Shown here: positions 1 through 64,000 of the stretch, piece by piece
Position numbering within the stretch: position 1 is the first letter of the stretch
How the letters are laid out: every line of letters begins with the position of its first letter
Assembly: GCA_963667175.2 (NCBI GenBank)
Contig: CAXXXF010000004.1
Coordinates: 64,001-128,000 of the forward strand
Direction of reading: 5' to 3'
DNA: 64,000 nucleotides
Source of the DNA: Candidatus Latescibacterota bacterium
GTDB taxonomy: Bacteria; Latescibacterota; UBA2968; GCA-2709665
Notes under the pieces: model-generated
What the model was told of the DNA's origin: nothing
What the model saw: the letters and a program-made list of their open reading frames with translations, nothing else
The model's database searches: none
Translations under genes and position numbers: made by a program

Positions 1-1
1 G

Positions 2-1804
2 GTCCTTGCCGAGCCCGCGTACGTGCACGACGCGGTGCAATGGATCACCGACCTGATCCGCAAGCAGTTTTTCGTGGATGGGATGTGGCGGGAAGCGTCG
101 GTCTCGTATCATAATCAGACAGTGGGCGGCCTGGCCGGCGCGATGGACCTGCTGGATGGGTATAGCGATCCGGAAGGCTATGTTCATCCCGAAACCGGAG
201 CGCGTTACGAGAATCTGGACCTGTCGGACCGGTTCCCGCTCTTCGAAAAGGCGAGGCGGATTCCGGATCTTCTGCGATACCCGAACGGGCGCGTGGTTGC
301 GGTACACGATACCTGGGCGCGGGAGCATCGTGCGCCCACCGAATGCTCCCGCCCTTATCTGCTTGGCGGCGCGGGGCACGCCTGGCTTGGTCGCGGCGAT
401 GGCGCGAATCAGATTCAGGCTCACCTGCACTTTTCCGGCGCGTACGGTCACGCGCACGCGGACCTGTTGAGCATTACGCTGTTTTCTCATGGTCAGGAGC
501 GGCTGTCCGACATAGGATACACCTGGACCCACCAGCGGCAGTGGGCGTCCAGCACGCTGTCACACAGCACCGTGGTCGTGAACGGCGAGGACCAGGCGCG
601 AGGCAATGAAAACAACCCTTCCGATGGCAACCTGCTGTTGTTTGTGCCGGGTAACAGCGGGTTTCAGGCGGTGGCCGCGCAGGGCAACCGGGCGTATCCC
701 GGGGTCGTACAGGATTACAGTAGATTGCTGGTGCTGATCGGCGTTTCGGCGCGGGACGCGTATCTGGTTGATGTGTTTCGCGTGGACGGCGGAGCGCGGC
801 ACGAATACGTGCTTGTGGGAGACGCGAACAACGACGGCGCTATCGAGACGGACCTGGAACGGTCGGCCTACGGCGAGACGCTGCTGCCGCCCGACGTGAA
901 GGTTGTGCTGCCCAGCGGGGAAACCGTACCGGGATATGCCGAGGGACACAACTTCGTCTACGCGTACGTGGGAGACGTCAACCGAGCGGAAATTGCGGCG
1001 CCGTGGCAGGTGATCTTTACGAGCGACGGCGAGCCGACGGGCGGGGTCCGCGTCCATGGGGTCTCGGAGTTGGACGGGGAACTGCTCTTCGGGAGCATGC
1101 CGTCCGTGCGGCGCGCGGAAGAAAGCGAAGCCAGACTGGATGACTATACGATGCCCGCGATGATCCACCGGCGGGAGGGGAACGATCTCTCCAGCGGATT
1201 CGTGAACGTTCTGGAACCGTTCGGCGAAGCGCCGTTCCTGCGCTCGGTGGAGCGACTGGGCGCCGATTCCAACGGTGTGGCGCTGAAGATCGTAGGGGAG
1301 GACTACACGGATTATATGCTCTGCAACCCGGATGGTAAGCGGATGGTTGCGGGAGACGCGGTGCTGGATGGCCGGATCGGGTTTGTCCGCGAGCGAGACG
1401 GCGGCGTCGAACGGATGACCCTGGTGGGCGGGTCGCTGCTGCAAAAGGGCAACGCCCGACTCACGGGAGACGGAATCTATAGAGGTTCGATACAGGAGGT
1501 GTTGCGAAAGGAAGCCGGTTCCGACGTCAACGGACTGGTCGTGGCTGGCGGTGTTCCCGAAGGGGACAGGATGGCAGGTTTGACGGTTGTGGTCAAAGAC
1601 GGTGCAGGCTTTACGCTGGGGATCGGGTTGGCGGACGTCGTAAAACGGGACGGCCGGACCGTCCTGGTCCTGGACGACGATCCCGGGTTCGAAATCGACC
1701 CGGACGGGACGTCCCGGCATGTCTATTTCCCGCGCCGGACCTGGACCGGAGAGAATCGATACGAGATTATGGACGTGAAACATCTTGTTCGGCCTCCGAA
1801 ATAG
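2..1804 (+). CDS. Heparinase II/III-like polysaccharide lyase (5' partial)
   Basis: Frame is open from the window edge. Motifs GHAHADLLSITLF, SDIGY and STLSHSTVVVNG are typical of heparinase II/III C-terminal domains. Confidence 0.75.
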   Translation, partial: VLAEPAYVHDAVQWITDLIRKQFFVDGMWREASVSYHNQTVGGLAGAMDLLDGYSDPEGYVHPETGARYENLDLSDRFPLFEKARRIPDLLRYPNGRVVAVHDTWAREHRAPTECSRPYLLGGAGHAWLGRGDGANQIQAHLHFSGAYGHAHADLLSITLFSHGQERLSDIGYTWTHQRQWASSTLSHSTVVVNGEDQARGNENNPSDGNLLLFVPGNSGFQAVAAQGNRAYPGVVQDYSRLLVLIGVSARDAYLVDVFRVDGGARHEYVLVGDANNDGAIETDLERSAYGETLLPPDVKVVLPSGETVPGYAEGHNFVYAYVGDVNRAEIAAPWQVIFTSDGEPTGGVRVHGVSELDGELLFGSMPSVRRAEESEARLDDYTMPAMIHRREGNDLSSGFVNVLEPFGEAPFLRSVERLGADSNGVALKIVGEDYTDYMLCNPDGKRMVAGDAVLDGRIGFVRERDGGVERMTLVGGSLLQKGNARLTGDGIYRGSIQEVLRKEAGSDVNGLVVAGGVPEGDRMAGLTVVVKDGAGFTLGIGLADVVKRDGRTVLVLDDDPGFEIDPDGTSRHVYFPRRTWTGENRYEIMDVKHLVRPPK

Positions 1805-1830
1805 GTCGCCGAAATTCGACGGCTCAGAAG

Positions 1831-2129
1831 CAGCTATCAGCAGTCAGCCGTTAGCTTGAAGCAAGAGCGAAAATCGGCTCACACGGAGACACGAAGACAC
1901 AAAGAAAACCAAAGGCTAAGATTCTGAAACACCGTTCAGGCGGACAACCACAAGGGTTGACCCTACGAATACAATATGGACGCAGGCAGACGCGAATTTC
2001 GCGCGTTAAGGGTTTACCGTAACAAATCTCGCAAGACACCATCAAACGCACGATGGCGGTGCGGGGGAGAGGTTCCGCCTTTTGGTTTCAGGTTCAGGCT
2101 GACCGCTGATGGCTGATTGCTGACAGCTG
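1831..2129. repeat. Composite intergenic repeat (inverted 7-mer arrays, REP-like hairpin, GACAC module)
   Basis: cagctat/cagcagt/cagccgt array at 1831-1855 with its inverse at 2098-2129. 1938-1966 matches the reverse complement of 62174-62202 (25/29). 1878-1904 matches the reverse complement of 62224-62250 (26/27). Confidence 0.7.
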
Positions 2130-2152
2130 TATTGACGCAAGGAGAAAACGAA

Positions 2153-4567
2153 ATGGTCCAGATGTCAGATACGACCGAACTGAAAGCCCCTTTCCTTCCG
2201 TCGGAAGAGAACGAACTCAGCCGGCGCTACCTGCGGATGATCGAGAAGTGGATTCCCACGGGAGTCGAGTATTTCCAGGAATGGCCGGACCGCCCGGACT
2301 GCGGGCACTTCTTCGGCGGCGTCCACTGGTATGGCGCCGAGACCACGTCGCCCGTGGAGACGTTTGCCTTCGCCAGCATCTCGCCGGAGTACGACGAGAA
2401 AGGGGTCGGCGTCTCCCGGGACGACCTTCAGCGCATGGCGATTATGGGGCTGAGGTACCTTTGCTTCACGCACGACTCCGGGCCCCCGGACTGCGTCCGG
2501 CCCAGCGTGGGACTGGGACGTCCCGAGATCTGCGGTACCAAGTGGGGCGAACGCGGCCTGGGGTTCTTCAAGGAGAGCCAGTGCGGCCATGGGATCTCGA
2601 CGCTGGCGCGGGTGTGTCTGTTGCTGCGGAACCGGATCGACGACGAGACGTGGATGATGATGGCGCGCGTGCACGCGGACTATGCCGGCAGATTCGGGAA
2701 CATGGCGCCGAAGAGCGGGATTTACGTGGATACGCAGATGGAGGAGAATGCCTGGACGTCCAACGGTTTGACCTCCTGCCATCTGTTTCTGGAGCGCCAC
2801 GCAGACGCCGCCGAATGGGAGGCAACATGCAGGCGGTGGATGTACTCCACCTGCTCGGCGCCGCAGGACGCGAAGGACCGCGGCGCATTGGGCCGGACGA
2901 CGGCGGCGGCGCTCGCGGGAAAGATATTTACCGCGTTGCCGGACTACTGGGCGGAAAACCACGGGATGGTGCACCCGAACTACACCGCGTCGGGCGTCCG
3001 TCCGCTCAGTTCGGCGGGGGTGCAGTTGAAGCTGTGGGGCCGGGAACTGCCGCCGGAGTTGTTCTGGAACCGGCGCAGGGTGTACGAGAATCTCAAGGCG
3101 ATGACCGACGGGTGGGGGTACGCCCAGGCCGTGCAGGGAATGGACTGGCATTATCTGCCTGCCGCCGGTAGCGAGAACCCGCATTCGGCGGCCGCCGTGT
3201 TCTTCGACGACGCGGATGCCGCCGCGCTTCTGCGCAGAGGGCTCCGGAACGCGGAACTGCGGCAGGATGGAAACGGCGGGCGGATGTACGACAGGGATTT
3301 CGCGGAACGGGCGCACGATCAGCAGGACCCCATGATCATGCGGGAAGTCACCATCAGCGCGGTTGCGCACCAGTACCTGTTCCACCGTTTGTTCGGACCT
3401 GGGCCGCCGCCCACCCCGGAAGACGAACTCGAGCGGCGACTGGCCGGGGTGCGTGAATACCCGCACGCGGGTTTCGTCCATCACCGGCATCCGAAGGGAC
3501 AGACCTCGTTTTCGTGGCGAAATTCCGTGATGGCAATGCCGCTGACCAGGGAGGGCATTTACACGTTCGCGCCCTGTTCGGACAGCTGGTTGGGCAGGCC
3601 GGTGGTAAAGGGGCGCCCGGACAGCCATCGCCTGAAGCGGGCGCGCGTGACCGACTATGACGACGGGTTTGCGGTGGCGATGACCATGGACCGGTGCCAG
3701 GAGTCATTGCGGCAGCAGGTGTTGTTCGCCAGCCTGCCGGATGGACGGACGCTGTCCTTCGAACGGTTCACGGCCCTGGAAGACCTGACGCTGGAATCGC
3801 TCGACCAGGGGTTTCTGCGGATTACCAATGAGCATTTCCCGCGGCTCGAACCGAACTGCAGAGGGGTCCGCACACTCTACAGACCCGATGGGTCGACCGA
3901 CTACAAAGGCTGGCTCGGCGAACGTGAGGCCGAGGATATCGAGGATAGCCTCGGAAGGCCGGAATGGCTGAATGTCGACGACCGCCTGGGCATCGTTTTT
4001 TCGGCCACCGGCGAGGCGGGTTATCTGAATCGACACTACTATAAGCCGTATCGCGCGATCGCGGACGACCTCACGCTTTCGCGCCAGGCGGACGAGGAGG
4101 CGTTGCGCGCGGGCGAGGAAGCCGGGTCCCTTACGGCGTTGCTGATTCCCGAACAGACCCACGAAGACACGCCTGCCAGCCGGCTCGACGTATTGACGGG
4201 GCCGGACGGGAGCGCCTGCCTGGTGACGGACGGGTACCTCGCGGCGGCGAATTTCGAGGAGAGACGCAAGGTTTGTACGTTTAAGCAGGCGCGGCAGGAG
4301 GACGTCCTCGTCTATTCCGGCGCAACGGTTGACGTGAACGGCGATGCTGTGCGCTATCGCGTGCCGCTCAACAGCCAGAGCGCGCGTCTGCTGGCCGGGA
4401 CGGTTACACTGCGCGCGAATGGAGATATCAGGGCCGATGCCGCGCCCGGCGGCGAGGTCTACGTGACGAACACCGATAGCGGTCAATCGGTCGTCGAAAT
4501 CGCGAAGGGTGAAGGCGCAGGCACAGAGCATTCCGTCGACGCGGGGCAGACGATTCGCATAGGATAG
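2153..4567 (+). CDS. Uncharacterised large protein, possibly lyase-like (helical N-half, beta-rich C-half)
   Basis: Long ORF with AGGAG RBS before ATG 2153, ENHGMVHPNY motif, located among carbohydrate-enzyme genes. Confidence 0.55.
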   Translation: MVQMSDTTELKAPFLPSEENELSRRYLRMIEKWIPTGVEYFQEWPDRPDCGHFFGGVHWYGAETTSPVETFAFASISPEYDEKGVGVSRDDLQRMAIMGLRYLCFTHDSGPPDCVRPSVGLGRPEICGTKWGERGLGFFKESQCGHGISTLARVCLLLRNRIDDETWMMMARVHADYAGRFGNMAPKSGIYVDTQMEENAWTSNGLTSCHLFLERHADAAEWEATCRRWMYSTCSAPQDAKDRGALGRTTAAALAGKIFTALPDYWAENHGMVHPNYTASGVRPLSSAGVQLKLWGRELPPELFWNRRRVYENLKAMTDGWGYAQAVQGMDWHYLPAAGSENPHSAAAVFFDDADAAALLRRGLRNAELRQDGNGGRMYDRDFAERAHDQQDPMIMREVTISAVAHQYLFHRLFGPGPPPTPEDELERRLAGVREYPHAGFVHHRHPKGQTSFSWRNSVMAMPLTREGIYTFAPCSDSWLGRPVVKGRPDSHRLKRARVTDYDDGFAVAMTMDRCQESLRQQVLFASLPDGRTLSFERFTALEDLTLESLDQGFLRITNEHFPRLEPNCRGVRTLYRPDGSTDYKGWLGEREAEDIEDSLGRPEWLNVDDRLGIVFSATGEAGYLNRHYYKPYRAIADDLTLSRQADEEALRAGEEAGSLTALLIPEQTHEDTPASRLDVLTGPDGSACLVTDGYLAAANFEERRKVCTFKQARQEDVLVYSGATVDVNGDAVRYRVPLNSQSARLLAGTVTLRANGDIRADAAPGGEVYVTNTDSGQSVVEIAKGEGAGTEHSVDAGQTIRIG

Positions 4568-4702
4568 GAAAACGATATGGACGACGGTCTTTCCAAAGCG
4601 CGTTCATCGAGCTTGTCGAAATGTGCGCTTTGCAAGCCAGTCGGAGCGGGCTAAGCGAGCACGCCATTTCCAGGTTGATTGACACGTCGGGGAGGTATTC
4701 TT

Positions 4703-7237
4703 GTGACCGATCAATGGATACTCGAGAACAACGCCCTCTGTCTGCAGTGGCAGAATGGGCATCTGCAGGTGGAGAATCGGCTGTCGGGGTCGCGCCGCGC
4801 ATTCGACTTTCCCGCGTTCATGATCCGTCTCGGCGACGTGGAGATTCCGGCGGACCTGTTTGTCCGGACCGATGTCGAACCCGGAAAGGACGGGATCGCG
4901 TTCGATTTTCGCCACGAAACCACGGGAATTCAGGCGCGCGTGCGCTACCGGATCGACGGAGACAACCCCTGGTTCAGAAAGCAGTTGACGCTTCATGCGC
5001 CGGACAGCCCGGGCGCGCCCACGCCGGACCGGCTCTGGGTGGACGTTCAGGACGGTCCTCCAAGGCCCATGAGACGCGTGGGATACGGTGTCCGCGGCGG
5101 GCCCGACGCGGAAGAGCAGACCGGGATCGACTCGTACGCACCCCCGGTACCGGGCTGCGGGTATCCGGTGTGGGCCGGAGACTGGTTTGCCGGGCTGGAG
5201 CATCCGGCGGGGTTTGCGGTTCCGGGCGACAGGCTTGAACTGTTTCACCACCCCGTGTGGGACGACGAACGGCGCATCGAGAGCTACACGGCGGTGTACG
5301 GCGCGGCAGAGAGCCACGAGGCCGTGCGAGGCGCATTCATGGACTACGTGTGGCAGATCCGCCTGCCCCGGCTGTCGAAGCCGATATTCCATCTTTCGGT
5401 GGGATGGTCGGTCCGTTATCTGGGCAACCGGGAGTATCTCGACTCGTTCGAAATGAACCAGGCCTACGTAGAGGCGGTATCGAATCTCGGTCTGAAGCCG
5501 GATTCCCTGGCGTTTGACGCCGGTTGGTTCGACAGGAAGTCGATTTACCGGCACAAGGGAGACGACGAGGACGATTCGCGGCTCATCGCGTTTTCCGAGG
5601 ATCTGAAACAGAAGGGGTATTCGCTGGCGCTGTGGGTCACGCACAACGGTCCGGTGGGTTTCGACACCGATTGGATCCAGGAACAGGGATGGCGGGTTGG
5701 CGAAGGGCCCGGCTCGTACGGAAGCGGTACGTTCGTGGTGATGGCGCAGCCTTCCTTCGAAGAAGCGCTCGCCCGGCGCTGGGAGCGGCTGGTAGGAAAG
5801 GCGGGCGCGGTGCACCTGAAGATCGACTGGGACAACGAGTGCGCCACCCATCCCGATTTCGCGGAACGCTACCCGTCACCCCATCACATGCGCGAGGCGT
5901 CGGTGAACGCGTTCAACAGAATCGACCGTCGCCTTCGGGCCGTCAACCCGGACCTGGTGACGCGGAACGGGTGGTGGCCGAGTCCCTGGTGGCTGTGCCT
6001 GGCGAACCACGTCTGGCTGATACACTCGGGAGACTGCGAATACGCGTCGTGGCCGTCTCGCACCCAACGCGACCGGGCCCTGACGCATCGGGACTCGGTC
6101 TATTACCAGATCATGCGCCGTGCGGAGACGCCGATCTTCTTCGACGCGTATGACAATCACGAATTCGTGCAGGCCTTGACCAACGCGTTCGGCGATCCGC
6201 CCCATACATGGCTGGACAATCTGGTGTTGGCTTCCTGCCGCGGCACCACCTATATGCCGATGCCGATCAATCCCGAAAGCCTGCGGGCGGACCGGGCCGA
6301 ACAACTGCAGGCGATGATGGACTGGATGCGTTTCAACGCGGACGGACTGGGCACGAAGGAGACGCGCATGGTGCTTGGGAATCCGGCCTTCGGCGAAGTG
6401 TATGGCTTCCTGCATCCGTCGGAGGACAGCGCGTGGCTCCTGCTGCGAAATCCTTCCCCCGAACCGCAGGTCGTGGATCTCGGTCAGGAGGATGAATTGG
6501 GATATGCGCCGGGCACGGTTCGGCAGGTCTATCCCTTCTGGCAGGACCTGGAAGGGTCGATGACGATATTGGGGAACGAAGTACGGTTGTTGAAATTCTT
6601 CGCCGACGCACAGGAGGACGCGTCACCGATACCCGGAGCGGCGTTCATGGCCCGGTTGTGCGATCAGGGATGCGAATACCGGTTTCCCGGCGACCGGCGG
6701 CTGACGGGCGACGTGGGGCCCGCGGTGCATCCGGACATGCAGATCCACGGGCTCTCCGCGGAGGCAACGGCCGACGAACGGAGTGACGGGACGCACCGGA
6801 TGCAATGGTACGTTGCGGTTCCCCACCGATTCGAGCGGCCCGAATTCCAGGTTGTCCTGCGCGGTCCGGAGAAGGTGCTGGACGGCGTGGACGTCCGCGC
6901 CGGCGGATCGCGCTATCGTGGGGTACCGGCGAGATACGCCTACGAGACCCGGCGCATCCACCGTCAGGGCCGAAGCAGCCACGGATCGGCCAGATTCCTG
7001 CCGCCCGTGGGTCCGAGGGAACGCGACGACTACCTGTTCACAATTCACGACAGCGGATGGGCATCGGTTACATTGGACGTTACCGGCGACGGTCTCGACG
7101 AACTGAAGGTGGAGGCTTGGGTCACCGGATACGAAGCGCCCGCCAGGCAGGCGATTGTCCAAGACGCACCGCCGATGCCCGGCGCCCTGCTTCCGGCGCA
7201 TCCGTACGGGTTTTCGAGATGTCTGAGAATCAGGTGA
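4703..7237 (+). CDS. Putative glycoside hydrolase (GH36/alpha-galactosidase-like TIM barrel)
   Basis: GGAGGT RBS before GTG. Motifs FDAGWF, LALW and HLKIDWD resemble clan GH-D enzymes. Confidence 0.55.
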   Translation: MTDQWILENNALCLQWQNGHLQVENRLSGSRRAFDFPAFMIRLGDVEIPADLFVRTDVEPGKDGIAFDFRHETTGIQARVRYRIDGDNPWFRKQLTLHAPDSPGAPTPDRLWVDVQDGPPRPMRRVGYGVRGGPDAEEQTGIDSYAPPVPGCGYPVWAGDWFAGLEHPAGFAVPGDRLELFHHPVWDDERRIESYTAVYGAAESHEAVRGAFMDYVWQIRLPRLSKPIFHLSVGWSVRYLGNREYLDSFEMNQAYVEAVSNLGLKPDSLAFDAGWFDRKSIYRHKGDDEDDSRLIAFSEDLKQKGYSLALWVTHNGPVGFDTDWIQEQGWRVGEGPGSYGSGTFVVMAQPSFEEALARRWERLVGKAGAVHLKIDWDNECATHPDFAERYPSPHHMREASVNAFNRIDRRLRAVNPDLVTRNGWWPSPWWLCLANHVWLIHSGDCEYASWPSRTQRDRALTHRDSVYYQIMRRAETPIFFDAYDNHEFVQALTNAFGDPPHTWLDNLVLASCRGTTYMPMPINPESLRADRAEQLQAMMDWMRFNADGLGTKETRMVLGNPAFGEVYGFLHPSEDSAWLLLRNPSPEPQVVDLGQEDELGYAPGTVRQVYPFWQDLEGSMTILGNEVRLLKFFADAQEDASPIPGAAFMARLCDQGCEYRFPGDRRLTGDVGPAVHPDMQIHGLSAEATADERSDGTHRMQWYVAVPHRFERPEFQVVLRGPEKVLDGVDVRAGGSRYRGVPARYAYETRRIHRQGRSSHGSARFLPPVGPRERDDYLFTIHDSGWASVTLDVTGDGLDELKVEAWVTGYEAPARQAIVQDAPPMPGALLPAHPYGFSRCLRIR

Positions 7238-7286
7238 AGGGACGCGTTACCCGGTTGTGGCTGGAGATCTGAAAGGAGACGTTGAA

Positions 7287-8165
7287 ATGACGCTGAGGCA
7301 CGATGCGGAGCAGAACGTCTGGCACTTTGAGACGGAGCAGATGATAGGACACATTCAGCCGGACGGAGACCGGCACGGGATCAAGGAATTGACCCACAAA
7401 CCCACCGGGGCTCAGGTGGCGCACCCGAAGTACGACCTCCTGAATCTGTTTTTCATGTTTTCGCAGAATCACTGCATGGGGCAGGCCCGGGAAAACGCGC
7501 GCAGCATCACGTCCGGGGGTAATGCGATCGACGTGCGCTGGACGCCGACGGACGATCACAAGGCGGAGATGACGGCCAGGTACGAAGTTGTCGAACCCAA
7601 TGCGGTGGACCTGTCCATTACCGTGAAGTCCAACTGGCCCTACCCGGCGTACGAAGTGTTCCTGTCGAACTATTTCGATCTGTCGCTGCGGCCGTACGTT
7701 TACGTTCAGGGGAGCCCGTTCGATATTCCCGCGGACCGCGCGCGGTGGATCGCGCCGGAGGTGAACGACGTCTTCGTGGGAACGGGCCTGGTCTTCTCGA
7801 GGGACCAGCACGCAGCCAGGCGGTCGACCGACGGGCGATGGGACCGGATCTGGGGCCTCTATCAGTGGAACCCGCAACGGTATTTCGAGGCGCCCGTGAT
7901 CATGAGCGCGAACCTGGAGAAAGGCGTTGCGGGGGTGCTGATGTCGCGTCCCCAGGACTGCTACGCGGTGATCAGCGGGTACGCGAGCGAGAACATGAAG
8001 GACCCGTTCAGGGACCAGAACCCCCTCTACCTCTCGCTCTTCGGGGACGATTTCCGCGTTGGCGACGAGCGGACCGTGGAGGTCCGGTTCGCCGTCACCG
8101 AAATCGACGACTCGCTGTCCCAACCACTGGCGCTATACGAAGCGTTCATCGCGGAGAAAGGGTAA
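7287..8165 (+). CDS. Hypothetical beta-sandwich protein
   Basis: AAGGAG RBS; ORF is co-oriented with the upstream cluster. Confidence 0.6.
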   Translation: MTLRHDAEQNVWHFETEQMIGHIQPDGDRHGIKELTHKPTGAQVAHPKYDLLNLFFMFSQNHCMGQARENARSITSGGNAIDVRWTPTDDHKAEMTARYEVVEPNAVDLSITVKSNWPYPAYEVFLSNYFDLSLRPYVYVQGSPFDIPADRARWIAPEVNDVFVGTGLVFSRDQHAARRSTDGRWDRIWGLYQWNPQRYFEAPVIMSANLEKGVAGVLMSRPQDCYAVISGYASENMKDPFRDQNPLYLSLFGDDFRVGDERTVEVRFAVTEIDDSLSQPLALYEAFIAEKG

Positions 8166-8344
8166 GTGCGGGCGTGTACTGGCGGCCAAGATCCGGAGCC
8201 TGGCAAAGCGGGAGTGCGCCTTTCATTCGACAACAGACTCGCAGGGGAAGTCGTCTAACTCGACACTGACATGTAGGGCTGGTGCTGAAAGTAAGGCGCC
8301 GCGAACTCTCGAGGCCGTTGATGAGCAGGGAACATCCAGATGAC

Positions 8345-8410
8345 TGATTTTCATCAAAGCAAAATAATTGTCAAAAAGCAATTGATTTTCAAATGAGCAA
8401 TGACTATATT
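8345..8410 (+). promoter_or_regulatory. Sigma70-like promoter with two operator-like repeats
   Basis: TTGATT (8382-8387), 17 nt, TATATT (8405-8410). TGATTTTCA-N4-AGCAA occurs at 8345-8362 and 8383-8400. Confidence 0.55.
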
Positions 8411-8449
8411 TCTACTACAAACAACAACCATCTACCAAAGGAGAGAGAA

Positions 8450-8719
8450 ATGACTGCTAAAGACACCGTAGCAGAGGACATTCGGCTCAAGACCGTTACC
8501 ATTGAAGTCAACGACCACAAGGTCGAGATGCATGCAGGACCAGCGACGGGATTTGAGATCAAAGAGGCCGCCATCAAGCAGGGCGTAAGTATTCAGCTGA
8601 ACTTCGTGCTGCAGGTCCAGTTGCCGAATGGATCGAGCAAGGTGATCGGCAACGACGACAAGGTGCCATTGACCGAACATCTCGCCTTCACCGCCATCGC
8701 TGCGGATGATAACAGTTGA
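8450..8719 (+). CDS. Multiubiquitin-family ubiquitin-like protein (BubA-like)
   Basis: AAGGAG RBS. Beta-grasp pattern VTIEVND...TGFEIKEAA...IGNDDKVPL...F. First gene of an E2/E1 operon; ends ADDNS. Confidence 0.8.
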   Translation: MTAKDTVAEDIRLKTVTIEVNDHKVEMHAGPATGFEIKEAAIKQGVSIQLNFVLQVQLPNGSSKVIGNDDKVPLTEHLAFTAIAADDNS

Positions 8720-8740
8720 CCGTAACAGTAAGGACGCACC

Positions 8741-9127
8741 GTGAAGCAGGATGTCGCTAACGCGATCGAGGAACTGAAGCGGGCACTTCCGTCTTCGGAT
8801 GTGCGCAGTAGCGAGGACGGAAGTGGGGGTGCATACGTTGTCGTCGAACCCGTCCACATAGGGGAACGATATAGGCCTTCATCTACATGGATAGGGGGCC
8901 ACATCACGGCCCTCTATCCGTACGCCGACATCTACCCTCTGTTTATCGGCGACAACGTGTGTCGCGTGGACGGCGTGGCCTTTGAGCCGCCAGTAACTGC
9001 CGGCGCTCAGTTTTTCGACCGGCCGGCCCTGCAGGTTTCTCGGCGCAACAATCATACTCAGAACTACCCTCAGGCGGCGGTGGCCAAATTCCTCAAAGTA
9101 CTGCATTTCCTTAAGGAACTCCAATGA
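8741..9127 (+). CDS. Prokaryotic E2/UBC-like protein (BubB-like)
   Basis: YPYADIYP and LQVSRR motifs; lies between the Ubl and JAB-E1 genes; ATGA overlap with the next gene. Confidence 0.7.
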   Translation: MKQDVANAIEELKRALPSSDVRSSEDGSGGAYVVVEPVHIGERYRPSSTWIGGHITALYPYADIYPLFIGDNVCRVDGVAFEPPVTAGAQFFDRPALQVSRRNNHTQNYPQAAVAKFLKVLHFLKELQ

Positions 9128-10491
9128 AACGGGAGTCGTGCGACATCCTGGTGACTTCCGAGTATCACCAGCGAATCATGGAGCATCTGTTTCCCGGCGA
9201 CCGCGACGAGTACGGTGCGATTCTGCGCGCTGGCGTCGTTCGCAACGGGTCGACTATGCGCCTGCTGATTCAACATGTTCAGCCAGCGGAGTTTGGTACC
9301 GACTACGTCGCGGGCCAATACGGCTACCGGGCGCTTACTCCAACTTTCATTCACAGAGAAATCCTCCAGTGCAGAGACTTGGGCTTAGCCTACCTTGCTG
9401 TTCACAATCACGGAAGCGGCCGGAGGGTTGATTTCAGCAGCGTCGATATAGAATCCCACGAACGCGGTTATCCCGCACTCCTAGACATTGGCCGTGGGGT
9501 TCCGGTTGGCGCTTTGGTGTACGGTCGGCGCTCGGTCGCCGCAGATATCTGGCTGCCGGATGGCAGCCGTCGATCGCTCGGGACCTATCAGATCATCGGT
9601 GACAAGATTACGAGGCTTTACACCAAACCCCGCCGAGTGCGTGGGTCGAACAGCGAGCACGATCGCCAAGTGCGCATGTTCGGTGCGGCTGGACAACAGA
9701 TCCTGAAAGTGAGCAAGGTGGCTGTCGTTGGGCTCGGAGGGGTCGGTTCGCTAGTGGCGGAATACCTTGCTAGACTTGGGGTTGGGAACCTCGTACTCAT
9801 CGATCCGGACGAAATTGAGAAAAGCAACCTTTCTCGCGTGGTTGGCGCGACCCCGGTTGACGTCGAAATGGGCCAGCTCAAGACACAGATCGCGGTTCGT
9901 CATGCACGCGAGATGGCGGTTGATGCCACGCTTCAGCCGGTCGCGGCCGACGTTTCGCGTCAGTCCGTCGCCCGAGTTCTGCGCGATTGTGACTTCATAT
10001 TCCTGGCCGCAGACTCCATGCGAGCTAGGCTCGTCGTCAATGCTCTTGCCCACCAGTACCTCATTCCGACGATTCAATTGGGCGCAAAGATACGTCCAGG
10101 GCATCGTGGCAAGCTCGAAGATGCCATGTGTGCGGTACGACATATCAGGCCAGGCACCGGATGCCTTTGGTGCAATGAACTGATTGATCCGATGCAACTC
10201 GCGGTCGAAGCGAAGTCTGACAGGGAACGCACGGAACAGGCTTACGGAGTTCAGGAAGCCAACCCTAGCGTGATCACGTTGAACGCTGTCGCGGCCGCAC
10301 ATGCGGTCAATGATTTCCTATTTGACTTCCTGGGGCTCCGATCCGGTGAAGTGGAAGCAGGTTATCAGCACATCCATTTTCATCGTGGCAAGTTACAACG
10401 TGTTATTCCGCGTCGCGATCCGGAATGCAGGGAATGTGTCCACAGACTAGCCATGGGTGACGCGCTCGAACTTCCGGTAATGGAGGGATAA
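9124..10491 (+). CDS. JAB-like domain fused to ThiF/E1 adenylyltransferase (BubCD-like)
   Basis: JAB-like signature E...HNH-x7-S-x2-D. E1 motifs GLGGVGS and DPDEIEKSNLSR, with Zn pairs CLWC and CREC. Confidence 0.88.
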   Translation: MKRESCDILVTSEYHQRIMEHLFPGDRDEYGAILRAGVVRNGSTMRLLIQHVQPAEFGTDYVAGQYGYRALTPTFIHREILQCRDLGLAYLAVHNHGSGRRVDFSSVDIESHERGYPALLDIGRGVPVGALVYGRRSVAADIWLPDGSRRSLGTYQIIGDKITRLYTKPRRVRGSNSEHDRQVRMFGAAGQQILKVSKVAVVGLGGVGSLVAEYLARLGVGNLVLIDPDEIEKSNLSRVVGATPVDVEMGQLKTQIAVRHAREMAVDATLQPVAADVSRQSVARVLRDCDFIFLAADSMRARLVVNALAHQYLIPTIQLGAKIRPGHRGKLEDAMCAVRHIRPGTGCLWCNELIDPMQLAVEAKSDRERTEQAYGVQEANPSVITLNAVAAAHAVNDFLFDFLGLRSGEVEAGYQHIHFHRGKLQRVIPRRDPECRECVHRLAMGDALELPVMEG

Positions 10492-10585
10492 CGTGGTATC
10501 GAAGATGCTTGGCAGGTCGTGGCGGATTGGATAAGTCGAGAGTGTTGTAACCCCATTCGGCTACCGACCACAAGGGATACAGCCA

Positions 10586-10945
10586 ATGACTCAGCGTCTG
10601 AACTTCGACTTTGAAGCCTTCTACAGGGCACTAAGCACGACCGTGACGGCTCGAGAAGTCAGTTGGAAAGCTGTAAGCGAGCAGACTGGCGTCTCTCAGT
10701 CCACGTTGTCCAGGATGTCGAAGGGGCGGCAACCGGATGCCGCCAGCCTGACGGCGCTGTGCGCATGGTCGGGCCTCAACCCCGTGGATTTCACGACGGC
10801 GCCGAAGAACAACCCTGAACCCGTTGCCACGGTAACTAGGCTGCTCCGTGCAGACCCGAACCTCAATAAGGACGGCGCGGATGCGTTAGAGGCCATCATC
10901 ACGGCGGCCTACGAAAGGCTTAAACGGCCGTCGTCAGATCTCTAA
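10586..10945 (+). CDS. XRE-family HTH regulator (CapH-like)
   Basis: HTH segment SWKAVSEQTGVSQSTLSRM followed by a C-terminal helical extension. Confidence 0.8.
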   Translation: MTQRLNFDFEAFYRALSTTVTAREVSWKAVSEQTGVSQSTLSRMSKGRQPDAASLTALCAWSGLNPVDFTTAPKNNPEPVATVTRLLRADPNLNKDGADALEAIITAAYERLKRPSSDL

Positions 10946-11142
10946 TCTTGCTTGTCCTTGTCCGCCTGAGACGGCTTTGATGCGGCAATTCGCAGTTCGG
11001 CAGCCAATTCCTCACGCTCTCGGATGCTCTTAGCGATTTCCGGGACGGCTTGTTCCATCTCTTGGCGCAAGTCATCGAGCATGGCTTGGTCCTCCGTTGC
11101 CGGGCTGAATTTCCCCAAGTATTCCTTGAACTTTTGGTTCAT
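10942..11142 (-). CDS. Small helical hypothetical protein
   Basis: GGAGG RBS inside the upstream gene; ATGA overlap with 11139..12662. Confidence 0.65.
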   Translation of the reverse strand: MNQKFKEYLGKFSPATEDQAMLDDLRQEMEQAVPEIAKSIREREELAAELRIAASKPSQADKDKQD

Positions 11143-12662
11143 TCCTCTCCTCCAGTTTCTGCGGCTACTTCGCTCGTACTCGTGGATGCCGGTGATTCGT
11201 GGACCGGACGAAGATTGAGCTCGATCCGTGGTAGAGGTCCGAGGTTTGTGCGACTGAGGCGGATGGATGTGGGTTTCATCTCTGCCGACGTCCGATCGAA
11301 GACGTGCGCCACTTCCTCATCATGTAACAACCAGATCGGTACTTTGTCCGTTGGACTCGCGGTAGCGTCTACGATCGCCCTTGCGGCAACGTGCCCGGCT
11401 TGCCATTGCGCGACGCTGCAGTACTCGACAACCCACACGAATTTAGCCGTGTCTAAATGCATCAATAGACCGACGAGGCCGTCGCCGAGATTCGTGCGGT
11501 AGTTGCGTGCATGCTCACGAAGATTGGAGACCGTCGTGATGAAATAACGCCGTAACTCGAGCGGCTCCTGATCTGGTCCGCGCGCACGTCCCAAGGATCC
11601 CTCGACTCGTTGGCTCAAGGCGTCTATAGCATCGGCGGGGTAGAAGATTTTGTCAGGCAATGCAACGATGAACGCCTCGAACGAGTCGGCGGAATACGAC
11701 GTCTGTCCGGCTTGGGTTCCGTGCAAGTTTAGCGGAACGGTAGCATAGGGAAGTAGGTTGTCGTCCACGGTCAGCAGTGTTTCAACTTGCGTCCAGACAT
11801 GCGATAAAGAAGCCTGCTGTGGTATTGCGGTTTGCTTCCAATTGTGGCCGACGATGACTACGGCGTGGGTCTCGCTGGGCATGGCAACGAACAACGGGAA
11901 ACCCGATTCCAGATAGGCAAGCAACTGGGAGAAAAACGCCGCGTCGGAAGCGGAATTACGCTTGCCGACGAGCAACGGGAAACAGCCAGCCGCCTGAAAT
12001 ACACGTTCAGCTTCCAAGACATTGAAGCCAAGTGACGGCACCAATCCGCCAGGGTCGAACGGGGCGACGAGCTTTGTTACGTCGTGGACGAGATACTCAC
12101 GATGTCGCGAATATGTCTCGCTGTAATATCGAAGAACAGCCCAGCAAGCCACATGGGCGCACACTGCAATGTCAACATGCTGGGCCATCGAGGGGAACCC
12201 CCATACGGGTAATCGATGACCAAGCAGGTTGACGTGGTGAACTGACTGAATTGCCCTACCACGCGCGCCTAACCGAATGTCGGGAGAGAGCACGGATCGC
12301 CCTAACGTGGCGACGATAGTCGGCCTTAACACGATGTATCCGAAGTAATGGTCTTGCGGGTGGCCGTCATTAGCCACGATATCGGCCAGATCTTCGTCAT
12401 ACCTAACCGTTCCGTCGAAGAAGTGCAGACGGACACAATCTGGGCGGTACTGCCGGCCCTTCTTAGCATAGAAATTATAGAACGTGCTACGATAATCCTT
12501 GTCGACGTATCCGTGCTCGACAAGCAATCCCTTGACAGCGTCTGTTACCTGAGTTTTGAGACGCTGGGCGATGTCCTTGGGATCGAATTCCGGTTCTATC
12601 ACGTCGATAAGACGGTCGTACTTCTTGGGGGAGTCGAGATCGATCCAATCGTAGGAAGCCAA
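11139..12662 (-). CDS. Papain-like (C39-like) cysteine peptidase-fold protein
   Basis: Q-x6-C (QHVDIAVCAH), THAVVIVGH and TVDDN match the order of a Cys-His-Asp triad. Confidence 0.65.
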   Translation of the reverse strand: MASYDWIDLDSPKKYDRLIDVIEPEFDPKDIAQRLKTQVTDAVKGLLVEHGYVDKDYRSTFYNFYAKKGRQYRPDCVRLHFFDGTVRYDEDLADIVANDGHPQDHYFGYIVLRPTIVATLGRSVLSPDIRLGARGRAIQSVHHVNLLGHRLPVWGFPSMAQHVDIAVCAHVACWAVLRYYSETYSRHREYLVHDVTKLVAPFDPGGLVPSLGFNVLEAERVFQAAGCFPLLVGKRNSASDAAFFSQLLAYLESGFPLFVAMPSETHAVVIVGHNWKQTAIPQQASLSHVWTQVETLLTVDDNLLPYATVPLNLHGTQAGQTSYSADSFEAFIVALPDKIFYPADAIDALSQRVEGSLGRARGPDQEPLELRRYFITTVSNLREHARNYRTNLGDGLVGLLMHLDTAKFVWVVEYCSVAQWQAGHVAARAIVDATASPTDKVPIWLLHDEEVAHVFDRTSAEMKPTSIRLSRTNLGPLPRIELNLRPVHESPASTSTSEVAAETGGEE

Positions 12663-13032
12663 TGTGATTATTCCCCGTCTGCTGTTTCGCCCGAGAAAGA
12701 GACCGTCACCTGGTTCTCATAGTTTAAAACCCCACGAAATCGGCGGCATGGACCGAAAACTCCGAATCCGGCGCGCGGTTTCTTCTGGCATGGCGCCTGC
12801 TGGGACACCAAGTCGATGAGGCACTGCTCGCTTTCCTCGACATACCACCTGGAGGTACCCGGCCGCGTCCGCTGTTACAGTGTGGTGCGATCTTTTTCAG
12901 ACGACAATATTGAACGCGCGGGGAATGGAATGCCCCCATAATAGGTTGGAGCAGGAGATAATGCAACCGAGCACTTGACTGAGGCCGCTCCGCGAAGCTC
13001 CCGGAAACACTGCGCCTGTTCACCCATTAATT

Positions 13033-13803
13033 CTAAGGCATCCAGATGTTCCACCTGCCGTATTTTTCCCAGATTCGGCAAGTGTCGCACGTGCACATCC
13101 ACCGGAGCGCGAAACGCGGTTTGCGGCCTGTATTGAGCGATCCGGCGTGTACCAGCAGATAGTGAAAGAAGAGCACATCTCCCCGCGAAGGCCGGATCTC
13201 GATCGGTTCTCCCAGATCGAACTTCCGCGTCGGGTTCTGGAAATCAGGCAGCATGCGAAACCGTTCGGGATCCCGCGCCGCCGCCTCGCCGAGCGTCCGG
13301 TGCGACCCGGGCCAGACCACGGTCCCGCCGCCCTGCGCGGCGCCGGAATCGAGATAGGTCAGGGACGAGACGCGGAATGACCCCGGAAAGACGTTGAACG
13401 GTCGATGTTGGCCATCGGCATGCCCGCTGTGATGATTCCAGCTATCCGAAACCGGAAAGACACTGCGTGTCCAGACTGCCTCCGGCTCTGACTTCCGGCA
13501 GTGAAATGCATCCGCGTTTTCCCGGGCAAGTTGGCTCTGCGCTTCCTGGAATGCAGGAGTCCAACAGGCCATCATCGCGGGATCATCGAGTCCGAAGTGT
13601 TCAATCACCCCCTGGCTGGCGACGGTCGTCACCCCATCTGAATCGTCCGGCAAAGGAGACCACGAATCCCGATTGTCCCGGTCCATCCCAAGAACAGACC
13701 ACATCGCCGCCTCCGCATCGGCAAGGGTCTCTTCCGGAATCAGTCGCGACACCAGCACGAACCCATCCCGGTGATATTTCGACAATTGTTCCTGTGAAAG
13801 CAT
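13033..13803 (-). CDS. Phytanoyl-CoA dioxygenase (PhyH) family protein
   Basis: YHRDGF, HxD (GHADG), PGSH and GDVLFFHYLLVHAG motifs. Confidence 0.85.
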   Translation of the reverse strand: MLSQEQLSKYHRDGFVLVSRLIPEETLADAEAAMWSVLGMDRDNRDSWSPLPDDSDGVTTVASQGVIEHFGLDDPAMMACWTPAFQEAQSQLARENADAFHCRKSEPEAVWTRSVFPVSDSWNHHSGHADGQHRPFNVFPGSFRVSSLTYLDSGAAQGGGTVVWPGSHRTLGEAAARDPERFRMLPDFQNPTRKFDLGEPIEIRPSRGDVLFFHYLLVHAGSLNTGRKPRFALRWMCTCDTCRIWEKYGRWNIWMP

Positions 13804-14144
13804 GGATTACTCCCATCTATATCGAGAGAACCTCGATATATTTCAATTTCATCAAGTTCCCGGCGTCACAATCTGTTCTAACCCTTGAGACACGTTTTAT
13901 TGCCCGCCTTCAAGTCGGGTAATCGACCACTCAACGTTTGCTTGGTTTCCGACATCTTTGCTGTAACTCGATTTACTCACGATGTGCGGTTGTCAGGGAT
14001 ATCGTTGATTTTGGCTGTCATTCATCGATCTCGCCTGCGTTTGGTGACGGGATCCAGTACCTGAAGAATTCGGTGTTTTCTATAGATTTCGCTGTTGGGC
14101 TCGGTTCACTCAGCATACATCTCGGTTTTTTGACATAGATTGTA

Positions 14145-14579
14145 TCACTTCAATCGTTTTACCCGGATTGCTTTGTCGATTCCGTCAACTTTCATCTTGT
14201 ACGATCCGCCCGACTTATAGATCAGAACTTTAGGCGTATAGGAATAATGATATGTATAATAATACTCGTCTTGTTGCCATATTTGTCCGTTCCACAGTTT
14301 GACTATTGTCTCGCCATCCCATCCTTCAAAAGATCCGTCAATCTTGGATTCTATAACGCTTCCCGTTGAACTATTCTCCTGCTGGATAAACTTAAGGAGC
14401 AGATTGACAATGTATGCACGAAGAAGCTCTCGTTCGTGGGATGATAGCTTATGCAATCCCATTTTCTTCTGATCTGACTTGGAAATGAGTTGGTCAAGGT
14501 TAGGTTTCTGCGGTTTTTCTGCGAACGCCGTTCCCTGAAGAAACAAAACGATCACTACAAAAAGTGTGGTCGGATTCAT
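14145..14579 (-). CDS. Secreted hypothetical protein
   Basis: Signal peptide ending AFA; C-terminal SKIDGSFEGWDGETIVKLWNGQIWQQ domain; low GC. Confidence 0.7.
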   Translation of the reverse strand: MNPTTLFVVIVLFLQGTAFAEKPQKPNLDQLISKSDQKKMGLHKLSSHERELLRAYIVNLLLKFIQQENSSTGSVIESKIDGSFEGWDGETIVKLWNGQIWQQDEYYYTYHYSYTPKVLIYKSGGSYKMKVDGIDKAIRVKRLK

Positions 14580-15222
14580 GTGGTCCCCCGATTACCGGTC
14601 CGAAATGAAAAAACTCGCGTTGAATTGTATCTGTACATAATCTGGTTGTCAAGTAACGACGCAATTGCTAATTGAGAAATTCGGACAATCGGAAGAAAGG
14701 GCATGGTCGCGGAGATTCGGAGCGCGAGCGCATCTTTGTTGTCTGTTCTTCCGAAAGGTACGAGGTTGAAGAAACAGATGTTGTGTGTCTAAGGACCCGA
14801 ATTGACTGCATCGCGAATGCAATCGTATTCACAACAGAGATTTCGTGTGAATTAGGCCAGATTCAATAGTGAATTTGGCTTATTTTTTGTAGATTATCTC
14901 ATTGTGAATGTCTTCGTCTGAAAGGCTGAGACCTTCCACCACCTCGCGACGTTTTTGAAAAATCCGTACACATTAAACGGAGCGCAAGGTAGAAGGGAAA
15001 GATACCAAGAGTGCTGCTCAGAAGCCAGTTGAAGGCGGTAAGGAAGCAAAAGACTATTGGAAGCGACGTTCTCACGTAGACGGGCAACGTCCTCATCAAA
15101 TGAGATTTCGCGGCGACGGTCGGTGTGCCGAACTTTCATGCAATGCGATCTCAGGCTCCGATTATTACGCGACCCAATGCGGGAAAGACCCTAGCGGAAT
15201 GGCAGTTAAAAGAGAGTAACCA

Positions 15223-18200
15223 ATGATCGAGAGAACATTCCAGGATATCCCTGAGGGCAAACTCAGCGAGGCGGATCAACAGTCGTTCCTGGTCGATTTA
15301 GGTTGGTCGAGAGGGACGACATGGCTAGACCTCCTGCGCTCAAGGCGCGTGCTGATAATCTCAGAGGCGGGCGCGGGCAAGACGTATGAATGCGGTAAAC
15401 AAGCGGAGCGCATGGGGGATGCCGGTGAACCGGCGTTCTTTGTTGAACTGGCGGGCTTGGGGACGGGAGATCTCCGAAGCCTGCTAAACCACGACGAGGA
15501 AGAGCGGCTGGACGCCTGGCTTGCCTCACAGTCCGACGTCGCGACGTTCTTCCTGGACTCGATCGATGAGCTCAAACTGACCCTCGGTTCATTTAGGCAG
15601 GCCCTAAAGCGCTTGAATAATGGCATCGGTAGCCAGCTTGGTCGCGCCCGGATCGTCATTACGACGCGACCGACCTCATTTGATGAACACCTTTTGCGTA
15701 GCATTCTGCCCGTTCCTCCCTCGCCCTCGGCGTTGCCCAGTGAAGAGTCGTTCGCGAGTATCGCAATGCGCGATCAGAAGACCCAACAAGCCGAGAAAAG
15801 TGACGATCACGCCCCTCCCGATTGGCGAACCGTTGCGCTGATGCCGCTTTCCGACGAGCAGATTATCGAGTTCAGCAGCGATCAAGGTGTCGAGGACCCT
15901 GCGGCGCTCATGGACGACTTGAAGAGACGGAACGCGGAGGAATTCGCGAGGCGCCCACAGGACCTGATCGAGTTATGCGCAGATTGGCGGGAACACAAGC
16001 GCATCCGAACTCATCGTGATCAAGTGGCGGCAAATGTGCGCGTTAAGCTTCTGCACCGAGACGACCGGCACGAACCCGCCGAGCTGTCGGTTGACAAAGC
16101 CATTGAGGGTGCGAGCCGATTGGCGCTGGCGATGATGGTTACGCGCCGTATGACAATTCGACACAGTGCAGCGTCCGACGTTATCGATCAGGAAGCCGCA
16201 CTTGATCCCGTGAAGATACTGTCGGATTGGAAACCTGATGAGCGAAAAGCGTTGCTTGAACGGCCACTCTTCGGTTTTGCCTCCTACGGGCGTGTGCGTC
16301 TTCACCATCGTTCCGTGGTTGAATATTTGGCAGCAGAGCGCCTTCGGACACTTCTCGATAGGCACAGGTCGTTTCGGGCTCTCAGACGGGTGATCTTCGC
16401 GCACACAAGAGGCAAGACCATTGTCCGTCCATCCATGCGACCGATTGCTGGTTGGTTGGCGCTCGCAGAGGATAGGATGTTCGAAATGCTTCGGGACAAC
16501 GAACCTGCAGTGCTTCTAGACGAAGGTGACCCTGATGCTCTTTCTAAACCGCAACGCAGCCAAGCACTCCGTGCCTATGTGGAACGCTATGGTCAAGGAG
16601 GACGGCGAGATCTGAACGTTCCATACATCCAGGTTCATCGTTTCGCATCGCCCGAACTGGCGGACGACGTAAACAAGCTTTGGGCTATAGGTGTCGAAAA
16701 CCCCGATGTTCGGGAGACGCTCCTCTCTCTCATTGTAGCGGGACGAATCGGTGATTGTGTTGACATTGCACATGGAGTGGTGCTTGATATTCAAGCGTCT
16801 GTTGTAGAGCGGTTGATTGCTGTCGATGCAATGGTTGCGATGCGGGATTCAAGACTCAAGGGTATCGCGTGTGATTTGGCAACTGCTGATAATCAATGGT
16901 CGCACGAACTCGCATTGGGAGTCTTGTTGCGACTGTTTCCGAGAGATCTCTCTATCGATCAGTTTCTACAGACCTTGAGTTGGTTGAAAAATGGAAAGCG
17001 GAATATTCGCGAACTGAGTTGGCAACTACCCCGTCTAATCGCAAATGTCGAGCTTGACCCGGAAGACCTTAGGTCGCTTCGCGACGGTCTGCTTAAATTG
17101 CTTTCTATCGGCCTCCGCTGGCAACAAGAATGGCCACATATTGTCTGTGATCGGTCTTATCTAAGCGGCGCATTGGCCGCGGCATGCGTGCGCGGACTCG
17201 GCCGGAGGGAAACCGATGGCTGGCTGCACGCGAGCGTTCTGGCGCTTCGTTTGCAAGATGATCGCGAATACAACAGTAATGAGACGCATATTGCGCTTCG
17301 CGAGCGACTGAAGAAATTAGCTGCTGACGAGAACGCGCGCCTCTTTTGGGCGGAAGACGCTTTGCTTCAATCACTCCGTGCCATCGACGATCCCTGGCAG
17401 CGCTTCGCGGAAATTGCGTTACACGACGGACCCGTCGAGCTTCGTGCAGAGCGGGATCTGGACTGGATCAAGGAAACTCTTGGCGATACGGATCGCTCCG
17501 AAAATGACCGAGCAATGCTTTTGGAAGCGGCAATGCGCCTACGGCCAAACCAAAAACAGTGGCGAGATCATGTCACGAGTTTGAAGGCGCTGGTTGCCGA
17601 TCTGCCATGTCTCCTTGCGGTAATCGATGAGCGGCTGAAGCAATCCAAGCATGACGAAGAGAAAGAGCGCTGGAAGAAAAGGAAGGAAGTGCGCAAGAAC
17701 GAACGAGAGCGGCAGGCTGCCAAGGCCCGGGCTAGTTGGATCAAGTTCTGGCGGTTCGTCGCGGAACACCCTGACGAAGCTTTCTCCTCCAAACGTGGTG
17801 ACAACACAGCATGGACTCTTTGGCGGGTAATGACTCAAGACGGTGAAGATAGCCGTGCATCTGGGTGGAATCGGCGTTTCATTGAAGAACATTTCGGAAA
17901 GGAAACAGCGAATCGATTGCGACATGTTCTGATGAAAATCTGGCGCGAAGACAATCCCACGTTACCAAGCGAAAGACCCGAAGACCAGCGGGGAACCTAT
18001 CTCGTCTGGTGGCAGTTGGGACTTGCCGCACTCTATGCGGAGGCCGAAGATCCTTCATGGGCAAACAGGCTAACCTTGGAAGAAGCGAAACTAGCCGCAC
18101 GATACGCCCCGATCGAACTCAATGGATTGCCGAATTGGATAGAGAGTCTCGCCGACGTCCATCCAAACGCAGTGGATGCAATTCTTGGTAATGAGTTGAG

Positions 18201-19587
18201 CTGGGATCTGAAAAGAGATCCCGCCGACCACGGCCATTCAATGCTTCTGCAGAGCATCAACTTCGCATCAAATTCGGTCGCCAGACTGGTTCTGCCACGA
18301 CTTAAGGAATGGTTAGATATGGGCGGCGATGTTGGCGAAAATGTGAGCGACCTTTCTGGGGCCTCGGCGCGGCTCAGCCAGGTGATCAGCGTGATGTTGA
18401 ACCATGGCGATGAACAGACGGAAGCCTACCTACTAGCGATCGCACGTCAACGCCTCCGGGAAGACTTGTCTGAAGGACTTGCAATCGTTTGGTTGCCGAC
18501 ACTTATGCGCCTCGATCCAAACCTCGGAGTAACCGCGCTTGAGGATCGGATCCGAACGGTCGCGCCGGGAAAGCATAGCGAAGCCGTCAAATGGTTTGGT
18601 GTCCTGTTCGGAGATCGTCGTGATCCGATTGACCTTAAGGCCACTGTTTTTGCGCCGCAACTACTCTTGCGCCTGCTCCGTCTCGCATACCGGCATGTTC
18701 AGCCCGTCGACGATGTCGAGCACGATGGTCCCTATTCGCCGGACACCCGCGACAACGCGGAATACGCACGAAACAAGATTGTGAGCGCTCTGTTCGAGGC
18801 GAAAGGCGAAGAGGGCTGGGCAGCGAAGCTGGAAATGGCCAAAGATCCGCTGTGTGCACATTTCAGGGACCGAATTATAGCAGTCGCTGAGGAGCAATGG
18901 GCACAAGAGATAGACTCCGTCCCGCTCGACGAAGCGCAGGCCGTTGCGCTGGACAAATCAGGTGAAGCCCCTCCTTCAACAAACGAGGCGATGTTTGCAG
19001 TCTTGTGCGATCGTCTGAAAGAGCTCGATGAACTATTGCTAAGCGACATGTCGCCTAGAGAAGCCTGGGCAGGTATAACTGCCGAGAGGATCATGCGCCG
19101 GGTGATTGCGCGGGAGCTTAACAACGCAGCAAATGGTCTATACAAAGTGGACCAAGAGGCCGTTACGGCCGACGAAAACAAAACAGATATTCGTCTGCGT
19201 TCGGTCAGGTCAGAGCACGAAGCCGTGATCGAACTCAAACTTGCCGATAACCGGACGGCCAGCGACTTGCGAGACACAATCTATGGTCAGCTGGTCACGA
19301 AATATATGGCGGCGGAGAACAGCAAGTCAGGGTGCCTGTTAATAACACTGGCGAAAGATCGGAAGTGGAAACACCCGGAGACCGGAAAACGGATCGGTCT
19401 AACAGACCTGGTGACGCTCCTCTGTAACGAAGCCGAACGAGTGGAGAAGATGATGGGTGGCGCATTATCACTGAGCGTTCGCGTTCTAGATCTGCGTCCC
19501 CGGCTACCTGATAAGAAAACAGTTGTCATGCCCCTTTGGGGCACCCATAATGATGAAAATGGTTGCGTCAACAGACTTGTGTGGTAG
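15223..19587 (+). CDS. STAND/NACHT-like ATPase with C-terminal PD-(D/E)xK nuclease-like domain (putative defence)
   Basis: Walker A SEAGAGKT, Walker B FFLDSIDE, sensor ITTRP, HRSVVEYLAA winged-helix motif, and C-terminal KTDIRL...IELK. Confidence 0.75.
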   Translation: MIERTFQDIPEGKLSEADQQSFLVDLGWSRGTTWLDLLRSRRVLIISEAGAGKTYECGKQAERMGDAGEPAFFVELAGLGTGDLRSLLNHDEEERLDAWLASQSDVATFFLDSIDELKLTLGSFRQALKRLNNGIGSQLGRARIVITTRPTSFDEHLLRSILPVPPSPSALPSEESFASIAMRDQKTQQAEKSDDHAPPDWRTVALMPLSDEQIIEFSSDQGVEDPAALMDDLKRRNAEEFARRPQDLIELCADWREHKRIRTHRDQVAANVRVKLLHRDDRHEPAELSVDKAIEGASRLALAMMVTRRMTIRHSAASDVIDQEAALDPVKILSDWKPDERKALLERPLFGFASYGRVRLHHRSVVEYLAAERLRTLLDRHRSFRALRRVIFAHTRGKTIVRPSMRPIAGWLALAEDRMFEMLRDNEPAVLLDEGDPDALSKPQRSQALRAYVERYGQGGRRDLNVPYIQVHRFASPELADDVNKLWAIGVENPDVRETLLSLIVAGRIGDCVDIAHGVVLDIQASVVERLIAVDAMVAMRDSRLKGIACDLATADNQWSHELALGVLLRLFPRDLSIDQFLQTLSWLKNGKRNIRELSWQLPRLIANVELDPEDLRSLRDGLLKLLSIGLRWQQEWPHIVCDRSYLSGALAAACVRGLGRRETDGWLHASVLALRLQDDREYNSNETHIALRERLKKLAADENARLFWAEDALLQSLRAIDDPWQRFAEIALHDGPVELRAERDLDWIKETLGDTDRSENDRAMLLEAAMRLRPNQKQWRDHVTSLKALVADLPCLLAVIDERLKQSKHDEEKERWKKRKEVRKNERERQAAKARASWIKFWRFVAEHPDEAFSSKRGDNTAWTLWRVMTQDGEDSRASGWNRRFIEEHFGKETANRLRHVLMKIWREDNPTLPSERPEDQRGTYLVWWQLGLAALYAEAEDPSWANRLTLEEAKLAARYAPIELNGLPNWIESLADVHPNAVDAILGNELSWDLKRDPADHGHSMLLQSINFASNSVARLVLPRLKEWLDMGGDVGENVSDLSGASARLSQVISVMLNHGDEQTEAYLLAIARQRLREDLSEGLAIVWLPTLMRLDPNLGVTALEDRIRTVAPGKHSEAVKWFGVLFGDRRDPIDLKATVFAPQLLLRLLRLAYRHVQPVDDVEHDGPYSPDTRDNAEYARNKIVSALFEAKGEEGWAAKLEMAKDPLCAHFRDRIIAVAEEQWAQEIDSVPLDEAQAVALDKSGEAPPSTNEAMFAVLCDRLKELDELLLSDMSPREAWAGITAERIMRRVIARELNNAANGLYKVDQEAVTADENKTDIRLRSVRSEHEAVIELKLADNRTASDLRDTIYGQLVTKYMAAENSKSGCLLITLAKDRKWKHPETGKRIGLTDLVTLLCNEAERVEKMMGGALSLSVRVLDLRPRLPDKKTVVMPLWGTHNDENGCVNRLVW

Positions 19588-19599
19588 GTTGTTGGCCAC

Positions 19600-19775
19600 C
19601 ATAACCCTTGGCTGGTCGAAGGTCGTTTTGTAGATGGTGCTATGAGCCTGAAAAACAGTTGGACCTGGGTATCTGGAGGTATCCATTATTGTCGCCCCCT
19701 GTAAAGGGAGAGCCCGCCAAGTAGACTCTTATCCCAGCAGATACCCGACCAGCCGGATCAGACACAGGAGGCCTG
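19600..19775 (+). ncRNA. Candidate IS110 bridge RNA
   Basis: Long left non-coding end containing AAGTAG (19719-19724), identical to the element right end, and a second GTAG at 19630-19633. Boundaries are inferred. Confidence 0.45.
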
Positions 19776-19777
19776 CG

Positions 19778-21085
19778 ATGCATGTCATCTACCCTTGTTG
19801 CGCTGGTTTGGATGTCCACAAAAAGACGGTCGTTGCCTGCCGGATGAAGGCCGAAGGGTCAAAGCCGAGCCGGCGAGAGGTAAAGACCTTCTCCACAATG
19901 ACCCGGCAGTTGCTGGCGTTGAGCGATTGGCTTTCTCAGTGGGGCTGCACCCACGTGGCGATGGAAAGCACCGGCGAGTATTGGAAGCCCATCTTCAACG
20001 TGCTGGAAGCCAACTTTGAAGTCTTGCTGGTCAATGCGCAGCACGTCAAACAGGTGCCAGGACGCAAGACCGATGTCCGGGATGCTGAGTGGCTGGCCGG
20101 GCTGCTGCAACACGGCTTGCTCAAAGCGAGCTTTATCCCCCCTGCCCTCCAGCGGGATTTGCGTGATCTGACGCGGTATCGCACCACATTGGTGCAGGAG
20201 CGCACCCGGGTGATCAATCGGGTGCAGAAGGCTTTGGAGGGCGCCAACATCAAGCTGTCCAGTGTGGCCAGCGATACGCTGGGCGTGTCGGGTCGGGCCA
20301 TACTAAAAGGGCTCATCCAAGGCCAGGAAGATCCAGCAGCGTTAGCGGAGTTGGCCAAGGGCCGCTTGCGCAACAAGAAGGCCGACCTGGAGCAGGCGCT
20401 GACCGGCTTTTTCCGACCCCACCATCGCTTTTTGTTGAGCCACTTGCTGGCGCATCTGGACTTTCTGGAAACACAACTTTCTCAGCTGTCCGACCAGATC
20501 GCTCAACACATTGAGGCGATGGGTGTGCCCCCAAAAGACCCGCAGCCTCCTTCGGGCGGTTCGTCCAAGCCTGCGCAAGCTTCTGGGCTCCTTCCCAATC
20601 AGGCCATGGCCTTGTGGGATACGATTCCTGGCGTCAACCAGACCGTGGCCGAGGTTATGGTGGCCGAAATGGGCGTGGATATGGGCCGCTTCCCCACCCA
20701 CCGGCATCTGGCCTCCTGGGTCGGCTTAGCGCCGGGAAACCATGAAAGCGCAGGGAAACGTCAATCGGGGCGCACCACCAAAGGCAATCCTGCGTTGCGT
20801 CTTGCCCTCGTCCAAGCGGCCTGGGCGGCCTCGCGCACCAAAGACACTTATCTGTCCGCTCTCTATCGTCGGTTGGCCGCACGACGGGGCAAGAAACGCG
20901 CCTTGGTGGCAGTGGCTCATTCCATTCTCACAGCCGCCTATCATATGGCCTGTCACACACAACCCTATCAAGATCCGGGCAGCAACTATTTCGATCAGCG
21001 CAAGAAACACGACGTTGTCTCTCGGCTCTCCCATCGCCTGGAAAAGTTGGGGTACAACGTTGCGCTTACGCTACAAGCTGCTTAA
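19778..21085 (+). CDS. IS110 family transposase/recombinase
   Basis: DEDD motifs GLDVHK, MESTG and KTDVRDA; Tnp domain TIPGV...HESAG; AGGAGG RBS. Confidence 0.95.
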   Translation: MHVIYPCCAGLDVHKKTVVACRMKAEGSKPSRREVKTFSTMTRQLLALSDWLSQWGCTHVAMESTGEYWKPIFNVLEANFEVLLVNAQHVKQVPGRKTDVRDAEWLAGLLQHGLLKASFIPPALQRDLRDLTRYRTTLVQERTRVINRVQKALEGANIKLSSVASDTLGVSGRAILKGLIQGQEDPAALAELAKGRLRNKKADLEQALTGFFRPHHRFLLSHLLAHLDFLETQLSQLSDQIAQHIEAMGVPPKDPQPPSGGSSKPAQASGLLPNQAMALWDTIPGVNQTVAEVMVAEMGVDMGRFPTHRHLASWVGLAPGNHESAGKRQSGRTTKGNPALRLALVQAAWAASRTKDTYLSALYRRLAARRGKKRALVAVAHSILTAAYHMACHTQPYQDPGSNYFDQRKKHDVVSRLSHRLEKLGYNVALTLQAA

Positions 21086-21294
21086 ATAAAAGAAAAACAA
21101 CAGGATTCTTCGAAATCTGAAAGGTTATTTTCTAAGTAGCAACTATTTCGATCAGCGCAAGAAACACGACGTTGTCTCTCGGCTCTCCCATCGCCTGGAA
21201 AAGTTGGGGTACAACGTTGCGCTTACGCTACAAGCTGCTTAAATAAAAGAAAAACAACAGGATTCTTCGAAATCTGAAAGGTTATTTTCTAAGT
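20981..21294 (+). repeat. Exact 157-bp tandem duplication of the IS110 3' end
   Basis: 20981-21137 is repeated at 21138-21294, with AG microhomology at the junctions. Confidence 0.92.
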
Positions 21295-21691
21295 AGAACA
21301 AGATAAGGGGCGATTGAGTACCTCTTGACGTGAAGCCGAACCCGTCGTGTTGGTGTGTGATAACCTCAACACACGTGCCCGCGGCACGCTACGAGGCGTC
21401 CTTACCCGAAGAAGCTCGGTCTGGCCAGTCGTCTCGAAGTCAACAAATGCCAGACTGTCAATTGGCGGGTCACGACCGACGATGTTCGGATCAAACTGAG
21501 AAAGCTGTATCCAGACAACGCGGCGCTTTATTTGTCAATGGGTATAATTAGATGTAGCATTGCCGTCGTGAGGCAATACACCAGTGAAACTTTCTGTCGT
21601 GTCCACACGTTTTAGTCTTGACAGTTCCAAATCTCTTTACGACTTTCATTGTCCAATATGAAAAGGCAAGATAAAATAAGGATAAACAGGA

Positions 21692-21964
21692 ATGCGTTGT
21701 TTCTTTGTGGTCGCAAGAGAAAACACCGGGATAACAGATAGCATAATAGCTACGAATTTCGATAAGAATTATGTTATTGTTCCTGGCTCTGTGTGGGCGG
21801 TGGCACATTCGGACCCATTTGCTACGACTATGGATGTTTGCAATATGCTGGGAATTGGACAAGAAGGAGGGAGAACTGGAATCGTGCTCTCGGTCTCACA
21901 ATACAATGGGTATTTCGATAGTGCGCTTTGGGAGTCATTGGCGCAATGGGGGAACGCGCCATGA
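21692..21964 (+). CDS. Small hypothetical protein
   Basis: 90-aa alpha/beta ORF ending in YNGYFDSALWESL; AAGGA RBS; ATGA overlap with the next gene. Confidence 0.55.
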   Translation: MRCFFVVARENTGITDSIIATNFDKNYVIVPGSVWAVAHSDPFATTMDVCNMLGIGQEGGRTGIVLSVSQYNGYFDSALWESLAQWGNAP

Positions 21965-22278
21965 CGGAACACCTGGATTTTCCGAACACGCGCCCAGGCG
22001 ACAGCGGAAATACTGGTAATGGCAACAACGGTTTTGGCAAACGATTACGGGAGGTTGAACAGGAGATTGCGGGAATGCGTGCTGATTTGAGCAACATCAA
22101 AGAAAACATGGCGACTAAAAAGGACATTTCTGACTTGCGCACAGATATAGCCAAGCAGAAAGCAGAGGCATGGTCGAAAACGGGATATGCTCTTTTGGGA
22201 ATCGTTGGAACTACAATAGTAAGCGTTTTTGTGATTTTCGCTAAAGAGTTGATTCAGTTTTTTGCGAAAGGGGGGTAG
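21961..22278 (+). CDS. Coiled-coil protein with C-terminal TM anchor (DUF1640/XhlA-like)
   Basis: Heptads with an ATKKDI motif, followed by one hydrophobic helix. Confidence 0.65.
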   Translation: MTEHLDFPNTRPGDSGNTGNGNNGFGKRLREVEQEIAGMRADLSNIKENMATKKDISDLRTDIAKQKAEAWSKTGYALLGIVGTTIVSVFVIFAKELIQFFAKGG

Positions 22279-22732
22279 TCGTTCAGAGCGTGTTCAGGTC
22301 CTTTCTCCAAGCCTGAGTTGCGGCTGTCTTGGCCCTTGCCCACCCTCCCATAGCATATCGAATCTCTCTCCTTCCAACATCCCGGAAACGCTTATCGTTT
22401 GCATTCTGGGATACGTAACCTGCCCCGACTTGCACATCTCCGGCTTCCGCCACAAAAGCACGAAATTCTCGCTCTTCGGTCGTTCTCGAAGGCTTCATAG
22501 CGATTAATCCGTCCATCATGGCTTTATTAGTGTCCTCAACGAAGTGCAAGGCCCGCAGGTCGCCTATATTGACGCACTGCCCGCCATTTGCTTCCATGGC
22601 CGTACTCTCCACCGGACCATCTCCATAGGTTTCAAATTTCAAGCGGCCGTCGATTCCAGTGCACTTCAACCCTGTTCAACTGTAATCGCGGTTGTCTTCC
22701 GAGTCGCGGCGACGAAATGACGCTTCGGGGCC

Positions 22733-23326
22733 TCACCGCCCCAACGAATCCAGGTGATCGAGAATTTCATCCTGGTCGGCCAGATCGTACTGATTCGAAC
22801 CGATGTAGATATACCTGACGATGCCAGTTTGTTCGATGATGAACGTCGCCGGTCGGGCGATGCTCTTGCTCAGACTCTGATCCGCCAGCCCGGTCCACTT
22901 GTGCAGGCGGCGGCCTGGATTGCCGAATATCGACGTCGCGGGACGAACGATGGTATAGGCGAAGTTGTGCAGCGCCAGGCCGAACCAGTGATGTACCCCG
23001 TAACTCCTGATGGCACTCCAGTCTTCGTCCGCCAGGAGCGGAAAGGGTATGCCGTTGCGTTCCGCGTATTCGCGCATCTCCCGAAGCGGCTGCCCCGCGG
23101 CAATGGCGATGGATGCCGCGTTGCGTTCGGCGTACTCATCGACGTGTTCCTGCACAGTCGCCAACTGACGACGGCTTCTTCTTCACCAGGTTCCCCGAAA
23201 GAACGTCAGTACGACGTGTTCTTTTTCAAGAAGCGTCGTCAGCGAGACGGATCGTTGCTGGTGCGAGGGGAGCGTGAACAAGGGTGCGGTATCACCGACG
23301 CGGAGAATCCTGCTTTCGAGCGGCAT
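22733..23326 (-). CDS. AhpC/TSA peroxiredoxin-like selenoprotein (UGA at 23185-23183)
   Basis: MPLESRILRVGDTAPLFTLPS...FFRGTW-UGA-RRSRRQL is in frame with ORF 22733..23164 (PFPLLAD, ARPATFII). Confidence 0.8.
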
Positions 23327-23355
23327 AGTGTGCACTTTTTCAAGGGTCATCCGCT

Positions 23356-24114
23356 ATGGACAGCGAACTGCTGAAACTGGGGTTCGTCCCAACGCGATTG
23401 ACGCCCGCGCAATGCAGCGCGCTGGATAACGACGGCTTTCTCATTTTGGAAGACGTCATCTCGCCGGACTGGCTGGGGCGGCTGCGCCACGCGTTCGACG
23501 CGATCTTTGACCGCGAGGGCGACAGGGCCGGCGTTGAGGTCGCCCGGATGGAGGGCGTGCGCCGCCTCGCCGATCTGGTCAACAAGGGCACGGTCTTCGA
23601 CAACGTATACCTGCAGCCGCAGCTGCTGACGGCGGTCTTTCACGTGTTGCGGCGGCCGTTCAAGCTGCACTCGCTCAACGGTCACGATCCCCTGCCCGGC
23701 AGCGGGTTACAGGGCCTGCACACGGACTGGGGACAGCCCACCGTGCCCGGCGGACCGTACCACGTCGTCAACTCCATGTGGATGCTGGACGATTTCACCC
23801 GGGCCAACGGCGCGACCCGCTGCGTCCCCGCCAGCCACCGCAGGGCTGACAGGATCTCCGACCACGTGGCCGACTCCATGGCCGATCACCCGGATCAGGT
23901 GCAGCTGACCGGGCGCGCCGGCTCGGTCGCCGTATTCAACGGCAGCCTCTGGCACGGCTCATATCGCAATCGCACCGACGCTCCTCGCCGCACCCTGCAC
24001 TGCGCCTTTATCGCCCGGGAGCACGCGCAACAGACGAATCAGCGCGAGTACCTGCGGCCCGAAACCGCCCGAAGGCTCTCGCCGCCGGCGCGTTACATCC
24101 TGGACGTGGAGTGA
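23356..24114 (+). CDS. PhyH family dioxygenase
   Basis: LHTD, NGATRCVPASH and FNGSLWHG motifs. Confidence 0.88.
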   Translation: MDSELLKLGFVPTRLTPAQCSALDNDGFLILEDVISPDWLGRLRHAFDAIFDREGDRAGVEVARMEGVRRLADLVNKGTVFDNVYLQPQLLTAVFHVLRRPFKLHSLNGHDPLPGSGLQGLHTDWGQPTVPGGPYHVVNSMWMLDDFTRANGATRCVPASHRRADRISDHVADSMADHPDQVQLTGRAGSVAVFNGSLWHGSYRNRTDAPRRTLHCAFIAREHAQQTNQREYLRPETARRLSPPARYILDVE

Positions 24115-24281
24115 ACACCGGGGCATTATTCATGCGCTGCTTTTTCTTCTGACAACCCATCGCGTACGCAGAGGATAATTTCGCGCCGATATCGGCAATA
24201 TACAATTCGCGGAAAACGTCCGCAAGGCTCCAGCGGCGATCGGATCCGCCTGGAGACCGTCACCGGAGGTGGATTGTACCT

Positions 24282-25838
24282 ATGTCCTCAACCGGCACAC
24301 GCTTATGGCCTCTCTATCTGCTGGGAGGCATCGTCGTCCTGGCGCTTCTGCTGATCTGGTTGCCCGAATCCCTCCATCGCCAGAAACAGGTGATGCGCAC
24401 CATGGGCATCTTTATTCTCGCCATCTTCCTTGCTTTGCTCTGGTTGCTCTTTGCGTCGCGGCTGGCCTGGGGACAGCGCCTGCGCTGTTTCGGCGGCATC
24501 GTCTTCGTCATTGCGCTTGGCGTCGGGTGTTTTCGCATTAAGGGGATGAGCGGCGATTTCGTACCGATCCTCGAATGGCGCTGGAGTGCTCAGAACAAAG
24601 CCGCCGTCGCGGAAGGAGGGGACGCCACCGCGCTCAACGCCCGCGATTGGCCGCAATTCCTCGGCCCCGAGCGCAACAACCGCCTCCGGGGCATCCACCT
24701 CGAGCGCGACTGGAACAAACACCCGCCGCGCGAAGTCTGGCGACGCCCGGTCGGCGCCGCCTGGTCCTCCTTTGCCGTTGTCGGGGGCCGGGCAGTCACT
24801 CAGGAGCAACACGGCCCCGAAGAACAGGTCGTCTGCTACGACCTGGCAACGGGCCGCAAGCTCTGGCAACATGCCGACTCGACTCGCTACGAGAGCGCCG
24901 TAGCCGGCGTCGGCCCGCGCGCCACGCCGACCATCGCTGGAGACCGGGTTTTCACCATGGGCGCGACCGGCATCCTCAACTGCCTGGATTTGGCCAGCGG
25001 GAACTTGATCTGGTCCAGAGACATCCTCGCCGACAATCGGGCTAAGGCCCATTGGTGGGGCATCAGCTGTTCGCCGCTGGTCCTCGACACCCTGGTCGTG
25101 GTCAGCGCCGGAGGCCCGGATGAACGCTCGCTGGTGGCCTATCACCGCCAAACCGGCGCGTTAGTCTGGGGCGGGGGCACGGACAGGGCCGGCTTCAGCT
25201 CGCCGCGTCTGGTTACACTGGCCGGACGCGAGCAGATATTGATTTTCAACAGCCATAGCGTCGTCGCACACGATCCGCACAACGGAGGTCTCCTCTGGCG
25301 TCAGCCCTGGGATCAGGTCGAATGCGTTGCCAACCCCCTGCCCTTGCCCGGGAACCGGGTTCTGGTCTCCACCGGGTACGGCATTGGCGCCAGGCTGTAT
25401 CAGGTGAACGCCGCGCCCGGCGGGGGCTTAACGAGCGATATCGTCTGGGAAAGCCCGCGGCTCAAGGCCAAGTTCGCCAACATGGTCTATCGCGACGGTT
25501 TTGTCTACGGCCTCGACGATGGGGTGCTGGTCTGCCTCGACCCGAAAGACGGCAAGCGCCGCTGGAAGCGCGGGCGCTACGGCCACGGCCAGCTCATCCT
25601 GATCGACGACGTCCTGCTGATCATGAGCGAATCGGGCGACGTGGTACTGGTCGAGGCCCGCCCCGCCCGCCACGTCGAACTGGCGCGCATGACGGCCTTC
25701 GCGGGCAAAACCTGGAATCCCCCGTCCCTTGCCGCGCCCTATCTGTTGGTGCGCACGGATAGCGAGGCCGCCTGCTACGAGCTGCCGCTTGCAGACAGTG
25801 CTCAGGCGCAACACGTCCGACAGAGTCCCGGATATTAA
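24282..25838 (+). CDS. Membrane-anchored PQQ-like beta-propeller protein
   Basis: Three N-terminal TM helices, WPQFLGP motif, repeated CxDxxxGxxxW blades. Confidence 0.85.
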   Translation: MSSTGTRLWPLYLLGGIVVLALLLIWLPESLHRQKQVMRTMGIFILAIFLALLWLLFASRLAWGQRLRCFGGIVFVIALGVGCFRIKGMSGDFVPILEWRWSAQNKAAVAEGGDATALNARDWPQFLGPERNNRLRGIHLERDWNKHPPREVWRRPVGAAWSSFAVVGGRAVTQEQHGPEEQVVCYDLATGRKLWQHADSTRYESAVAGVGPRATPTIAGDRVFTMGATGILNCLDLASGNLIWSRDILADNRAKAHWWGISCSPLVLDTLVVVSAGGPDERSLVAYHRQTGALVWGGGTDRAGFSSPRLVTLAGREQILIFNSHSVVAHDPHNGGLLWRQPWDQVECVANPLPLPGNRVLVSTGYGIGARLYQVNAAPGGGLTSDIVWESPRLKAKFANMVYRDGFVYGLDDGVLVCLDPKDGKRRWKRGRYGHGQLILIDDVLLIMSESGDVVLVEARPARHVELARMTAFAGKTWNPPSLAAPYLLVRTDSEAACYELPLADSAQAQHVRQSPGY

Positions 25839-25879
25839 GCGGCGCCAGCGATGTGAACGGCAAACGGTTCGGGCTGGGC

Positions 25880-26356
25880 TTACTCATTGCGAAACGCCTT
25901 CTCCAGTCCGGCGATATCCAGCTTGTTCATTTTCAGATATGCGGCGGTGACCCGCTCGACTGCCGCCGCATCGTTACCGGCCATCATTTCGCCCAGCGCG
26001 ATGGGCACAATCTGCCAGGAGACGCCGAAACGGTCGGTGAGCCAGCCACATTGACCTTCCTCTCCGCCACCGGCCGTCAAGCGTTCCCATAGCGCGTCCA
26101 CTTCGTCCTGATCGACGCAGTTGACCAGGAGCGACATCGTCGGGCTGTGCGTGTATCGGGGACCGCCGTTGATGATGCAGAACTCCTGCCCCGCCAGTTT
26201 GAACTCGGCCGACATGATATCGCCGGTCTCGCCCATGCCGGCGTCGTTGTAGCGTGTGATTCGGGTCACTTGCCCGTCTTCGAAGCACGACGTATAGAGT
26301 TCGAGCGCGTCCTCGACCCGTCCGTCAAACCACAGATTGGTGACGATTTTCTGCAT
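25880..26356 (-). CDS. VOC/PhnB (3-demethylubiquinone-9 methyltransferase-like) family protein
   Basis: MQKIVTNLWF and CGWLTDRFGVSWQIVP motifs; AGGGAG RBS. Confidence 0.9.
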   Translation of the reverse strand: MQKIVTNLWFDGRVEDALELYTSCFEDGQVTRITRYNDAGMGETGDIMSAEFKLAGQEFCIINGGPRYTHSPTMSLLVNCVDQDEVDALWERLTAGGGEEGQCGWLTDRFGVSWQIVPIALGEMMAGNDAAAVERVTAAYLKMNKLDIAGLEKAFRNE

Positions 26357-26846
26357 GCTTAATCTCCCTTGCCCAGGGCGTCCGTGTACGTCATCACAAA
26401 AAACACCGGACATTTCCGCGCGCACAGCTTGCAGCCGCGGGGAGGCAATCTCCGCCCCAATTCCAGTCGCTGTACCGGAAGGCAGTGGCGCCGTGTTTCA
26501 TATTGAGATAAACAGGTTGCTTGACGTTTTATATCAAGATAAATTATGCAAGCGCAACTTGGTGTCCTGTCCCGAAAATACCTTACCATTCTACCGTCGA
26601 TTCCTTCAGGTAAAGTGAGCAGAAAATCGTCAGCCGACGTTGCCCGGCGACTACCGGACGGTTTATCTGGTACTGTCTAATGGAAGGTTCAGGGCGCTCA
26701 TTCTCTATTTCCACACCTTTTGAAGGCAGCTCGGTACAGCAACTACAAGAGGCGGGAAGATAGAACAGGTAAACGAGTACATTCGCTACGAGCCGGAGGA
26801 TCGGTGCCCACTTCTCCTTTCGTTTGGCGTCGCCATACAGGGCGTA

Positions 26847-28493
26847 ATGCTTGGCCTTGCAAACACTATCGTGCTTGTGATCGTTATCGTCCGCGCCGGA
26901 GACCAGGGGGAAGATTACCTGTCGTGGGCCACATTCTCGGCGCTGGCAATCAGCGGAGTTGTTACGGTTCTGCAGGCGGGCCGCGCCGGAAGGCTGGGTG
27001 CGGGACACGTGCTCATGACCGGCGCCGGCCCCCACTTCATAGCGGTGGCCGTGCTGGCAATGTCACTGGGCGGGCTGCCCATGTTCGCTACCCTCACCGT
27101 CGTGTCGTCGCTGGTCCAGTTTGCGATTGCGCAGTGGCTCCCGCTGCTGAGGCGCGTCATCACGCCCATTGTCTCCGGGACGGCGCTCATGCTGATAGCG
27201 GTCACGGTCATGGCGATCGCCATCGAGGGGCTGGGAGAGATACCCGAGGGAGCGCCGCCGGCCTCGGGCCCGGCTGTCGCCGCAGTGATGCTGGCGGTCG
27301 CCGTAGTGTTGGCAATGCGGGCATCCGGGATATGGCGGCTATGGGCCACGCTCATCGGAATCGTTTCGGGTTGCGCTATCGCCGCCCTCTTCGGACTGTA
27401 CGACCCCCGGCAAGTGTTCGATGCGCCATGGGTCTGCACGCCGGACGTCGCTGCATGGCCGGGGCTGTACCTGGGGCTAGGCGCGGAGTTCTGGACCCTT
27501 CTGCCGGCTTTCCTGATTGTGAATCTCGTGGCCGCCATCAGGGTAAGCGGAGACGGCGTTGTCATCCAGCGGGTCTCGCGGGCCAAGCCGCAGGCGCCCG
27601 ACTTCCGTCTGGTTCAGGCCGCAGTCAACACCAACGGGCTGGGAACGCTGCTGGCCGGAATCGCCGGGACGCTGCCCACGATTGTCTACACACCGGCCGT
27701 CGCAATGCTCATCACGCTAACCGGGGTCGCGGCGCGCAGCGTCGGCTATGCGATCGGGGCGATCCTGATCGCGCTGGCGTTCCTGCCGAAGGCCACGGCT
27801 ATTCTGCTGACGATTCCCAGCCCGGTAACGGGGGCCTTCCTGCTGATGATAATGGGTCTTCTCTTCGTCGAGGGCATGAGGATGGTCGTCCAGGACGGGT
27901 TAGATCATCGAAAGGCCATTGTGGTGGGAGTGTCCCTCGCGATAGGAGTGGGACTGGAGAGCAGCAACGTCCTGGCGGACCTGCTGGGCCAAACGTGGGG
28001 CGCGTCACTCGGCAACGGCATGACCATGGGCATCCTGGCGGCTGTACTGATGACCCTGTTCATCGAGCTGACCAGCCCACGGCGCACGCGCCTGGAGACC
28101 ACGCTGGACATCTCCGCTTTTCCCAAGATTGACGAGTTCATGGTCGAGCTTGCGTCGAGCATCAGGTGGAACGAAGCGTCCGTGCAGCGGCTGCGCGCCG
28201 CGGGCGAGGAGACGCTATCGAGCCTCCTGAAAACCGGTGATGACCGCGGAGCCGATGGAGCGCCGCGGTTGATAATCGTTGCCCGCCCGGGCGAGGCGGT
28301 GGAGTTGGAGTTCCTGGCGGTCTTCGACGAAGAGAACATCGAAGACCGGCTGACGCACCTGAGCGAACAGGCCGAGGTCCCGCAAGAACACGAGATATCC
28401 TTCTGGTTGCTGCGGCACTATGCGTCTTCCGTGCGTCACCGGCAATACCAGGGCATAGACGTCGTTACGGTTCAGGTGGAGGGTTCACGCTGA
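26847..28493 (+). CDS. Divergent NCS2 permease with C-terminal soluble domain
   Basis: About 13 TM segments with TPIVSGT; about 140-aa soluble tail. The frame is open upstream (IRYEPED) to about 26760, so the true start is probably earlier. Confidence 0.75.
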   Translation: MLGLANTIVLVIVIVRAGDQGEDYLSWATFSALAISGVVTVLQAGRAGRLGAGHVLMTGAGPHFIAVAVLAMSLGGLPMFATLTVVSSLVQFAIAQWLPLLRRVITPIVSGTALMLIAVTVMAIAIEGLGEIPEGAPPASGPAVAAVMLAVAVVLAMRASGIWRLWATLIGIVSGCAIAALFGLYDPRQVFDAPWVCTPDVAAWPGLYLGLGAEFWTLLPAFLIVNLVAAIRVSGDGVVIQRVSRAKPQAPDFRLVQAAVNTNGLGTLLAGIAGTLPTIVYTPAVAMLITLTGVAARSVGYAIGAILIALAFLPKATAILLTIPSPVTGAFLLMIMGLLFVEGMRMVVQDGLDHRKAIVVGVSLAIGVGLESSNVLADLLGQTWGASLGNGMTMGILAAVLMTLFIELTSPRRTRLETTLDISAFPKIDEFMVELASSIRWNEASVQRLRAAGEETLSSLLKTGDDRGADGAPRLIIVARPGEAVELEFLAVFDEENIEDRLTHLSEQAEVPQEHEISFWLLRHYASSVRHRQYQGIDVVTVQVEGSR

Positions 28494-28540
28494 GCCCGCC
28501 GGCCTGAAAACATCAATAAACAAGAGAAAGGGAGAGCGAC

Positions 28541-28894
28541 ATGGCAGGATATGCGATAATCCATTACGAGATTCACAACCGGGCCCTCTTCGCCGAGTTC
28601 CTCAGCCGGGTCGGGGCAACCATAGCGGCTCACGGGGGGCGATACCTGGTGCGCGCCGGGGCCATCAAGGTCGTGGACGGCGACCCACCTCCTGACCGCA
28701 TCGCCGTGCCGGAGCTCAACAGTGCCGAGATTGAGGTCATTGACGGCGACTGGTCCCCCGACCGCCTCATTGTGCTGGAGTTTGACAGTAACGAGCGGGC
28801 GAGGGCCTCGCTGACCTCACCGGAATACACCGAGATCAAGAAGATCCGGACGGATGCGACGAAGGCCAACGTGATCGTTGTGGAGGGCGTGTAG
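28541..28894 (+). CDS. DUF1330 family protein
   Basis: HGGRYLVR, LEFDS and SPEY motifs. Confidence 0.85.
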   Translation: MAGYAIIHYEIHNRALFAEFLSRVGATIAAHGGRYLVRAGAIKVVDGDPPPDRIAVPELNSAEIEVIDGDWSPDRLIVLEFDSNERARASLTSPEYTEIKKIRTDATKANVIVVEGV

Positions 28895-28945
28895 CCGCCC
28901 AGCCCCCGGCCCCGGATGCCGGTGGTCCGCATGAGGAAGACAGCC

Positions 28946-30310
28946 ATGGCAATCGAAAACATGCTGCAAGACCCGAACTATCGCCCGCCGATGGCGGAAG
29001 CTGTGCCGCTCGGCATCCAGCATGTGCTCGCGATGTTTGCGGGCAACGTCACCGTCCCGCTTCTTGTCGCCCTGGCGGCCGGACCGGAGTACATCGCGGT
29101 GCTGGTGCAGATTGCCCTGCTCGCCGCGGGCGTCGCCACCCTGATCCAGACCATCGGAATCGGTCCGGTGGGATCCCGCCTGCCCGTCGTCCAGGGGACC
29201 AGCTTCGCCTACGTCGGCATTCTGACTGCCGCCATCAAGAGCGGCGCCAACATGGCCGCGGTGTTCGGCGCCTCTCTGGTCGGCGGCCTGACCCAGATGG
29301 TCCTCGGCTACTTCATCCCGCAGGTTCGGAAGTTCATCCCCGCGCTCGTGTCCGGCGTGGTGGTGATGACCATCGGCTTCACCCTGTTGCCGGTGGGCAT
29401 CAAGTACGCTGCGGGGTGCGGCGCCTACCCCGCTCCCTTCTGCGAGCAGGCAGGCTTCGGGAGCGCCGCGAACTGGGCGATGGCCCTGTTCGTGATCATC
29501 ATCACTCTGCTCATCCGCCGCTACGGCCGCGGTGTGTGGTCGAGCGCCTCGATCTTCATCGGGCTGGTGATCGGTTATCTGCTCGCCATTCCCTTCGGCA
29601 TGGTGGACGGGAAGAAGGCGGCCGCGATCGCAGAGGCGGCGTGGGTCGGATTGCCCGACACGTGGTTCGAGCTCGAGTTCACGTCCACTGCCGCGATCAG
29701 CCTCATCGGCCTGATGATCATCATGGCTTTCATTACCACGATCGAGACCGTGGGCGACATCTCGGGCATCACGATGGGCGGCGCCAACCGAGAGCCGACC
29801 GACCGGGAGCTGAAGGGCGGCATCATGGCGGACGGACTCGGCTCCGCGGTGGTGGCGCTGTTCGGCGGGCTGCCGAATACGTCGTACAGCCAGAACGTCG
29901 GCCTCGTCTCCTTCACCAGGGTCATGAGCCGGTACGTGGTCACCGTGGGCGCGGTCTTCCTCATCCTGTGCGGCCTCGTCCCCAAGCTCGCGGCAGTCAT
30001 CGCGGCGCTGCCGCAACCGGTGCTGGGAGGGGCGGCGGTGGTCATATTCGGCCTGATCGTGGCGGCCGGCCTGAAGCTGGTGGCGCAGTCCGGGCTGAAC
30101 ACCCGCAACATGCTCATCGCCGCCATCTCGCTCGGGCTCGGAATGGGGCTGTGGCAGGTTGATCAGCTCGCGGGAGCGGCCGGGTTCGGTCCGCTGCCGG
30201 TGGACCTTCTTCCCGCCTGGTCCATCCCGCTCTTTCTTTCCGGAATCGTGGTCTCGGGAGTCACCGCAGCGATCCTCAATGCTCTGATGCCCGACGAGAT
30301 CGGAGGATAG
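28946..30310 (+). CDS. NCS2 xanthine/uracil permease
   Basis: GIQHVLAMF, ETVGD and signature YSQNVG motifs. Confidence 0.92.
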   Translation: MAIENMLQDPNYRPPMAEAVPLGIQHVLAMFAGNVTVPLLVALAAGPEYIAVLVQIALLAAGVATLIQTIGIGPVGSRLPVVQGTSFAYVGILTAAIKSGANMAAVFGASLVGGLTQMVLGYFIPQVRKFIPALVSGVVVMTIGFTLLPVGIKYAAGCGAYPAPFCEQAGFGSAANWAMALFVIIITLLIRRYGRGVWSSASIFIGLVIGYLLAIPFGMVDGKKAAAIAEAAWVGLPDTWFELEFTSTAAISLIGLMIIMAFITTIETVGDISGITMGGANREPTDRELKGGIMADGLGSAVVALFGGLPNTSYSQNVGLVSFTRVMSRYVVTVGAVFLILCGLVPKLAAVIAALPQPVLGGAAVVIFGLIVAAGLKLVAQSGLNTRNMLIAAISLGLGMGLWQVDQLAGAAGFGPLPVDLLPAWSIPLFLSGIVVSGVTAAILNALMPDEIGG

Positions 30311-30389
30311 GCCGGGCGGCGGGAAAGTCATCAGTAAAGGTTTCTGTTCTCCAAAGGGAAAATCCATCATGGATGAATCCAGAAGTCAC

Positions 30390-30672
30390 TGCTGTCCAAG
30401 AACCGTCGGATTTCCAGAGATAAGGTTCAAAAAATGGCTTCAATAGGCGATTTTGGACGGGTTTGACCCGGATAATGAAAACCAGGTTTGCCATCTTCTG
30501 CGCAATGCTGTCCAAGAACAAGGTGACGTTTCCAGCGGCCATAATTGTGTTGTTTCCGTCTCAATAAGCCCGTGAAATAAGCACTTTGTGAATCTCAGGC
30601 GATCTTGGTCGAGGGATGGCTTCGCGGAAGTGAACCAGATGCTGTCCAAGACAGAAACCGATTTTGGACAGG
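30390..30672. repeat. Three copies of TGCTGTCCAAGA alternating with near-complementary CGATYTTGGWCRR
   Basis: Forward motif at 30390, 30506 and 30640; counter motif at 30448, 30600 and 30659. Confidence 0.65.
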
Positions 30673-30709
30673 TGTGTCCAGAAGTAATACTGATCAGGAA
30701 AAATCAGAA

Positions 30710-31729
30710 ATGTCTTCCCGCGATCGAGACAGAACTCTGCCCCGCTGGGGCGATAGTGACTTACTGGCAAGACTATTGGATACTTCGATTGACGAACTGC
30801 TTGAACCAGTTGCTCACGCAGGAGACAAGGCTCAATGTTATTTCCAGTCCTTGCGCGAAGTTCACTTACTGATGAGAGAGAATTATCTCGAGAATATCTG
30901 TCAGGTCGGACGCAACATATTTCCACTCATTATTGCCAGTGATGATGAACCTGGATTTGAAGGGGTAGGAGGTAGCTATACCCTCTATCTGGAAGACGGA
31001 ACATCGGAACGAATCGTGCCCGTTTCTCGTCAATATGAAATGTATAAGTGCCTGTCCCATATACCTCTAGGCATTTTCACCATCATTGCGCCCTATTTCA
31101 AGAATCCACAATCACAGGAATGGATTGATCCTCTGCGGAGATTCCGGTCCAGGGTAGAGGCGGCTCAGCAAGCCCTTGATGATGCCAGCCTGGATACCAA
31201 GACCATCCATCACAATAGAGCAATGCTGACACTGGCAGCGGAATATCTATCCGACTGCCTTGCCAGGAAGAATGCCAATCACAATGACTTTATCACTTTT
31301 TCGGAGCAGATATTCCCCTTTATTGAAGCGTCCATGTTCAATGCGGCGCGCTTGCAGGTGCAGGACACGATCCCTGAATTATTGAAATGGAAACAGAAGC
31401 TGGGTGAAAAGTGGCGTGATCTATATGTCCTGATACCCACGATATGGCCGGTGGCGGGACGCAATCCCCGCCAGCAGATCTTCGAGAAAATCATGGATCA
31501 GGAGCGTATAAAAACCCATATTATCATGCTGGAAGGGGCAAGAAATAAGGATGAGGCGCTGACTGGCCTAGGCCGAATCGTCGTTGACAGAGCCGTTGCG
31601 CGGCTGGTATTTGGCACTCGCACTGAAACTTCCTGTTCAATGGTATGCGCTCTTTCAACTCCCAGAGATATCGTATCCGATGCTTGTGACGCTGCTTTGA
31701 AGGAAATTGAAGATCTGATTCCAGATTGA
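30710..31729 (+). CDS. Hypothetical alpha-helical protein
   Basis: Long ORF with lower GC; AGGA before ATG 30710; no family recognised. Confidence 0.65.
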   Translation: MSSRDRDRTLPRWGDSDLLARLLDTSIDELLEPVAHAGDKAQCYFQSLREVHLLMRENYLENICQVGRNIFPLIIASDDEPGFEGVGGSYTLYLEDGTSERIVPVSRQYEMYKCLSHIPLGIFTIIAPYFKNPQSQEWIDPLRRFRSRVEAAQQALDDASLDTKTIHHNRAMLTLAAEYLSDCLARKNANHNDFITFSEQIFPFIEASMFNAARLQVQDTIPELLKWKQKLGEKWRDLYVLIPTIWPVAGRNPRQQIFEKIMDQERIKTHIIMLEGARNKDEALTGLGRIVVDRAVARLVFGTRTETSCSMVCALSTPRDIVSDACDAALKEIEDLIPD

Positions 31730-31910
31730 TTTAAGCGGACATGAATTCTAAGGGGCCTTGACAAGAGGGCCCAAAAGGGGCCTCATTGTCCATCTGCGGA
31801 TAAACATTAGCAGTCGTGCAAATTGGCTTTTAAAGAAGCTTTTTTCTTATTATCTTATTATACAAACACATAAGCCAATTCAGAAGTCAAAATAACAGCA
31901 GAACGGGAGC

Positions 31911-33935
31911 ATGTTCTACCAGACAGACCCCGTTAACTCAAATGTACCAGGAACATATACCATGTTGAGATTTGCTGAAGAAATACTGCTGCTGCTTCAC
32001 AGCGAAGATCGGGGCGAACTCGCGCCCGTTCTTCCACCACACTCGTTAAATATCATTCTCGCCGGTGCTGTGTTGATGGATTTGGCCCTCGAAAACCGCA
32101 TCGACACCGATCTCGATCATCTCTTTTTGGTTGATGCTGCGCCTCTTGAAGAAGATCTGCTTGACCCCACCCTGGCCGACATCGCGCGCGATACGGGCAC
32201 ACGAGACGCCAGCTATTGGGTCGCACAAACGGCCAAACGGGGCGACGAAATCCGCGATAGGGCATTTGCGCGGTTGGTCAATCGCGGCATCTTCAAAATT
32301 GAATCGGAAGGAGTTTTCTTCCTTTCGCCCCGGGTGTCGCGCTCTCGCCGCTATCCAACCATCGATGGACAGACCGTGGAAGAGGTCCAGCTGCGCATAA
32401 TGCGCGTACTTTTCTCCGATGAAATTCCTGACCCGCACGATATTGTTATTATCTGTCTGGCAGATGCCTGCGGCGTCTTTAAGGTTATTCTGTCCAAGTC
32501 GGAGCTCGCTGAGGTGCAGGATCGGATCGAACTGATTCGAAAAATGGACCTGATCGGACAATCGGTCACCAGGGCGATCCGCGAGTTTGAGATTCCTGCC
32601 CCGATTCCGCTCCCGCGCAAAGATATACCACATGCGCCGGGATTGCGTTTTATTGGCAACACCATCGGGATGTTGCGCAATCTACGCTCTTTTCTCGTCG
32701 AGCAATACCGCAACTTGGGACCACTTTTTCGCATCCAGGCATTCAATCGCCGCTTCATCGTCCTCGCAGGGCCAGAGGCGAATGCCTTCGCGAAGCAGGG
32801 AAGCGTGTATTTTCGCACGCTTGAGACCTGGGTGGATTACAATAGAGCGGTGGGCGCCGGGCGCCTCGTGGCCAGCATGGATGGTCCTGAGCATGTTCGC
32901 CTGCGTAAGGAGGTGAGTTTTGGCTATTCGCACAACTTGATGGAAGGGCGCGTGGATGAAGCCATCCGCGTGATTCGGAGGGAGGTCGCCGGATGGCCGC
33001 AGAACAAGCCGCTGCCGGGGCTGCCCGTCTGGCAGCACATCGTTGTGGAGCAACTCGGTGTGCTGTCCACCAGCATGTCGTTGCGGGAGTACATGGCGGA
33101 CATCATCATTTTCACGGAGAACATGCTCGCAACACACGTCGCCCGGATACAGCCCAGGTTGATGCTGTATCGGCCGCACGTCAAGCGCGCCATTAAGCGG
33201 ATGGATGAGCTGTCTCAGCGCATTGTGGTGGCGCACGAGCCGGAAAAACGTCTCGATAAGCCAACGGACGCGGTCGATCATCTGATGGAGTTGCACCGCA
33301 GAGATCCACGGTTTATGCCCGCGACCGACCTGCATGAACAGGTGCTGGGCCCCTTCGTGGCAGGTATCGATACTGCGGCAGCTGTCTGTTCCTTCATGTT
33401 CTACGAGTTGTTGCGGCAACCTGATCTGCGCGCCCAGGTTATTGCCGAGGCAGATGCTCTGTTTGCCGGGGGGATCCCCACGATGGGGGCTTTGCGCGAA
33501 CTCGACGTCATCCACCGAGCCGCGATGGAGACGATGCGTCTCCATCCTTTGAGTCCTGCACTAACTCCACGAAGGGTATGCAATCCCTTCGAGTTCGCGG
33601 GCTATCAGATTCCAGCCGGCGAGGAGGTTCTGCTTGCGTACACGATGCCGCTCCTGATGCCGGAGTATTTTCCCGATCCGCAACGCTTCGACATTGACCG
33701 GTACACGCCAGAACGCGCAGAGCATCGCCAGGCGGGGGTATACGTTCCCTTCGGCGTCGGGACTCATAGTTGCCTGGGTGGCCGTCTCGCCGAGGCGCTC
33801 ATCGCGCTCAACATGGCGATTATCTTTCGCGAAGCCGAGTTTTCTCTCGATCCGCCCGATTGCAAATTGAAGACCAGGCAAAAGCTGACCCTGCAACCGT
33901 CGTTCAAGTTTCGCGTGACGGGTCGGCGGCAATAG
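31911..33935 (+). CDS. GPP34/GOLPH3-like domain fused to cytochrome P450
   Basis: N-terminal AEEILLLL...LAGAVLMDLALENRI. P450 motifs AGIDT, ETMR, FDIDRY and FGVGTHSCLG. Alternative start at 31962. Confidence 0.88.
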   Translation: MFYQTDPVNSNVPGTYTMLRFAEEILLLLHSEDRGELAPVLPPHSLNIILAGAVLMDLALENRIDTDLDHLFLVDAAPLEEDLLDPTLADIARDTGTRDASYWVAQTAKRGDEIRDRAFARLVNRGIFKIESEGVFFLSPRVSRSRRYPTIDGQTVEEVQLRIMRVLFSDEIPDPHDIVIICLADACGVFKVILSKSELAEVQDRIELIRKMDLIGQSVTRAIREFEIPAPIPLPRKDIPHAPGLRFIGNTIGMLRNLRSFLVEQYRNLGPLFRIQAFNRRFIVLAGPEANAFAKQGSVYFRTLETWVDYNRAVGAGRLVASMDGPEHVRLRKEVSFGYSHNLMEGRVDEAIRVIRREVAGWPQNKPLPGLPVWQHIVVEQLGVLSTSMSLREYMADIIIFTENMLATHVARIQPRLMLYRPHVKRAIKRMDELSQRIVVAHEPEKRLDKPTDAVDHLMELHRRDPRFMPATDLHEQVLGPFVAGIDTAAAVCSFMFYELLRQPDLRAQVIAEADALFAGGIPTMGALRELDVIHRAAMETMRLHPLSPALTPRRVCNPFEFAGYQIPAGEEVLLAYTMPLLMPEYFPDPQRFDIDRYTPERAEHRQAGVYVPFGVGTHSCLGGRLAEALIALNMAIIFREAEFSLDPPDCKLKTRQKLTLQPSFKFRVTGRRQ

Positions 33936-33984
33936 CAGATGATTCCAGATGGCCTTTGCAGGTTCTGAGGGCGGAGATGAAAAT

Positions 33985-34227
33985 TCAGCCCCGTGCAATG
34001 ATCGCTTCGTTGATGGCCTCGACAACCTGGCCTACAAATCCTCCATCCTTTGAGGTTAAAACATCAATCTCTCCACCCGCCGTTCCGAAGAGAAGCACAT
34101 AGTCATGGTGCATGAGAGGAATATAGATACCCCTGTACGCAAGAAAGCCAAAGACCGCCATGCCGGTGAGCGCGCCAACAGTTTCCCCCAAGAGTGCAAC
34201 CACGACAAGCATGGCAACTAAGGCCAA
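33985..34227 (-). pseudogene. DUF6232-like membrane protein, C-terminal fragment
   Basis: Two TM helices then TAGGEIDVLTSKD...VVEAINEAIIARG; the N-terminus appears to be missing. Confidence 0.5.
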
Positions 34228-34361
34228 AATAGCGGTACCAATATCGTCTTCAAGTTAACCGTTTTCAAGGCCCTGCACAACCACAAACAGTGCTGAATGC
34301 CGCAACCATCGTTCAAGTTCCGCCTGACGAGTCGTCGTCAATAGCATAATTGTGTGTCAAA

Positions 34362-35573
34362 ATGCCTCCTACGACACCACAAAGCAAACTTCCTCGCTAT
34401 CATTCGCTGGACCGCCTGCGAGCAATCATGATGCTTCTGGGCTTGGTCCTGCACTCCGCGATCAACTACTTCCCCTTTCCAGACATTTATCTCGACCAAA
34501 TTTACCTGGATGCAAAGTCAAGTCCCTTTTTTGACTACCTGGTCAAGTTCATCCACAGTTTCAGGATGCCGGTCTTCTTTGTGATGGCCGGTTTTTTTGC
34601 GGCCTTTCTGTTCGATACCCGTGGGACAATGGGTTTTTTGCGCCACCGCTGGCAGCGCGTAGGCGTCCCACTCATCGGCGCCTGGATCGTCGTCTATCCG
34701 GTGACGGCCGCTTGCTCGATCTATGCAAATTCCCTGAGCACGGGCCCAACGCTCAGCGCACTGGCCACCGGAACCGTATCGCTTGAGCATGTGTTATCAA
34801 CCATCCTACTCCATCTTTGGTTTTTGTACTATCTCCTGATCTTCTGCGTCATCGCCGTTCTCATCGTGCCTCTGCTGCTGCGTCTTCCGGCGCGCGATCG
34901 CATACTGGACGCCTTTCAACATGCGACACCGCGCATCTATGGGCAAATTCCATGGGTCGCATTCACTGGCTTGGCGCTCTATCCGATGGAGCACTGGACG
35001 TTCGACCATGGCGCGTCTCTGATTCCGAACCCGCATCATCTCACGGCGTATGGGATATTTTTCGTCTATGGCTGGCTCGTCTATGAACGGCGAGCGATCA
35101 TTACGGGTTTCAAGCCACGCGCCTGGGGATATTTTGTCGCTGGACTCGGTTTTCACGGGTTGTATCTGTTCTTCTGGCATCAAGGGTATGGGGACGCGAC
35201 CGCCGTGCGTGCGCATGTCCTGGCGATGGCTTGCATCGCTTTGTCGATATGGTGTTTGATATATGGGTTCATCGGTTTATTCCTGCGTTATATGGAAAGG
35301 CCGAGCCCCTGCTGGCGCTACACCTCTGACGCTTCGTACTGGATATACATCATCCATTTGCCAATAACCATCGTATTGCCACCGCTTTTCGCAAACTTTC
35401 CCCTTCCGTCCGGCGTCAAATTCAGTCTCGTGCTCCTGGCCACAACGGCAATCACGCTGGTAACCTACCATTACTTGGTGCGTGGGACCTTTATCGGCGA
35501 AAGGCTCAACGGTCGGCGCTATCCGAGGGTCGCGCCGTGGCGAGAAGCCGCTACCACTGGGAGAGCATCATGA
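34362..35573 (+). CDS. Acyltransferase-3 family (OpgC/MdoC-like)
   Basis: LDRLRA, HSFRMPVFF, HLWFL and SYWIYIIH motifs. Confidence 0.9.
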   Translation: MPPTTPQSKLPRYHSLDRLRAIMMLLGLVLHSAINYFPFPDIYLDQIYLDAKSSPFFDYLVKFIHSFRMPVFFVMAGFFAAFLFDTRGTMGFLRHRWQRVGVPLIGAWIVVYPVTAACSIYANSLSTGPTLSALATGTVSLEHVLSTILLHLWFLYYLLIFCVIAVLIVPLLLRLPARDRILDAFQHATPRIYGQIPWVAFTGLALYPMEHWTFDHGASLIPNPHHLTAYGIFFVYGWLVYERRAIITGFKPRAWGYFVAGLGFHGLYLFFWHQGYGDATAVRAHVLAMACIALSIWCLIYGFIGLFLRYMERPSPCWRYTSDASYWIYIIHLPITIVLPPLFANFPLPSGVKFSLVLLATTAITLVTYHYLVRGTFIGERLNGRRYPRVAPWREAATTGRAS

Positions 35574-36853
35574 AGAGATGGAAGTTTCTGCTTGTCACAA
35601 TGGGGGCGCCGGGCGGGGATGTGAATCCGGTCATCGGACTCGCTCTGGAATTGGTCCGAAGAGGACATGGAATCACCATCGCCTCGAACGGTTCCCACCG
35701 GGAGAAAATACAACGCCTGGGGCTGGACTATCTCTGCCTTCGTCCTTCAATGGACCAGAATCAGTTGCAAACATGGATGGCGCGCGCGATCCAATCCAGT
35801 ATAGAGGGAAACAGATATATGGTGCGGGACCTGGTGCTCCCTCACGTAGAATGGAATTACCATGAGCTTGAAAAAGCCGTCCCTGATTACGACGTGTTGC
35901 TCTGCCACACATTAGCTTATTCTGTACCCCTTGTTGCGAAAAAACTGGGAAAGCCCTGGGTGTCGTTTGTCATATCGCCGTTAGTCTACCATGCCGAATA
36001 CGGACGCCGCCGGATTATCGGCAGGGGAGCCTCGCGGGATTTCTTGTGGCGGATTCCCCTCCCGGCTTTCGTAGCGAAGGCAATCGGATCGCTGGGAAAG
36101 AAGATCGTCGATCCCTGGGTAGCGCCTCTAAAGAAGCTTCGGGAATCACTGGACCTGCCGGACCTGGGAGACGTTCATATTCTGGAGGAAAGCCAAAACT
36201 CTCCTTATTTGAATCTTGCGTTCTTTTCCGGTCTCTTTGCCCCCGCAAGAGAGGGCTGGCCCCAACCCATGTGCCAGACTGGCTTTGTATTTCACCAGCA
36301 GGAAGGGGAATCCCTGTCGAGAGAAACTCGAGAATTCCTCGACAAAGGGGATCCGCCTCTGTTATTCTCACTCGGGACCTCTGGAAGCGGCACCGAGGGG
36401 CGGCGATTCTGCGAAGTCGCAGCAGAAGCCTCTTTGCTTATGGACAAGAGGGCCATCCTCGTCACAGGAGGCAATACCGAAATTGTCCAGCACATACCAC
36501 GGGACGATCGTTTGCTTCCCATCGCTTACGAGCCTTTTTCTCAATTAGTCCCTCAGGTCAGGACACTCGTACATATTGGGGGAGTAGGCACCATTGCCTA
36601 CGGTCTGCACGGAGGCAAACCCCAGGTGTTGGTTCCCTTTACTTACGAACAATGCGACAATGCCCTGCGGTTGCAGGATTTAGGCGTCTCGACGACAATA
36701 CCGATAGCCAGGCTCAACAGCTCGATACTCTGTCGCAAGATCGATCAGGTGGAGGAAAGTGCCTACCGAGAACGCGCGTTGGATATTCAGAGACAGATAG
36801 AAAGGGAAAACGGTGTGGAAGTAGCGGCAGATCAACTGGAGGCTTTACTCTAA
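35570..36853 (+). CDS. GT1 family glycosyltransferase
   Basis: GAPGGDVNP, HIGGVGT and PFTYEQCDNA motifs; ATGA overlap with the acyltransferase. Confidence 0.88.
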   Translation: MKRWKFLLVTMGAPGGDVNPVIGLALELVRRGHGITIASNGSHREKIQRLGLDYLCLRPSMDQNQLQTWMARAIQSSIEGNRYMVRDLVLPHVEWNYHELEKAVPDYDVLLCHTLAYSVPLVAKKLGKPWVSFVISPLVYHAEYGRRRIIGRGASRDFLWRIPLPAFVAKAIGSLGKKIVDPWVAPLKKLRESLDLPDLGDVHILEESQNSPYLNLAFFSGLFAPAREGWPQPMCQTGFVFHQQEGESLSRETREFLDKGDPPLLFSLGTSGSGTEGRRFCEVAAEASLLMDKRAILVTGGNTEIVQHIPRDDRLLPIAYEPFSQLVPQVRTLVHIGGVGTIAYGLHGGKPQVLVPFTYEQCDNALRLQDLGVSTTIPIARLNSSILCRKIDQVEESAYRERALDIQRQIERENGVEVAADQLEALL

Positions 36854-37001
36854 ACGACCTTTCAGCTCTGAACCCTCGCGTTCACCATCACCTCAATCAC
36901 TGCCGGATGTGCCGTAAGGCGCACGTCCATCGGTAGCGCCGTCGGGCTTTCCGTCGATATTGGATGCCCGTATTCCCACCTCGCGCTTCCGCTGATTCCA
37001 G

Positions 37002-37116
37002 GCCTCTTGAAGACGACCTGCTCAGTCCCACCCTGGCCGCGACGTCGCGCGATACGCACACGCGAAACACCAACTGTTGGCTCGCGCAATCGGCCAAACG
37101 GGCCGACGAAAACCGC
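37002..37116 (+). pseudogene. Degenerate fragment of a GPP34 domain
   Basis: Translates PLEDDLLSPTLAATSRDTHTRNTNCWLAQSAKRADENR, versus PLEEDLLDPTLADIARDTGTRDASYWVAQTAKRGDEIR at 32141-32255. Confidence 0.75.
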
Positions 37117-37313
37117 TTATATAGAATATTATGATGCGTCGAATTTTATCAATGAAATTTACATTGAAATAGTCCAGGTTTTCAGGTTTTCCTGCCATCG
37201 GCCTTATTCCTTCGCATCCTGTCAATCCATGTCAGTTACGGTTTTGTGTATTTTTCAGGATATTTGCATCAATTTTGGCAGAAGTCACGCCTTAAATTTC
37301 CGAGGGAAAGTGC

Positions 37314-38453
37314 ATGGATATCCAAACCCGTCTCGTTCACGCCGGCGAGGACCACGTCGAGGGCGCCGTGGTGCTGCCGATCTTCCAGAGCTCGACCTTC
37401 GTCTCGCAAGGCGAGCAGGATTACGATGACATCCGCTATCTCCGCCTGAACAACACACCCAATCACCGCGCATTGCATGCCAAGCTGGCCGCTGCCTGCG
37501 GCGGTGAGGACGCCCTCGTCACCGGCTCCGGGATGGCCGCGATCACGACCGCGCTGATCGCCTTGCTCGACAACGGTGATCATTTGCTGATCCAGGACTG
37601 TCTCTACGGGGGCACGCACAGCTTCGTGACGCAGGATGCGCCGCGCCTGGGGATGGATTTCGACTTTATCGCCGGCAACGCGCCGGAGACGTGGGCGGAC
37701 AAGCTTCGTCCGGAGACCCGGGCGATTTACGTGGAGACCATGACCAACCCGCTATTGGAGATCGCCGATCTGGAGGCGGTCGTGGAATTCGCCCGGGAAT
37801 ACGGGCTGGTCTCCATGATCGACAATACGTTTGCCTCCCCGTGCAACTTCCGCCCGCTGGAAATCGGGTTCGATATCGAGCTGCACAGCGCGACCAAGTA
37901 CCTGAACGGTCACTCGGACCTCGTCGCGGGCGCAATCGCAGCGTCCTCGGCGCACGTTACGGCCATCAGGCACAAACTGAATCATCTGGGCGGTTCGCTG
38001 GACACGCACGCCTGCTTTCTGCTGCAGCGGGGCTTGAAGACACTGGCGCTCAGAATGCGCCAGCACGATGAGAACGGCCTTCGGCTGGCGCGCTTTTTGG
38101 CTGCGCAGGCGCAGGTGATCCGGGTGAATTATCCGGGGCTGGAGAGCCATCCGCAATACGAGCGGGCACAGCGGTTGTTTAGCGGGGCGGGCGGGGTGTT
38201 GAGCTTTGAACTGCGTGGAGGCGTGGCGTCGGCCGAGCGATTGCTGTCCAGGCTGACACTGCCGACAACGGCCCCGAGTCTCGGTGGCGTTGAAACCCTC
38301 ATTACGCGTCCTGCCGCCACCTCGCACAGCGGCATGAACCCGCAAGATCGAATGGAATTGGGCATAACCGATGGCCTGGTCCGGGTGGCCTGCGGCATCG
38401 AGGCCGCCGAGGATCTGTGCGCGGACTTCGCGAAGGCGTTCGCCGGAATGTAG
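37314..38453 (+). CDS. Cys/Met metabolism PLP enzyme (cystathionine gamma-lyase/synthase family)
   Basis: [25 protein letters not shown] and SLGGVETL motifs. Confidence 0.92.
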
Positions 38454-38543
38454 GATCAGTGCAATGTGTAGTCGGCAGATTGGGGGAAGATACCGGTACA
38501 GCGCAGTGCGCCGTCGCGTTAGCCAGATTCCCCTTGCCTGTGA

Positions 38544-40778
<2,235 letters not shown>

Positions 40779-40832
40779 TCGCGGCGGGCGCACCCACGCG
40801 CCGCCGAAACAGTAGTCGAAAAAGGGACCACG

Positions 40833-41306
40833 ATGGCAATTACACTTGAGGCAGGCGATGCCGCCCCGGATTTTGCGCTCCCGGACCAGGACGGAACCAT
40901 CCATTCGCTGGCCGGATACCGGGGCCGGACGGTCGTCCTCTACTTCTATCCGCGCGATAACACGCCGGGTTGTACGATTCAGGCCTGCTCTCTTCGGGAT
41001 CGTCACGCCGAAATCCTGGCCGAGGGCGCAGTTGTACTCGGCGTTTCGAGAGACGATGCCGATTCACACCGGGATTTCCGTGAACGCCAGCGTCTGCCGT
41101 TTCCCCTGCTGGTAGACGACGAAGCCGCCGTCGCCACACGCTTTGGCGCCTGGGGTGAAAGAGCCCTCTACGGCCGCCGGTTCGAAGGAATGACGCGGTC
41201 GACGTTCATCATCGGCCCGGATGGCATCCTGACCAGAGTCTGGAAACGTGCCCGGGCCGCCGGACATGGCGCGGCGGTGCTGAAGGCGCTGCGCGAGTCC
41301 GCCTAG
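40833..41306 (+). CDS. bcp: BCP/PrxQ peroxiredoxin
   Basis: FYPRDNTPGCTIQAC and RSTFII motifs. Confidence 0.9.
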   Translation: MAITLEAGDAAPDFALPDQDGTIHSLAGYRGRTVVLYFYPRDNTPGCTIQACSLRDRHAEILAEGAVVLGVSRDDADSHRDFRERQRLPFPLLVDDEAAVATRFGAWGERALYGRRFEGMTRSTFIIGPDGILTRVWKRARAAGHGAAVLKALRESA

Positions 41307-41396
41307 ACGCGAACTGAATTAGGGGTTGGGTGTCACGCAAACTTGACGACTGAATCGGGTTACTCCCATCGTGGGTGACAACCTCTGGAGGCCAGG

Positions 41397-41855
41397 GTGA
41401 TCAATCCTGCTGTTCAGGCGCAGATGCTCGTCCGGCGTCCGCGAGACGAAGTCTTCAACGCGTTCATCGATCCATGCATCACCACCCGATTCTGGTTCAC
41501 CAGGAGCAGCGGCCGGCTGGCGCCGGGCGCAAAGGTCACATGGGAATGGGAGATGTACGGCGTCTCCGCGGACGTCCAGGTGAAGGCGATCGAGCCGCCT
41601 GCCAGAATTCTCATCGAATGGGACGAGCCATCGACGACCGTCGAGTGGCAGTTCACTTCTCTGGGAGCGGAAGCGACCCTCGTTCAGATCACAAACACCG
41701 GATTCCAGGGGACCGAAGAGGAGATCGTTGGCATGGCACTCGACTCCATGGGCGGCTTCTCTCTCGTTCTCGCAGCGCTCAAGGCATGGTTGGAACACGG
41801 AATCGCCCTGGAACTGGTGGCCGATCGCAATCCGGAAGCCCACGTTTCTCATTAA
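41397..41855 (+). CDS. SRPBCC/AHSA1 family protein
   Basis: VFNAFIDP, FWFT and LKAWLEHG motifs; GGAGG RBS. Confidence 0.88.
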   Translation: MINPAVQAQMLVRRPRDEVFNAFIDPCITTRFWFTRSSGRLAPGAKVTWEWEMYGVSADVQVKAIEPPARILIEWDEPSTTVEWQFTSLGAEATLVQITNTGFQGTEEEIVGMALDSMGGFSLVLAALKAWLEHGIALELVADRNPEAHVSH

Positions 41856-41994
41856 CCGTACGACTTCGCCTCCCAGCGATCTTTCCGAATTAATGCCTCA
41901 CCATCCGGCCTCCAATTCATCCGGTCTCGCTGTGTTGTCATCACGGAAGAAGACGCGAATGCGACGCCCTCAATCTGCCAGCGAGGAGAACGCA

Positions 41995-43263
41995 ATGATG
42001 AGGCTCTCGCAGCGTTTGGTTTCTCACGTGAACCCTCCCCGTACGATGATTGCGGGGTTGCTGCTGGCGACCCTTGGCATGGCCTGTGTGGAGGGGCGGC
42101 ATGCCCCCGAGACGCATGACGGCGAGAGGGCGCCACGCCCGGCGCCAGCGCAGGAAAATGGCCACGCGGACCCCGGAATTTCCGACGACCATGTCCTTTT
42201 TGGTCAATCCGCCGCGTTCACCGGGCCTGCCCGGGAATTGGGCAAAGCGATGCGCCTGGGCATTGAGGCGGCTTTCCACGAGGCCAATCGGGAAGGAGGC
42301 GTCCATGGCCGCGAACTGAAGCTCAGGGCGTTGGATGACGGCTATGAAACCGAATTTGCCGCTTCCAACACGCAACAGTTGATTGAGAATGAAAGGGTAT
42401 TCGCGCTGATCGGAGCGGTGGGCACACCCACGTCCCGCGCTGCATCACCGCTGGCGCAGGCTGCCGGGGTGCCCTTCCTGGCGCCGTTCACGGGGGCCGA
42501 GTTCTTGCGCGACCGGGAGTTGGCCAATGTGCTCAATGTCCGGGCATCGTATTACCAGGAAACCGAGGAGATGGTGGCGCGGCTTACCGAGGATTTGGGG
42601 ATCACCCGCATTGCCGTCCTCTATCAGGATGATTCCTTCGGCTTGAACGGCCTGGAGGGCACGCGATTGGCGCTCGAGCGCCGGGGCATGGCGCCGGTAG
42701 CGGCCTCGCACTACCCGCGCAATACCCGTGCCGTGAAGGGCGCCGCGCTCAAAATCACCGCGGCCAATCCGGAAGCGGTGATCATGATTGGCTCCTACAG
42801 GCCGGTGGTTAAGACCATAGAGTTGGTGCGGCGGGAGCTGGACCCGGTATTCATGACGGTCTCCTTCGTGGGGAGCAACGCATTGGCGAACGAGTTGGGA
42901 CCCGGCGGGGCCGGTGTGTACGTTACACAGGTCGTTCCTCTCCCGTATGATGAAAACATTCCCCTGGTGGCTCGATACCACAGCGCCCTCTCCGGGTACG
43001 ACCCCCAGGCGAAACCCGGGTTCGTTTCGTTGGAAGGTTATCTGGCCGGACGCCTGGCCGTCGCCGGCCTTGAAGCCTGCAAACCCGACCTGAGTCGAGA
43101 GTGCCTTCTCCACGCGGTGCGCAATGCCGGCGCCATAGAAATCGACGGCATACAGCTCAAATACGGACCGGGCGATAACCAGGGATCCGACGCCGTGTTC
43201 CTGACCGTGATTGGCACGGACGGCAGGTACCACGGGGTCGAAAAACTGAGAGCCCCGTACTGA
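41995..43263 (+). CDS. Type-1 periplasmic binding protein (branched-chain amino acid ABC family), probable lipoprotein
   Basis: GQSAAFTGPA, DDGYE and VRASY motifs; lipobox-like GMAC; no adjacent permease. Confidence 0.85.
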   Translation: MMRLSQRLVSHVNPPRTMIAGLLLATLGMACVEGRHAPETHDGERAPRPAPAQENGHADPGISDDHVLFGQSAAFTGPARELGKAMRLGIEAAFHEANREGGVHGRELKLRALDDGYETEFAASNTQQLIENERVFALIGAVGTPTSRAASPLAQAAGVPFLAPFTGAEFLRDRELANVLNVRASYYQETEEMVARLTEDLGITRIAVLYQDDSFGLNGLEGTRLALERRGMAPVAASHYPRNTRAVKGAALKITAANPEAVIMIGSYRPVVKTIELVRRELDPVFMTVSFVGSNALANELGPGGAGVYVTQVVPLPYDENIPLVARYHSALSGYDPQAKPGFVSLEGYLAGRLAVAGLEACKPDLSRECLLHAVRNAGAIEIDGIQLKYGPGDNQGSDAVFLTVIGTDGRYHGVEKLRAPY

Positions 43264-43385
43264 CAGCCCGTTGAAAAAGTCCATCCGGGCTGCCTGCCTG
43301 TGCGTGTCCGCACGCAGACAGGCGCGTCTTGTCTTCGGCCACAATGACTCGGCCTCGCCTGCAGAGCGACTTTTCCAACGGACTG
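43264..43385. mobile_element. MITE-like element
   Basis: 18-bp terminal inverted repeats CAGCCCGTTGAAAAAGTC / GACTTTTCCAACGGACTG (16/18); no coding capacity. Confidence 0.65.
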
Positions 43386-43422
43386 CTAAAGCCCCCAAAC
43401 GGCGCCTGCGGAGAACCTCAAG

Positions 43423-45117
43423 ATGTCCATGGAAGGCTTCTCGCTCCAAGAGATCGTGGATCTGTTCAGATTCGCTGAGCACACGAATGAACTACACCAG
43501 TCGCTGTTGACTCTCGGGATGCTCATCATCGTTGCCAAGCTGGCCGAGGGCGTTTTTCGCAGGCTGCGGTTGAACGCCATCATCGCCTATGCGGCGACAG
43601 GCATATTTCTCGGGCCGGTCATGGAACTGACCGGCGTCTGGTGGATCGAGTCTTCACTGCACCTCCAGTTGGTTCTGGTGCTGGGTGTGTTCATATTTTT
43701 CTTCCTGATCGGCCTGGACGAAGTGGATATTTCCAGCTTCATGGCGTCCCTCCGAGGCCATTACTTCCTCGCGGCCGTTCTGTCCGTGATCGTGTCGTTA
43801 AGCATCTCGATGCTGGTCACCACCGATCTGGTTTTCGATTTCGGACTGAAACTGAATTTCACCGAGTCGCTGGCGTTGGCCGGCGTGCTGTCGATGACCA
43901 GTCTGGGCATCGTGGCCAAAGTGCTGACGGACGGCGGATACCTGAAACAGCCGGTCGGACTGCAGATTTTCACGGTGGTGATCATCGCCGAGCTGATTGC
44001 CCTGCTGCTGGTCGGCTTCAGTATCGGCGAACACGCCCACCAGGTTTCGCCTGTCGGCATACTGATCCTGCTGGGAAAAGTGGCCGGTTTTTCGGTGCTC
44101 ACCTGGGTATTGTCGTCGCGGGTGCTTCCGCCGTTGGTGGCGCTGTTGCAGCGGGTGATCCAGGTGCCGCAGCTCTCCCTTGGGTTGCTGCTTGGCATGC
44201 TCTTCCTGACCGTGTACGGCGCGGAAGCAGTGGGACTCCACGGCTCACTGGGCGCTTTGCTGTTCGGGGCGTCGCTGTCGAGCCTTCCCTACCAGGTGCA
44301 TCGGGAGATCATTCCCGGGATTCGCAGCGTGGCCGAGGGGTTTTTCGTGCCTCTCTTCTTTGCTTCCGCCGGATTGAGCTTCAGCTTTACCTTCGTAACC
44401 ATGCCGCTGGGGGCCATGGCGGGGTTGGCGCTGATCCCATTGCTCGGCAACTTCACCGGCGCTTTCATCGGAGCTTACGTGTCCCGCCTCGCCGTCCCCT
44501 ACGCCGTGGCCACCGGGCTGATGGGTAAGGGAGTGGCTGAAATCGCGCTGCTGCTGGTCATGTGGGGTTCCGGGATCATTGACGAGGTGGTATTCTCATT
44601 CCTGGTGCTGGTTATGTTCTGCTACATCCTGTTCATGCCGTCGGTGATCAACTTCGCGGTGAGCCGCGCCAGCCGCAGGACCGACCTGCCGGCGCAACTT
44701 GACGACATTCCATCGGGAATCGTCCGCTTCGCGCTGGAAGACATCAGCATCGATGACATTCTGGACCGCTCGCATCGGCATCCGACGTCTTCGGTCACTG
44801 TGCGTGATTTCACGGAGCAGTGGATCGTTCCGCACCAGTCCCACTACGTCGTGGCAGACAAGGACGCGCTGATCGGTATCTTGTCGCTGGAGATGCTCCG
44901 CTACCTGCCTAAGGACGCCTGGGACAAGACCCGGCTCGACGCTGTGGTACGCAGCCAAACCCCATTGGCCTGGCCTGATGAGCAGGTCGAAGACGTGCTG
45001 CAGCGTATGTCAGAGAGTTCTCTATCCGTCATGCCCGTCGTGGAAAGGGATTCGGAAAAGTTCCTGGGCGCGATCACGAGCAACGACATCATCCAGCTCA
45101 TGACCCGGAATTATTAG
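43423..45117 (+). CDS. Cation:proton antiporter (CPA2-like) with C-terminal CBS pair
   Basis: About 12 TM helices with SMTS, FFVPLFF and GLMGKG; CBS-like tail. Confidence 0.88.
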   Translation: MSMEGFSLQEIVDLFRFAEHTNELHQSLLTLGMLIIVAKLAEGVFRRLRLNAIIAYAATGIFLGPVMELTGVWWIESSLHLQLVLVLGVFIFFFLIGLDEVDISSFMASLRGHYFLAAVLSVIVSLSISMLVTTDLVFDFGLKLNFTESLALAGVLSMTSLGIVAKVLTDGGYLKQPVGLQIFTVVIIAELIALLLVGFSIGEHAHQVSPVGILILLGKVAGFSVLTWVLSSRVLPPLVALLQRVIQVPQLSLGLLLGMLFLTVYGAEAVGLHGSLGALLFGASLSSLPYQVHREIIPGIRSVAEGFFVPLFFASAGLSFSFTFVTMPLGAMAGLALIPLLGNFTGAFIGAYVSRLAVPYAVATGLMGKGVAEIALLLVMWGSGIIDEVVFSFLVLVMFCYILFMPSVINFAVSRASRRTDLPAQLDDIPSGIVRFALEDISIDDILDRSHRHPTSSVTVRDFTEQWIVPHQSHYVVADKDALIGILSLEMLRYLPKDAWDKTRLDAVVRSQTPLAWPDEQVEDVLQRMSESSLSVMPVVERDSEKFLGAITSNDIIQLMTRNY

Positions 45118-45468
45118 GTAGTGTGTCGTGGCGCAGGCCTCGAGTTCATTGCCGCGACCGGTGAGGAGGACGTTCAGGACCGGATCGGATTGCTTGCGGA
45201 CCGTCCCGACGTTCGCAGGGCGATGGCCGGCGACCCTGATCGGGGATGGGCCGTGACGGAGAACTGGCTGCCGCCGGGCGTGCGCGGGGAATGACCTGGT
45301 GAAAGGCGGTGAGACGTAAGAGGGGAGACGTGAGAGGATAGCGCCGGTCCACCGGCCAACGACGTGGCATCGCGATATCAATTCACGGAAGTCCGGCATT
45401 ATTGTGGGGGCGATTCGTGAACCGCCCGCTGGTTAGGCCTCTCCCCCAGGCCGTTGAAAAGCAACGAT

Positions 45469-45666
45469 CAGCCATCAGTATTCAGCCGTCAGTTAGAATT
45501 GAAAGACCAATCAGTTGACATCAGCGCAGTGACGTGGCAGGACCATGTATGGCGCAGACCTCTCCCCCCGACCCCCTCTCCCGGAGGGAGAGGGGGGGAA
45601 ACCAGGCGTCCATCAAGCGATGATAGTTTCCCCCTTCCCCCCGGGAAGGGGGACAGGGGGTAGGTC
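45469..45666. repeat. Dispersed palindromic repeat, second copy at 63839-64000
   Basis: GTTGACRTCAGCG...GTGGCAGGACCA...GGCGCAGACCTCTCCCCCC...GGGAGAGGGGG is shared between 45514-45605 and 63908-64000. Confidence 0.8.
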
Positions 45667-45690
45667 GGCGGTGAGAAGGGGGCCGCCTTG

Positions 45691-46590
45691 ATGATGAGGC
45701 TTTTTTTTAAATCCGTCGTGGCGTTGTCATGCCTGTTTTCCTGTTCAGGCAATGACGACGTGCCGCTCGATGCGCCTGATACGACAGGTCTGTTTACACG
45801 AACCCTTTCTCACAATGGCGTAACAAGGCGATATATCCTGTACGTGCCCGATTCTCTTGACGGAGCTTCCAGAGCTCCCCTGATGCTCAACTTTCACGGA
45901 TTCGGCGGGACCGCAGACCGGCATTTGAGATCCGCGGATATGCGATCGTTGGCGGATTCGGGGAGTTTCATCCTGGTTTATCCTCAAGGAACGTTGCTGG
46001 ACGGAGACCCGCACTGGAACGCCGGTCTGAAGTCAGACACAAACAAGAGCGATGCGGATGACTTCGGCTTTGTGGAAGCGTTAATCGATGAGATCTCCTC
46101 CGACTATACCATCGATCCGGCGAGAGTTTATGCCTTCGGGTACTCGAACGGAGCTTTCTTCGCGTACGCGCTCGCCTGCTATCACAGTGATAGAATAGCG
46201 GCCATCGGTTCCGTTGCGGGGACGATGATGGAGGAAACATACGACAACTGCAGCCCGTCACGCCCAACGGCCATGATAAATCTGCATGGGACATCCGACG
46301 CAGTTGTCCCCTATGACGGGGCGGAGGGATTGAAATCCATTGCCGCCGTGCTTGCGTATTGGACGGACTTCAACAATACCCGTGCAGATCCCACCGTGGA
46401 TCGCATCACCGATGGCGCGACAACGATCGAACGCCATACCTATACGGATGGAGACAAAAATACCTCCGTTGAGCATTACAAGGTCGTCAACGGAGGCCAC
46501 GTCTGGTTCGATATCCGCTACGACGGCGCCAATACAAGCGCATTAATCTGGAATTTTGTCTCGAGATACGACGTCGATGGATTGAGGTGA
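45691..46590 (+). CDS. PHB depolymerase/LpqC-like esterase lipoprotein
   Basis: Lipobox LFSC; FHGFGG, GYSNG, HGTSD and GGHVW motifs. Confidence 0.88.
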   Translation: MMRLFFKSVVALSCLFSCSGNDDVPLDAPDTTGLFTRTLSHNGVTRRYILYVPDSLDGASRAPLMLNFHGFGGTADRHLRSADMRSLADSGSFILVYPQGTLLDGDPHWNAGLKSDTNKSDADDFGFVEALIDEISSDYTIDPARVYAFGYSNGAFFAYALACYHSDRIAAIGSVAGTMMEETYDNCSPSRPTAMINLHGTSDAVVPYDGAEGLKSIAAVLAYWTDFNNTRADPTVDRITDGATTIERHTYTDGDKNTSVEHYKVVNGGHVWFDIRYDGANTSALIWNFVSRYDVDGLR

Positions 46591-46608
46591 CTCGCCAGGA
46601 CCCGGCTC

Positions 46609-47346
46609 TCAATGTTTACGAGCCATGTGTCGATCTTCGTATCTTCCCTTCGGAAACCTTTCTGGATTGAGTTCCTCCGGCAGATAATGCCAGGCCGTAC
46701 TGTAGCGCGTGCGATCGCTGTGGTTATCATAAGCGCCGTGCAGGAGATTGGCCGAAAACAGAACAACCGTGCCGGCGGGAATGACCAGATCCACAGCCCG
46801 CGATTCATCGACCTCCGTCCAACTGCCATGCCTGGCCGGATTCTTGCGGTGCTCGACAATCCTGCCGATCCGGTGGCTGCCGGGCACCACCCGCAAACAC
46901 CCATTCTCCACGTCTGAGTCTTCCAGATAAATCCCGCAACTGATAATGCGATCCGTATCGGTGCCAAAATAAAAATTGTCCTGATGCCAGCCCGTTGACG
47001 TGCCTCCGTTGGGCAACTTCGGAAAAAACTTGGTTCCGAACACATCGATATTCTCACCGGTCAACGCTGCGACGCGGTCCAGAATCGCCGGCTCACGCGC
47101 CAGTTCCAGCACGCGGGCATCGACCACACAAACCCCCTGAACTTTGTGCAACAGGCCCGCCCGGGGTTCGCCGCGTTCGTCCAGCTCGAGCGACCAGTGC
47201 GGCGTCTCTCCGGTCAACGTGCGCCCCTCTGCGACCAGTTCGTCGAACACCTGCTTGTAATAGGCCAATCGTTCGCCCTGTATCAGGGCTTCAAAAACGA
47301 GGTAGCCGTCTTCCCGAAACTGCCGGACCTGTTCGTCAGTCAACAT
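46609..47346 (-). CDS. PhyH family dioxygenase
   Basis: WHQD, NGCLRVVPGSH and LLHG motifs. Confidence 0.9.
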   Translation of the reverse strand: MLTDEQVRQFREDGYLVFEALIQGERLAYYKQVFDELVAEGRTLTGETPHWSLELDERGEPRAGLLHKVQGVCVVDARVLELAREPAILDRVAALTGENIDVFGTKFFPKLPNGGTSTGWHQDNFYFGTDTDRIISCGIYLEDSDVENGCLRVVPGSHRIGRIVEHRKNPARHGSWTEVDESRAVDLVIPAGTVVLFSANLLHGAYDNHSDRTRYSTAWHYLPEELNPERFPKGRYEDRHMARKH

Positions 47347-47423
47347 GAGACCTCCTCCGATTCGCTATGATCAGCCGCAACCAGATCGACGCAAGTGAAC
47401 GCGCGCGCCAGTTGGACGGTATA

Positions 47424-47510
47424 ATCACTCCCCCCTTGAGGGGGAGTCGCAGAAGCCGAGCCGATCCCTGAGCTTGTCGAAGGGCCGGCGAAGGCTGATG
47501 CGGTGGGGGG
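47424..47510. repeat. Palindromic intergenic repeat-like element
   Basis: ACTCCCCCCTTGAGGGGGAGT hairpin plus CCCTGAGCTTGTCGAAGGG module; single copy in this window. Confidence 0.45.
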
Positions 47511-47873
47511 ATTTCAACGTCTTTCATTACCAGTTAGCAGGAAGAAACATGAACGCACGTCGCGAAGAAGCTTTACTGTAGGACTTCAAGACTCCCTCGG
47601 CTCGTGAGCACCCGCGAGGACGGTAGGCAAGATGGTGATGGTCGCAATGGGTCGTTTCGCGGATGAAAATCCCAATGGAAGCCGGAATCTGGTCTCAGCG
47701 CTGCGGGAGAACACAACCGCCCATGGATTATAGCAGACATTCGTTCGTTCTCAAGCTATATTAGGCCACGAATCACGGGTGGAAACCCGCGAACGCGCCT
47801 CGGTCGGGGCGTTGCCCCGTACGCCGACACTTTGGACGTTAACCGAAAGGTAAGATCAGAAAGGAGAAGACCT

Positions 47874-48611
47874 GTGTCAAGAATCGAACCCGCATCCCGG
47901 CTGACCCGCCTGAACGGCGCCAGGATCGGACTTCTGGATCCGGGGAAGCGTACTTCGGGCGCCGTTCTCAAGGCAGTCGGGGAGCGACTCGCGGCAGAGT
48001 ACGACGCGAAAGTGGCCGGCCCCTGGAAAAAGTCATCTCCCTATCGCGTCTGCACAAAGAAGCTTGTGGAGGAGATCGTTCCGCAATGCGATGGGCTTGT
48101 CATGGGCGTGGTGGACTGATGCGGCGCCAGTTCGTGCAGTTTGCACGATATGCTGGAGTTCGAGTTGAGAGGCATCCCCACCGCATACATCACGGCCGCG
48201 GGCAGGGTGCCAATGATCGAGCGCGACGGCGATGGCTTCAGGCTATCGCATGCCACTGGAAACTATCTCGTCGAGGGATGGGAAGACCCGGGGCCGCAGC
48301 CGGACAGGGTCCATCGCAGGCTGATTCACTTCGGCGTACACCGCAGGATGAGGTTGAGCGACGTGAAGGAGGGGGACCGGGTTCGCTACCGCGGCCAGGA
48401 CCTGCGGTGGGAGTATCCTCGAATGGAGCTGGAAGCCAGACACACGCCTTCCGGCGCCGGGGCATGGTCGAGTACCCTTGACGGTGTCGCAGGCTACCGG
48501 AATATCGAACTGCGCGCGCACCTTGCACCCGTGGCAGGCGAAAAATTCGACGAAAGCGTGGAAGAGGCCGTCCCACAGGTGGTGTCGATTCTGACGGGCG
48601 GCAAGGCGTGA
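47874..48611 (+). CDS. UGSC-family thioredoxin-like selenoprotein (UGA at 48117-48119)
   Basis: AAGGAG RBS. LNGARIGLLDPGK...MGVVD-UGA-CGASSCSLHD...ELRGIPT joins ORFs 47832..48119 and 48141..48611 in frame. Confidence 0.8.
48127..48156 (+). promoter_or_regulatory. Candidate bacterial SECIS hairpin
   Basis: CCAG-T-TCGTGCA-GTT-TGCACGA-TATG-CTGG directly 3' of the UGA, with G first in the apical loop. Confidence 0.6.
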
Positions 48612-48642
48612 GCTCAGTCACTGTATCATTCAAGCAGCTTGA

Positions 48643-49443
48643 TTACCCCATCTCCGGCTGGACGATACAGAAGTCAGCGCCTTGCGGATCCCGGGCGACT
48701 ACCATTCGTCCGAACCCGGCGAAATCGTCCGGCTCAGCCATCAATCGCCCTCCGTGCCTCTGCACGTACCCCGCCGACTCGTCAAAATCACCGACCTGAA
48801 AATACACGTACCACTCGGACGCGATCCCTTCTTCAATCATCCGGTCGGGCATCTGCATGATCCCGCTCACAGCCTTGTCTCCCACCAGTACGTTCGAGTA
48901 CAGCGCCGGCTGTGCCTCGTCCGCCGTCACGGTTTCGACTCCGACAGCCTTCTTGAAAAACCGGACCGAAGCCGAACGATCCGTGCTCAGATGCTCCGAC
49001 CAGGCAAACGTGCCCGCCTCCGACGTCACGTCGCAGCCCGCGAACTCGCCCGGTTCCCACAGTGTCACGACGCAATCCGTCGGGTCAGCGATCACCGCCA
49101 TTCGACCCGCGTGATCAACGTCTCTTGAACCCGCCAGCACCGCCCCGCCATTCGCTGCCACCCGCTCGACGACGGCGTCGACGTCCTCCACCGATACGTA
49201 GAGGTTCCACTTCGATGCCCCGTCAGGACGAATCTGCCCGGGACCCGATTCATAAATCGCGGCCGCCGCCGATCCCGCCAGCATGGCCATCGAATAAACC
49301 CCGATGCCCATCTCCCCCATCTCCTCGTCCACGTACTCCCATCCGAATAACCCGGCGTAGAACACTCTCGCGCCCGCCAGATCCGTTGTCGCCAGATCAA
49401 CCCAACACGGCATTCCGTGTCTGTACTTTTCAGCCTTTGGCAT
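48643..49443 (-). CDS. Two-domain VOC/glyoxalase family protein
   Basis: GMPCWVDL, FYAGLFGW and GRMVVARDPQGA motifs. Confidence 0.88.
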   Translation of the reverse strand: MPKAEKYRHGMPCWVDLATTDLAGARVFYAGLFGWEYVDEEMGEMGIGVYSMAMLAGSAAAAIYESGPGQIRPDGASKWNLYVSVEDVDAVVERVAANGGAVLAGSRDVDHAGRMAVIADPTDCVVTLWEPGEFAGCDVTSEAGTFAWSEHLSTDRSASVRFFKKAVGVETVTADEAQPALYSNVLVGDKAVSGIMQMPDRMIEEGIASEWYVYFQVGDFDESAGYVQRHGGRLMAEPDDFAGFGRMVVARDPQGADFCIVQPEMG

Positions 49444-49617
49444 TGAGTTTCCCGATCCCTGGCAGACCCCGTCGACCTGGTTTTCATCATCAATCGCCAT
49501 CGCCCACCCACGTACACCGAACACCGCCTCATACGGGTCCGCCGATCATTCGGCCATGGACGTTTTGCGTCACGTCGGCGCGTGTCCCGCGGTGAATCGC
49601 TGACTCTCGACAAAGCC

Positions 49618-50511
49618 CTACCGGCTCAGGAAGTCCAGCATCACCGCCGCGCACTCCTCCGGTTTCTCGAGCTGCAGAAAGTGTGTCGTTCCGGGCACGA
49701 ACTCGTGGTCGACGCCTGCGGCGGCGCTATAGTCGAATTTCGGACGATTCGGATCCAGGGCGGGATCTGACGCGACGATCCTGGTGGGACATCGCAGGGA
49801 GCCGAAGTCCACAGATACCGCAGGTTGCGAGGCTTCATACCAGATTTGCGCTTCGTACTCGCGAGGGCATCGGAGCTCGAATCCCTGTTCCGTCCCGGAC
49901 TCCCTGAGGGTCGTCCTGGCAACAAGATCCAGGACGCCCGGCACAGCGTGCTGGAAGTAATGGAGGTTGGTATGAAGTTCGGCGAGCTCTTCCCGGGCCC
50001 TGAACCACGGCGCCCTCCAACTGAGCCTGTCACCCGTTCGCACCGCCCGCAGTTCGAACTCCCTGTATCTCGGGCCCGGGTTGCACAGGGGCGGCGCGAA
50101 CAGTACCATCGCGGAGTAGTGACTGCCTCTCGAAGGCGTGTGCATGGCGGCCAGGGCAGAAATGGAGTGGAAGACGCCCACCGTGGGTTTCTCGCCGTAG
50201 AGCCTTTCGATCGCTTCGAAGATGCTGTCGTGGTCGCGGGAAAACGCATCGAAACGGTGGTTTTCCAGGGCTCCGACTTCGTTCCAGCCGTGGTTCCTGA
50301 GGTCATGGACCACCAGGTCGAAGCCAGCGGCCAGCAACGACCAGAACGGGTAGTAGAGGTCGATGGCGAGGCCATTCCCGTGACTGAGGACAAGCCGGGG
50401 ACCCGCCGGATTCCCGTGGCGTCTCAGGACGATGACGGCGGCGGCGTCCACTTTCACGCTGTCAGTGGACAGCGGCTCGGGTATCTCCCAGATGGCTGGA
50501 GGTATTGTCAA
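49618..50511 (-). CDS. Alpha/beta hydrolase
   Basis: SHGNG, DLRNHG, FHSIS nucleophile elbow and THFLQLE motifs. Confidence 0.85.
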   Translation of the reverse strand: MTIPPAIWEIPEPLSTDSVKVDAAAVIVLRRHGNPAGPRLVLSHGNGLAIDLYYPFWSLLAAGFDLVVHDLRNHGWNEVGALENHRFDAFSRDHDSIFEAIERLYGEKPTVGVFHSISALAAMHTPSRGSHYSAMVLFAPPLCNPGPRYREFELRAVRTGDRLSWRAPWFRAREELAELHTNLHYFQHAVPGVLDLVARTTLRESGTEQGFELRCPREYEAQIWYEASQPAVSVDFGSLRCPTRIVASDPALDPNRPKFDYSAAAGVDHEFVPGTTHFLQLEKPEECAAVMLDFLSR

Positions 50512-50961
50512 ATCAACTTCCCTTCCGGCCGGCGCGACCGCCGGCTGTTGTGCTCAGGGACTCGGGAGGCGGCTTGGCTTGGTTTACCGTTCTATACGAC
50601 ATCGGGGGGAACCTGGTTGGGTGCTGCTGGCCGTCTCACCCGAATTTCGCCCGGAACTTCGCTTCTGTTGGCGATGGTGATGGTCGGTCGAAGCCTCGTT
50701 GCATGCAGAGCGCCGCGATGTGCAGAGAGAACTCATCCAGGGTTCGTGCATTGAGTTCAGGGTGATCGTCCTCCAAGATCACTTTAGCTCTGATATAGTC
50801 ACCACCGTCGGGTCCTGGCAGGAATTCTGAGTACACGTCGGCTATGGCTATACCGTCGCCGAGGAATTCACGGAGGGCGGAACGGACCCAAGTCGGAGAC
50901 ATCGACCAAGGTTGTTTCAAGGGCAGCCATGAGTATCGACCTCCATGCCAAGTCGATTACG

Positions 50962-53900
50962 TCAGCTCGCCTCTCCAGAGAGAATCTCCCAGACCCGCTT
51001 ATATCCGGTGCCGGACAGCGGCACGCCCTCCGGTCTCACCCCGTCCCATTCATCGGCGCCCAGTCCCCGTAGGAAACGCCGCGCTGCTCCCACCGAATAC
51101 CGCCCCATATCCTCACCGGTGACATCCCGGTAGAGGCTCCCTAACCCCTCGGCGGCGCTGCGCGGGGCGGCATTCATCCGCATGAGTACCGCATCTTCGC
51201 TGCTTACACCATGATAGATCATGGCGGGCAGGGCGTTGATCCGTCGCTTGTCGACTTCGGAAAGCGCGTCGAAATCTATCCCCGACACCCGACTCAGCGC
51301 CGAAACACCCCATGTTCCGCTGTTGACGATGGTGCGGTAGATCGCCCTGCACGCATCCGTCAGGGCGGCTGTGCCCACTTCGTCGTCGTTCTCGCGGCTG
51401 AAATACTCCCTCGCGATCGCTTCCAGACCCCTTCCGTTCACCCAGTCGTTGGTGATCTCGGAGATCCGGCTCCGGTCGAACCCTTGCCCCCCCAGCTCGA
51501 TTAGGTCCTGCTTGAGCTGCGGGACCCTCAACATGACGCCGACCAGGTCCGCCATTCTGCCGCCGCTGCCGAACAGGCTCTCCGGCGCCCAGTCCGACAC
51601 GGTGAGCCTGCTCTCCAGATTGCCGATGCCGCCCATTGCCGCCTGGACACCTTCCGGCGAGAACCCGGTGGAATCTGCAAGCTCCGCGATGCCCTGCGGC
51701 ATTTCGGCAAGCTCGCGCGCGTAGCTATGCGTCGCATCAAGAAGGGCATCCGCCTTCTGCCTCTGCTGCGGATCGTTCCGCATCGAGGTATATCCGTAGG
51801 TCTGCCTCAGAAGCTGCTCGGAATCCGCAAGGACCGCATCCAGGTTCTTCTTCTCCGCCCACAGATGTGCGATGTAGCAGCGAAAATCCTCCCACTGATC
51901 CTTCCAGAGTACATCGGACAGCTTCGCCAACGACCCCTGCGCGGCCAGCTCGTCCAGAAGCACAACGAGACGAGAAACGAGCGCACCCGTGTTACGACTC
52001 ACGAACTCGATCAAGGCATCGCGATCGCTCCCCTCGGACAGTCCGACTACACCGACGCTGTCGTGACCAATCCGTCCTGCGCGCCCCACGAGGTTCCAGA
52101 ACTCCCGCGGCGCGATTTCCACCGATCTCGTTCCCTGCGGCACATAGCGCGAGGACAGAAAGACCGACGACACCGGAAAGTTGATGCCCTGGGCGATCGT
52201 CGAAGTCGCGCACAGCATACGCAGGCTGCCCGTTTCCGCAAGCCACTCCATCAGCGCCCGGACATCGTCGGACAACCCCGCATGGTGCACGCCCACGCCC
52301 TTCTCAAGCATGCCGACCAGCCTGAAGTCGGCGCTGATCTCGGTGCGCACGAAGTCCTGAACCAGTCTTATGTCCGACGGTACTTCCTCCATCTCGGGGA
52401 GGCTCCGCGCCGCTTCCCCCGCCATCTTCCAGACCGTGCGAATGTTGTTGGCCACCGCAACACTCGTGCCTCGCGCCGACATCACCGCTCCCATCGCCGC
52501 CGTCTGAAGCCCGAGCCCCTTCTGTGCGCCCTTAGTAAGCACGTGGCTCTTTGGCAAGTCGATCGGCTTCACACCTCCCACGCGGTGCGTTCCGTGAAGC
52601 GGCATGGCCTTCTCGCTGGCGGTCAGCGTCTCGAAATCGAGGTGCCAACCCCCCCGGGCGCTGTCATCGGCCACGGCCCGGTAGAGGCCGATGATTCGCT
52701 CGTTCGGCTTCCACGGAACCGTACCGAGGCTGATTGCGTTCCCCGCGTCGATGTCCTGGGCAAGCCAGCGCGCTACGGACTCAGCTCCCTCCACGTACGG
52801 CATCAGCAGGAGGAAGTTTGCTCGCGGGCAATCCCGCTTTACGGTCGCCAGCAACAGCTCGATCCGCAGGCCCCTGCCTTCCGCCTCCAGATTGTGGGCT
52901 TCGTCCATCACCACCAGCGCGAGAGGACGATCCACCTTTCTGTTCCGGATCACCAGCGACAGCTTCTCGGGCGTCGCGACAAGGATGTCGAACGGCTCGC
53001 TCCTGTCGGCCAGCAACTCTTCCTCGAAGGCGTCCACCTCGACCGCCCCTGTCAACTGCTCGACGCGCAGCCCGATCGGCTCGAAGTCCGTGCGCAGGCG
53101 CCGCGTGATCTGCGCCGACAGCGCACGGGTTGGTGCCACATAGACGACCCATCCCCCGTCGACCTGAAACTGATTCAGCGCCTGGAGTATGCGGAACTGC
53201 GCGAGCAGCGTCTTCCCGCCAGAGGTGGGTAGATCGACCACGATCGCGGTCTTCGCCTGGTCCAGCAGCCCCTGTTCGAGCAGCGCGGCACGCTGAGGCG
53301 GCAAGAGCTCGAACATCGCCTGATGCTCGCGTTTCGTCAGCGAGCGCACGAAGTCCGAGGTCTTCGAATTGACCGTCCGAGTCGCCCACCAAAGAGAATT
53401 AGTCACCATGATACGCGATGTCGCGTGCAGCCAACGCAGAACCACTTCGTGCTGCGCATCCCCCGAAGCGGCCGCCGACTTTATCCCTGCCTCGAAGTGC
53501 TTGTCCAGCGTACCGAACGGATCGCCTGGCTGGCCTTGCAGTATGTAGCTCGCGAGCGTTTCCGTCGCCTTCGCCCAGTTGTAAAGAGCCGCCAACCGCA
53601 GGGCGATTGTCCGGTCCACCGCCTTCGAACCGTTTTGCAGACGACGTTCTTCATGGATTCTCTGGTCATCACGAAGGCCGGAGATTATTTCTCGGATGCG
53701 ATCCAGATCGTCCCAGCCCTCCTTGCGAAAAAGCCGGACCCAGCAATCGAACAGCCTGTAAAGAAGCCTGCGGTCCCATTCCGCATCCGCCACACTCGGC
53801 GCCTTCAGGGCCTCTCCCTGTTCCCGATACCAGCGTCGCAAGTCAGACCAGCGATCGCCGCAATAGGCGATCGCGGAGAGCTGAAGCACGAAGAACAGGC

Positions 53901-54240
53901 GATCCAGCGTCTCCTCCGGTACGGGAAGCAGGCGGCGGATGTCAAAGGCACGGAACGAAGCCGCCACTGCTTGGTCTCTGAGATTCTGGTTCTCTCCCGC
54001 CGGGCGACTCAACTCATCGAGCCCCTCGATGGCGGCGAGCTCGAAGGCGAGCGCCACGCGCACCAGGAACGGTTCCTCGTCAGAGCTTTTCACGAAGGAA
54101 AAGCTGATCTGCCTGCCGACTGCTCGCTGTACTAGCCGCTGGCCCACAAGTTCCCCCGCACGCTCCAACTCATCCGACCCGATGGCAGCGACCGCCCAAT
54201 GTTTGTTCAGCGCCTCCAATGCTCCAGTAGACAGGCTCAT
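50962..54240 (-). CDS. Ski2-like SF2 helicase (Hachiman HamB-like)
   Basis: PTSGGKT, APTRAL, TPEK, DEAH, HHAGL, STIAQGINFP and GRAGR motifs; helical N-terminal domain; coupled to the upstream nuclease gene. Confidence 0.85.
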   Translation of the reverse strand: MSLSTGALEALNKHWAVAAIGSDELERAGELVGQRLVQRAVGRQISFSFVKSSDEEPFLVRVALAFELAAIEGLDELSRPAGENQNLRDQAVAASFRAFDIRRLLPVPEETLDRLFFVLQLSAIAYCGDRWSDLRRWYREQGEALKAPSVADAEWDRRLLYRLFDCWVRLFRKEGWDDLDRIREIISGLRDDQRIHEERRLQNGSKAVDRTIALRLAALYNWAKATETLASYILQGQPGDPFGTLDKHFEAGIKSAAASGDAQHEVVLRWLHATSRIMVTNSLWWATRTVNSKTSDFVRSLTKREHQAMFELLPPQRAALLEQGLLDQAKTAIVVDLPTSGGKTLLAQFRILQALNQFQVDGGWVVYVAPTRALSAQITRRLRTDFEPIGLRVEQLTGAVEVDAFEEELLADRSEPFDILVATPEKLSLVIRNRKVDRPLALVVMDEAHNLEAEGRGLRIELLLATVKRDCPRANFLLLMPYVEGAESVARWLAQDIDAGNAISLGTVPWKPNERIIGLYRAVADDSARGGWHLDFETLTASEKAMPLHGTHRVGGVKPIDLPKSHVLTKGAQKGLGLQTAAMGAVMSARGTSVAVANNIRTVWKMAGEAARSLPEMEEVPSDIRLVQDFVRTEISADFRLVGMLEKGVGVHHAGLSDDVRALMEWLAETGSLRMLCATSTIAQGINFPVSSVFLSSRYVPQGTRSVEIAPREFWNLVGRAGRIGHDSVGVVGLSEGSDRDALIEFVSRNTGALVSRLVVLLDELAAQGSLAKLSDVLWKDQWEDFRCYIAHLWAEKKNLDAVLADSEQLLRQTYGYTSMRNDPQQRQKADALLDATHSYARELAEMPQGIAELADSTGFSPEGVQAAMGGIGNLESRLTVSDWAPESLFGSGGRMADLVGVMLRVPQLKQDLIELGGQGFDRSRISEITNDWVNGRGLEAIAREYFSRENDDEVGTAALTDACRAIYRTIVNSGTWGVSALSRVSGIDFDALSEVDKRRINALPAMIYHGVSSEDAVLMRMNAAPRSAAEGLGSLYRDVTGEDMGRYSVGAARRFLRGLGADEWDGVRPEGVPLSGTGYKRVWEILSGEAS

Positions 54241-55023
54241 CGTTCCACTCCTGACCGCCTCAGAACCATCGCATCCCCGATGCCATCCAGGCTCTCATGT
54301 GGCAGGTAGAGCGCCAGCAGTTCGATACGCGTTCCCTTCCCAGAACCCAACGCAAGACCACTGACCCGCGCCCTCAGGTCATCCCGATGGGGTTCCACGT
54401 CGCGAACAAGGAATCCGAAAAGTTGAACGTCGGACGTATTTTGCAGATACCTGCCTGCCGCACGCTCGAACCGAGCGCGCCATGGAGCCAACCCGGCCCG
54501 ATGACCGAGATACTTCAGGAGATCGTCACGGACTGCCTGGCTGTCGCGCAGATCTTCCAATTGCCGCTTCCCCGTACATCGCGCCTGGAGGGTAGCTGGG
54601 ATCGCTCGAAGTCTTCACCTCACCGAAAGCGAGACAGTCGCCGCTGTCGTCACTCCCGAATCCTACCAGATCGGCGCCCGGCAGGCTGGACCTGCTCTTT
54701 CTCTCGTCCCGTCCATCCGGCCAAGGAAAGCTGCATGATCGATGGTCTGTCAGATAGACCTCGGCAATCGCTTCGCCCACCCGCCAGTCCTCGACCGCAT
54801 CCGGATCCTCCAGCACGCGTCGGAGCCCGTCTTGGGCAAAGCTTGTCTCGGCCACTTCCGCAAGAATTCCCTCGATGTTCGCCTTGCCCTCATCATCGAA
54901 GAGAACAGCGGACAACCGACCGTCCATCGCGGTATTCAATTCTACATCCGACCATCGCAGGCCAACCCCTGAACAGGGGGCCTCACCGATATCGTAGACG
55001 GCTTCTCCTGCACCGATGGTCAT
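54237..55023 (-). pseudogene. HamA-like PD-(D/E)xK nuclease, frameshifted near 54570
   Basis: VGEAIAEVYL, PGADLVGF and FGEVKTS lie in ORF 54526..55023; the sequence continues as KRQLEDLR in the frame of ORF 54237..54560. Confidence 0.7.
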
Positions 55024-55391
55024 TGGCGCCCACCCCCCACCCAGGCGAGCTCGATGTTCCGCTCCGGAAACCGCACCCTTTCGGTGTGCCCGTCCACCAC
55101 CGTACCCGACGCCAATCGCGCTCGGTGTTCAACACCGTACCTTTCCATGCAACAGAATCCCGTCAAGAGTGCCCCTGATTCCTCCCCGTGTCTGCGCCGA
55201 CCACCGCCAGCGCATCGCACATCTGCCGAACAAGAAGGACTGACTCCAGTGTTCGTCGATGTCATATGTCTCCCCTGATGGGTGAGAGGCAATTCGGATC
55301 GGCAATATAGGTGCTCGAATGTTCACATGCAACCTCAGTTGCCGGCGGGTAAGGAGGATCCTTGATCTCGGCCGTATCGGGCCCGACTTAG

Positions 55392-57092
55392 CTAGGATTT
55401 TTCCCAAGTGAGAAGTCGCTCAACCGCATCTGCGGAGACCGCTGCACCGCCATCCAAGAAGACATCCGGGACCCCGGAACCGTAGAATCTGACGTTTTCG
55501 GCCTTGAAGACGTTTCGGGCGTGTGTTACGGCATCAGGGAGTTTCCCCAGGGTATCGAGCTCGTCACGATAGAGCCATCGGCTTTCGTAACCGTTTTCCT
55601 TGCCGATCACGCTGCACCGCACTTGATCGTCCGCGTCCTCTCCGTGTCCCGAACTCTTGCGGATTCGCGCTGCGAGGAATGCGCGGTACGTGACGTCGTC
55701 GGGGGGCAGGGCGTAGCCCATGAGAACGACGTGATTGGCCTCCTGTACTACCACACGCATTTCGCGTTGTATCTCTTCGAGAAATGGAGGCGGCGCGGTC
55801 TTGAAGCTCGTCTGCATCACCAAGGGTGTGTGGTGCGCATAGGTCAGAGTCCTGCAGTGGACGCATGCGCGGGCGTCGACTTCTCCCAGGCGCCATTTGC
55901 TGCACTCCTTTTCACGCCAGCTCTTGAATTGGAGGTCGTGCACGAAGGCCCTGAGTGGGGGCGGGGGAAGCAGCGATGCGGAGTCCATCTCCCACTCGTC
56001 GCCGATATAGGACGAAAGCTTTCCGCAGTTCGGGCACTCGCGCCACCACAGGCACCCGTGCGGAAACAGATACTTGCTCACGCGGATCCTCAGGTTCGCT
56101 CCGTGTGTGCGGTCGTTGAGTTGCCTGGCGGACGAGATGTTCATGGGCTGCCAGACCTTGTTCCCCACATGCTCTTTATCGACCCTGGGGCCGGCCACGA
56201 AGTAGCCGAGCTCGTGGTAGAGCTGCATCTTGCGAGCCGGGCTTCCTACGTGCGGTACGTTGAAAGCCCGGTTGAGGCAGCGGTTCGCCACAAACTGCAC
56301 CCATAGCCCTACCGGGTCCCAGTTCATGCTCACGACGCTCACGTCCCCCTCGATGAATTTGTCCCGCTCGAAGTCGTCGGGTCCGGCCTCCGCGTCGAAT
56401 CTCAGACCCTCACGCTGCATCCTCCGGCCCAGCTCGTCGGCGAAGTCCAGGTGGTACCGCAGGTGCGGACACTTCCGGGCGCGCGAATGCCAGTCAACGT
56501 AGGTCAGGGCTTGGATAAGCAGAACCAGTGCCCCGCGGGCGCCGATGACACGTTGCGGCGTGAGAAACTCGCCCTTCCGGGCCGGGAACCCGTGGCCGCT
56601 CTGCTCGTGCATGTCCAGAAGGTTGAAGAGGTCGATGAGCTTGAATTCGGTCTGGGCCTCACTCGCTTCGACTCCGGCGTCGCGATTCGACACGCGGACT
56701 GGGCAAACGTTGATGGCGGCAACGAGCGCCGGCCAGTCATAGAGACCGCGTAGCTCGACAATGCGATTGCGGAGCTTCTCTTCGTCTTCGTCCTCCCAGT
56801 TTTTTTTCATCGCCTCCAGCTGCTCAGCGCGGATGTCACCGACGGAGAGCGGATCCTTGGTGGCCTCGTCGCTGTCTCCGAGAATCTTGAGGAGGTCGCA
56901 AAACGCCGTCACCCATCGTTCCGAAATGCCTTCTCCGAGGGCGTTGCGAACCCGGTCCTCAAGTATCTCCGGCCGTTCAGGAAGGGGTGCGAGTGCGCGG
57001 AGGAACTTCCCTTGGCGCTCCGTCGTGTGAATCCCGAGGGATGCCGTCGCGCCAGCGCCCCAGAACAGGACTGTGCGGGATCCGGATCTCAT
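55392..57092 (-). CDS. SIR2-like protein with Zn ribbon (putative NADase effector)
   Basis: VLFWGAGAT, SMNWD, PHGCLWW, CPNC...CVHC and VLMGYALP motifs. The start overlaps the stop of the upstream gene (ATGA). Confidence 0.75.
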   Translation of the reverse strand: MRSGSRTVLFWGAGATASLGIHTTERQGKFLRALAPLPERPEILEDRVRNALGEGISERWVTAFCDLLKILGDSDEATKDPLSVGDIRAEQLEAMKKNWEDEDEEKLRNRIVELRGLYDWPALVAAINVCPVRVSNRDAGVEASEAQTEFKLIDLFNLLDMHEQSGHGFPARKGEFLTPQRVIGARGALVLLIQALTYVDWHSRARKCPHLRYHLDFADELGRRMQREGLRFDAEAGPDDFERDKFIEGDVSVVSMNWDPVGLWVQFVANRCLNRAFNVPHVGSPARKMQLYHELGYFVAGPRVDKEHVGNKVWQPMNISSARQLNDRTHGANLRIRVSKYLFPHGCLWWRECPNCGKLSSYIGDEWEMDSASLLPPPPLRAFVHDLQFKSWREKECSKWRLGEVDARACVHCRTLTYAHHTPLVMQTSFKTAPPPFLEEIQREMRVVVQEANHVVLMGYALPPDDVTYRAFLAARIRKSSGHGEDADDQVRCSVIGKENGYESRWLYRDELDTLGKLPDAVTHARNVFKAENVRFYGSGVPDVFLDGGAAVSADAVERLLTWEKS

Positions 57093-57499
57093 TTCTTCCT
57101 GCAAGGGGCGGGAATGGTGATGCTCTTCGGGGCGGGAATGGTGATGCTCTTCAAAGTCCAGACCGGTTTCCCTTCCTTCTCTGGGACTTTTTCGACTTCG
57201 ACTTCGACCGCCGTCTGTTGGGTCGCCGCGGCCACAAGATCGGGCAGCTTGGCGCAGTCGCATACCGTAATCGGAACGCTTTTTAACGATCCGCAGCTGG
57301 GAGTCGCGACGCCTTCCGTGCATTCGCATTTACAGGTCGGCAAGAACACTGCGTATATCTTGGTGCCGTCCGAAACGGAATGTTCGGAGTTCGGTGTGAA
57401 GAGGAGTTTCGTCTGACACCCCGGTTTCCACTTCACGCTGATGATTCCCACAGACTTGAAGGTTTTTTTGTTCTCGTTGCAGGTCTTGTTGCAGGTCAT
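57089..57499 (-). CDS. Small Cys-rich beta-rich hypothetical protein
   Basis: AGGAG RBS before ATG 57499; coupled to the SIR2-like gene. Confidence 0.65.
   Translation of the reverse strand: MTCNKTCNENKKTFKSVGIISVKWKPGCQTKLLFTPNSEHSVSDGTKIYAVFLPTCKCECTEGVATPSCGSLKSVPITVCDCAKLPDLVAAATQQTAVEVEVEKVPEKEGKPVWTLKSITIPAPKSITIPAPCRKK
57105..57152. repeat. Exact 24-bp tandem duplication (KSITIPAP x2)
   Basis: GGGGCGGGAATGGTGATGCTCTTC occurs twice in tandem. Confidence 0.92.
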
Positions 57500-57754
57500 G
57501 CGCCCATATCTCCTGACAAAAAGGTGTGCAAATCTCGCGAGTCTACGGAACGAAGCTTGGTTCCTCCAATAGGGTTTTCCTAAAGCGGGTGTGACGCCAC
57601 AACCCACCATGGCGAAGCGCTCGTTCGGCCCGGTTTGTTGGTCGGTTCTACGCCTTCTCTGGGTAGAAAAGTCCACAGGGCCCGCCCGAAGTCGGTTACC
57701 TCATCTTCGCGCAATCACAGAGGGTCCTCACAGTTACCTGTCCTGGGCGTCGTG

Positions 57755-58558
57755 TCATAGAGGGGATAGGAGCCCGCGCAATTCCGGCGACACGGCGACG
57801 TAGTGTTTCGTATTGACGGGGCTGCCGAGTGTGGAAACGGCGAATCGGTATTCGTTTTGTGGCTCGAACGATCTGCGCTTGGTGAACCAAGCCCTCGGTC
57901 CGGCACCCGGATCGAACCAATGCTCTTGGGTGTCAACGCGCCCCGATCGATCCGCATAGTGGACGGGACCGTGATAGACGTGAACGACGGTTTCAATGGT
58001 AGTCGAACCCTCCTCAACACTCGTGGAGTAGTGTGTGGCGGCGTAGAGTATTTCATCGAGCCCACTGAATTGTACATCCGCTGTTTTGTCAAGGCCGAGG
58101 GCAAACTCGATGCCCAGCCAGGTGGCGAATGCGTCAGCATCAGCGATTCCAGTCGCGGCAGTGTAACCGTATTCGGAGGCGAAGTGGTCACTCAATCGTC
58201 CAAACTCGCGATCGTTACGGTAGTGAGCGGCGCAGAAAATCCATGGTTCATCTGATGAGACAAACGTCAGCTCTGCTTGCGTGACGGAACCACCCGGGAT
58301 GACTCTGTCGGCCCAACTGGTGGCGACCTTGGTGAGGGCGCCATCTTTTCGGTCGCCGATTCCATGTTTGAGGTCTTCCTGATCGCGGTAGAATGCGGGC
58401 GTGGCGAGTTGGAGCATTTCTGTGCAGAAAGCGGCATAAGCCCGCTCTGAGAACTTTACAACGTTGCCAACGGCCGGCGCCCGCGGGGATCGATGGTCGT
58501 GGTTATGCATAAGGATCAGGTGCAGGGATCGAGTTTCCTTGTCCTGGACGGTGACCAT
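57755..58558 (-). CDS. Hypothetical protein, DUF2971-like motifs
   Basis: WIFCAA, GPVHY and FTKRRSFEPQNEYRF motifs. Confidence 0.55.
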   Translation of the reverse strand: MVTVQDKETRSLHLILMHNHDHRSPRAPAVGNVVKFSERAYAAFCTEMLQLATPAFYRDQEDLKHGIGDRKDGALTKVATSWADRVIPGGSVTQAELTFVSSDEPWIFCAAHYRNDREFGRLSDHFASEYGYTAATGIADADAFATWLGIEFALGLDKTADVQFSGLDEILYAATHYSTSVEEGSTTIETVVHVYHGPVHYADRSGRVDTQEHWFDPGAGPRAWFTKRRSFEPQNEYRFAVSTLGSPVNTKHYVAVSPELRGLLSPL

Positions 58559-59325
58559 GCTGGATACCGGGGAAAACGCTGCGGCCGAGGGGTTTCTGTC
58601 CTTCGCAAGGCGGGAGGATTCGTCGATGGCTCGGTTCGTGGTCCGGATCGCATCCTGACCCAGATGTCACACAAGCAAGCGACCGTCGAGGTACCATGAA
58701 GCGGTTGAGCTATGGCAGTCCATCAATTCTCCAACTAACAATAGAGAATCCGCGTGCGTGACAACATCGCGCACACCAATCCGAAACATGACGCTTGCAA
58801 GTCTTGCGTTGATCTCTGATTGATGACGGCTTAACCATTGTTTGGCGCGCTCCAGGGCGGGACATATGCTCTGCAAGGTCAACCAAGACTTCGCCGAACA
58901 GTCCGGGAGGCCGATTGACAAGACGGCGACTGTCGCAGTGAATCATCTCATTGTCGTGAATTTGACTGGAAGCCTGACTCTTGTTTGTGTGCGTATTCTA
59001 AACATAACGGATTGACCTATGTATACGAAGAATAAAGCACTGGTCAAGTCCCAAATCTTCTGTGAGATCGTCTATCCGGGTAAATGCCGCTTGGTAATCG
59101 GCGGCTGAATCCGCCGGCAACTGCTGTTGTATCACCCTTGACAGAAACCTCCCATCGTACAACAAAGGCCCTTGCGATTCCCCGACGTTGCCGTTACCTT
59201 TGGCACCGGTCGTCGTTACCTTCGCGCACGCGATGAACAACATTTGGGACGCGGTTGGGAACGTGCAGGCGAATCCGTCGACCATCCCGGGTGTCGACGA
59301 AATCCAAAGTAAATTGGTCGAGCCG

Positions 59326-60165
59326 ATGTCAAGCGTTTGGAGCCGCCAGGAGGTCGAAGCCACTGTTCGAGACTATTTCGATATGCTGGCTTCGGAACTT
59401 CAGGGTGAGGGGTTCAACAAAGCCGCCCACAACCGAACGCTCCGTGATCTGTTGGATGGCCGCACGCAGAGCGCGGTAGAGCGCAAACACCAGAACATCA
59501 GCGCGGTCCTGATTGAGTTGGGTTTCCCTTACATCAGCGGATACAAGCCGCTCTCCAACGTCCAACATTTGTTGCGGGATGTGGTGAGCAAGCACCTTTC
59601 GTTGCTCGAGCACCTGGTCAAAGCGGATGTCGAGACAACCCAGACCCCGGTCTCAGTCGATGATATCCTCGACATTGGTGTCGATCCGCCTGTGCCAGCT
59701 TCCGGTTCGGTACGTGAGGGACCGATTGATTACGTCGTCTCCCGCCAAACTGGCCCACCGATCAACTATCTCCAGATGGAAGCGCGTAATCGATCGCTCG
59801 GGTGCGCCGGCGAAGCACTGGTCATGGAGTTCGAACGCACCCGCCTGCGGCGTGAAGGCAAGGATCAGCTTGCCAGAAACGTCGAGCAGGTCTCCAAGAC
59901 CGTGGGCGACCACGCCGGATTCGATATTCGTTCGTACGAAGTCAGCGGGCAGGATCGATTCATCGAGGTCAAAACGACGCGTTACGGCAAGCTCACGCCA
60001 TTCTACGTCAGTACTGGCGAAGTCCGTTTTTCCAAGACGAACGCAAACGCGTACCATCTCTACCGGCTGTTCGAATTTCGCCAGACACCCAGGCTTTTCC
60101 AGTTACCAGGGGACGTCGGTCGTCACGTACATTTACAGGCAGTAAACTACCGCGCACATTTCTGA
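59326..60165 (+). CDS. DUF3883 (PD-(D/E)xK) nuclease with N-terminal helical/wHTH domain
   Basis: WSRQEV, ERKHQNISAVL, GFDIRSY and FIEVKTT motifs. Confidence 0.85.
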   Translation: MSSVWSRQEVEATVRDYFDMLASELQGEGFNKAAHNRTLRDLLDGRTQSAVERKHQNISAVLIELGFPYISGYKPLSNVQHLLRDVVSKHLSLLEHLVKADVETTQTPVSVDDILDIGVDPPVPASGSVREGPIDYVVSRQTGPPINYLQMEARNRSLGCAGEALVMEFERTRLRREGKDQLARNVEQVSKTVGDHAGFDIRSYEVSGQDRFIEVKTTRYGKLTPFYVSTGEVRFSKTNANAYHLYRLFEFRQTPRLFQLPGDVGRHVHLQAVNYRAHF

Positions 60166-60365
60166 CCTTGATTCGTCATTTTTCGGTGACGTTAGATCGA
60201 TTATGCGCTAGTTAACAAAGGCGATTTAACATCGGATTTCCAGGAACCTTCAGGCCACTGGACGTGAACGGAAAAAATCTCATTCCGGACGACCTTTCGG
60301 CGCTATTCGGAAGGTTTTGTCGCGCCCGTTGCCAATCGCGTCTATCTCGACGAGAAAAAACTGAA

Positions 60366-62102
60366 ATGCCGGAAAGTCATCGCCCGTCGATTCTCGGGAA
60401 ACGCTACGTTGTCTCGTCGCTGCACTATCTGGCAACCATGGGCGGGGTCCGTATCCTCGAAAACGGCGGCAACGCGGCCGATGCCGGTGTCGCCACCGGT
60501 ATCTGCATCAACGTGCTCCAACCGGGGTCCACCCATTTCGGCGGTGTCGCGCCGATCATCTATTGTCCGGGATCGGGCGCGTCGGTTGAAACCATCAGCG
60601 GACTCGGGCGCTGGCCACGGGCGGCAAACATCGACACTTTCCGGGAACAATATGGCGGCGACCTTCCCCCGGGAATCCTGCGGACCGTTACCCCGGCATC
60701 GCCCGATGCGTGGCTAACGGCGCTGGCACGGTACGGCGCCATGACCTTCGAGCAGGTCATCCAGCCCGCGCTCGATCTGGCCGAAAACGGTCACCCGGTC
60801 GACGATCCGTTCCACGCCTTCGCCAGCGGTGCGCTGGGGGATGCGCCATCGACAACTGCGATCTTCAATCCCGGCGGACATATTCCACAGATCGGGGAAA
60901 TATTCTTTCAAAAGGACCTGGCGAACACCTTCCGGCGGATGATCGATGCCGAACGCGGGGCGGGAGGCGATCGGGTAACGGGAATCAAAGCAGCGCGCGA
61001 TCTGATCTATAAGGGTGAAATCGCTCGGGAAATCGCCGAATTTTACGTTCAGGAAGGGGGGCTGTTGACGTACGAAGACCTCGCGACCTTCTCGGTTCGG
61101 GTCGAACCGCCGAGTCACATCGCCTACAAAGGCTACGATGTATATACATGCGGACCGTGGTGCCAGGGGCCAACCTTGAACATGGCGCTGAAGATTCTCG
61201 AAGGGGTCGACCTGCAGAGGATGGGGCACGAATCGGCGGACTATCTCCACACCATTATCGAGGGAATGAAACTGGTGTTTGCCGATCGGGAGGCGTACTT
61301 CGGCGACCCCGATTTCGTGCAGGTGCCGCTGGCGGGATTGCTCGACGAACGCTATGCCGCTGGAAGACGGGCCGCCATCGACCTTCAGTGCGCCGCAGCC
61401 GACATGCCGCCCGCCGGTGATCCGTGGCGATTCCATCCGGAACCGCGCGGTAAAAACGGTCCCTTTTCAATCCTGGATCCAGACCGCCCGCAACCGGAGC
61501 GACTGTCTCATTGGGAAAGCGACACCAGTTACCTCTGCGTGGTGGACGGGCAGGGCAACGCTTTCTCATCGACCCCGTCCGACGTGGTCGGTTGGACACC
61601 GGTCGTGCCAGGCCTGGGTTTTCCGATATCGGGACGGGGTACGCAGACGTGGCTCGATCCGGCGCATCCCTCGTGTCTGCAGCCGTGGAAGCGTCCGCGC
61701 CTCACGCCGAACCCCGCGATGGTCCTTAAGGATGGAAAGCCGTTTATGCCCTTCGGTTGTCCCGGCGGCGATGCGCAGGTGCAGGGAATGCTGCAGGTGT
61801 TCCTGAATATCATCGAGTTCGGAATGGAACCGCAGGAAGCGATCGACGCCGCGCGCGTCATCAGTCACAGCTTTCCGAATTCCTTTTGGCCGCATGGATC
61901 ATTGCCCGGGGAGGTCACGGCCGAAGCCCGCATCGCCCCGCATGTGCGGGAGGATCTGCGAAGTCGCGGGCACATCGTCAATGATGAGGACGATTGGAGC
62001 ACAGGGGTCAGCAGGGTGTGCGCAATTACCGTCGATCCCGAGACAGGCACACGCGCCGGCGGCGCGGATCCGCGCTCCACGTCGTATGCGATCGGCTGGT
62101 GA
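60366..62102 (+). CDS. ggt: Gamma-glutamyltransferase family protein
   Basis: GGNAADA, FADRE, nucleophile DTSYLCVVD, PGGDAQ and GADPR motifs. Confidence 0.9.
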   Translation: MPESHRPSILGKRYVVSSLHYLATMGGVRILENGGNAADAGVATGICINVLQPGSTHFGGVAPIIYCPGSGASVETISGLGRWPRAANIDTFREQYGGDLPPGILRTVTPASPDAWLTALARYGAMTFEQVIQPALDLAENGHPVDDPFHAFASGALGDAPSTTAIFNPGGHIPQIGEIFFQKDLANTFRRMIDAERGAGGDRVTGIKAARDLIYKGEIAREIAEFYVQEGGLLTYEDLATFSVRVEPPSHIAYKGYDVYTCGPWCQGPTLNMALKILEGVDLQRMGHESADYLHTIIEGMKLVFADREAYFGDPDFVQVPLAGLLDERYAAGRRAAIDLQCAAADMPPAGDPWRFHPEPRGKNGPFSILDPDRPQPERLSHWESDTSYLCVVDGQGNAFSSTPSDVVGWTPVVPGLGFPISGRGTQTWLDPAHPSCLQPWKRPRLTPNPAMVLKDGKPFMPFGCPGGDAQVQGMLQVFLNIIEFGMEPQEAIDAARVISHSFPNSFWPHGSLPGEVTAEARIAPHVREDLRSRGHIVNDEDDWSTGVSRVCAITVDPETGTRAGGADPRSTSYAIGW

Positions 62103-62103
62103 A

Positions 62104-62250
62104 GGAACCGCCCCTACGAAAACCTTACATCCTTAGAATCGATATTGCCGTCCCGTGCGACAACCCTGGATCTGTAGGGGCAGCCCTTGCGGTTGCCCGC
62201 CTTGTCACTGTATCCGCTCTTCCCTTTGTGTCTTTGTGTCTCCGTGTGAG
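62104..62250. repeat. Pair of GTAG-type REP-like elements plus GACAC module
   Basis: GGAACCGCCCCTAC and GTAGGGGCAGCCCTTGCGGTTGCCC in opposite orientation; homologous to 1878-1966. Confidence 0.65.
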
Positions 62251-62333
62251 TCATGGTTTACCTGCGGGCAGGGGGCGAGGTCACGGCGCACGCATATCGT
62301 TAATCTGACGAGACGTCTCTACAGGAAGGAACT

Positions 62334-63827
62334 ATGCTGACACAAGTTGATTATGCCGTCATCGCGGTATATGCGGTGTTGATGGCGTGGATTGGCATTC
62401 TGGCGAAGCGGAAGTCCGCTAACGTGGAACAGTACTTCGCGGCGGGGCACGGATTGCCGTGGTGGATGGCGGCCATCTCGCACCACGTGTCGGGATACAG
62501 CGCGGTGGCATTCGTGGGTTTCGCCGGGCGCGCGGCCGTCACGGGATTCAGTATGTGGACCCTGTTCTCGCTCGGGGTGTTCGTGGCGCTTGTGATCGGA
62601 TGCCTCGTGTGGGCGCCGAGATGGTCCCGCCTGAAAGTGCTGACGCCGGTGGAATATCTGGAAGCGCGCTACGGCAATTCCGTGAGGGGTCTGATCGCGG
62701 TTTCCGGGATCCTCATCAAGTTCATCGACCTCGGCATCAAGCTGTTCGCGATCTCGATCGTGGTCCACGTGGTGACCGGCTGGGCGGTGCTGCCCGTGAT
62801 CGTCGTTTCGGGTCTGATTACCATCGCCTACGTGTTTATCGGCGGGCTGTGGGCGACCGTGCTGACGGACCTCGTCCAGTTCGTGGTACAATTGGTGATG
62901 AGTCTGGCCGTCCTGTTCATCGCGCTGGATATGGTGGGCGGCTGGAACGCGATGTGGGACAGTCTGCCCCGGGAACGCGCCGGATTCTTCAATGAAGCGG
63001 GCGGGATCGGCGTGAGCTTCTGGCTGGTCTACGTGGTTGTGATCATCTTCAGCTACAACGGGGGCACCTGGGGCCTGGCGCAGCGATTCGTGTCGGTGGA
63101 AAAACCGAGAGATGCCCAGAGGGCGGCGCTGCTGTCGGCGATTCTCTATCTGTTCTATCCCATCGTCATTTTCGTCCCCGCGTGGGCCGCGCCGCTACTC
63201 ATGCCCGAATATTTCGATCCGGTGACCCTGCAACCGGTCGCGGGTTTCGATCTGGACCAGACCTATATCCTCGTCACGCAGAAAATCCTGTCGGCGCTGG
63301 CGCCGGGGCTGATCGGACTGCTCGTATGCTCGATGTTCGCCGCCACCATGTCGATGATCGACAGCGATATCAACGCGCTTGCCGCGGTGTTCACCAAGGA
63401 CTTCTACCAGCGCAATTTCAAGCAGGGGATCGACGACCGGGCGCTGTTCAGGGCGGGCATGACCATTACGGCGATCTTCGGCATCGCGGTTCTGGTGACG
63501 GCAATCGTGATCTCCCAGAGCCAGGGCATGAACAAGGTATTTTCTCTCACCGTGAAACTCTTCGGCGGTCTCCTGTCGCCCATCGCGATCCCGCTGATGT
63601 TTGGAATGATATGGAAACGCCCCACGGCGCGGGGCGCGGTCCTGTCTTTTATCGGCGGCGTGGTGACCTATTTCATCATGATTCAGTTCACGGACAGGTT
63701 CGAGATCTACACGGGAGTCGAAATCCTGGTCGCGCTGGTCATCTACTTCGGCGAGGGGTACATCAGCAAACGCAACGAGGAGAAGGAGGCGGAGGTCGAG
63801 GCGCTGTTCGACAGAATCGAAAACTGA
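62334..63827 (+). CDS. Sodium:solute symporter family protein
   Basis: YFAAG, EYLEARYG, GGLWATVLTD and AATMS motifs. Confidence 0.92.
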   Translation: MLTQVDYAVIAVYAVLMAWIGILAKRKSANVEQYFAAGHGLPWWMAAISHHVSGYSAVAFVGFAGRAAVTGFSMWTLFSLGVFVALVIGCLVWAPRWSRLKVLTPVEYLEARYGNSVRGLIAVSGILIKFIDLGIKLFAISIVVHVVTGWAVLPVIVVSGLITIAYVFIGGLWATVLTDLVQFVVQLVMSLAVLFIALDMVGGWNAMWDSLPRERAGFFNEAGGIGVSFWLVYVVVIIFSYNGGTWGLAQRFVSVEKPRDAQRAALLSAILYLFYPIVIFVPAWAAPLLMPEYFDPVTLQPVAGFDLDQTYILVTQKILSALAPGLIGLLVCSMFAATMSMIDSDINALAAVFTKDFYQRNFKQGIDDRALFRAGMTITAIFGIAVLVTAIVISQSQGMNKVFSLTVKLFGGLLSPIAIPLMFGMIWKRPTARGAVLSFIGGVVTYFIMIQFTDRFEIYTGVEILVALVIYFGEGYISKRNEEKEAEVEALFDRIEN

Positions 63828-63838
63828 TTTAAAAAAAG

Positions 63839-64000
63839 CCGTCAGCTATCAGCCGTAAGCAGTCAGCTTGAGTCAAAGACCAGAGCCAAACAGCGAGAAT
63901 CAAACCCGTTGACGTCAGCGTTGTGATGTGGCAGGACCAGATGGGGCGCAGACCTCTCCCCCCGGCCCCCTCTCCCGGGGGGAGAGGGGGAGAAAACCAG
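63839..64000. repeat. Dispersed repeat (7-mer array plus palindrome), cut by the window end
   Basis: Matches 45469-45605 and the 7-mer array at 1831-1855. Confidence 0.8.

Follow-up and report, generated by a model that had tools for sequence, protein, structure and literature searches.

How might a ubiquitin-like protein (Ubl) that ends in Ser be used in an operon that also encodes an E1 domain? We met this question in the window, the whole stretch of 64,000 nucleotides of DNA analyzed here, in which a gene for such a Ubl lies upstream of genes for an E2-like protein and a JAB-E1 fusion protein. Ubiquitin, Ubls and carriers of the ThiS/MoaD type are regarded as needing a C-terminal Gly almost without exception. 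The original prediction held that the operon encodes a conjugation system activating a non-Gly terminus, which would be Ser or, after trimming, Asn or Asp. The features of the locus are as follows (positions in the window).

8382-8410, plus strand: sigma-70-like promoter match 5' of the Ubl gene (TTGATT-17-TATATT, 9/12), a weak match by consensus only
8450-8719, plus strand: Ubl gene, 89 aa, one Multi_ubiq beta-grasp domain, ending AADDNS-TGA
8705-8716, plus strand: codons of the tail D86-D87-N88-S89, followed by the stop codon at 8717-8719
8741-9127, plus strand: E2-like gene with a GTG start, 128 aa, BubB-like UBC fold by AF2 model and Foldseek
9124-9633, plus strand: JAB/JAMM peptidase domain of the JAB-E1 fusion, approximately residues 1-170, with E29, H94, H96, S105 and D108 invariant
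9634-10491, plus strand: E1 (ThiF-type) adenylation domain of the fusion (Pfam ThiF, E 5.6e-40)
10586-10945, plus strand: XRE/Cro-type HTH regulator of 119 aa, accompanying the operon in 20 of 23 loci
11139-12662, minus strand: X507, a 507-aa protein without family assignment, in convergent orientation to the HTH gene; linkage to the operon in 16 of 23 loci

The Ubl gene and its product

The Ubl open reading frame has an ATG start preceded by the ribosome-binding site aaggagag, and it ends with TGA. When we scanned the region for promoters, five sites were found, compared with 2.0 ± 1.3 in shuffled sequence. Translation of positions 8450-8719 gives a protein with the C-terminal sequence ...HLAFTAIAADDNS, which confirmed the original prediction that the Ubl ends in Ser and that its last Gly (G67) lies 22 residues upstream of the C-terminus. 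The length of 89 aa is common to 117 of 121 sequences (the query and 120 listed homologues), and these homologue lengths support the predicted start.

In Pfam, Ubl residues 16-84 matched Multi_ubiq (PF14452) with an E value of 5.8e-7 and 30.1 bits, which passes the gathering score of 24.5 bits. Since the match stops at residue 84, the six residues AADDNS are predicted to sit after the last strand, and the architecture of the Ubl, as read from its sequence, is a lone beta-grasp domain with a six-residue tail. In ubiquitin, LRLRGG likewise comes after the last strand. A PDB sequence search with the Ubl alone gave no match at E≤10, and the family profile gave a weak match to 9cd2, the multi-ubiquitin Type II BubA of ZDHYS365 (E 0.0049). 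In PADLOC, neither the Ubl nor the E2 nor X507 had a match, and NCBIfam yielded nothing specific.

Conservation of the C-terminal tail

A homologue search among proteins of similar length gave 352 matches, and the best 120 of these were examined. All of the 120 listed homologues end in DDNS, and all but one of them in AADDNS or APDDNS. In the related loci described below, the Ubl ends in DDNS in 22 of 23 loci and in DDDS in one, indicating that DDNS directly before a stop codon is kept in intact operons. These ends persist in loci where the identity of the Ubl to the window copy drops to 36-47%. In an alignment of 15 Ubl sequences with a mean column identity of 59%, D86, D87 and S89 do not vary and N88 shows at least 90% conservation, and the most conserved part of the Ubl is its tail. 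Conservation of the tail to this degree is far beyond chance.

We then examined a wider sample. A profile search of 1.84 billion cluster representatives yielded 555 representatives at E≤1e-3 and 402 at E≤1e-10, which puts the Ubl clade at no fewer than 402 clusters of 50% identity. The tails of the best 150 of the 555 representatives were surveyed; 140 of them reach the end of the profile, and the other 10 are fragments or partial matches. The final residue in the 140 representatives is Ser in 138 and Ala in two, and Gly occurs in none of them. Homologues ending in Gly, which had been named as evidence that would count against a non-Gly terminus, were found neither here nor among the 120 close homologues. 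The tail is DDNS in 114 of the 140, with DDHS, DDKS, DDSS, DDTS, DDNA and EEDS among the other forms, and the penultimate residue is mostly Asn and otherwise His, Lys, Ser, Thr, Asp, Val or Ala. Since the penultimate residue varies and the last one is Ser or Ala, the constant element is a small terminal residue and not Asn. The constant features of the predicted tail are an acidic pair and a small last residue, [D/E][D/E]-x-[S/A]-COOH. Based on these observations, the comparison supports the non-Gly end as a conserved and selected feature of a large family.

Precursor layout and fusions

The position at which the related proteins end was also informative. Among the 140 representatives, 121 have no residue after the tail, 16 extend 2-9 residues beyond it, and three are Ubl-E2 fusions with 129-139 further residues, in which the junction comes directly after DDNS or DEAS. 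The extensions in these relatives come after Ser, not after Gly. In the multi-domain Ubls examined (P0123, P0124, P0126, P0136 and L018, with two or three domains), the tail is found on the last domain only. This arrangement of tail, extension and fusion is, by sequence comparison, a ubiquitin-type precursor layout. The Ubl-E2 fusions have a parallel in Citrobacter BubAB, which, in the part of the Bub preprint covered here, is cut by the JAB domain of BubCD after the junction Gly. In the window and in all 23 loci, Ubl and E2 are separate genes.

The JAB-E1 fusion and the E2-like protein

The JAB-E1 gene (9124-10491) encodes a protein of 455 aa, residues 8-400 of which matched Citrobacter BubCD (PDB 9ea4) with an E value of 2.7e-31. 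In this alignment, E29 corresponds to E28 of BubCD, H94 and H96 to H91 and H93, D108 to D104, R238 to R227, and Y374 to Y370. We aligned 16 members of the family (the window and 15 of the 23 loci), and the JAB and E1 catalytic residues are invariant in all 16. In the E1 domain, the invariant residues comprise the Gly loop (G203, G205, G206 and G208), D227, R238, K253, D297, the crossover-loop residue Y374, and C347, C350, C435 and C438. The JAB region of the window gave no Pfam JAB match, and for the E1, PADLOC gave generic CBASS 'E1-E2' models only.

The four invariant Cys residues form two CxxC pairs (C347/C350 and C435/C438), which presumably make up a structural Zn site as in MoeB and ThiF. 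In Citrobacter BubCD there is no Cys opposite C347/C350, and the alignment ends before C435/C438. Because the pairs are kept in the E1 and the Cys residues opposite the first pair are missing from BubCD, there is still room for a Cys thioester step at the CxxC pairs.

The E2-like protein of the window gave no Pfam match, and alone it had no match at E≤10 among PDB sequences. Prok-E2_E (PF14462) was matched by six of 17 members of the E2 family (best E 2.5e-5). Multi_ubiq and Prok-E2_E were reportedly defined by Burroughs, Iyer and Aravind in 2011. The AF2 model of the E2 has a pLDDT of 88.7, and its top Foldseek match is Citrobacter BubB (9eae_C, E 2.9e-4, TM 0.73), followed by eukaryotic UBC enzymes. 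In the 17 sequences, D63, R75, G78, Q98, S100, R101, K116 and K119 are invariant, with no invariant Cys or His. Judged by position from the cleavage site and not by residue-level superposition, S100 and D63 would be equivalent to S333 and D299 of BubB.

Model of the Ubl bound to the E1 domain

We modeled a complex in which a dimer of the E1 domain (residues 170-455) is combined with the Ubl, ATP and Mg. The ipSAE of the model was 0.84, compared with 0.24 for the best of three controls. In the calibration of the tool, this mark is reached by 58 of 80 solved complexes and by two of 110 mismatched pairs, counts that are only rough here since our own alignments and small molecules were used. The runs share at least 91% of the contacts, with partner pLDDT values of at least 86. 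In the model, Ubl residues 81 and 83-89 contact E1 residues 203, 205-208 (the Gly loop), 295-297 (including D297), 319-324, 351-355 and 380-382. Modeling of the tail in the E1 active site had been suggested with the original prediction as a way to check it, and the model does place residues 83-89 there, against the Gly-rich loop and D297. This supports presentation of the predicted tail to E1 for adenylation. The score may be due in large part to likeness with solved E1-Ubl complexes, and the model speaks to contacts, not to chemistry.

Comparison with known conjugation systems

The closest known systems are the bacterial Bub operons of Ye, Gong, Chambers and Corbett, and the comparison below applies to the part of their preprint covered here (Ye et al., bioRxiv 10.1101/2024.11.21.623953). 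According to that part, all Bub operons have bubE, and the removal of conjugates in the known operons is assigned to BubE. In Citrobacter Bub, the reactive end of the Ubl is a conserved C-terminal Gly (G229), and an oxyester route has been shown, in which the E2 uses Ser and the E1 uses Tyr (bioRxiv 10.1101/2024.11.21.623953).

Type I Bub (6E.1; Citrobacter BubAB/BubCD/BubE; PDB 9ea4 and 9eae) shares much with the operon of the window as far as that source describes it. Both have a Multi_ubiq-type Ubl, an E2 of the Prok-E2_E/BubB fold with Ser at the catalytic position, and a JAB-E1 fusion of equal length and domain order with a crossover-loop Tyr and an intact JAMM site. Both are also accompanied by an HTH regulator and show signs of having moved horizontally. 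Fusion of Ubl to E2 is shared as well, but here in rare relatives only. The three proteins are homologous to Bub proteins, and the predicted system works like Type I Bub. This relationship to Bub, or 6E, systems was absent from the original prediction.

Several differences were observed within the same coverage. First, the tail is [D/E][D/E]x[S/A] here, whereas Bub has Gly. Second, none of the 23 loci has Ubl and E2 in one gene, and three of 140 representatives are fusions, while BubAB is fused and released by JAB. Third, the Ubl of the window has one beta-grasp domain, in contrast to Type I Bub. Fourth, the genome of the window lacks BubE/DUF6527, and a 507-aa protein with Cys and His motifs is present instead. 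Finally, the E2 has S-R-R (S100-R101) without the His two residues after Ser, and the E1 keeps the CxxC pairs, which sets it apart from Citrobacter BubCD.

Type II Bub (6E.2; E. coli ZDHYS365 BubA/BubBD/BubE) shares the free-standing Multi_ubiq Ubl and the published chemistry with Ser on E2 and Tyr on E1, in the same part of the source. It has an E2-E1 fusion, no JAB and a BubE, whereas the window has a JAB-E1 fusion, a free E2 and no BubE, and its E2 lacks the His/Lys pattern near Ser. Since BubE, the Gly end and the Ubl-E2 fusion are all missing, the system would be placed in neither published Bub type.

Bil (bacterial ISG15-like) systems and the eukaryotic ubiquitin and Ubl cascades follow a shared logic, with a beta-grasp modifier, E1, E2 and JAB trimming or deconjugation. 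Ubiquitin, ThiS, MoaD, SAMP and BilA have a C-terminal Gly or Gly-Gly that is present or trimmed free, in contrast to the Ubl here with its DDNS end and G67 as its last Gly. In type II CBASS, Cap2/Cap3 likewise pairs a JAB partner with an E1-like enzyme that takes a terminus other than Gly-Gly, namely Gly or Ala (PMC10097602). Cap2, however, acts on an enzyme (the C-terminus of the CD-NTase) and not on a Ubl, and it is an E2-E1 fusion using Cys. When the C-terminal Gly of its substrate was mutated to Ser, neither the thioester nor conjugates formed, whereas Ala was accepted (Jenson et al., PMC10097602), which indicates, within the part of that paper covered here, that Ser is not generally tolerated by E1-like enzymes.

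Proposed pathway

The best explanation of the cassette is a Bub-like ('6E'-type) system made up of a single-domain Ubl, a Ser E2 resembling BubB, a JAB-E1 resembling BubCD, an HTH regulator and, mostly, X507 as a putative Cys peptidase. We consider it probable, with real room for doubt, that the genes encode a conjugation pathway of the Bub kind, with an E1 that activates the Ubl at its C-terminal Ser, a view that rests on homology, conservation, the precursor layout and the modeled docking. The E1 domain would bind the beta-grasp domain and thread the tail into the ATP site, where the carboxylate of Ser89 would be adenylated. By homology with the oxyester route of Citrobacter Bub, the acyl group would then pass from the E1 by way of the crossover-loop residue Tyr374 to Ser100 of the E2, and from there to a target amine.

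In relatives with extensions or E2 fusions, the JAB domain would cut after Ser. Where it has no trimming task, as in the window, it would probably reverse conjugates, because BubE/DUF6527 is missing. The JAB site is invariant even though 121 of the 140 Ubls need no trimming, and this, too, suggests that JAB probably also removes conjugates.

The original prediction is partly supported, and its two candidate termini fared differently. Activation of a non-Gly terminus in the form of Ser is supported by the invariant enzymes, the precursor junctions after Ser or Ala and the docking model, while an Asn or Asp exposed by trimming is unlikely because the penultimate residue varies. In addition, the description of the system as undescribed chemistry was too strong. 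The acyl-adenylate, the E1 and E2 intermediates and the isopeptide to be expected here are those of the published Bub pathway, and what would be new is the identity of the Ubl terminus and the make-up of the system.

Alternative readings

Four other readings were weighed against activation of the C-terminal Ser. By the one that survives best, the Ubl does not modify proteins covalently. Its acidic DDNS tail would then act non-covalently, as a plug or recognition element for the ATP/Mg site of E1 or the Zn site of JAB, or the Ubl would be an adaptor, and the enzymes would act elsewhere or on nothing. We regard this as unlikely. A Ubl without a terminal Gly would fit such a role, and its two acidic residues near the end could bind metal. 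The loss of E1-type activation upon the Gly-to-Ser change in CBASS points in the same direction (PMC10097602), as does the row for 6e in the Table of Iyer et al. (2006, PMC1779556), in which the E2-like domain was originally read as inactive; the part of that paper covered here contains nothing on the Ubl tail. On the contrary, the catalytic residues of JAB, of E1 (the Gly loop, R238, D297 and Y374) and of E2 (S100) are invariant in 16-17 diverse members. The precursors and fusions join exactly after the tail, and this is hard to explain if a free carboxylate is never needed. Moreover, the related Bub is a proven conjugation pathway in the part of its preprint covered here (bioRxiv 10.1101/2024.11.21.623953).

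Second, the tail might be remodeled by loss of Ser89 or by rearrangement of the Asn-Ser bond, leaving Asn or Asp as the reactive residue, in a manner like that of MccB or through a succinimide. MccB adenylates a terminal Asn, and Asn-Ser bonds readily form succinimides. Among the PDB sequences related to the E1 domain are MccB (E 1.7e-10) and PaaA (E 2.1e-8), which share the ThiF-fold adenylation domain and act on a non-Gly C-terminal or an acidic residue. The locus also encodes JAB and X507 as peptidase candidates, and in the alignment of 15 sequences the conservation of N88 reaches at least 90%. In the wider sample the penultimate residue varies, and the tails of the 140 representatives end with Ser (138) or Ala (two). 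MccB ranks far below BubCD, and also below MoeB and ThiF, among the PDB matches, and MccB and PaaA, much more distant in sequence than BubCD, have no beta-grasp substrate, E2 or JAB. We therefore take remodeling of the tail to be quite improbable.

Third, the substrate of E1 might be another polypeptide, for which the C-terminus of JAB-E1 itself is a candidate, and the Ubl would serve as a cofactor. The JAB-E1 of the window ends ...ELPVMEG, and the C-terminal residue in the 24 sequences is Gly in 16 and Ala in three. CBASS Cap2 offers a precedent, with a substrate that is not a Ubl and has Gly or Ala as its last residue, in the part of the paper covered here (PMC10097602). The Gly end, however, is lost in the distant loci L019-L022 (Arg, His, Thr and Ile) and in L010 (Asp), where the DDNS tail is kept, which makes the JAB-E1 terminus a weak alternative substrate, and the model docks the Ubl on E1 with its tail in the active site. 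We consider a substrate other than the Ubl very improbable.

Finally, the tail might be put down to local mutation or sequencing error, to breakage of a BubAB fusion, or to read-through or recoding of the stop codon. This idea of an artefact has practically no chance of being right and is refuted by the comparative sequence data, although the Ubl and E2 genes of the window do lie in one frame, separated only by TGA-CCG-TAA-CAG-TAA. Besides the DDNS ends of the 120 listed homologues and the DDNS or DDDS ends of the 23 loci, the stop codons that follow the tail in these loci are TGA in nine, TAG in 12 and TAA in two; the E2 match lies in a different frame from the Ubl in 13 of 23, and the E2 gene begins at a start codon of its own, with an aagga motif that resembles a Shine-Dalgarno sequence. 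Since three stop codons are used and the frames differ, read-through, a TGA read as Gly and a broken BubAB fusion were all ruled out. When we searched for longer or fused Ubl homologues, the sole match, P0122, was a frame-shifted chimera and was rejected.

Significance of a Ser-ended Ubl clade

Returning to activation of the C-terminal Ser, we put at somewhat better than even the chance that a wider statement holds. By this statement, a large, horizontally mobile Bub-like clade natively activates and conjugates its Ubl through a C-terminal Ser on [D/E][D/E]-x-Ser-COOH, JAB cuts the precursors after Ser, and a new Cys/His protein takes the place of BubE, so that the clade would in effect be a third Bub type with its own tail code. 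If true, the clade would provide the first E1-activated Ubls with a reactive end other than Gly or Ala. The sole natural relaxation that we found in the literature examined is the Gly or Ala of CBASS substrates, where Ser is not tolerated, as far as the covered part of that work describes. We found no description of a Ser-ended Ubl clade in the literature covered, in which two 2024 preprints from the Corbett laboratory were the relevant work on Bub, although an earlier mention may exist.

If the statement holds, E1 enzymes can evolve a different tail code, and the clade would offer a natural system in which to study the choice of terminal residue by the adenylation pocket. An orthogonal pair of tag and ligase could also serve protein engineering, and the Bub field would gain a type without BubE, with the X507 family flagged as a likely new partner of a Bub-like system. 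The claim is open to a direct test with three small soluble proteins.

The 507-aa protein, the regulator and the distribution of the operon

X507 had no match in Pfam, NCBIfam or PADLOC. When members of the family were compared with Pfam one by one, two of 11 matched Peptidase_C39_2, with an E value of 0.19 at best. The invariant motifs of X507 are Q161..C168..C173-W174, H266-A-V and D301-N302, which we take to resemble those of a papain-fold Cys peptidase. The AF2 model of X507 is poor (pLDDT 59.6), and a Foldseek search with it gave no fold match at E≤0.001; its third-ranked match was Josephin-2 with ubiquitin (E 0.21), which is a lead only. In the ESM Atlas, X507 falls in clusters of hypothetical proteins, and the lead makes up 11% of one cluster. 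Candidate roles for X507 are those of a second peptidase, of an effector and of a regulator acting on the HTH protein.

The seven of 23 loci without X507 comprise two at contig ends and the five most distant loci. In four loci (L013 and L016-L018), the HTH-X507 pair is found upstream of the Ubl gene in reversed orientation, suggesting that the pair moves as a module.

A search of genome contigs with the JAB-E1 protein as query found 24 loci, and the gene order Ubl-E2-JAB-E1 is kept in 23 of them. The 24 loci span Latescibacterota, Gemmatimonadota, Acidobacteriota, Spirochaetia, Chloroflexota, Gammaproteobacteria, Verrucomicrobiia and Actinomycetes. The neighborhood of the actinomycete locus, L023, revealed no further conserved partner. 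The operon is 80-91% identical between different phyla, and the G+C content of the operon stretch is 0.53-0.60, compared with 0.60-0.66 upstream. Together with analogy, the identity across phyla and the lower G+C content hint at a possible defence or stress role of the operon.

DUF6527/BubE (PF20137) had no match in the genome of the window, which is 95% complete. Among five other genomes that carry the operon, DUF6527 was found in none of three, and in the other two it lies more than 1 Mb from the operon. One DUF6527 locus in an operon-carrying genome, L028, looks like a separate Bub operon.

Ubl ends in operons with DUF6527

Two operons carrying DUF6527 (BubE), the serine protease of published Bub operons, were examined, one at the 24th JAB-E1 locus (L024) and the other in the genome that also holds the cassette at locus L005.

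L024:3614-7624, Bub operon with DUF6527, a distant relative of the window cassette
L028:3019-6608, Bub-like operon separate from the cassette, second locus in the genome holding L005

The L024 operon contains HTH, Peptidase_M78, Prok-E2_E, JAB-E1, DUF6527 and putative Ubl genes, and its JAB-E1 shares 28% identity with that of the window cassette. The HTH and Peptidase_M78 genes resemble the CapH/CapP pair. The putative Ubl is encoded by its own gene, comprises 184 amino acids with no Pfam match, and terminates in ...TTQVS, that is, in Ser rather than Gly. Based on this single case, non-Gly Ubl ends may therefore occur in BubE-type operons as well. The L028 operon encodes an M78 peptidase, HTH, Ubl, E2, JAB-E1 and DUF6527. 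Its Ubl frame reads ...RQINPG and continues for 24 more residues in a frame other than that of the E2, and the Ubl/E2 junction possibly contains a frameshift or an overlap.

A Ubl profile search of cluster representatives found P0208, a protein of 5172 aa with 13 partial matches to profile positions 33-68, which may be a giant repeat protein bearing Multi_ubiq-like segments.

C-terminus of the JAB-E1 protein

Window 10471-10491, C-terminal codons of JAB-E1 (protein end ...ELPVMEG)

When the window protein was compared with those of the 23 loci sharing the Ubl, E2, JAB-E1 order (L001-L023), the C-terminal residue was Gly in 16 of the 24 and Ala in three. The Gly/Ala end is missing in L010 and in the distant L019-L022. 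The C-terminus of JAB-E1 itself could act as a tail in cis or be a self-substrate.

Accompanying genes and probable mobility of the cassette

Window 7257-8165, (+) strand, 302-aa ORF just upstream of the cassette
Window 11139-12662, (-) strand, gene for the 507-aa protein

The 507-aa protein has homologues in 16 loci, and the family has no model in Pfam, NCBIfam or PADLOC. It is strongly conserved, with a mean column identity of 65% in an alignment of 11 sequences and with invariant Cys/His motifs, and its gene is always convergent with the HTH gene. The 302-aa ORF, which matches no Pfam family, has counterparts only in L001 and L002 (about 91% identity), and is either a conserved flank or a piece of a larger shared island.

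The G+C content of window 8000-13000 is 0.53-0.60, compared with 0.60-0.66 in the upstream DNA, and the cassette proteins are 80-91% identical among MAGs labelled as different phyla. Taken together, this lower G+C and cross-phylum identity suggest that the cassette was transferred horizontally, and recently. The sequencing runs listed as containing the DNA are sponge metagenomes.

Follow-up and report, generated by a model that had tools for sequence, protein, structure and literature searches.

A two-gene locus coupling a SIR2-like enzyme to a small predicted OB-fold protein, a candidate bacterial defense module

Does a pair of overlapping genes in the genome of a Candidatus Latescibacterota bacterium encode a new form of SIR2-based immunity? 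SIR2 enzymes are among the most re-used immune effectors of bacteria, and have relatives in human innate immunity. The known SIR2 systems each use a different sensor, be it TIR signaling, HerA, Argonaute, STAND or tail-tube-binding domains. A first-pass annotation of the 64,000 nucleotide stretch of DNA analyzed here (the window) proposed that a small Cys-rich protein and a zinc-ribbon SIR2-like enzyme make up an undescribed defense system. An OB-fold partner, as the small protein is predicted to be, would add a new logic of sensing or regulation to these systems.

Both genes lie on the minus strand. The small partner of 136 aa, with a predicted OB fold, is encoded at 57089..57499 (ATG 57499, TGA 57089), with a ribosome-binding-like AGGAG at 57510..57514 on the same strand, a consensus match 10 nt 5′ of the ATG. 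The predicted SIR2-fold enzyme of 566 aa, which contains a large insertion of helices as well as a zinc ribbon, follows at 55392..57092 (ATG 57092, stop 55392). As read from the sequence, the partner stop and the enzyme start overlap in an ATGA at 57089-57092. The pair occupies 2.1 kb, is self-contained and would be translationally coupled. Longer forms of both ORFs are open (645 aa for the enzyme and 195 aa for the partner), and the 566-aa start is supported by 38 aligned homologues, which begin at or near MRSGSRT. Both genes are genuine and not chance ORFs, since the enzyme has homologues in large number and an HMM built for the partner family detects it at 33 related loci, on the upstream side. 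A scan for promoters and terminators over 54900-59300 gave a site count no higher than that in shuffled sequences. The metatranscriptomic run X13 contains a contig of 1366 nt with about 97% identity to 55553-56901; this does not demonstrate transcription, and the contig is present in the DNA run of the same sample too.

Sequence searches with the enzyme returned 717 unnamed homologues at E ≤ 1e-3 among 8000 candidates scored, and 313 representative clusters at the same threshold. Neither protein matches Pfam, NCBIfam, PADLOC, PHROGs or PDB sequences. Pfam gave no usable match to either protein at E ≤ 0.01 or at E ≤ 10, the enzyme having none to PF13289 or PF02146, and PDB sequences gave none whether the two proteins were searched as single sequences or as family profiles. 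Sub-threshold matches to PF13289 were found in five of 34 distant members, the best scoring 23.8 bits against a cut-off of 24.5. With hhalign, 12 SIR2_2 domains aligned over the N-terminal 60 columns only, with a probability of 5% using A1 and 53.5% using A4; A4 against the classical sirtuins gave 3% over 17 columns.

What fold might such a protein adopt? The AF2 model of the enzyme (pLDDT 72, pTM 0.78, 103 residues below 50) places the entire 566 aa in one SIR2 domain with insertions; the model contains no extra domain and no sensor domain of its own. On comparison with 48,161 chains (VIA) the top 20 matches were all of the SIR2 family, with Z values of 8.2-13.5, and non-SIR2 Rossmann-like chains began at Z = 7.5. 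The best match was 8w9l_A, the Paenibacillus PsSIR2 protein of SIR2-HerA (Z = 13.5, rmsd 4.1, 295 residues aligned). Foldseek gave E values of 1.2e-4 to 1.8e-3 for SIR2 chains, the best being those of SIR2-HerA entries, and the ESM Atlas neighbors are SIR2-like / PF13289 clusters. From these fold matches, together with the motif order described below, the predicted enzyme belongs to the SIR2 / DHS-like NAD-binding fold superfamily. Because membership of the SIR2 families was not detected at the level of sequence, this assignment rests on the predicted structure, itself of moderate confidence. To that extent the SIR2-like character ascribed to the large protein is borne out.

Conservation was assessed over 53 family members, down to 23% identity, with 38 aligned homologues as a closer set; all the coordinates that follow are on the minus strand. 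The glycine-rich loop GAGAT (residues 12-16, 57045..57059) comes after the first strand, with G12, A13 and G14 nearly invariant, and it pairs with the GAGxS loop of the SIR2_2 domains in the A4 alignment (probability 53.5%, E = 1.3e-4, 60 columns). About 230 residues of helical insertion separate it from SMNWD (residues 255-259), within which N257-W-D259 (56316..56324) stands where sirtuins have (Q)N-x-D. All 53 members share N257, and D259 is invariant in the 38 closer ones. The putative catalytic histidine of H345-G346 (56055..56060) is also invariant (53/53), and falls on the HG of classical sirtuins in hhalign, in a local match that is not significant (probability 3%). Next comes a zinc ribbon, C353-x2-C356 ... 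C410-x2-C413 (55854..56036), made up of CPNC (353-356) and CVHC (410-413), all four of its cysteines being invariant (53/53). Finally, G459-Y-A/S461 (55710..55718) is the counterpart of the sirtuin G-(T/S)-S, with G459 invariant and Y460 and S461 nearly so across the 53 members; the sub-threshold PF13289 matches of distant members cover this region. Every motif named in the first-pass annotation (GAGA, SMNWD, HG, GY and the CPNC/CVHC pairs) is thus present and conserved. The order of glycine-rich loop, Asn (N-x-D) and His is canonical for SIR2, and is the same as in PsSIR2, for which N163, D165 and H212 are given as putative catalytic residues (PMC11472057).

The zinc ribbon merits separate consideration. 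The first Cys pair begins 8 residues after the histidine (H-x7-C-x2-C), a spacing identical to that in classical sirtuins from related genomes, where HG lies at 122, 123 and 177 and CxxC at 130, 131 and 185. The putative metal-binding Cys4 module therefore stands directly after the catalytic His, as in the classical sirtuin deacylases. The two Cys pairs are 53 residues apart, whereas those of the relatives' sirtuins (CxxC to CxC) are separated by 21. According to two papers, the Zn2+ site and Cys tetrad are "systematically absent" from immune SIR2s, or "sirim" (bioRxiv 10.1101/2024.09.18.613514), and the tetrad is missing from bacterial defense SIR2s including PsSIR2-type proteins (PMC11472057); both sources tie the zinc site to the binding of substrate or to deacetylase activity. 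The present enzyme departs from this description, C353, C356, C410 and C413 being retained in all 53 members. An invariant Cys4 tetrad is a hallmark of protein-deacylating or protein-modifying sirtuins, and so counts against a plain NADase; the reading of the enzyme as an NADase effector is less secure than was first assumed.

The partner is modeled by AF2 (pLDDT 85, pTM 0.74) as a five-stranded barrel, with strands at residues 13-23, 31-36 and 48-54, a helix at 82-93, and strands at 98-108 and 111-120; the predicted helix falls between strands 3 and 4, as in an OB fold. The best structural match is SilF/CusF (Z = 8.3, rmsd 2.2, 77 aligned; VIA), a Z of around 8 being, as the tool itself notes, just moderately higher than background. 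Further matches include SSB, PriB, MCM OB domains and AB5 B subunits (Z 5.4-7.2), nearly all of them OB folds. The best Foldseek E value is 4.8e-3, and an ESM Atlas search with the partner gave no usable match.

Across its homologues the partner retains only G18 and P122 as invariant residues. The number of cysteines ranges from 0 to 10 in the family, with none at all in 8 of 28 homologues. The description of the small protein as beta-rich with 10 Cys, and overlapping the enzyme gene, is correct for the window copy, but being Cys-rich is not a trait of the family. Since the cysteines are lineage-specific, any role built on them does not extend to the family as a whole. A function as a metal chaperone like CusF/SilF was considered and rejected, as neither the CusF-type ligand residues nor the cysteines are conserved; moreover, the sequence shows no signal peptide and there is no Pfam match. 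We also rejected the partner as a substrate of modification, a role that is unlikely because it lacks an invariant acceptor: no Lys, Arg, Ser, Thr, Cys, Asp or Glu that could be a fixed modification site is invariant. The pI varies from 5.2 to 10.4, with no conserved charge pattern that would point to a nucleic-acid ligand.

The partner changes quickly. Identities are 19-48% for the partner and 41-80% for the enzyme, so that it evolves about twice as fast. A variable segment at residues 55-81 (57259..57337, minus strand), which holds five of the 10 Cys in the window copy, ranges in length from 13 to 42 residues among 28 homologues; the mean frequency of the top residue is 0.25 in this segment, compared with 0.42 and 0.35 for the core on its two sides. 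In a related DNA contig the stretch 57128-57259, just 3′ of this segment, has been replaced. A perfect 24-nt tandem duplication encoding KSITIPAP-KSITIPAP lies at 57105..57152 (minus strand; Tandem Repeats Finder, period 24, 2.0 copies, 100% match). The ...I/V-T-I/V-P-A-P tail that it repeats is a conserved C-terminal motif, present in a single copy in the homologues and in two in the window copy.

Is the pairing of the two genes itself conserved? By a search with a family HMM, the partner gene immediately precedes that of the enzyme at 33 of 40 full-length loci, which are spread over several phyla, or at 33 of the 39 with enough upstream DNA. The other seven of the 40 have no detectable partner, and in six partner-less loci the ORFs upstream of the enzyme have no Pfam match. 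One of these upstream ORFs, a two-TM protein at locus L027, was considered as SLATT-like, a guess that was not confirmed (no Pfam match). In a sample of 168 genomes from the phylum the partner occurs in four, adjoining the SIR2 gene every time, and in one of these (G131) both genes have decayed. The SIR2 gene is present in three copies in each of two genome assemblies (L016/L017/L035 and L032/L037/L040). None of the listed enzyme homologues, of 311-991 aa, is a fused OB-SIR2 form. Clustering 713 ORFs from 46 loci plus the window revealed no further conserved neighbor; no TIR, HerA, Argonaute, SLOG or STAND gene is conserved beside the pair in this set, in agreement with the annotated absence of the first three. 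Five gammaproteobacterial loci have a gene with an FGE-sulfatase domain downstream, followed by an AAA ATPase, an arrangement specific to that clade.

Structure prediction for the partner and enzyme together gave a score of 0.59 (runs 0.59, 0.22 and 0.64), while the best of three controls scored 0.00. At least 81% of contacts are shared between the runs, and the partner pLDDT is at least 69. In a benchmark whose counts hold only roughly, the input alignments being those of the present analysis, 116 of 157 solved complexes passed the mark, as did two of 215 mismatched pairs; with a score of 0.60 or below, only 18 of the 157 passed, along with both of those mismatches. The prediction weakly favors a complex between the two proteins.

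The setting of the pair is defense-like and patchy, within a variable slot. PADLOC identifies a Hachiman-like helicase, PDC-M23B with HamB matches, at 50962-54240, and the pair is flanked by PDC-M23A/B and PDC-S36. The annotated position between Hachiman-like and nuclease genes is correct as regards these neighbors, but an intervening 267-aa ORF of unknown family (57755-58558) precedes the NOV_C/PDC-S36 protein (59188-60165). Among 61 related genomes the family occurs in the window's own genome only, plus one 75-aa stub, and the pair is absent from all 14 genomes searched in the same genus. The slot between the hydrolase and GGT genes measures 9.85 kb in the window and 3.4-4.4 kb in four relatives, three of which keep PDC-S36 while all four lack the pair and PDC-M23. 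A tblastn search with the enzyme against 72,556 plasmid and 50,697 phage records found no homologue.

Homologous pairs elsewhere have type IIG restriction enzymes, Dnd, GmrSD, CHAT-TPR and PDC systems and transposases among their neighbors. We scanned the four nearest ORFs, two per side, as delimited by a crude ORF caller, with PADLOC at E ≤ 1e-10, where some matches are to generic ATPase or methylase models. Positive flanking proteins numbered 22 of 124 at 34 loci, against 4 of 96 in 11 arbitrary control stretches drawn from the window's own clade and not from the genomes of those loci (Fisher p = 0.0026). Counted by locus, at least one positive flank was found in 18 of 34 versus 3 of 11 controls, a difference that is not significant (p = 0.18).

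What, then, might the pair do? It is probably an undescribed immune module, and the reading we prefer, to which we give a probability of about 0.5, is a new two-gene SIR2 defense module in which the OB protein is a sensor or regulator of NAD+ consumption. It would be a horizontally mobile anti-phage system of the abortive-infection type. The OB protein would bind the enzyme as a specificity or regulatory subunit, and may either silence it or use its fast-evolving middle segment to signal a cue of infection. The triggered enzyme would then consume NAD+ via Asn257 and His345, which would halt phage replication. The proposal of an undescribed SIR2 defense system gains from the SIR2-like fold, the conserved pairing, the absence of a match to any PADLOC v2 model and the defense-like context, but the Cys4 tetrad weakens its premise of a simple NADase effector. 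The same tetrad, placed exactly as in the relatives' classical sirtuins and tied to substrate binding or deacetylation in the two papers that describe it as missing from defense SIR2 NADases, raises the alternative of a true protein-modifying sirtuin, a deacylase or ADP-ribosyltransferase, with the OB protein as targeting subunit in place of an NAD+-depletion switch. Classical sirtuins (1ici, 4i5i, 5fyq and 3pki) also match the enzyme model, at Z 8.3-10.6. The sirtuin glycine-rich motif is GAGxSxxxGIP, which the enzyme loop GAGATAxLGxPT resembles. Yet in structure the model most resembles NADase-type SIR2s, those of SIR2-HerA (Z 13.5 and 11.3), PF02146 is not matched, the partner has no invariant residue that could be a fixed modification site, and the expanded zinc ribbon may have been re-used as a partner-binding surface. 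We regard this alternative as a serious competitor, though on the unlikely side; such a module could still defend, by modifying a phage or host protein, or could be regulatory. Somewhat more doubtful is the particular version in which a zinc-tetrad, sirtuin-type enzyme has been recruited to phage defense with a fast-evolving OB specificity subunit, as a missing link that joins housekeeping sirtuins to immune SIR2 NADases and that may modify a phage or host protein, by ADP-ribosylation or deacylation, and not deplete bulk NAD+. A protein-modifying defense sirtuin would, if real, represent a form of SIR2 immunity that is still undescribed.

Two other explanations seem to us improbable. The first supposes addiction of a toxin-antitoxin kind, in which the SIR2 protein would be a constitutively toxic NADase and the OB protein its labile antitoxin, stabilizing mobile islands with no dedicated sensing of phage. 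The small gene does come first and overlaps that of the larger enzyme, the two co-occur strictly and have decayed together in G131, their distribution is patchy and island-borne, and the complex prediction is weakly in keeping with an antitoxin. But the seven partner-less SIR2 genes are seemingly intact, which is hard to reconcile with an unchecked toxin; none was found among the plasmids searched, and the partner lacks the DNA-binding domain typical of autoregulating antitoxins. About equally improbable is a pair of accessory enzymes for metabolism or stress that plays no part in conflict; its defense neighbors would be incidental to a variable slot. This would suit the 16 of 34 scanned loci with no PADLOC-positive gene among the four nearest ORFs, the non-significant comparison by locus, the uncultured symbionts or soil bacteria that make up most hosts and in which accessory metabolism abounds, and the SilF/CusF match of a partner that is Cys-rich in the window. 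Against it, neither these cysteines nor the CusF-type ligands are conserved, no metabolic gene is conserved beside the pair, and defense genes and transposases are found among the neighbors, with a roughly four-fold enrichment of PADLOC-positive proteins.

How does the pair relate to known SIR2 proteins? The closest resemblance is to SIR2-HerA (Nezha), like the window pair a two-gene, defense-island system. Its SIR2 subunits include PsSIR2 and E. coli Sir2 (8j4u, 8sub), and besides the best match the enzyme model has one at Z = 11.3 with 311 residues aligned. In these subunits as in the enzyme the first strand is followed by a small domain that is large and helical, and the N-x-D...H catalytic-type triad is shared (N257/D259/H345 in the enzyme, N163/D165/H212 in PsSIR2). 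The window enzyme is, however, about 170 residues longer, its partner is an OB fold of about 120 aa, and no HerA ATPase is present or conserved nearby, nor is there a PADLOC match to the SIR2-HerA models. The invariant Cys4 ribbon is a further difference, PsSIR2-type proteins being said to lack it (PMC11472057). With the classical sirtuins (CobB, Sir2Tm, Sir2-Af1; PF02146) the enzyme shares the motif order GAG, N-x-D, HG and G-x-S and the start of the Cys4 module 8 residues past the catalytic His, and its model matches 1ici at Z = 10.6 and SIRT1 at 9.8. It differs from them in its insertion between GAG and N-x-D and its hhalign probability of 3%, and their genes neither show a patchy, island-borne distribution nor come with a partner of their own. 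Because the family keeps the zinc tetrad by which two papers part "immune" from "housekeeping" SIR2s, it tests that dividing line, and also whether classical-type sirtuin chemistry serves in defense. Being small and self-contained, the pair is easily tested.

SirTM sirtuin operons carry a small carrier protein, GcvH-L, and so likewise place a sirtuin-fold enzyme beside a small beta-rich protein; the enzyme model matches 5a3a and 8rsn at Z 8.3-8.9. No macrodomain or lipoate ligase gene is linked to the window pair, however, the OB-fold partner lacks an invariant acceptor, and the catalytic His is kept in the window enzyme. A SIR2 effector domain and a defense-island lifestyle are common to the Thoeris ThsA, DSR1/DSR2, SIR2-pAgo (SPARSA), Avs5 (SIR2-STAND) and Kongming KomBC systems, of which ThsA 7uxt (Z = 9.2), Avs5 9jap (9.8) and KomC 9v0g (10.4) match the model. 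In Kongming, too, the SIR2 protein acts together with a small partner encoded as a separate protein (PMC13454610). The window pair lacks SLOG, TIR, Argonaute/APAZ, STAND NTPase, a DSR-type C-terminal sensor, KomA and KomB; in comparison with Thoeris, PADLOC and Pfam reveal no ThsB TIR protein and no SLOG or Macro domain on the enzyme. The SIR2 domains of this group match PF13289, and the enzyme does not. As the family evades both Pfam and PADLOC v2, surveys using Pfam-type SIR2 profiles would probably miss it. Unlike DSR1/DSR2, the enzyme has no C-terminal sensor domain and no PADLOC DSR match, and it is indeed much shorter, as annotated, with 566 aa against about 1170-1290 aa for the DSR-like ORFs of relatives. 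Another contig of the window's genome carries a DSR-like ORF of 685 aa.

The two genes lie on the minus strand, the small partner from 57499 down to 57089 (136 aa) and the SIR2-like enzyme from 57092 down to 55392 (566 aa), and their ORFs have the four bases ATGA in common. The sequence AGGAG is read 10 nt ahead of the ATG of the partner. Both are longer in a mechanical ORF list, the partner 195 aa and the enzyme 645 aa. Since 38 aligned enzyme homologues have their start at MRSGSRT or a few residues from it, the 136-aa and 566-aa coordinates are likely to be those of the genes. The overlapping pair described in the first-pass annotation is thus borne out by translation and by the alignment of homologue starts, and the GAGAT, SMNWD, HG, GY, CPNC and CVHC motifs are all present in the 566-aa protein.

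Neither protein was matched in Pfam at E ≤ 0.01 (at E ≤ 10 there was noise only), NCBIfam, PHROGs or PADLOC-DB v2, the last a check suggested at the outset; newer DefenseFinder or PADLOC releases could list the family. Searching the PDB by single sequence or family profile gave no sequence match for either. A word-seeded search (8000 candidates scored) returned 717 enzyme homologues at E ≤ 1e-3, all unnamed or 'hypothetical' and none with precomputed Pfam domains. Exhaustive HMMER searching of 1.84 billion representatives gave 313 enzyme clusters at E ≤ 1e-3 and 119 at E ≤ 1e-30, most of the 313 being 500-600 aa in length. The large protein is a member of a real, conserved family.

The pair was compared across 46 related loci from a collection of species-representative genomes. 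The ORF just upstream of the enzyme gene carries a shared pattern, in order Y-x-S-x-G-T-I, F-x-P, Y-A-V-F, A-A-x-Q-x-x-V-E-V and a C-terminal I-T-I/V-P-A-P tail. Of the 40 loci with a full-length enzyme gene, 33 have the partner immediately upstream, as found with an HMM of 28 such proteins; the HMM found none upstream in L011, L025, L027, L031, L033 and L034, while in L032 the partner is split and in L026, at a contig edge, it was not recovered. In a sample of 168 genomes of the phylum the partner occurs in four, adjoining the enzyme gene in every one, so that the expected co-conservation is observed; in one of these four an internal TGA interrupts the partner, and the enzyme gene is reduced to a stub of 75 residues. 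All-versus-all clustering of 713 ORFs (46 loci and the window) revealed no other gene family common to more than five loci. The pair is therefore the whole unit. In the acidobacterial locus L027 the gene just upstream of the SIR2 gene (7516-7974) encodes a protein of 152 aa that has two predicted membrane helices and no Pfam match; it lies directly after a GmrSD-type nuclease. Two assemblies each have three SIR2 gene copies (L016, L017 and L035; L032, L037 and L040), and the partner sequences, where present, differ between copies.

An AlphaFold2 model of the partner (pLDDT 85) shows a barrel of five strands, in which a helix follows strand 3 and precedes strand 4. Its best structural neighbour is SilF/CusF (Z 8.3), followed by SSB, PriB, MCM OB domains and toxin B subunits at Z 5.4-7.2; the best Foldseek E was 4.8e-3. 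By the comparison tool's own note a Z near 8 exceeds background only moderately, so the model makes an OB fold likely and implies no specific ligand. G18 and P122 are its sole invariant residues. Its identity to the window copy is 19-48%, compared with 41-80% for the enzyme in the same loci, and its least conserved part is the segment of 13 to 42 residues between strand 3 and the helix, which holds five of the 10 cysteines of the window's protein. The description of a cysteine-rich protein thus fits the window copy, and not the family, whose members have from 0 to 10 cysteines and a pI of 5.2-10.4. At 57105-57152 a perfect 24-nt tandem duplication repeats the most conserved C-terminal motif, giving KSITIPAP twice, where homologues hold a single such tail.

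The AlphaFold2 model of the enzyme, built with 38 homologues, has pLDDT 72 and pTM 0.78, with weak stretches at 133-148, 280-317 and 419-438. Among 48,161 PDB representatives the 20 best chains were all of the SIR2 family. These include PsSIR2, from a SIR2-HerA system (Z 13.5 over 295 aligned residues, rmsd 4.1), E. coli Nezha Sir2 (Z 11.3), Sir2-Af1 (Z 10.6), KomC (Z 10.4), SIRT1 and Avs5 (each Z 9.8) and ThsA (Z 9.2). Chains outside the family begin at Z 7.5 or less and are other Rossmann-type nucleotide-binding domains, such as those of transhydrogenase and ThDP enzymes. Foldseek gave E 1.2e-4 to the SIR2 chains of SIR2-HerA entries, and the ESM Atlas neighbours are 'SIR2-like' and PF13289-bearing clusters. 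Across 53 members, down to 23% identity, ten positions are invariant (N257, N326, H345, C353, C356, C410, C413, Q427, G459 and G540), and G12-A13-G14 and Y460-S461 nearly so. The conserved positions follow the canonical sirtuin order of glycine loop, N-x-D, HG, zinc module and G-x-S; for PsSIR2, N163, D165 and H212 are given as putative catalytic residues (PMC11472057). By predicted fold and order of motifs, then, the large protein has a SIR2 fold, as first proposed. At the level of sequence the indications are weak. Matches to PF13289 in five of 34 distant members fall below threshold (best 23.8 bits, cut-off 24.5), and hhalign against 12 SIR2_2 domains from related genomes aligned the first 60 columns only, with probability 53.5% (5% with a narrower enzyme alignment). 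Against classical sirtuins hhalign gave an insignificant 17-column match that places H345, C353 and C356 with the sirtuin H, C and C.

The unexpected feature of the family is its putative zinc tetrad. The first cysteine pair starts exactly 8 residues past the putative catalytic histidine, the same spacing as in classical sirtuins from relatives (HG at 122, 123 and 177; CxxC at 130, 131 and 185). One preprint describes the zinc site and cysteine tetrad as 'systematically absent' from immune SIR2 proteins (bioRxiv 10.1101/2024.09.18.613514), and PMC11472057 states that bacterial defence SIR2s have no zinc finger, 'possibly explaining their distinct functions'. Judged in this way the family is like sirtuins; in its best structural match and genomic setting it resembles defence SIR2s.

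Prediction of the complex, another of the suggested checks, gave a score of 0.59 (runs 0.59, 0.22 and 0.64), while the highest of three controls scored 0.00. Agreement between the runs extends to at least 81% of contacts, with partner pLDDT of at least 69. Of 157 solved complexes 116 attained the mark, as did 2 of 215 mismatched pairs, but only 18 of the 157, and both of those mismatches, did so at 0.60 or under; these counts hold only roughly, as our own alignments were used. The prediction weakly suggests that enzyme and partner bind.

According to record titles, the pair is found in Latescibacterota, Acidobacteriota, Alpha-, Beta- and Gammaproteobacteria, Chloroflexota, Spirochaetia and Desulfuromonadaceae; no enzyme homologue was found in the plasmid and phage collections searched. 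On either side of the pair, the two closest ORFs that were 130 aa or longer were compared with PADLOC, covering 124 of 143 such ORFs in 34 loci (the other 19 being from the last loci). At E ≤ 1e-10, 22 of the 124 matched PADLOC models, over 18 loci: type IIG and type II restriction-modification, DndB/C, mad genes, several PDC candidate systems, IetA-like ATPases and a methyl-directed nuclease. Other neighbours are GmrSD, ResIII helicase, CHAT-TPR and LRR proteins and a DDE transposase. Matches were found for 4 of 96 ORFs in 11 arbitrarily placed 12-kb control stretches. Fisher's test gave p = 0.0026 per protein and p = 0.18 per locus, for a control drawn from the window genome and its relatives, which are other genomes than those of the flanks, with related genomes not independent and some PADLOC matches being to generic ATPase or methylase models. 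In five gammaproteobacterial loci (L008, L010 and three further) the pair is followed by an FGE-sulfatase-domain protein and an AAA+ ATPase, with IetA-like PADLOC matches, which may be a separate neighbouring system.

In the window, the Hachiman-like candidate system PDC-M23 lies downstream of the enzyme gene, its PDC-M23B being a DEAD-box helicase (50962-54240) that also matches HamB models. Upstream there is a 267-aa ORF of unknown family (57755-58558, minus strand), for which Pfam, NCBIfam and PADLOC gave nothing and PHROGs gave noise alone. A NOV_C / PDC-S36 protein is also encoded upstream, on the opposite strand. The placement of the pair between Hachiman-like and nuclease genes thus stands, with the 267-aa ORF to be added. 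The hydrolase and gamma-glutamyltranspeptidase (GGT) genes flanking this slot are kept in four same-genus genomes, 3.4-4.4 kb apart compared with 9.85 kb in the window. Between them PDC-S36 is kept in three of the four (82-84% nucleotide identity), and PDC-M23, the pair and the 267-aa ORF are absent from all four. The enzyme family was not found in 14 same-genus genomes, and 60 relatives yielded one 75-aa stub only. Contigs from metagenomes that match the pair at about 97% identity extend upstream from 55391 through the 267-aa ORF and diverge exactly at the stop codon of the enzyme; hence the pair is not tied to PDC-M23. The 267-aa ORF travels with the pair in such a contig, from a sponge metagenome, and clustering of the 46 loci and the window did not find it conserved beside the pair elsewhere.

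What might the pair do? The enzyme is modelled as one expanded SIR2 domain without an appended sensor, and its sole constant companion is a fast-evolving OB-fold protein encoded by a translationally coupled gene. We put at about one half the probability that the two form a two-component defence of the abortive-infection type. The OB protein would bind and gate the enzyme, being either an inhibitor that infection releases or a sensor of a phage cue, and the enzyme would then consume NAD+ through N257 and H345. The zinc tetrad argues instead for a protein-modifying sirtuin, a serious rival that we consider less likely, at roughly half the weight of the defence reading. A toxin-antitoxin-like addiction pair is more doubtful again, and so, to the same degree, is an accessory enzyme with no part in conflict. 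The partner is unlikely to be a substrate of the enzyme, since it has no invariant acceptor residue.

The module lacks the defining features of Thoeris, DSR1/2, SIR2-HerA, SPARSA, Avs5 and Kongming, as none of their partners or domains is present; the lack of TIR, HerA and Argonaute partners remarked on in the first-pass annotation agrees with Pfam, PADLOC and ORF clustering. Neither an OB-fold and SIR2 pair nor a zinc-bearing defence SIR2 was found described in a search of open-access papers and bioRxiv. The observation underlying the original proposal of an undescribed SIR2 defence system is confirmed, and its interpretation is partly supported: the pair is a candidate for SIR2-based defence in which the partner is new and the SIR2 atypical, resembling sirtuins.

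Some further features of the window may be recorded. PDC-M23A (54237-55023, minus strand) is split into two overlapping ORFs, 54526-55023 (profile positions 1-153) and 54237-54560 (positions 159-256), both on the minus strand. One minority contig of sequencing run X2 has 11 extra bases behind 54570 that would join both parts in one frame, so the window copy may be frameshifted or the assembly in error. Upstream of the partner gene, a stretch of about 48 nt (57583-57630) has the behaviour of a short dispersed repeat when metagenome runs are examined: depth rises sharply there, to 64-78, and several contigs terminate, with loose ends to either side. Intergenic elements at 60264-60324 (~61 nt) and ~62167-62250 (~80 nt), each with dozens of 75-97% identical copies scattered in same-genus genomes, look like REP/MITE-type repeats; one adjoins the GGT gene at the margin of the variable slot. 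On another contig of the window's own genome (C18, 40063-40449) a separate PF13289 SIR2_2 protein is encoded within a 685-aa ORF (locus L076), and its counterparts in relatives are about 1170-1290 aa, a DSR-like length.
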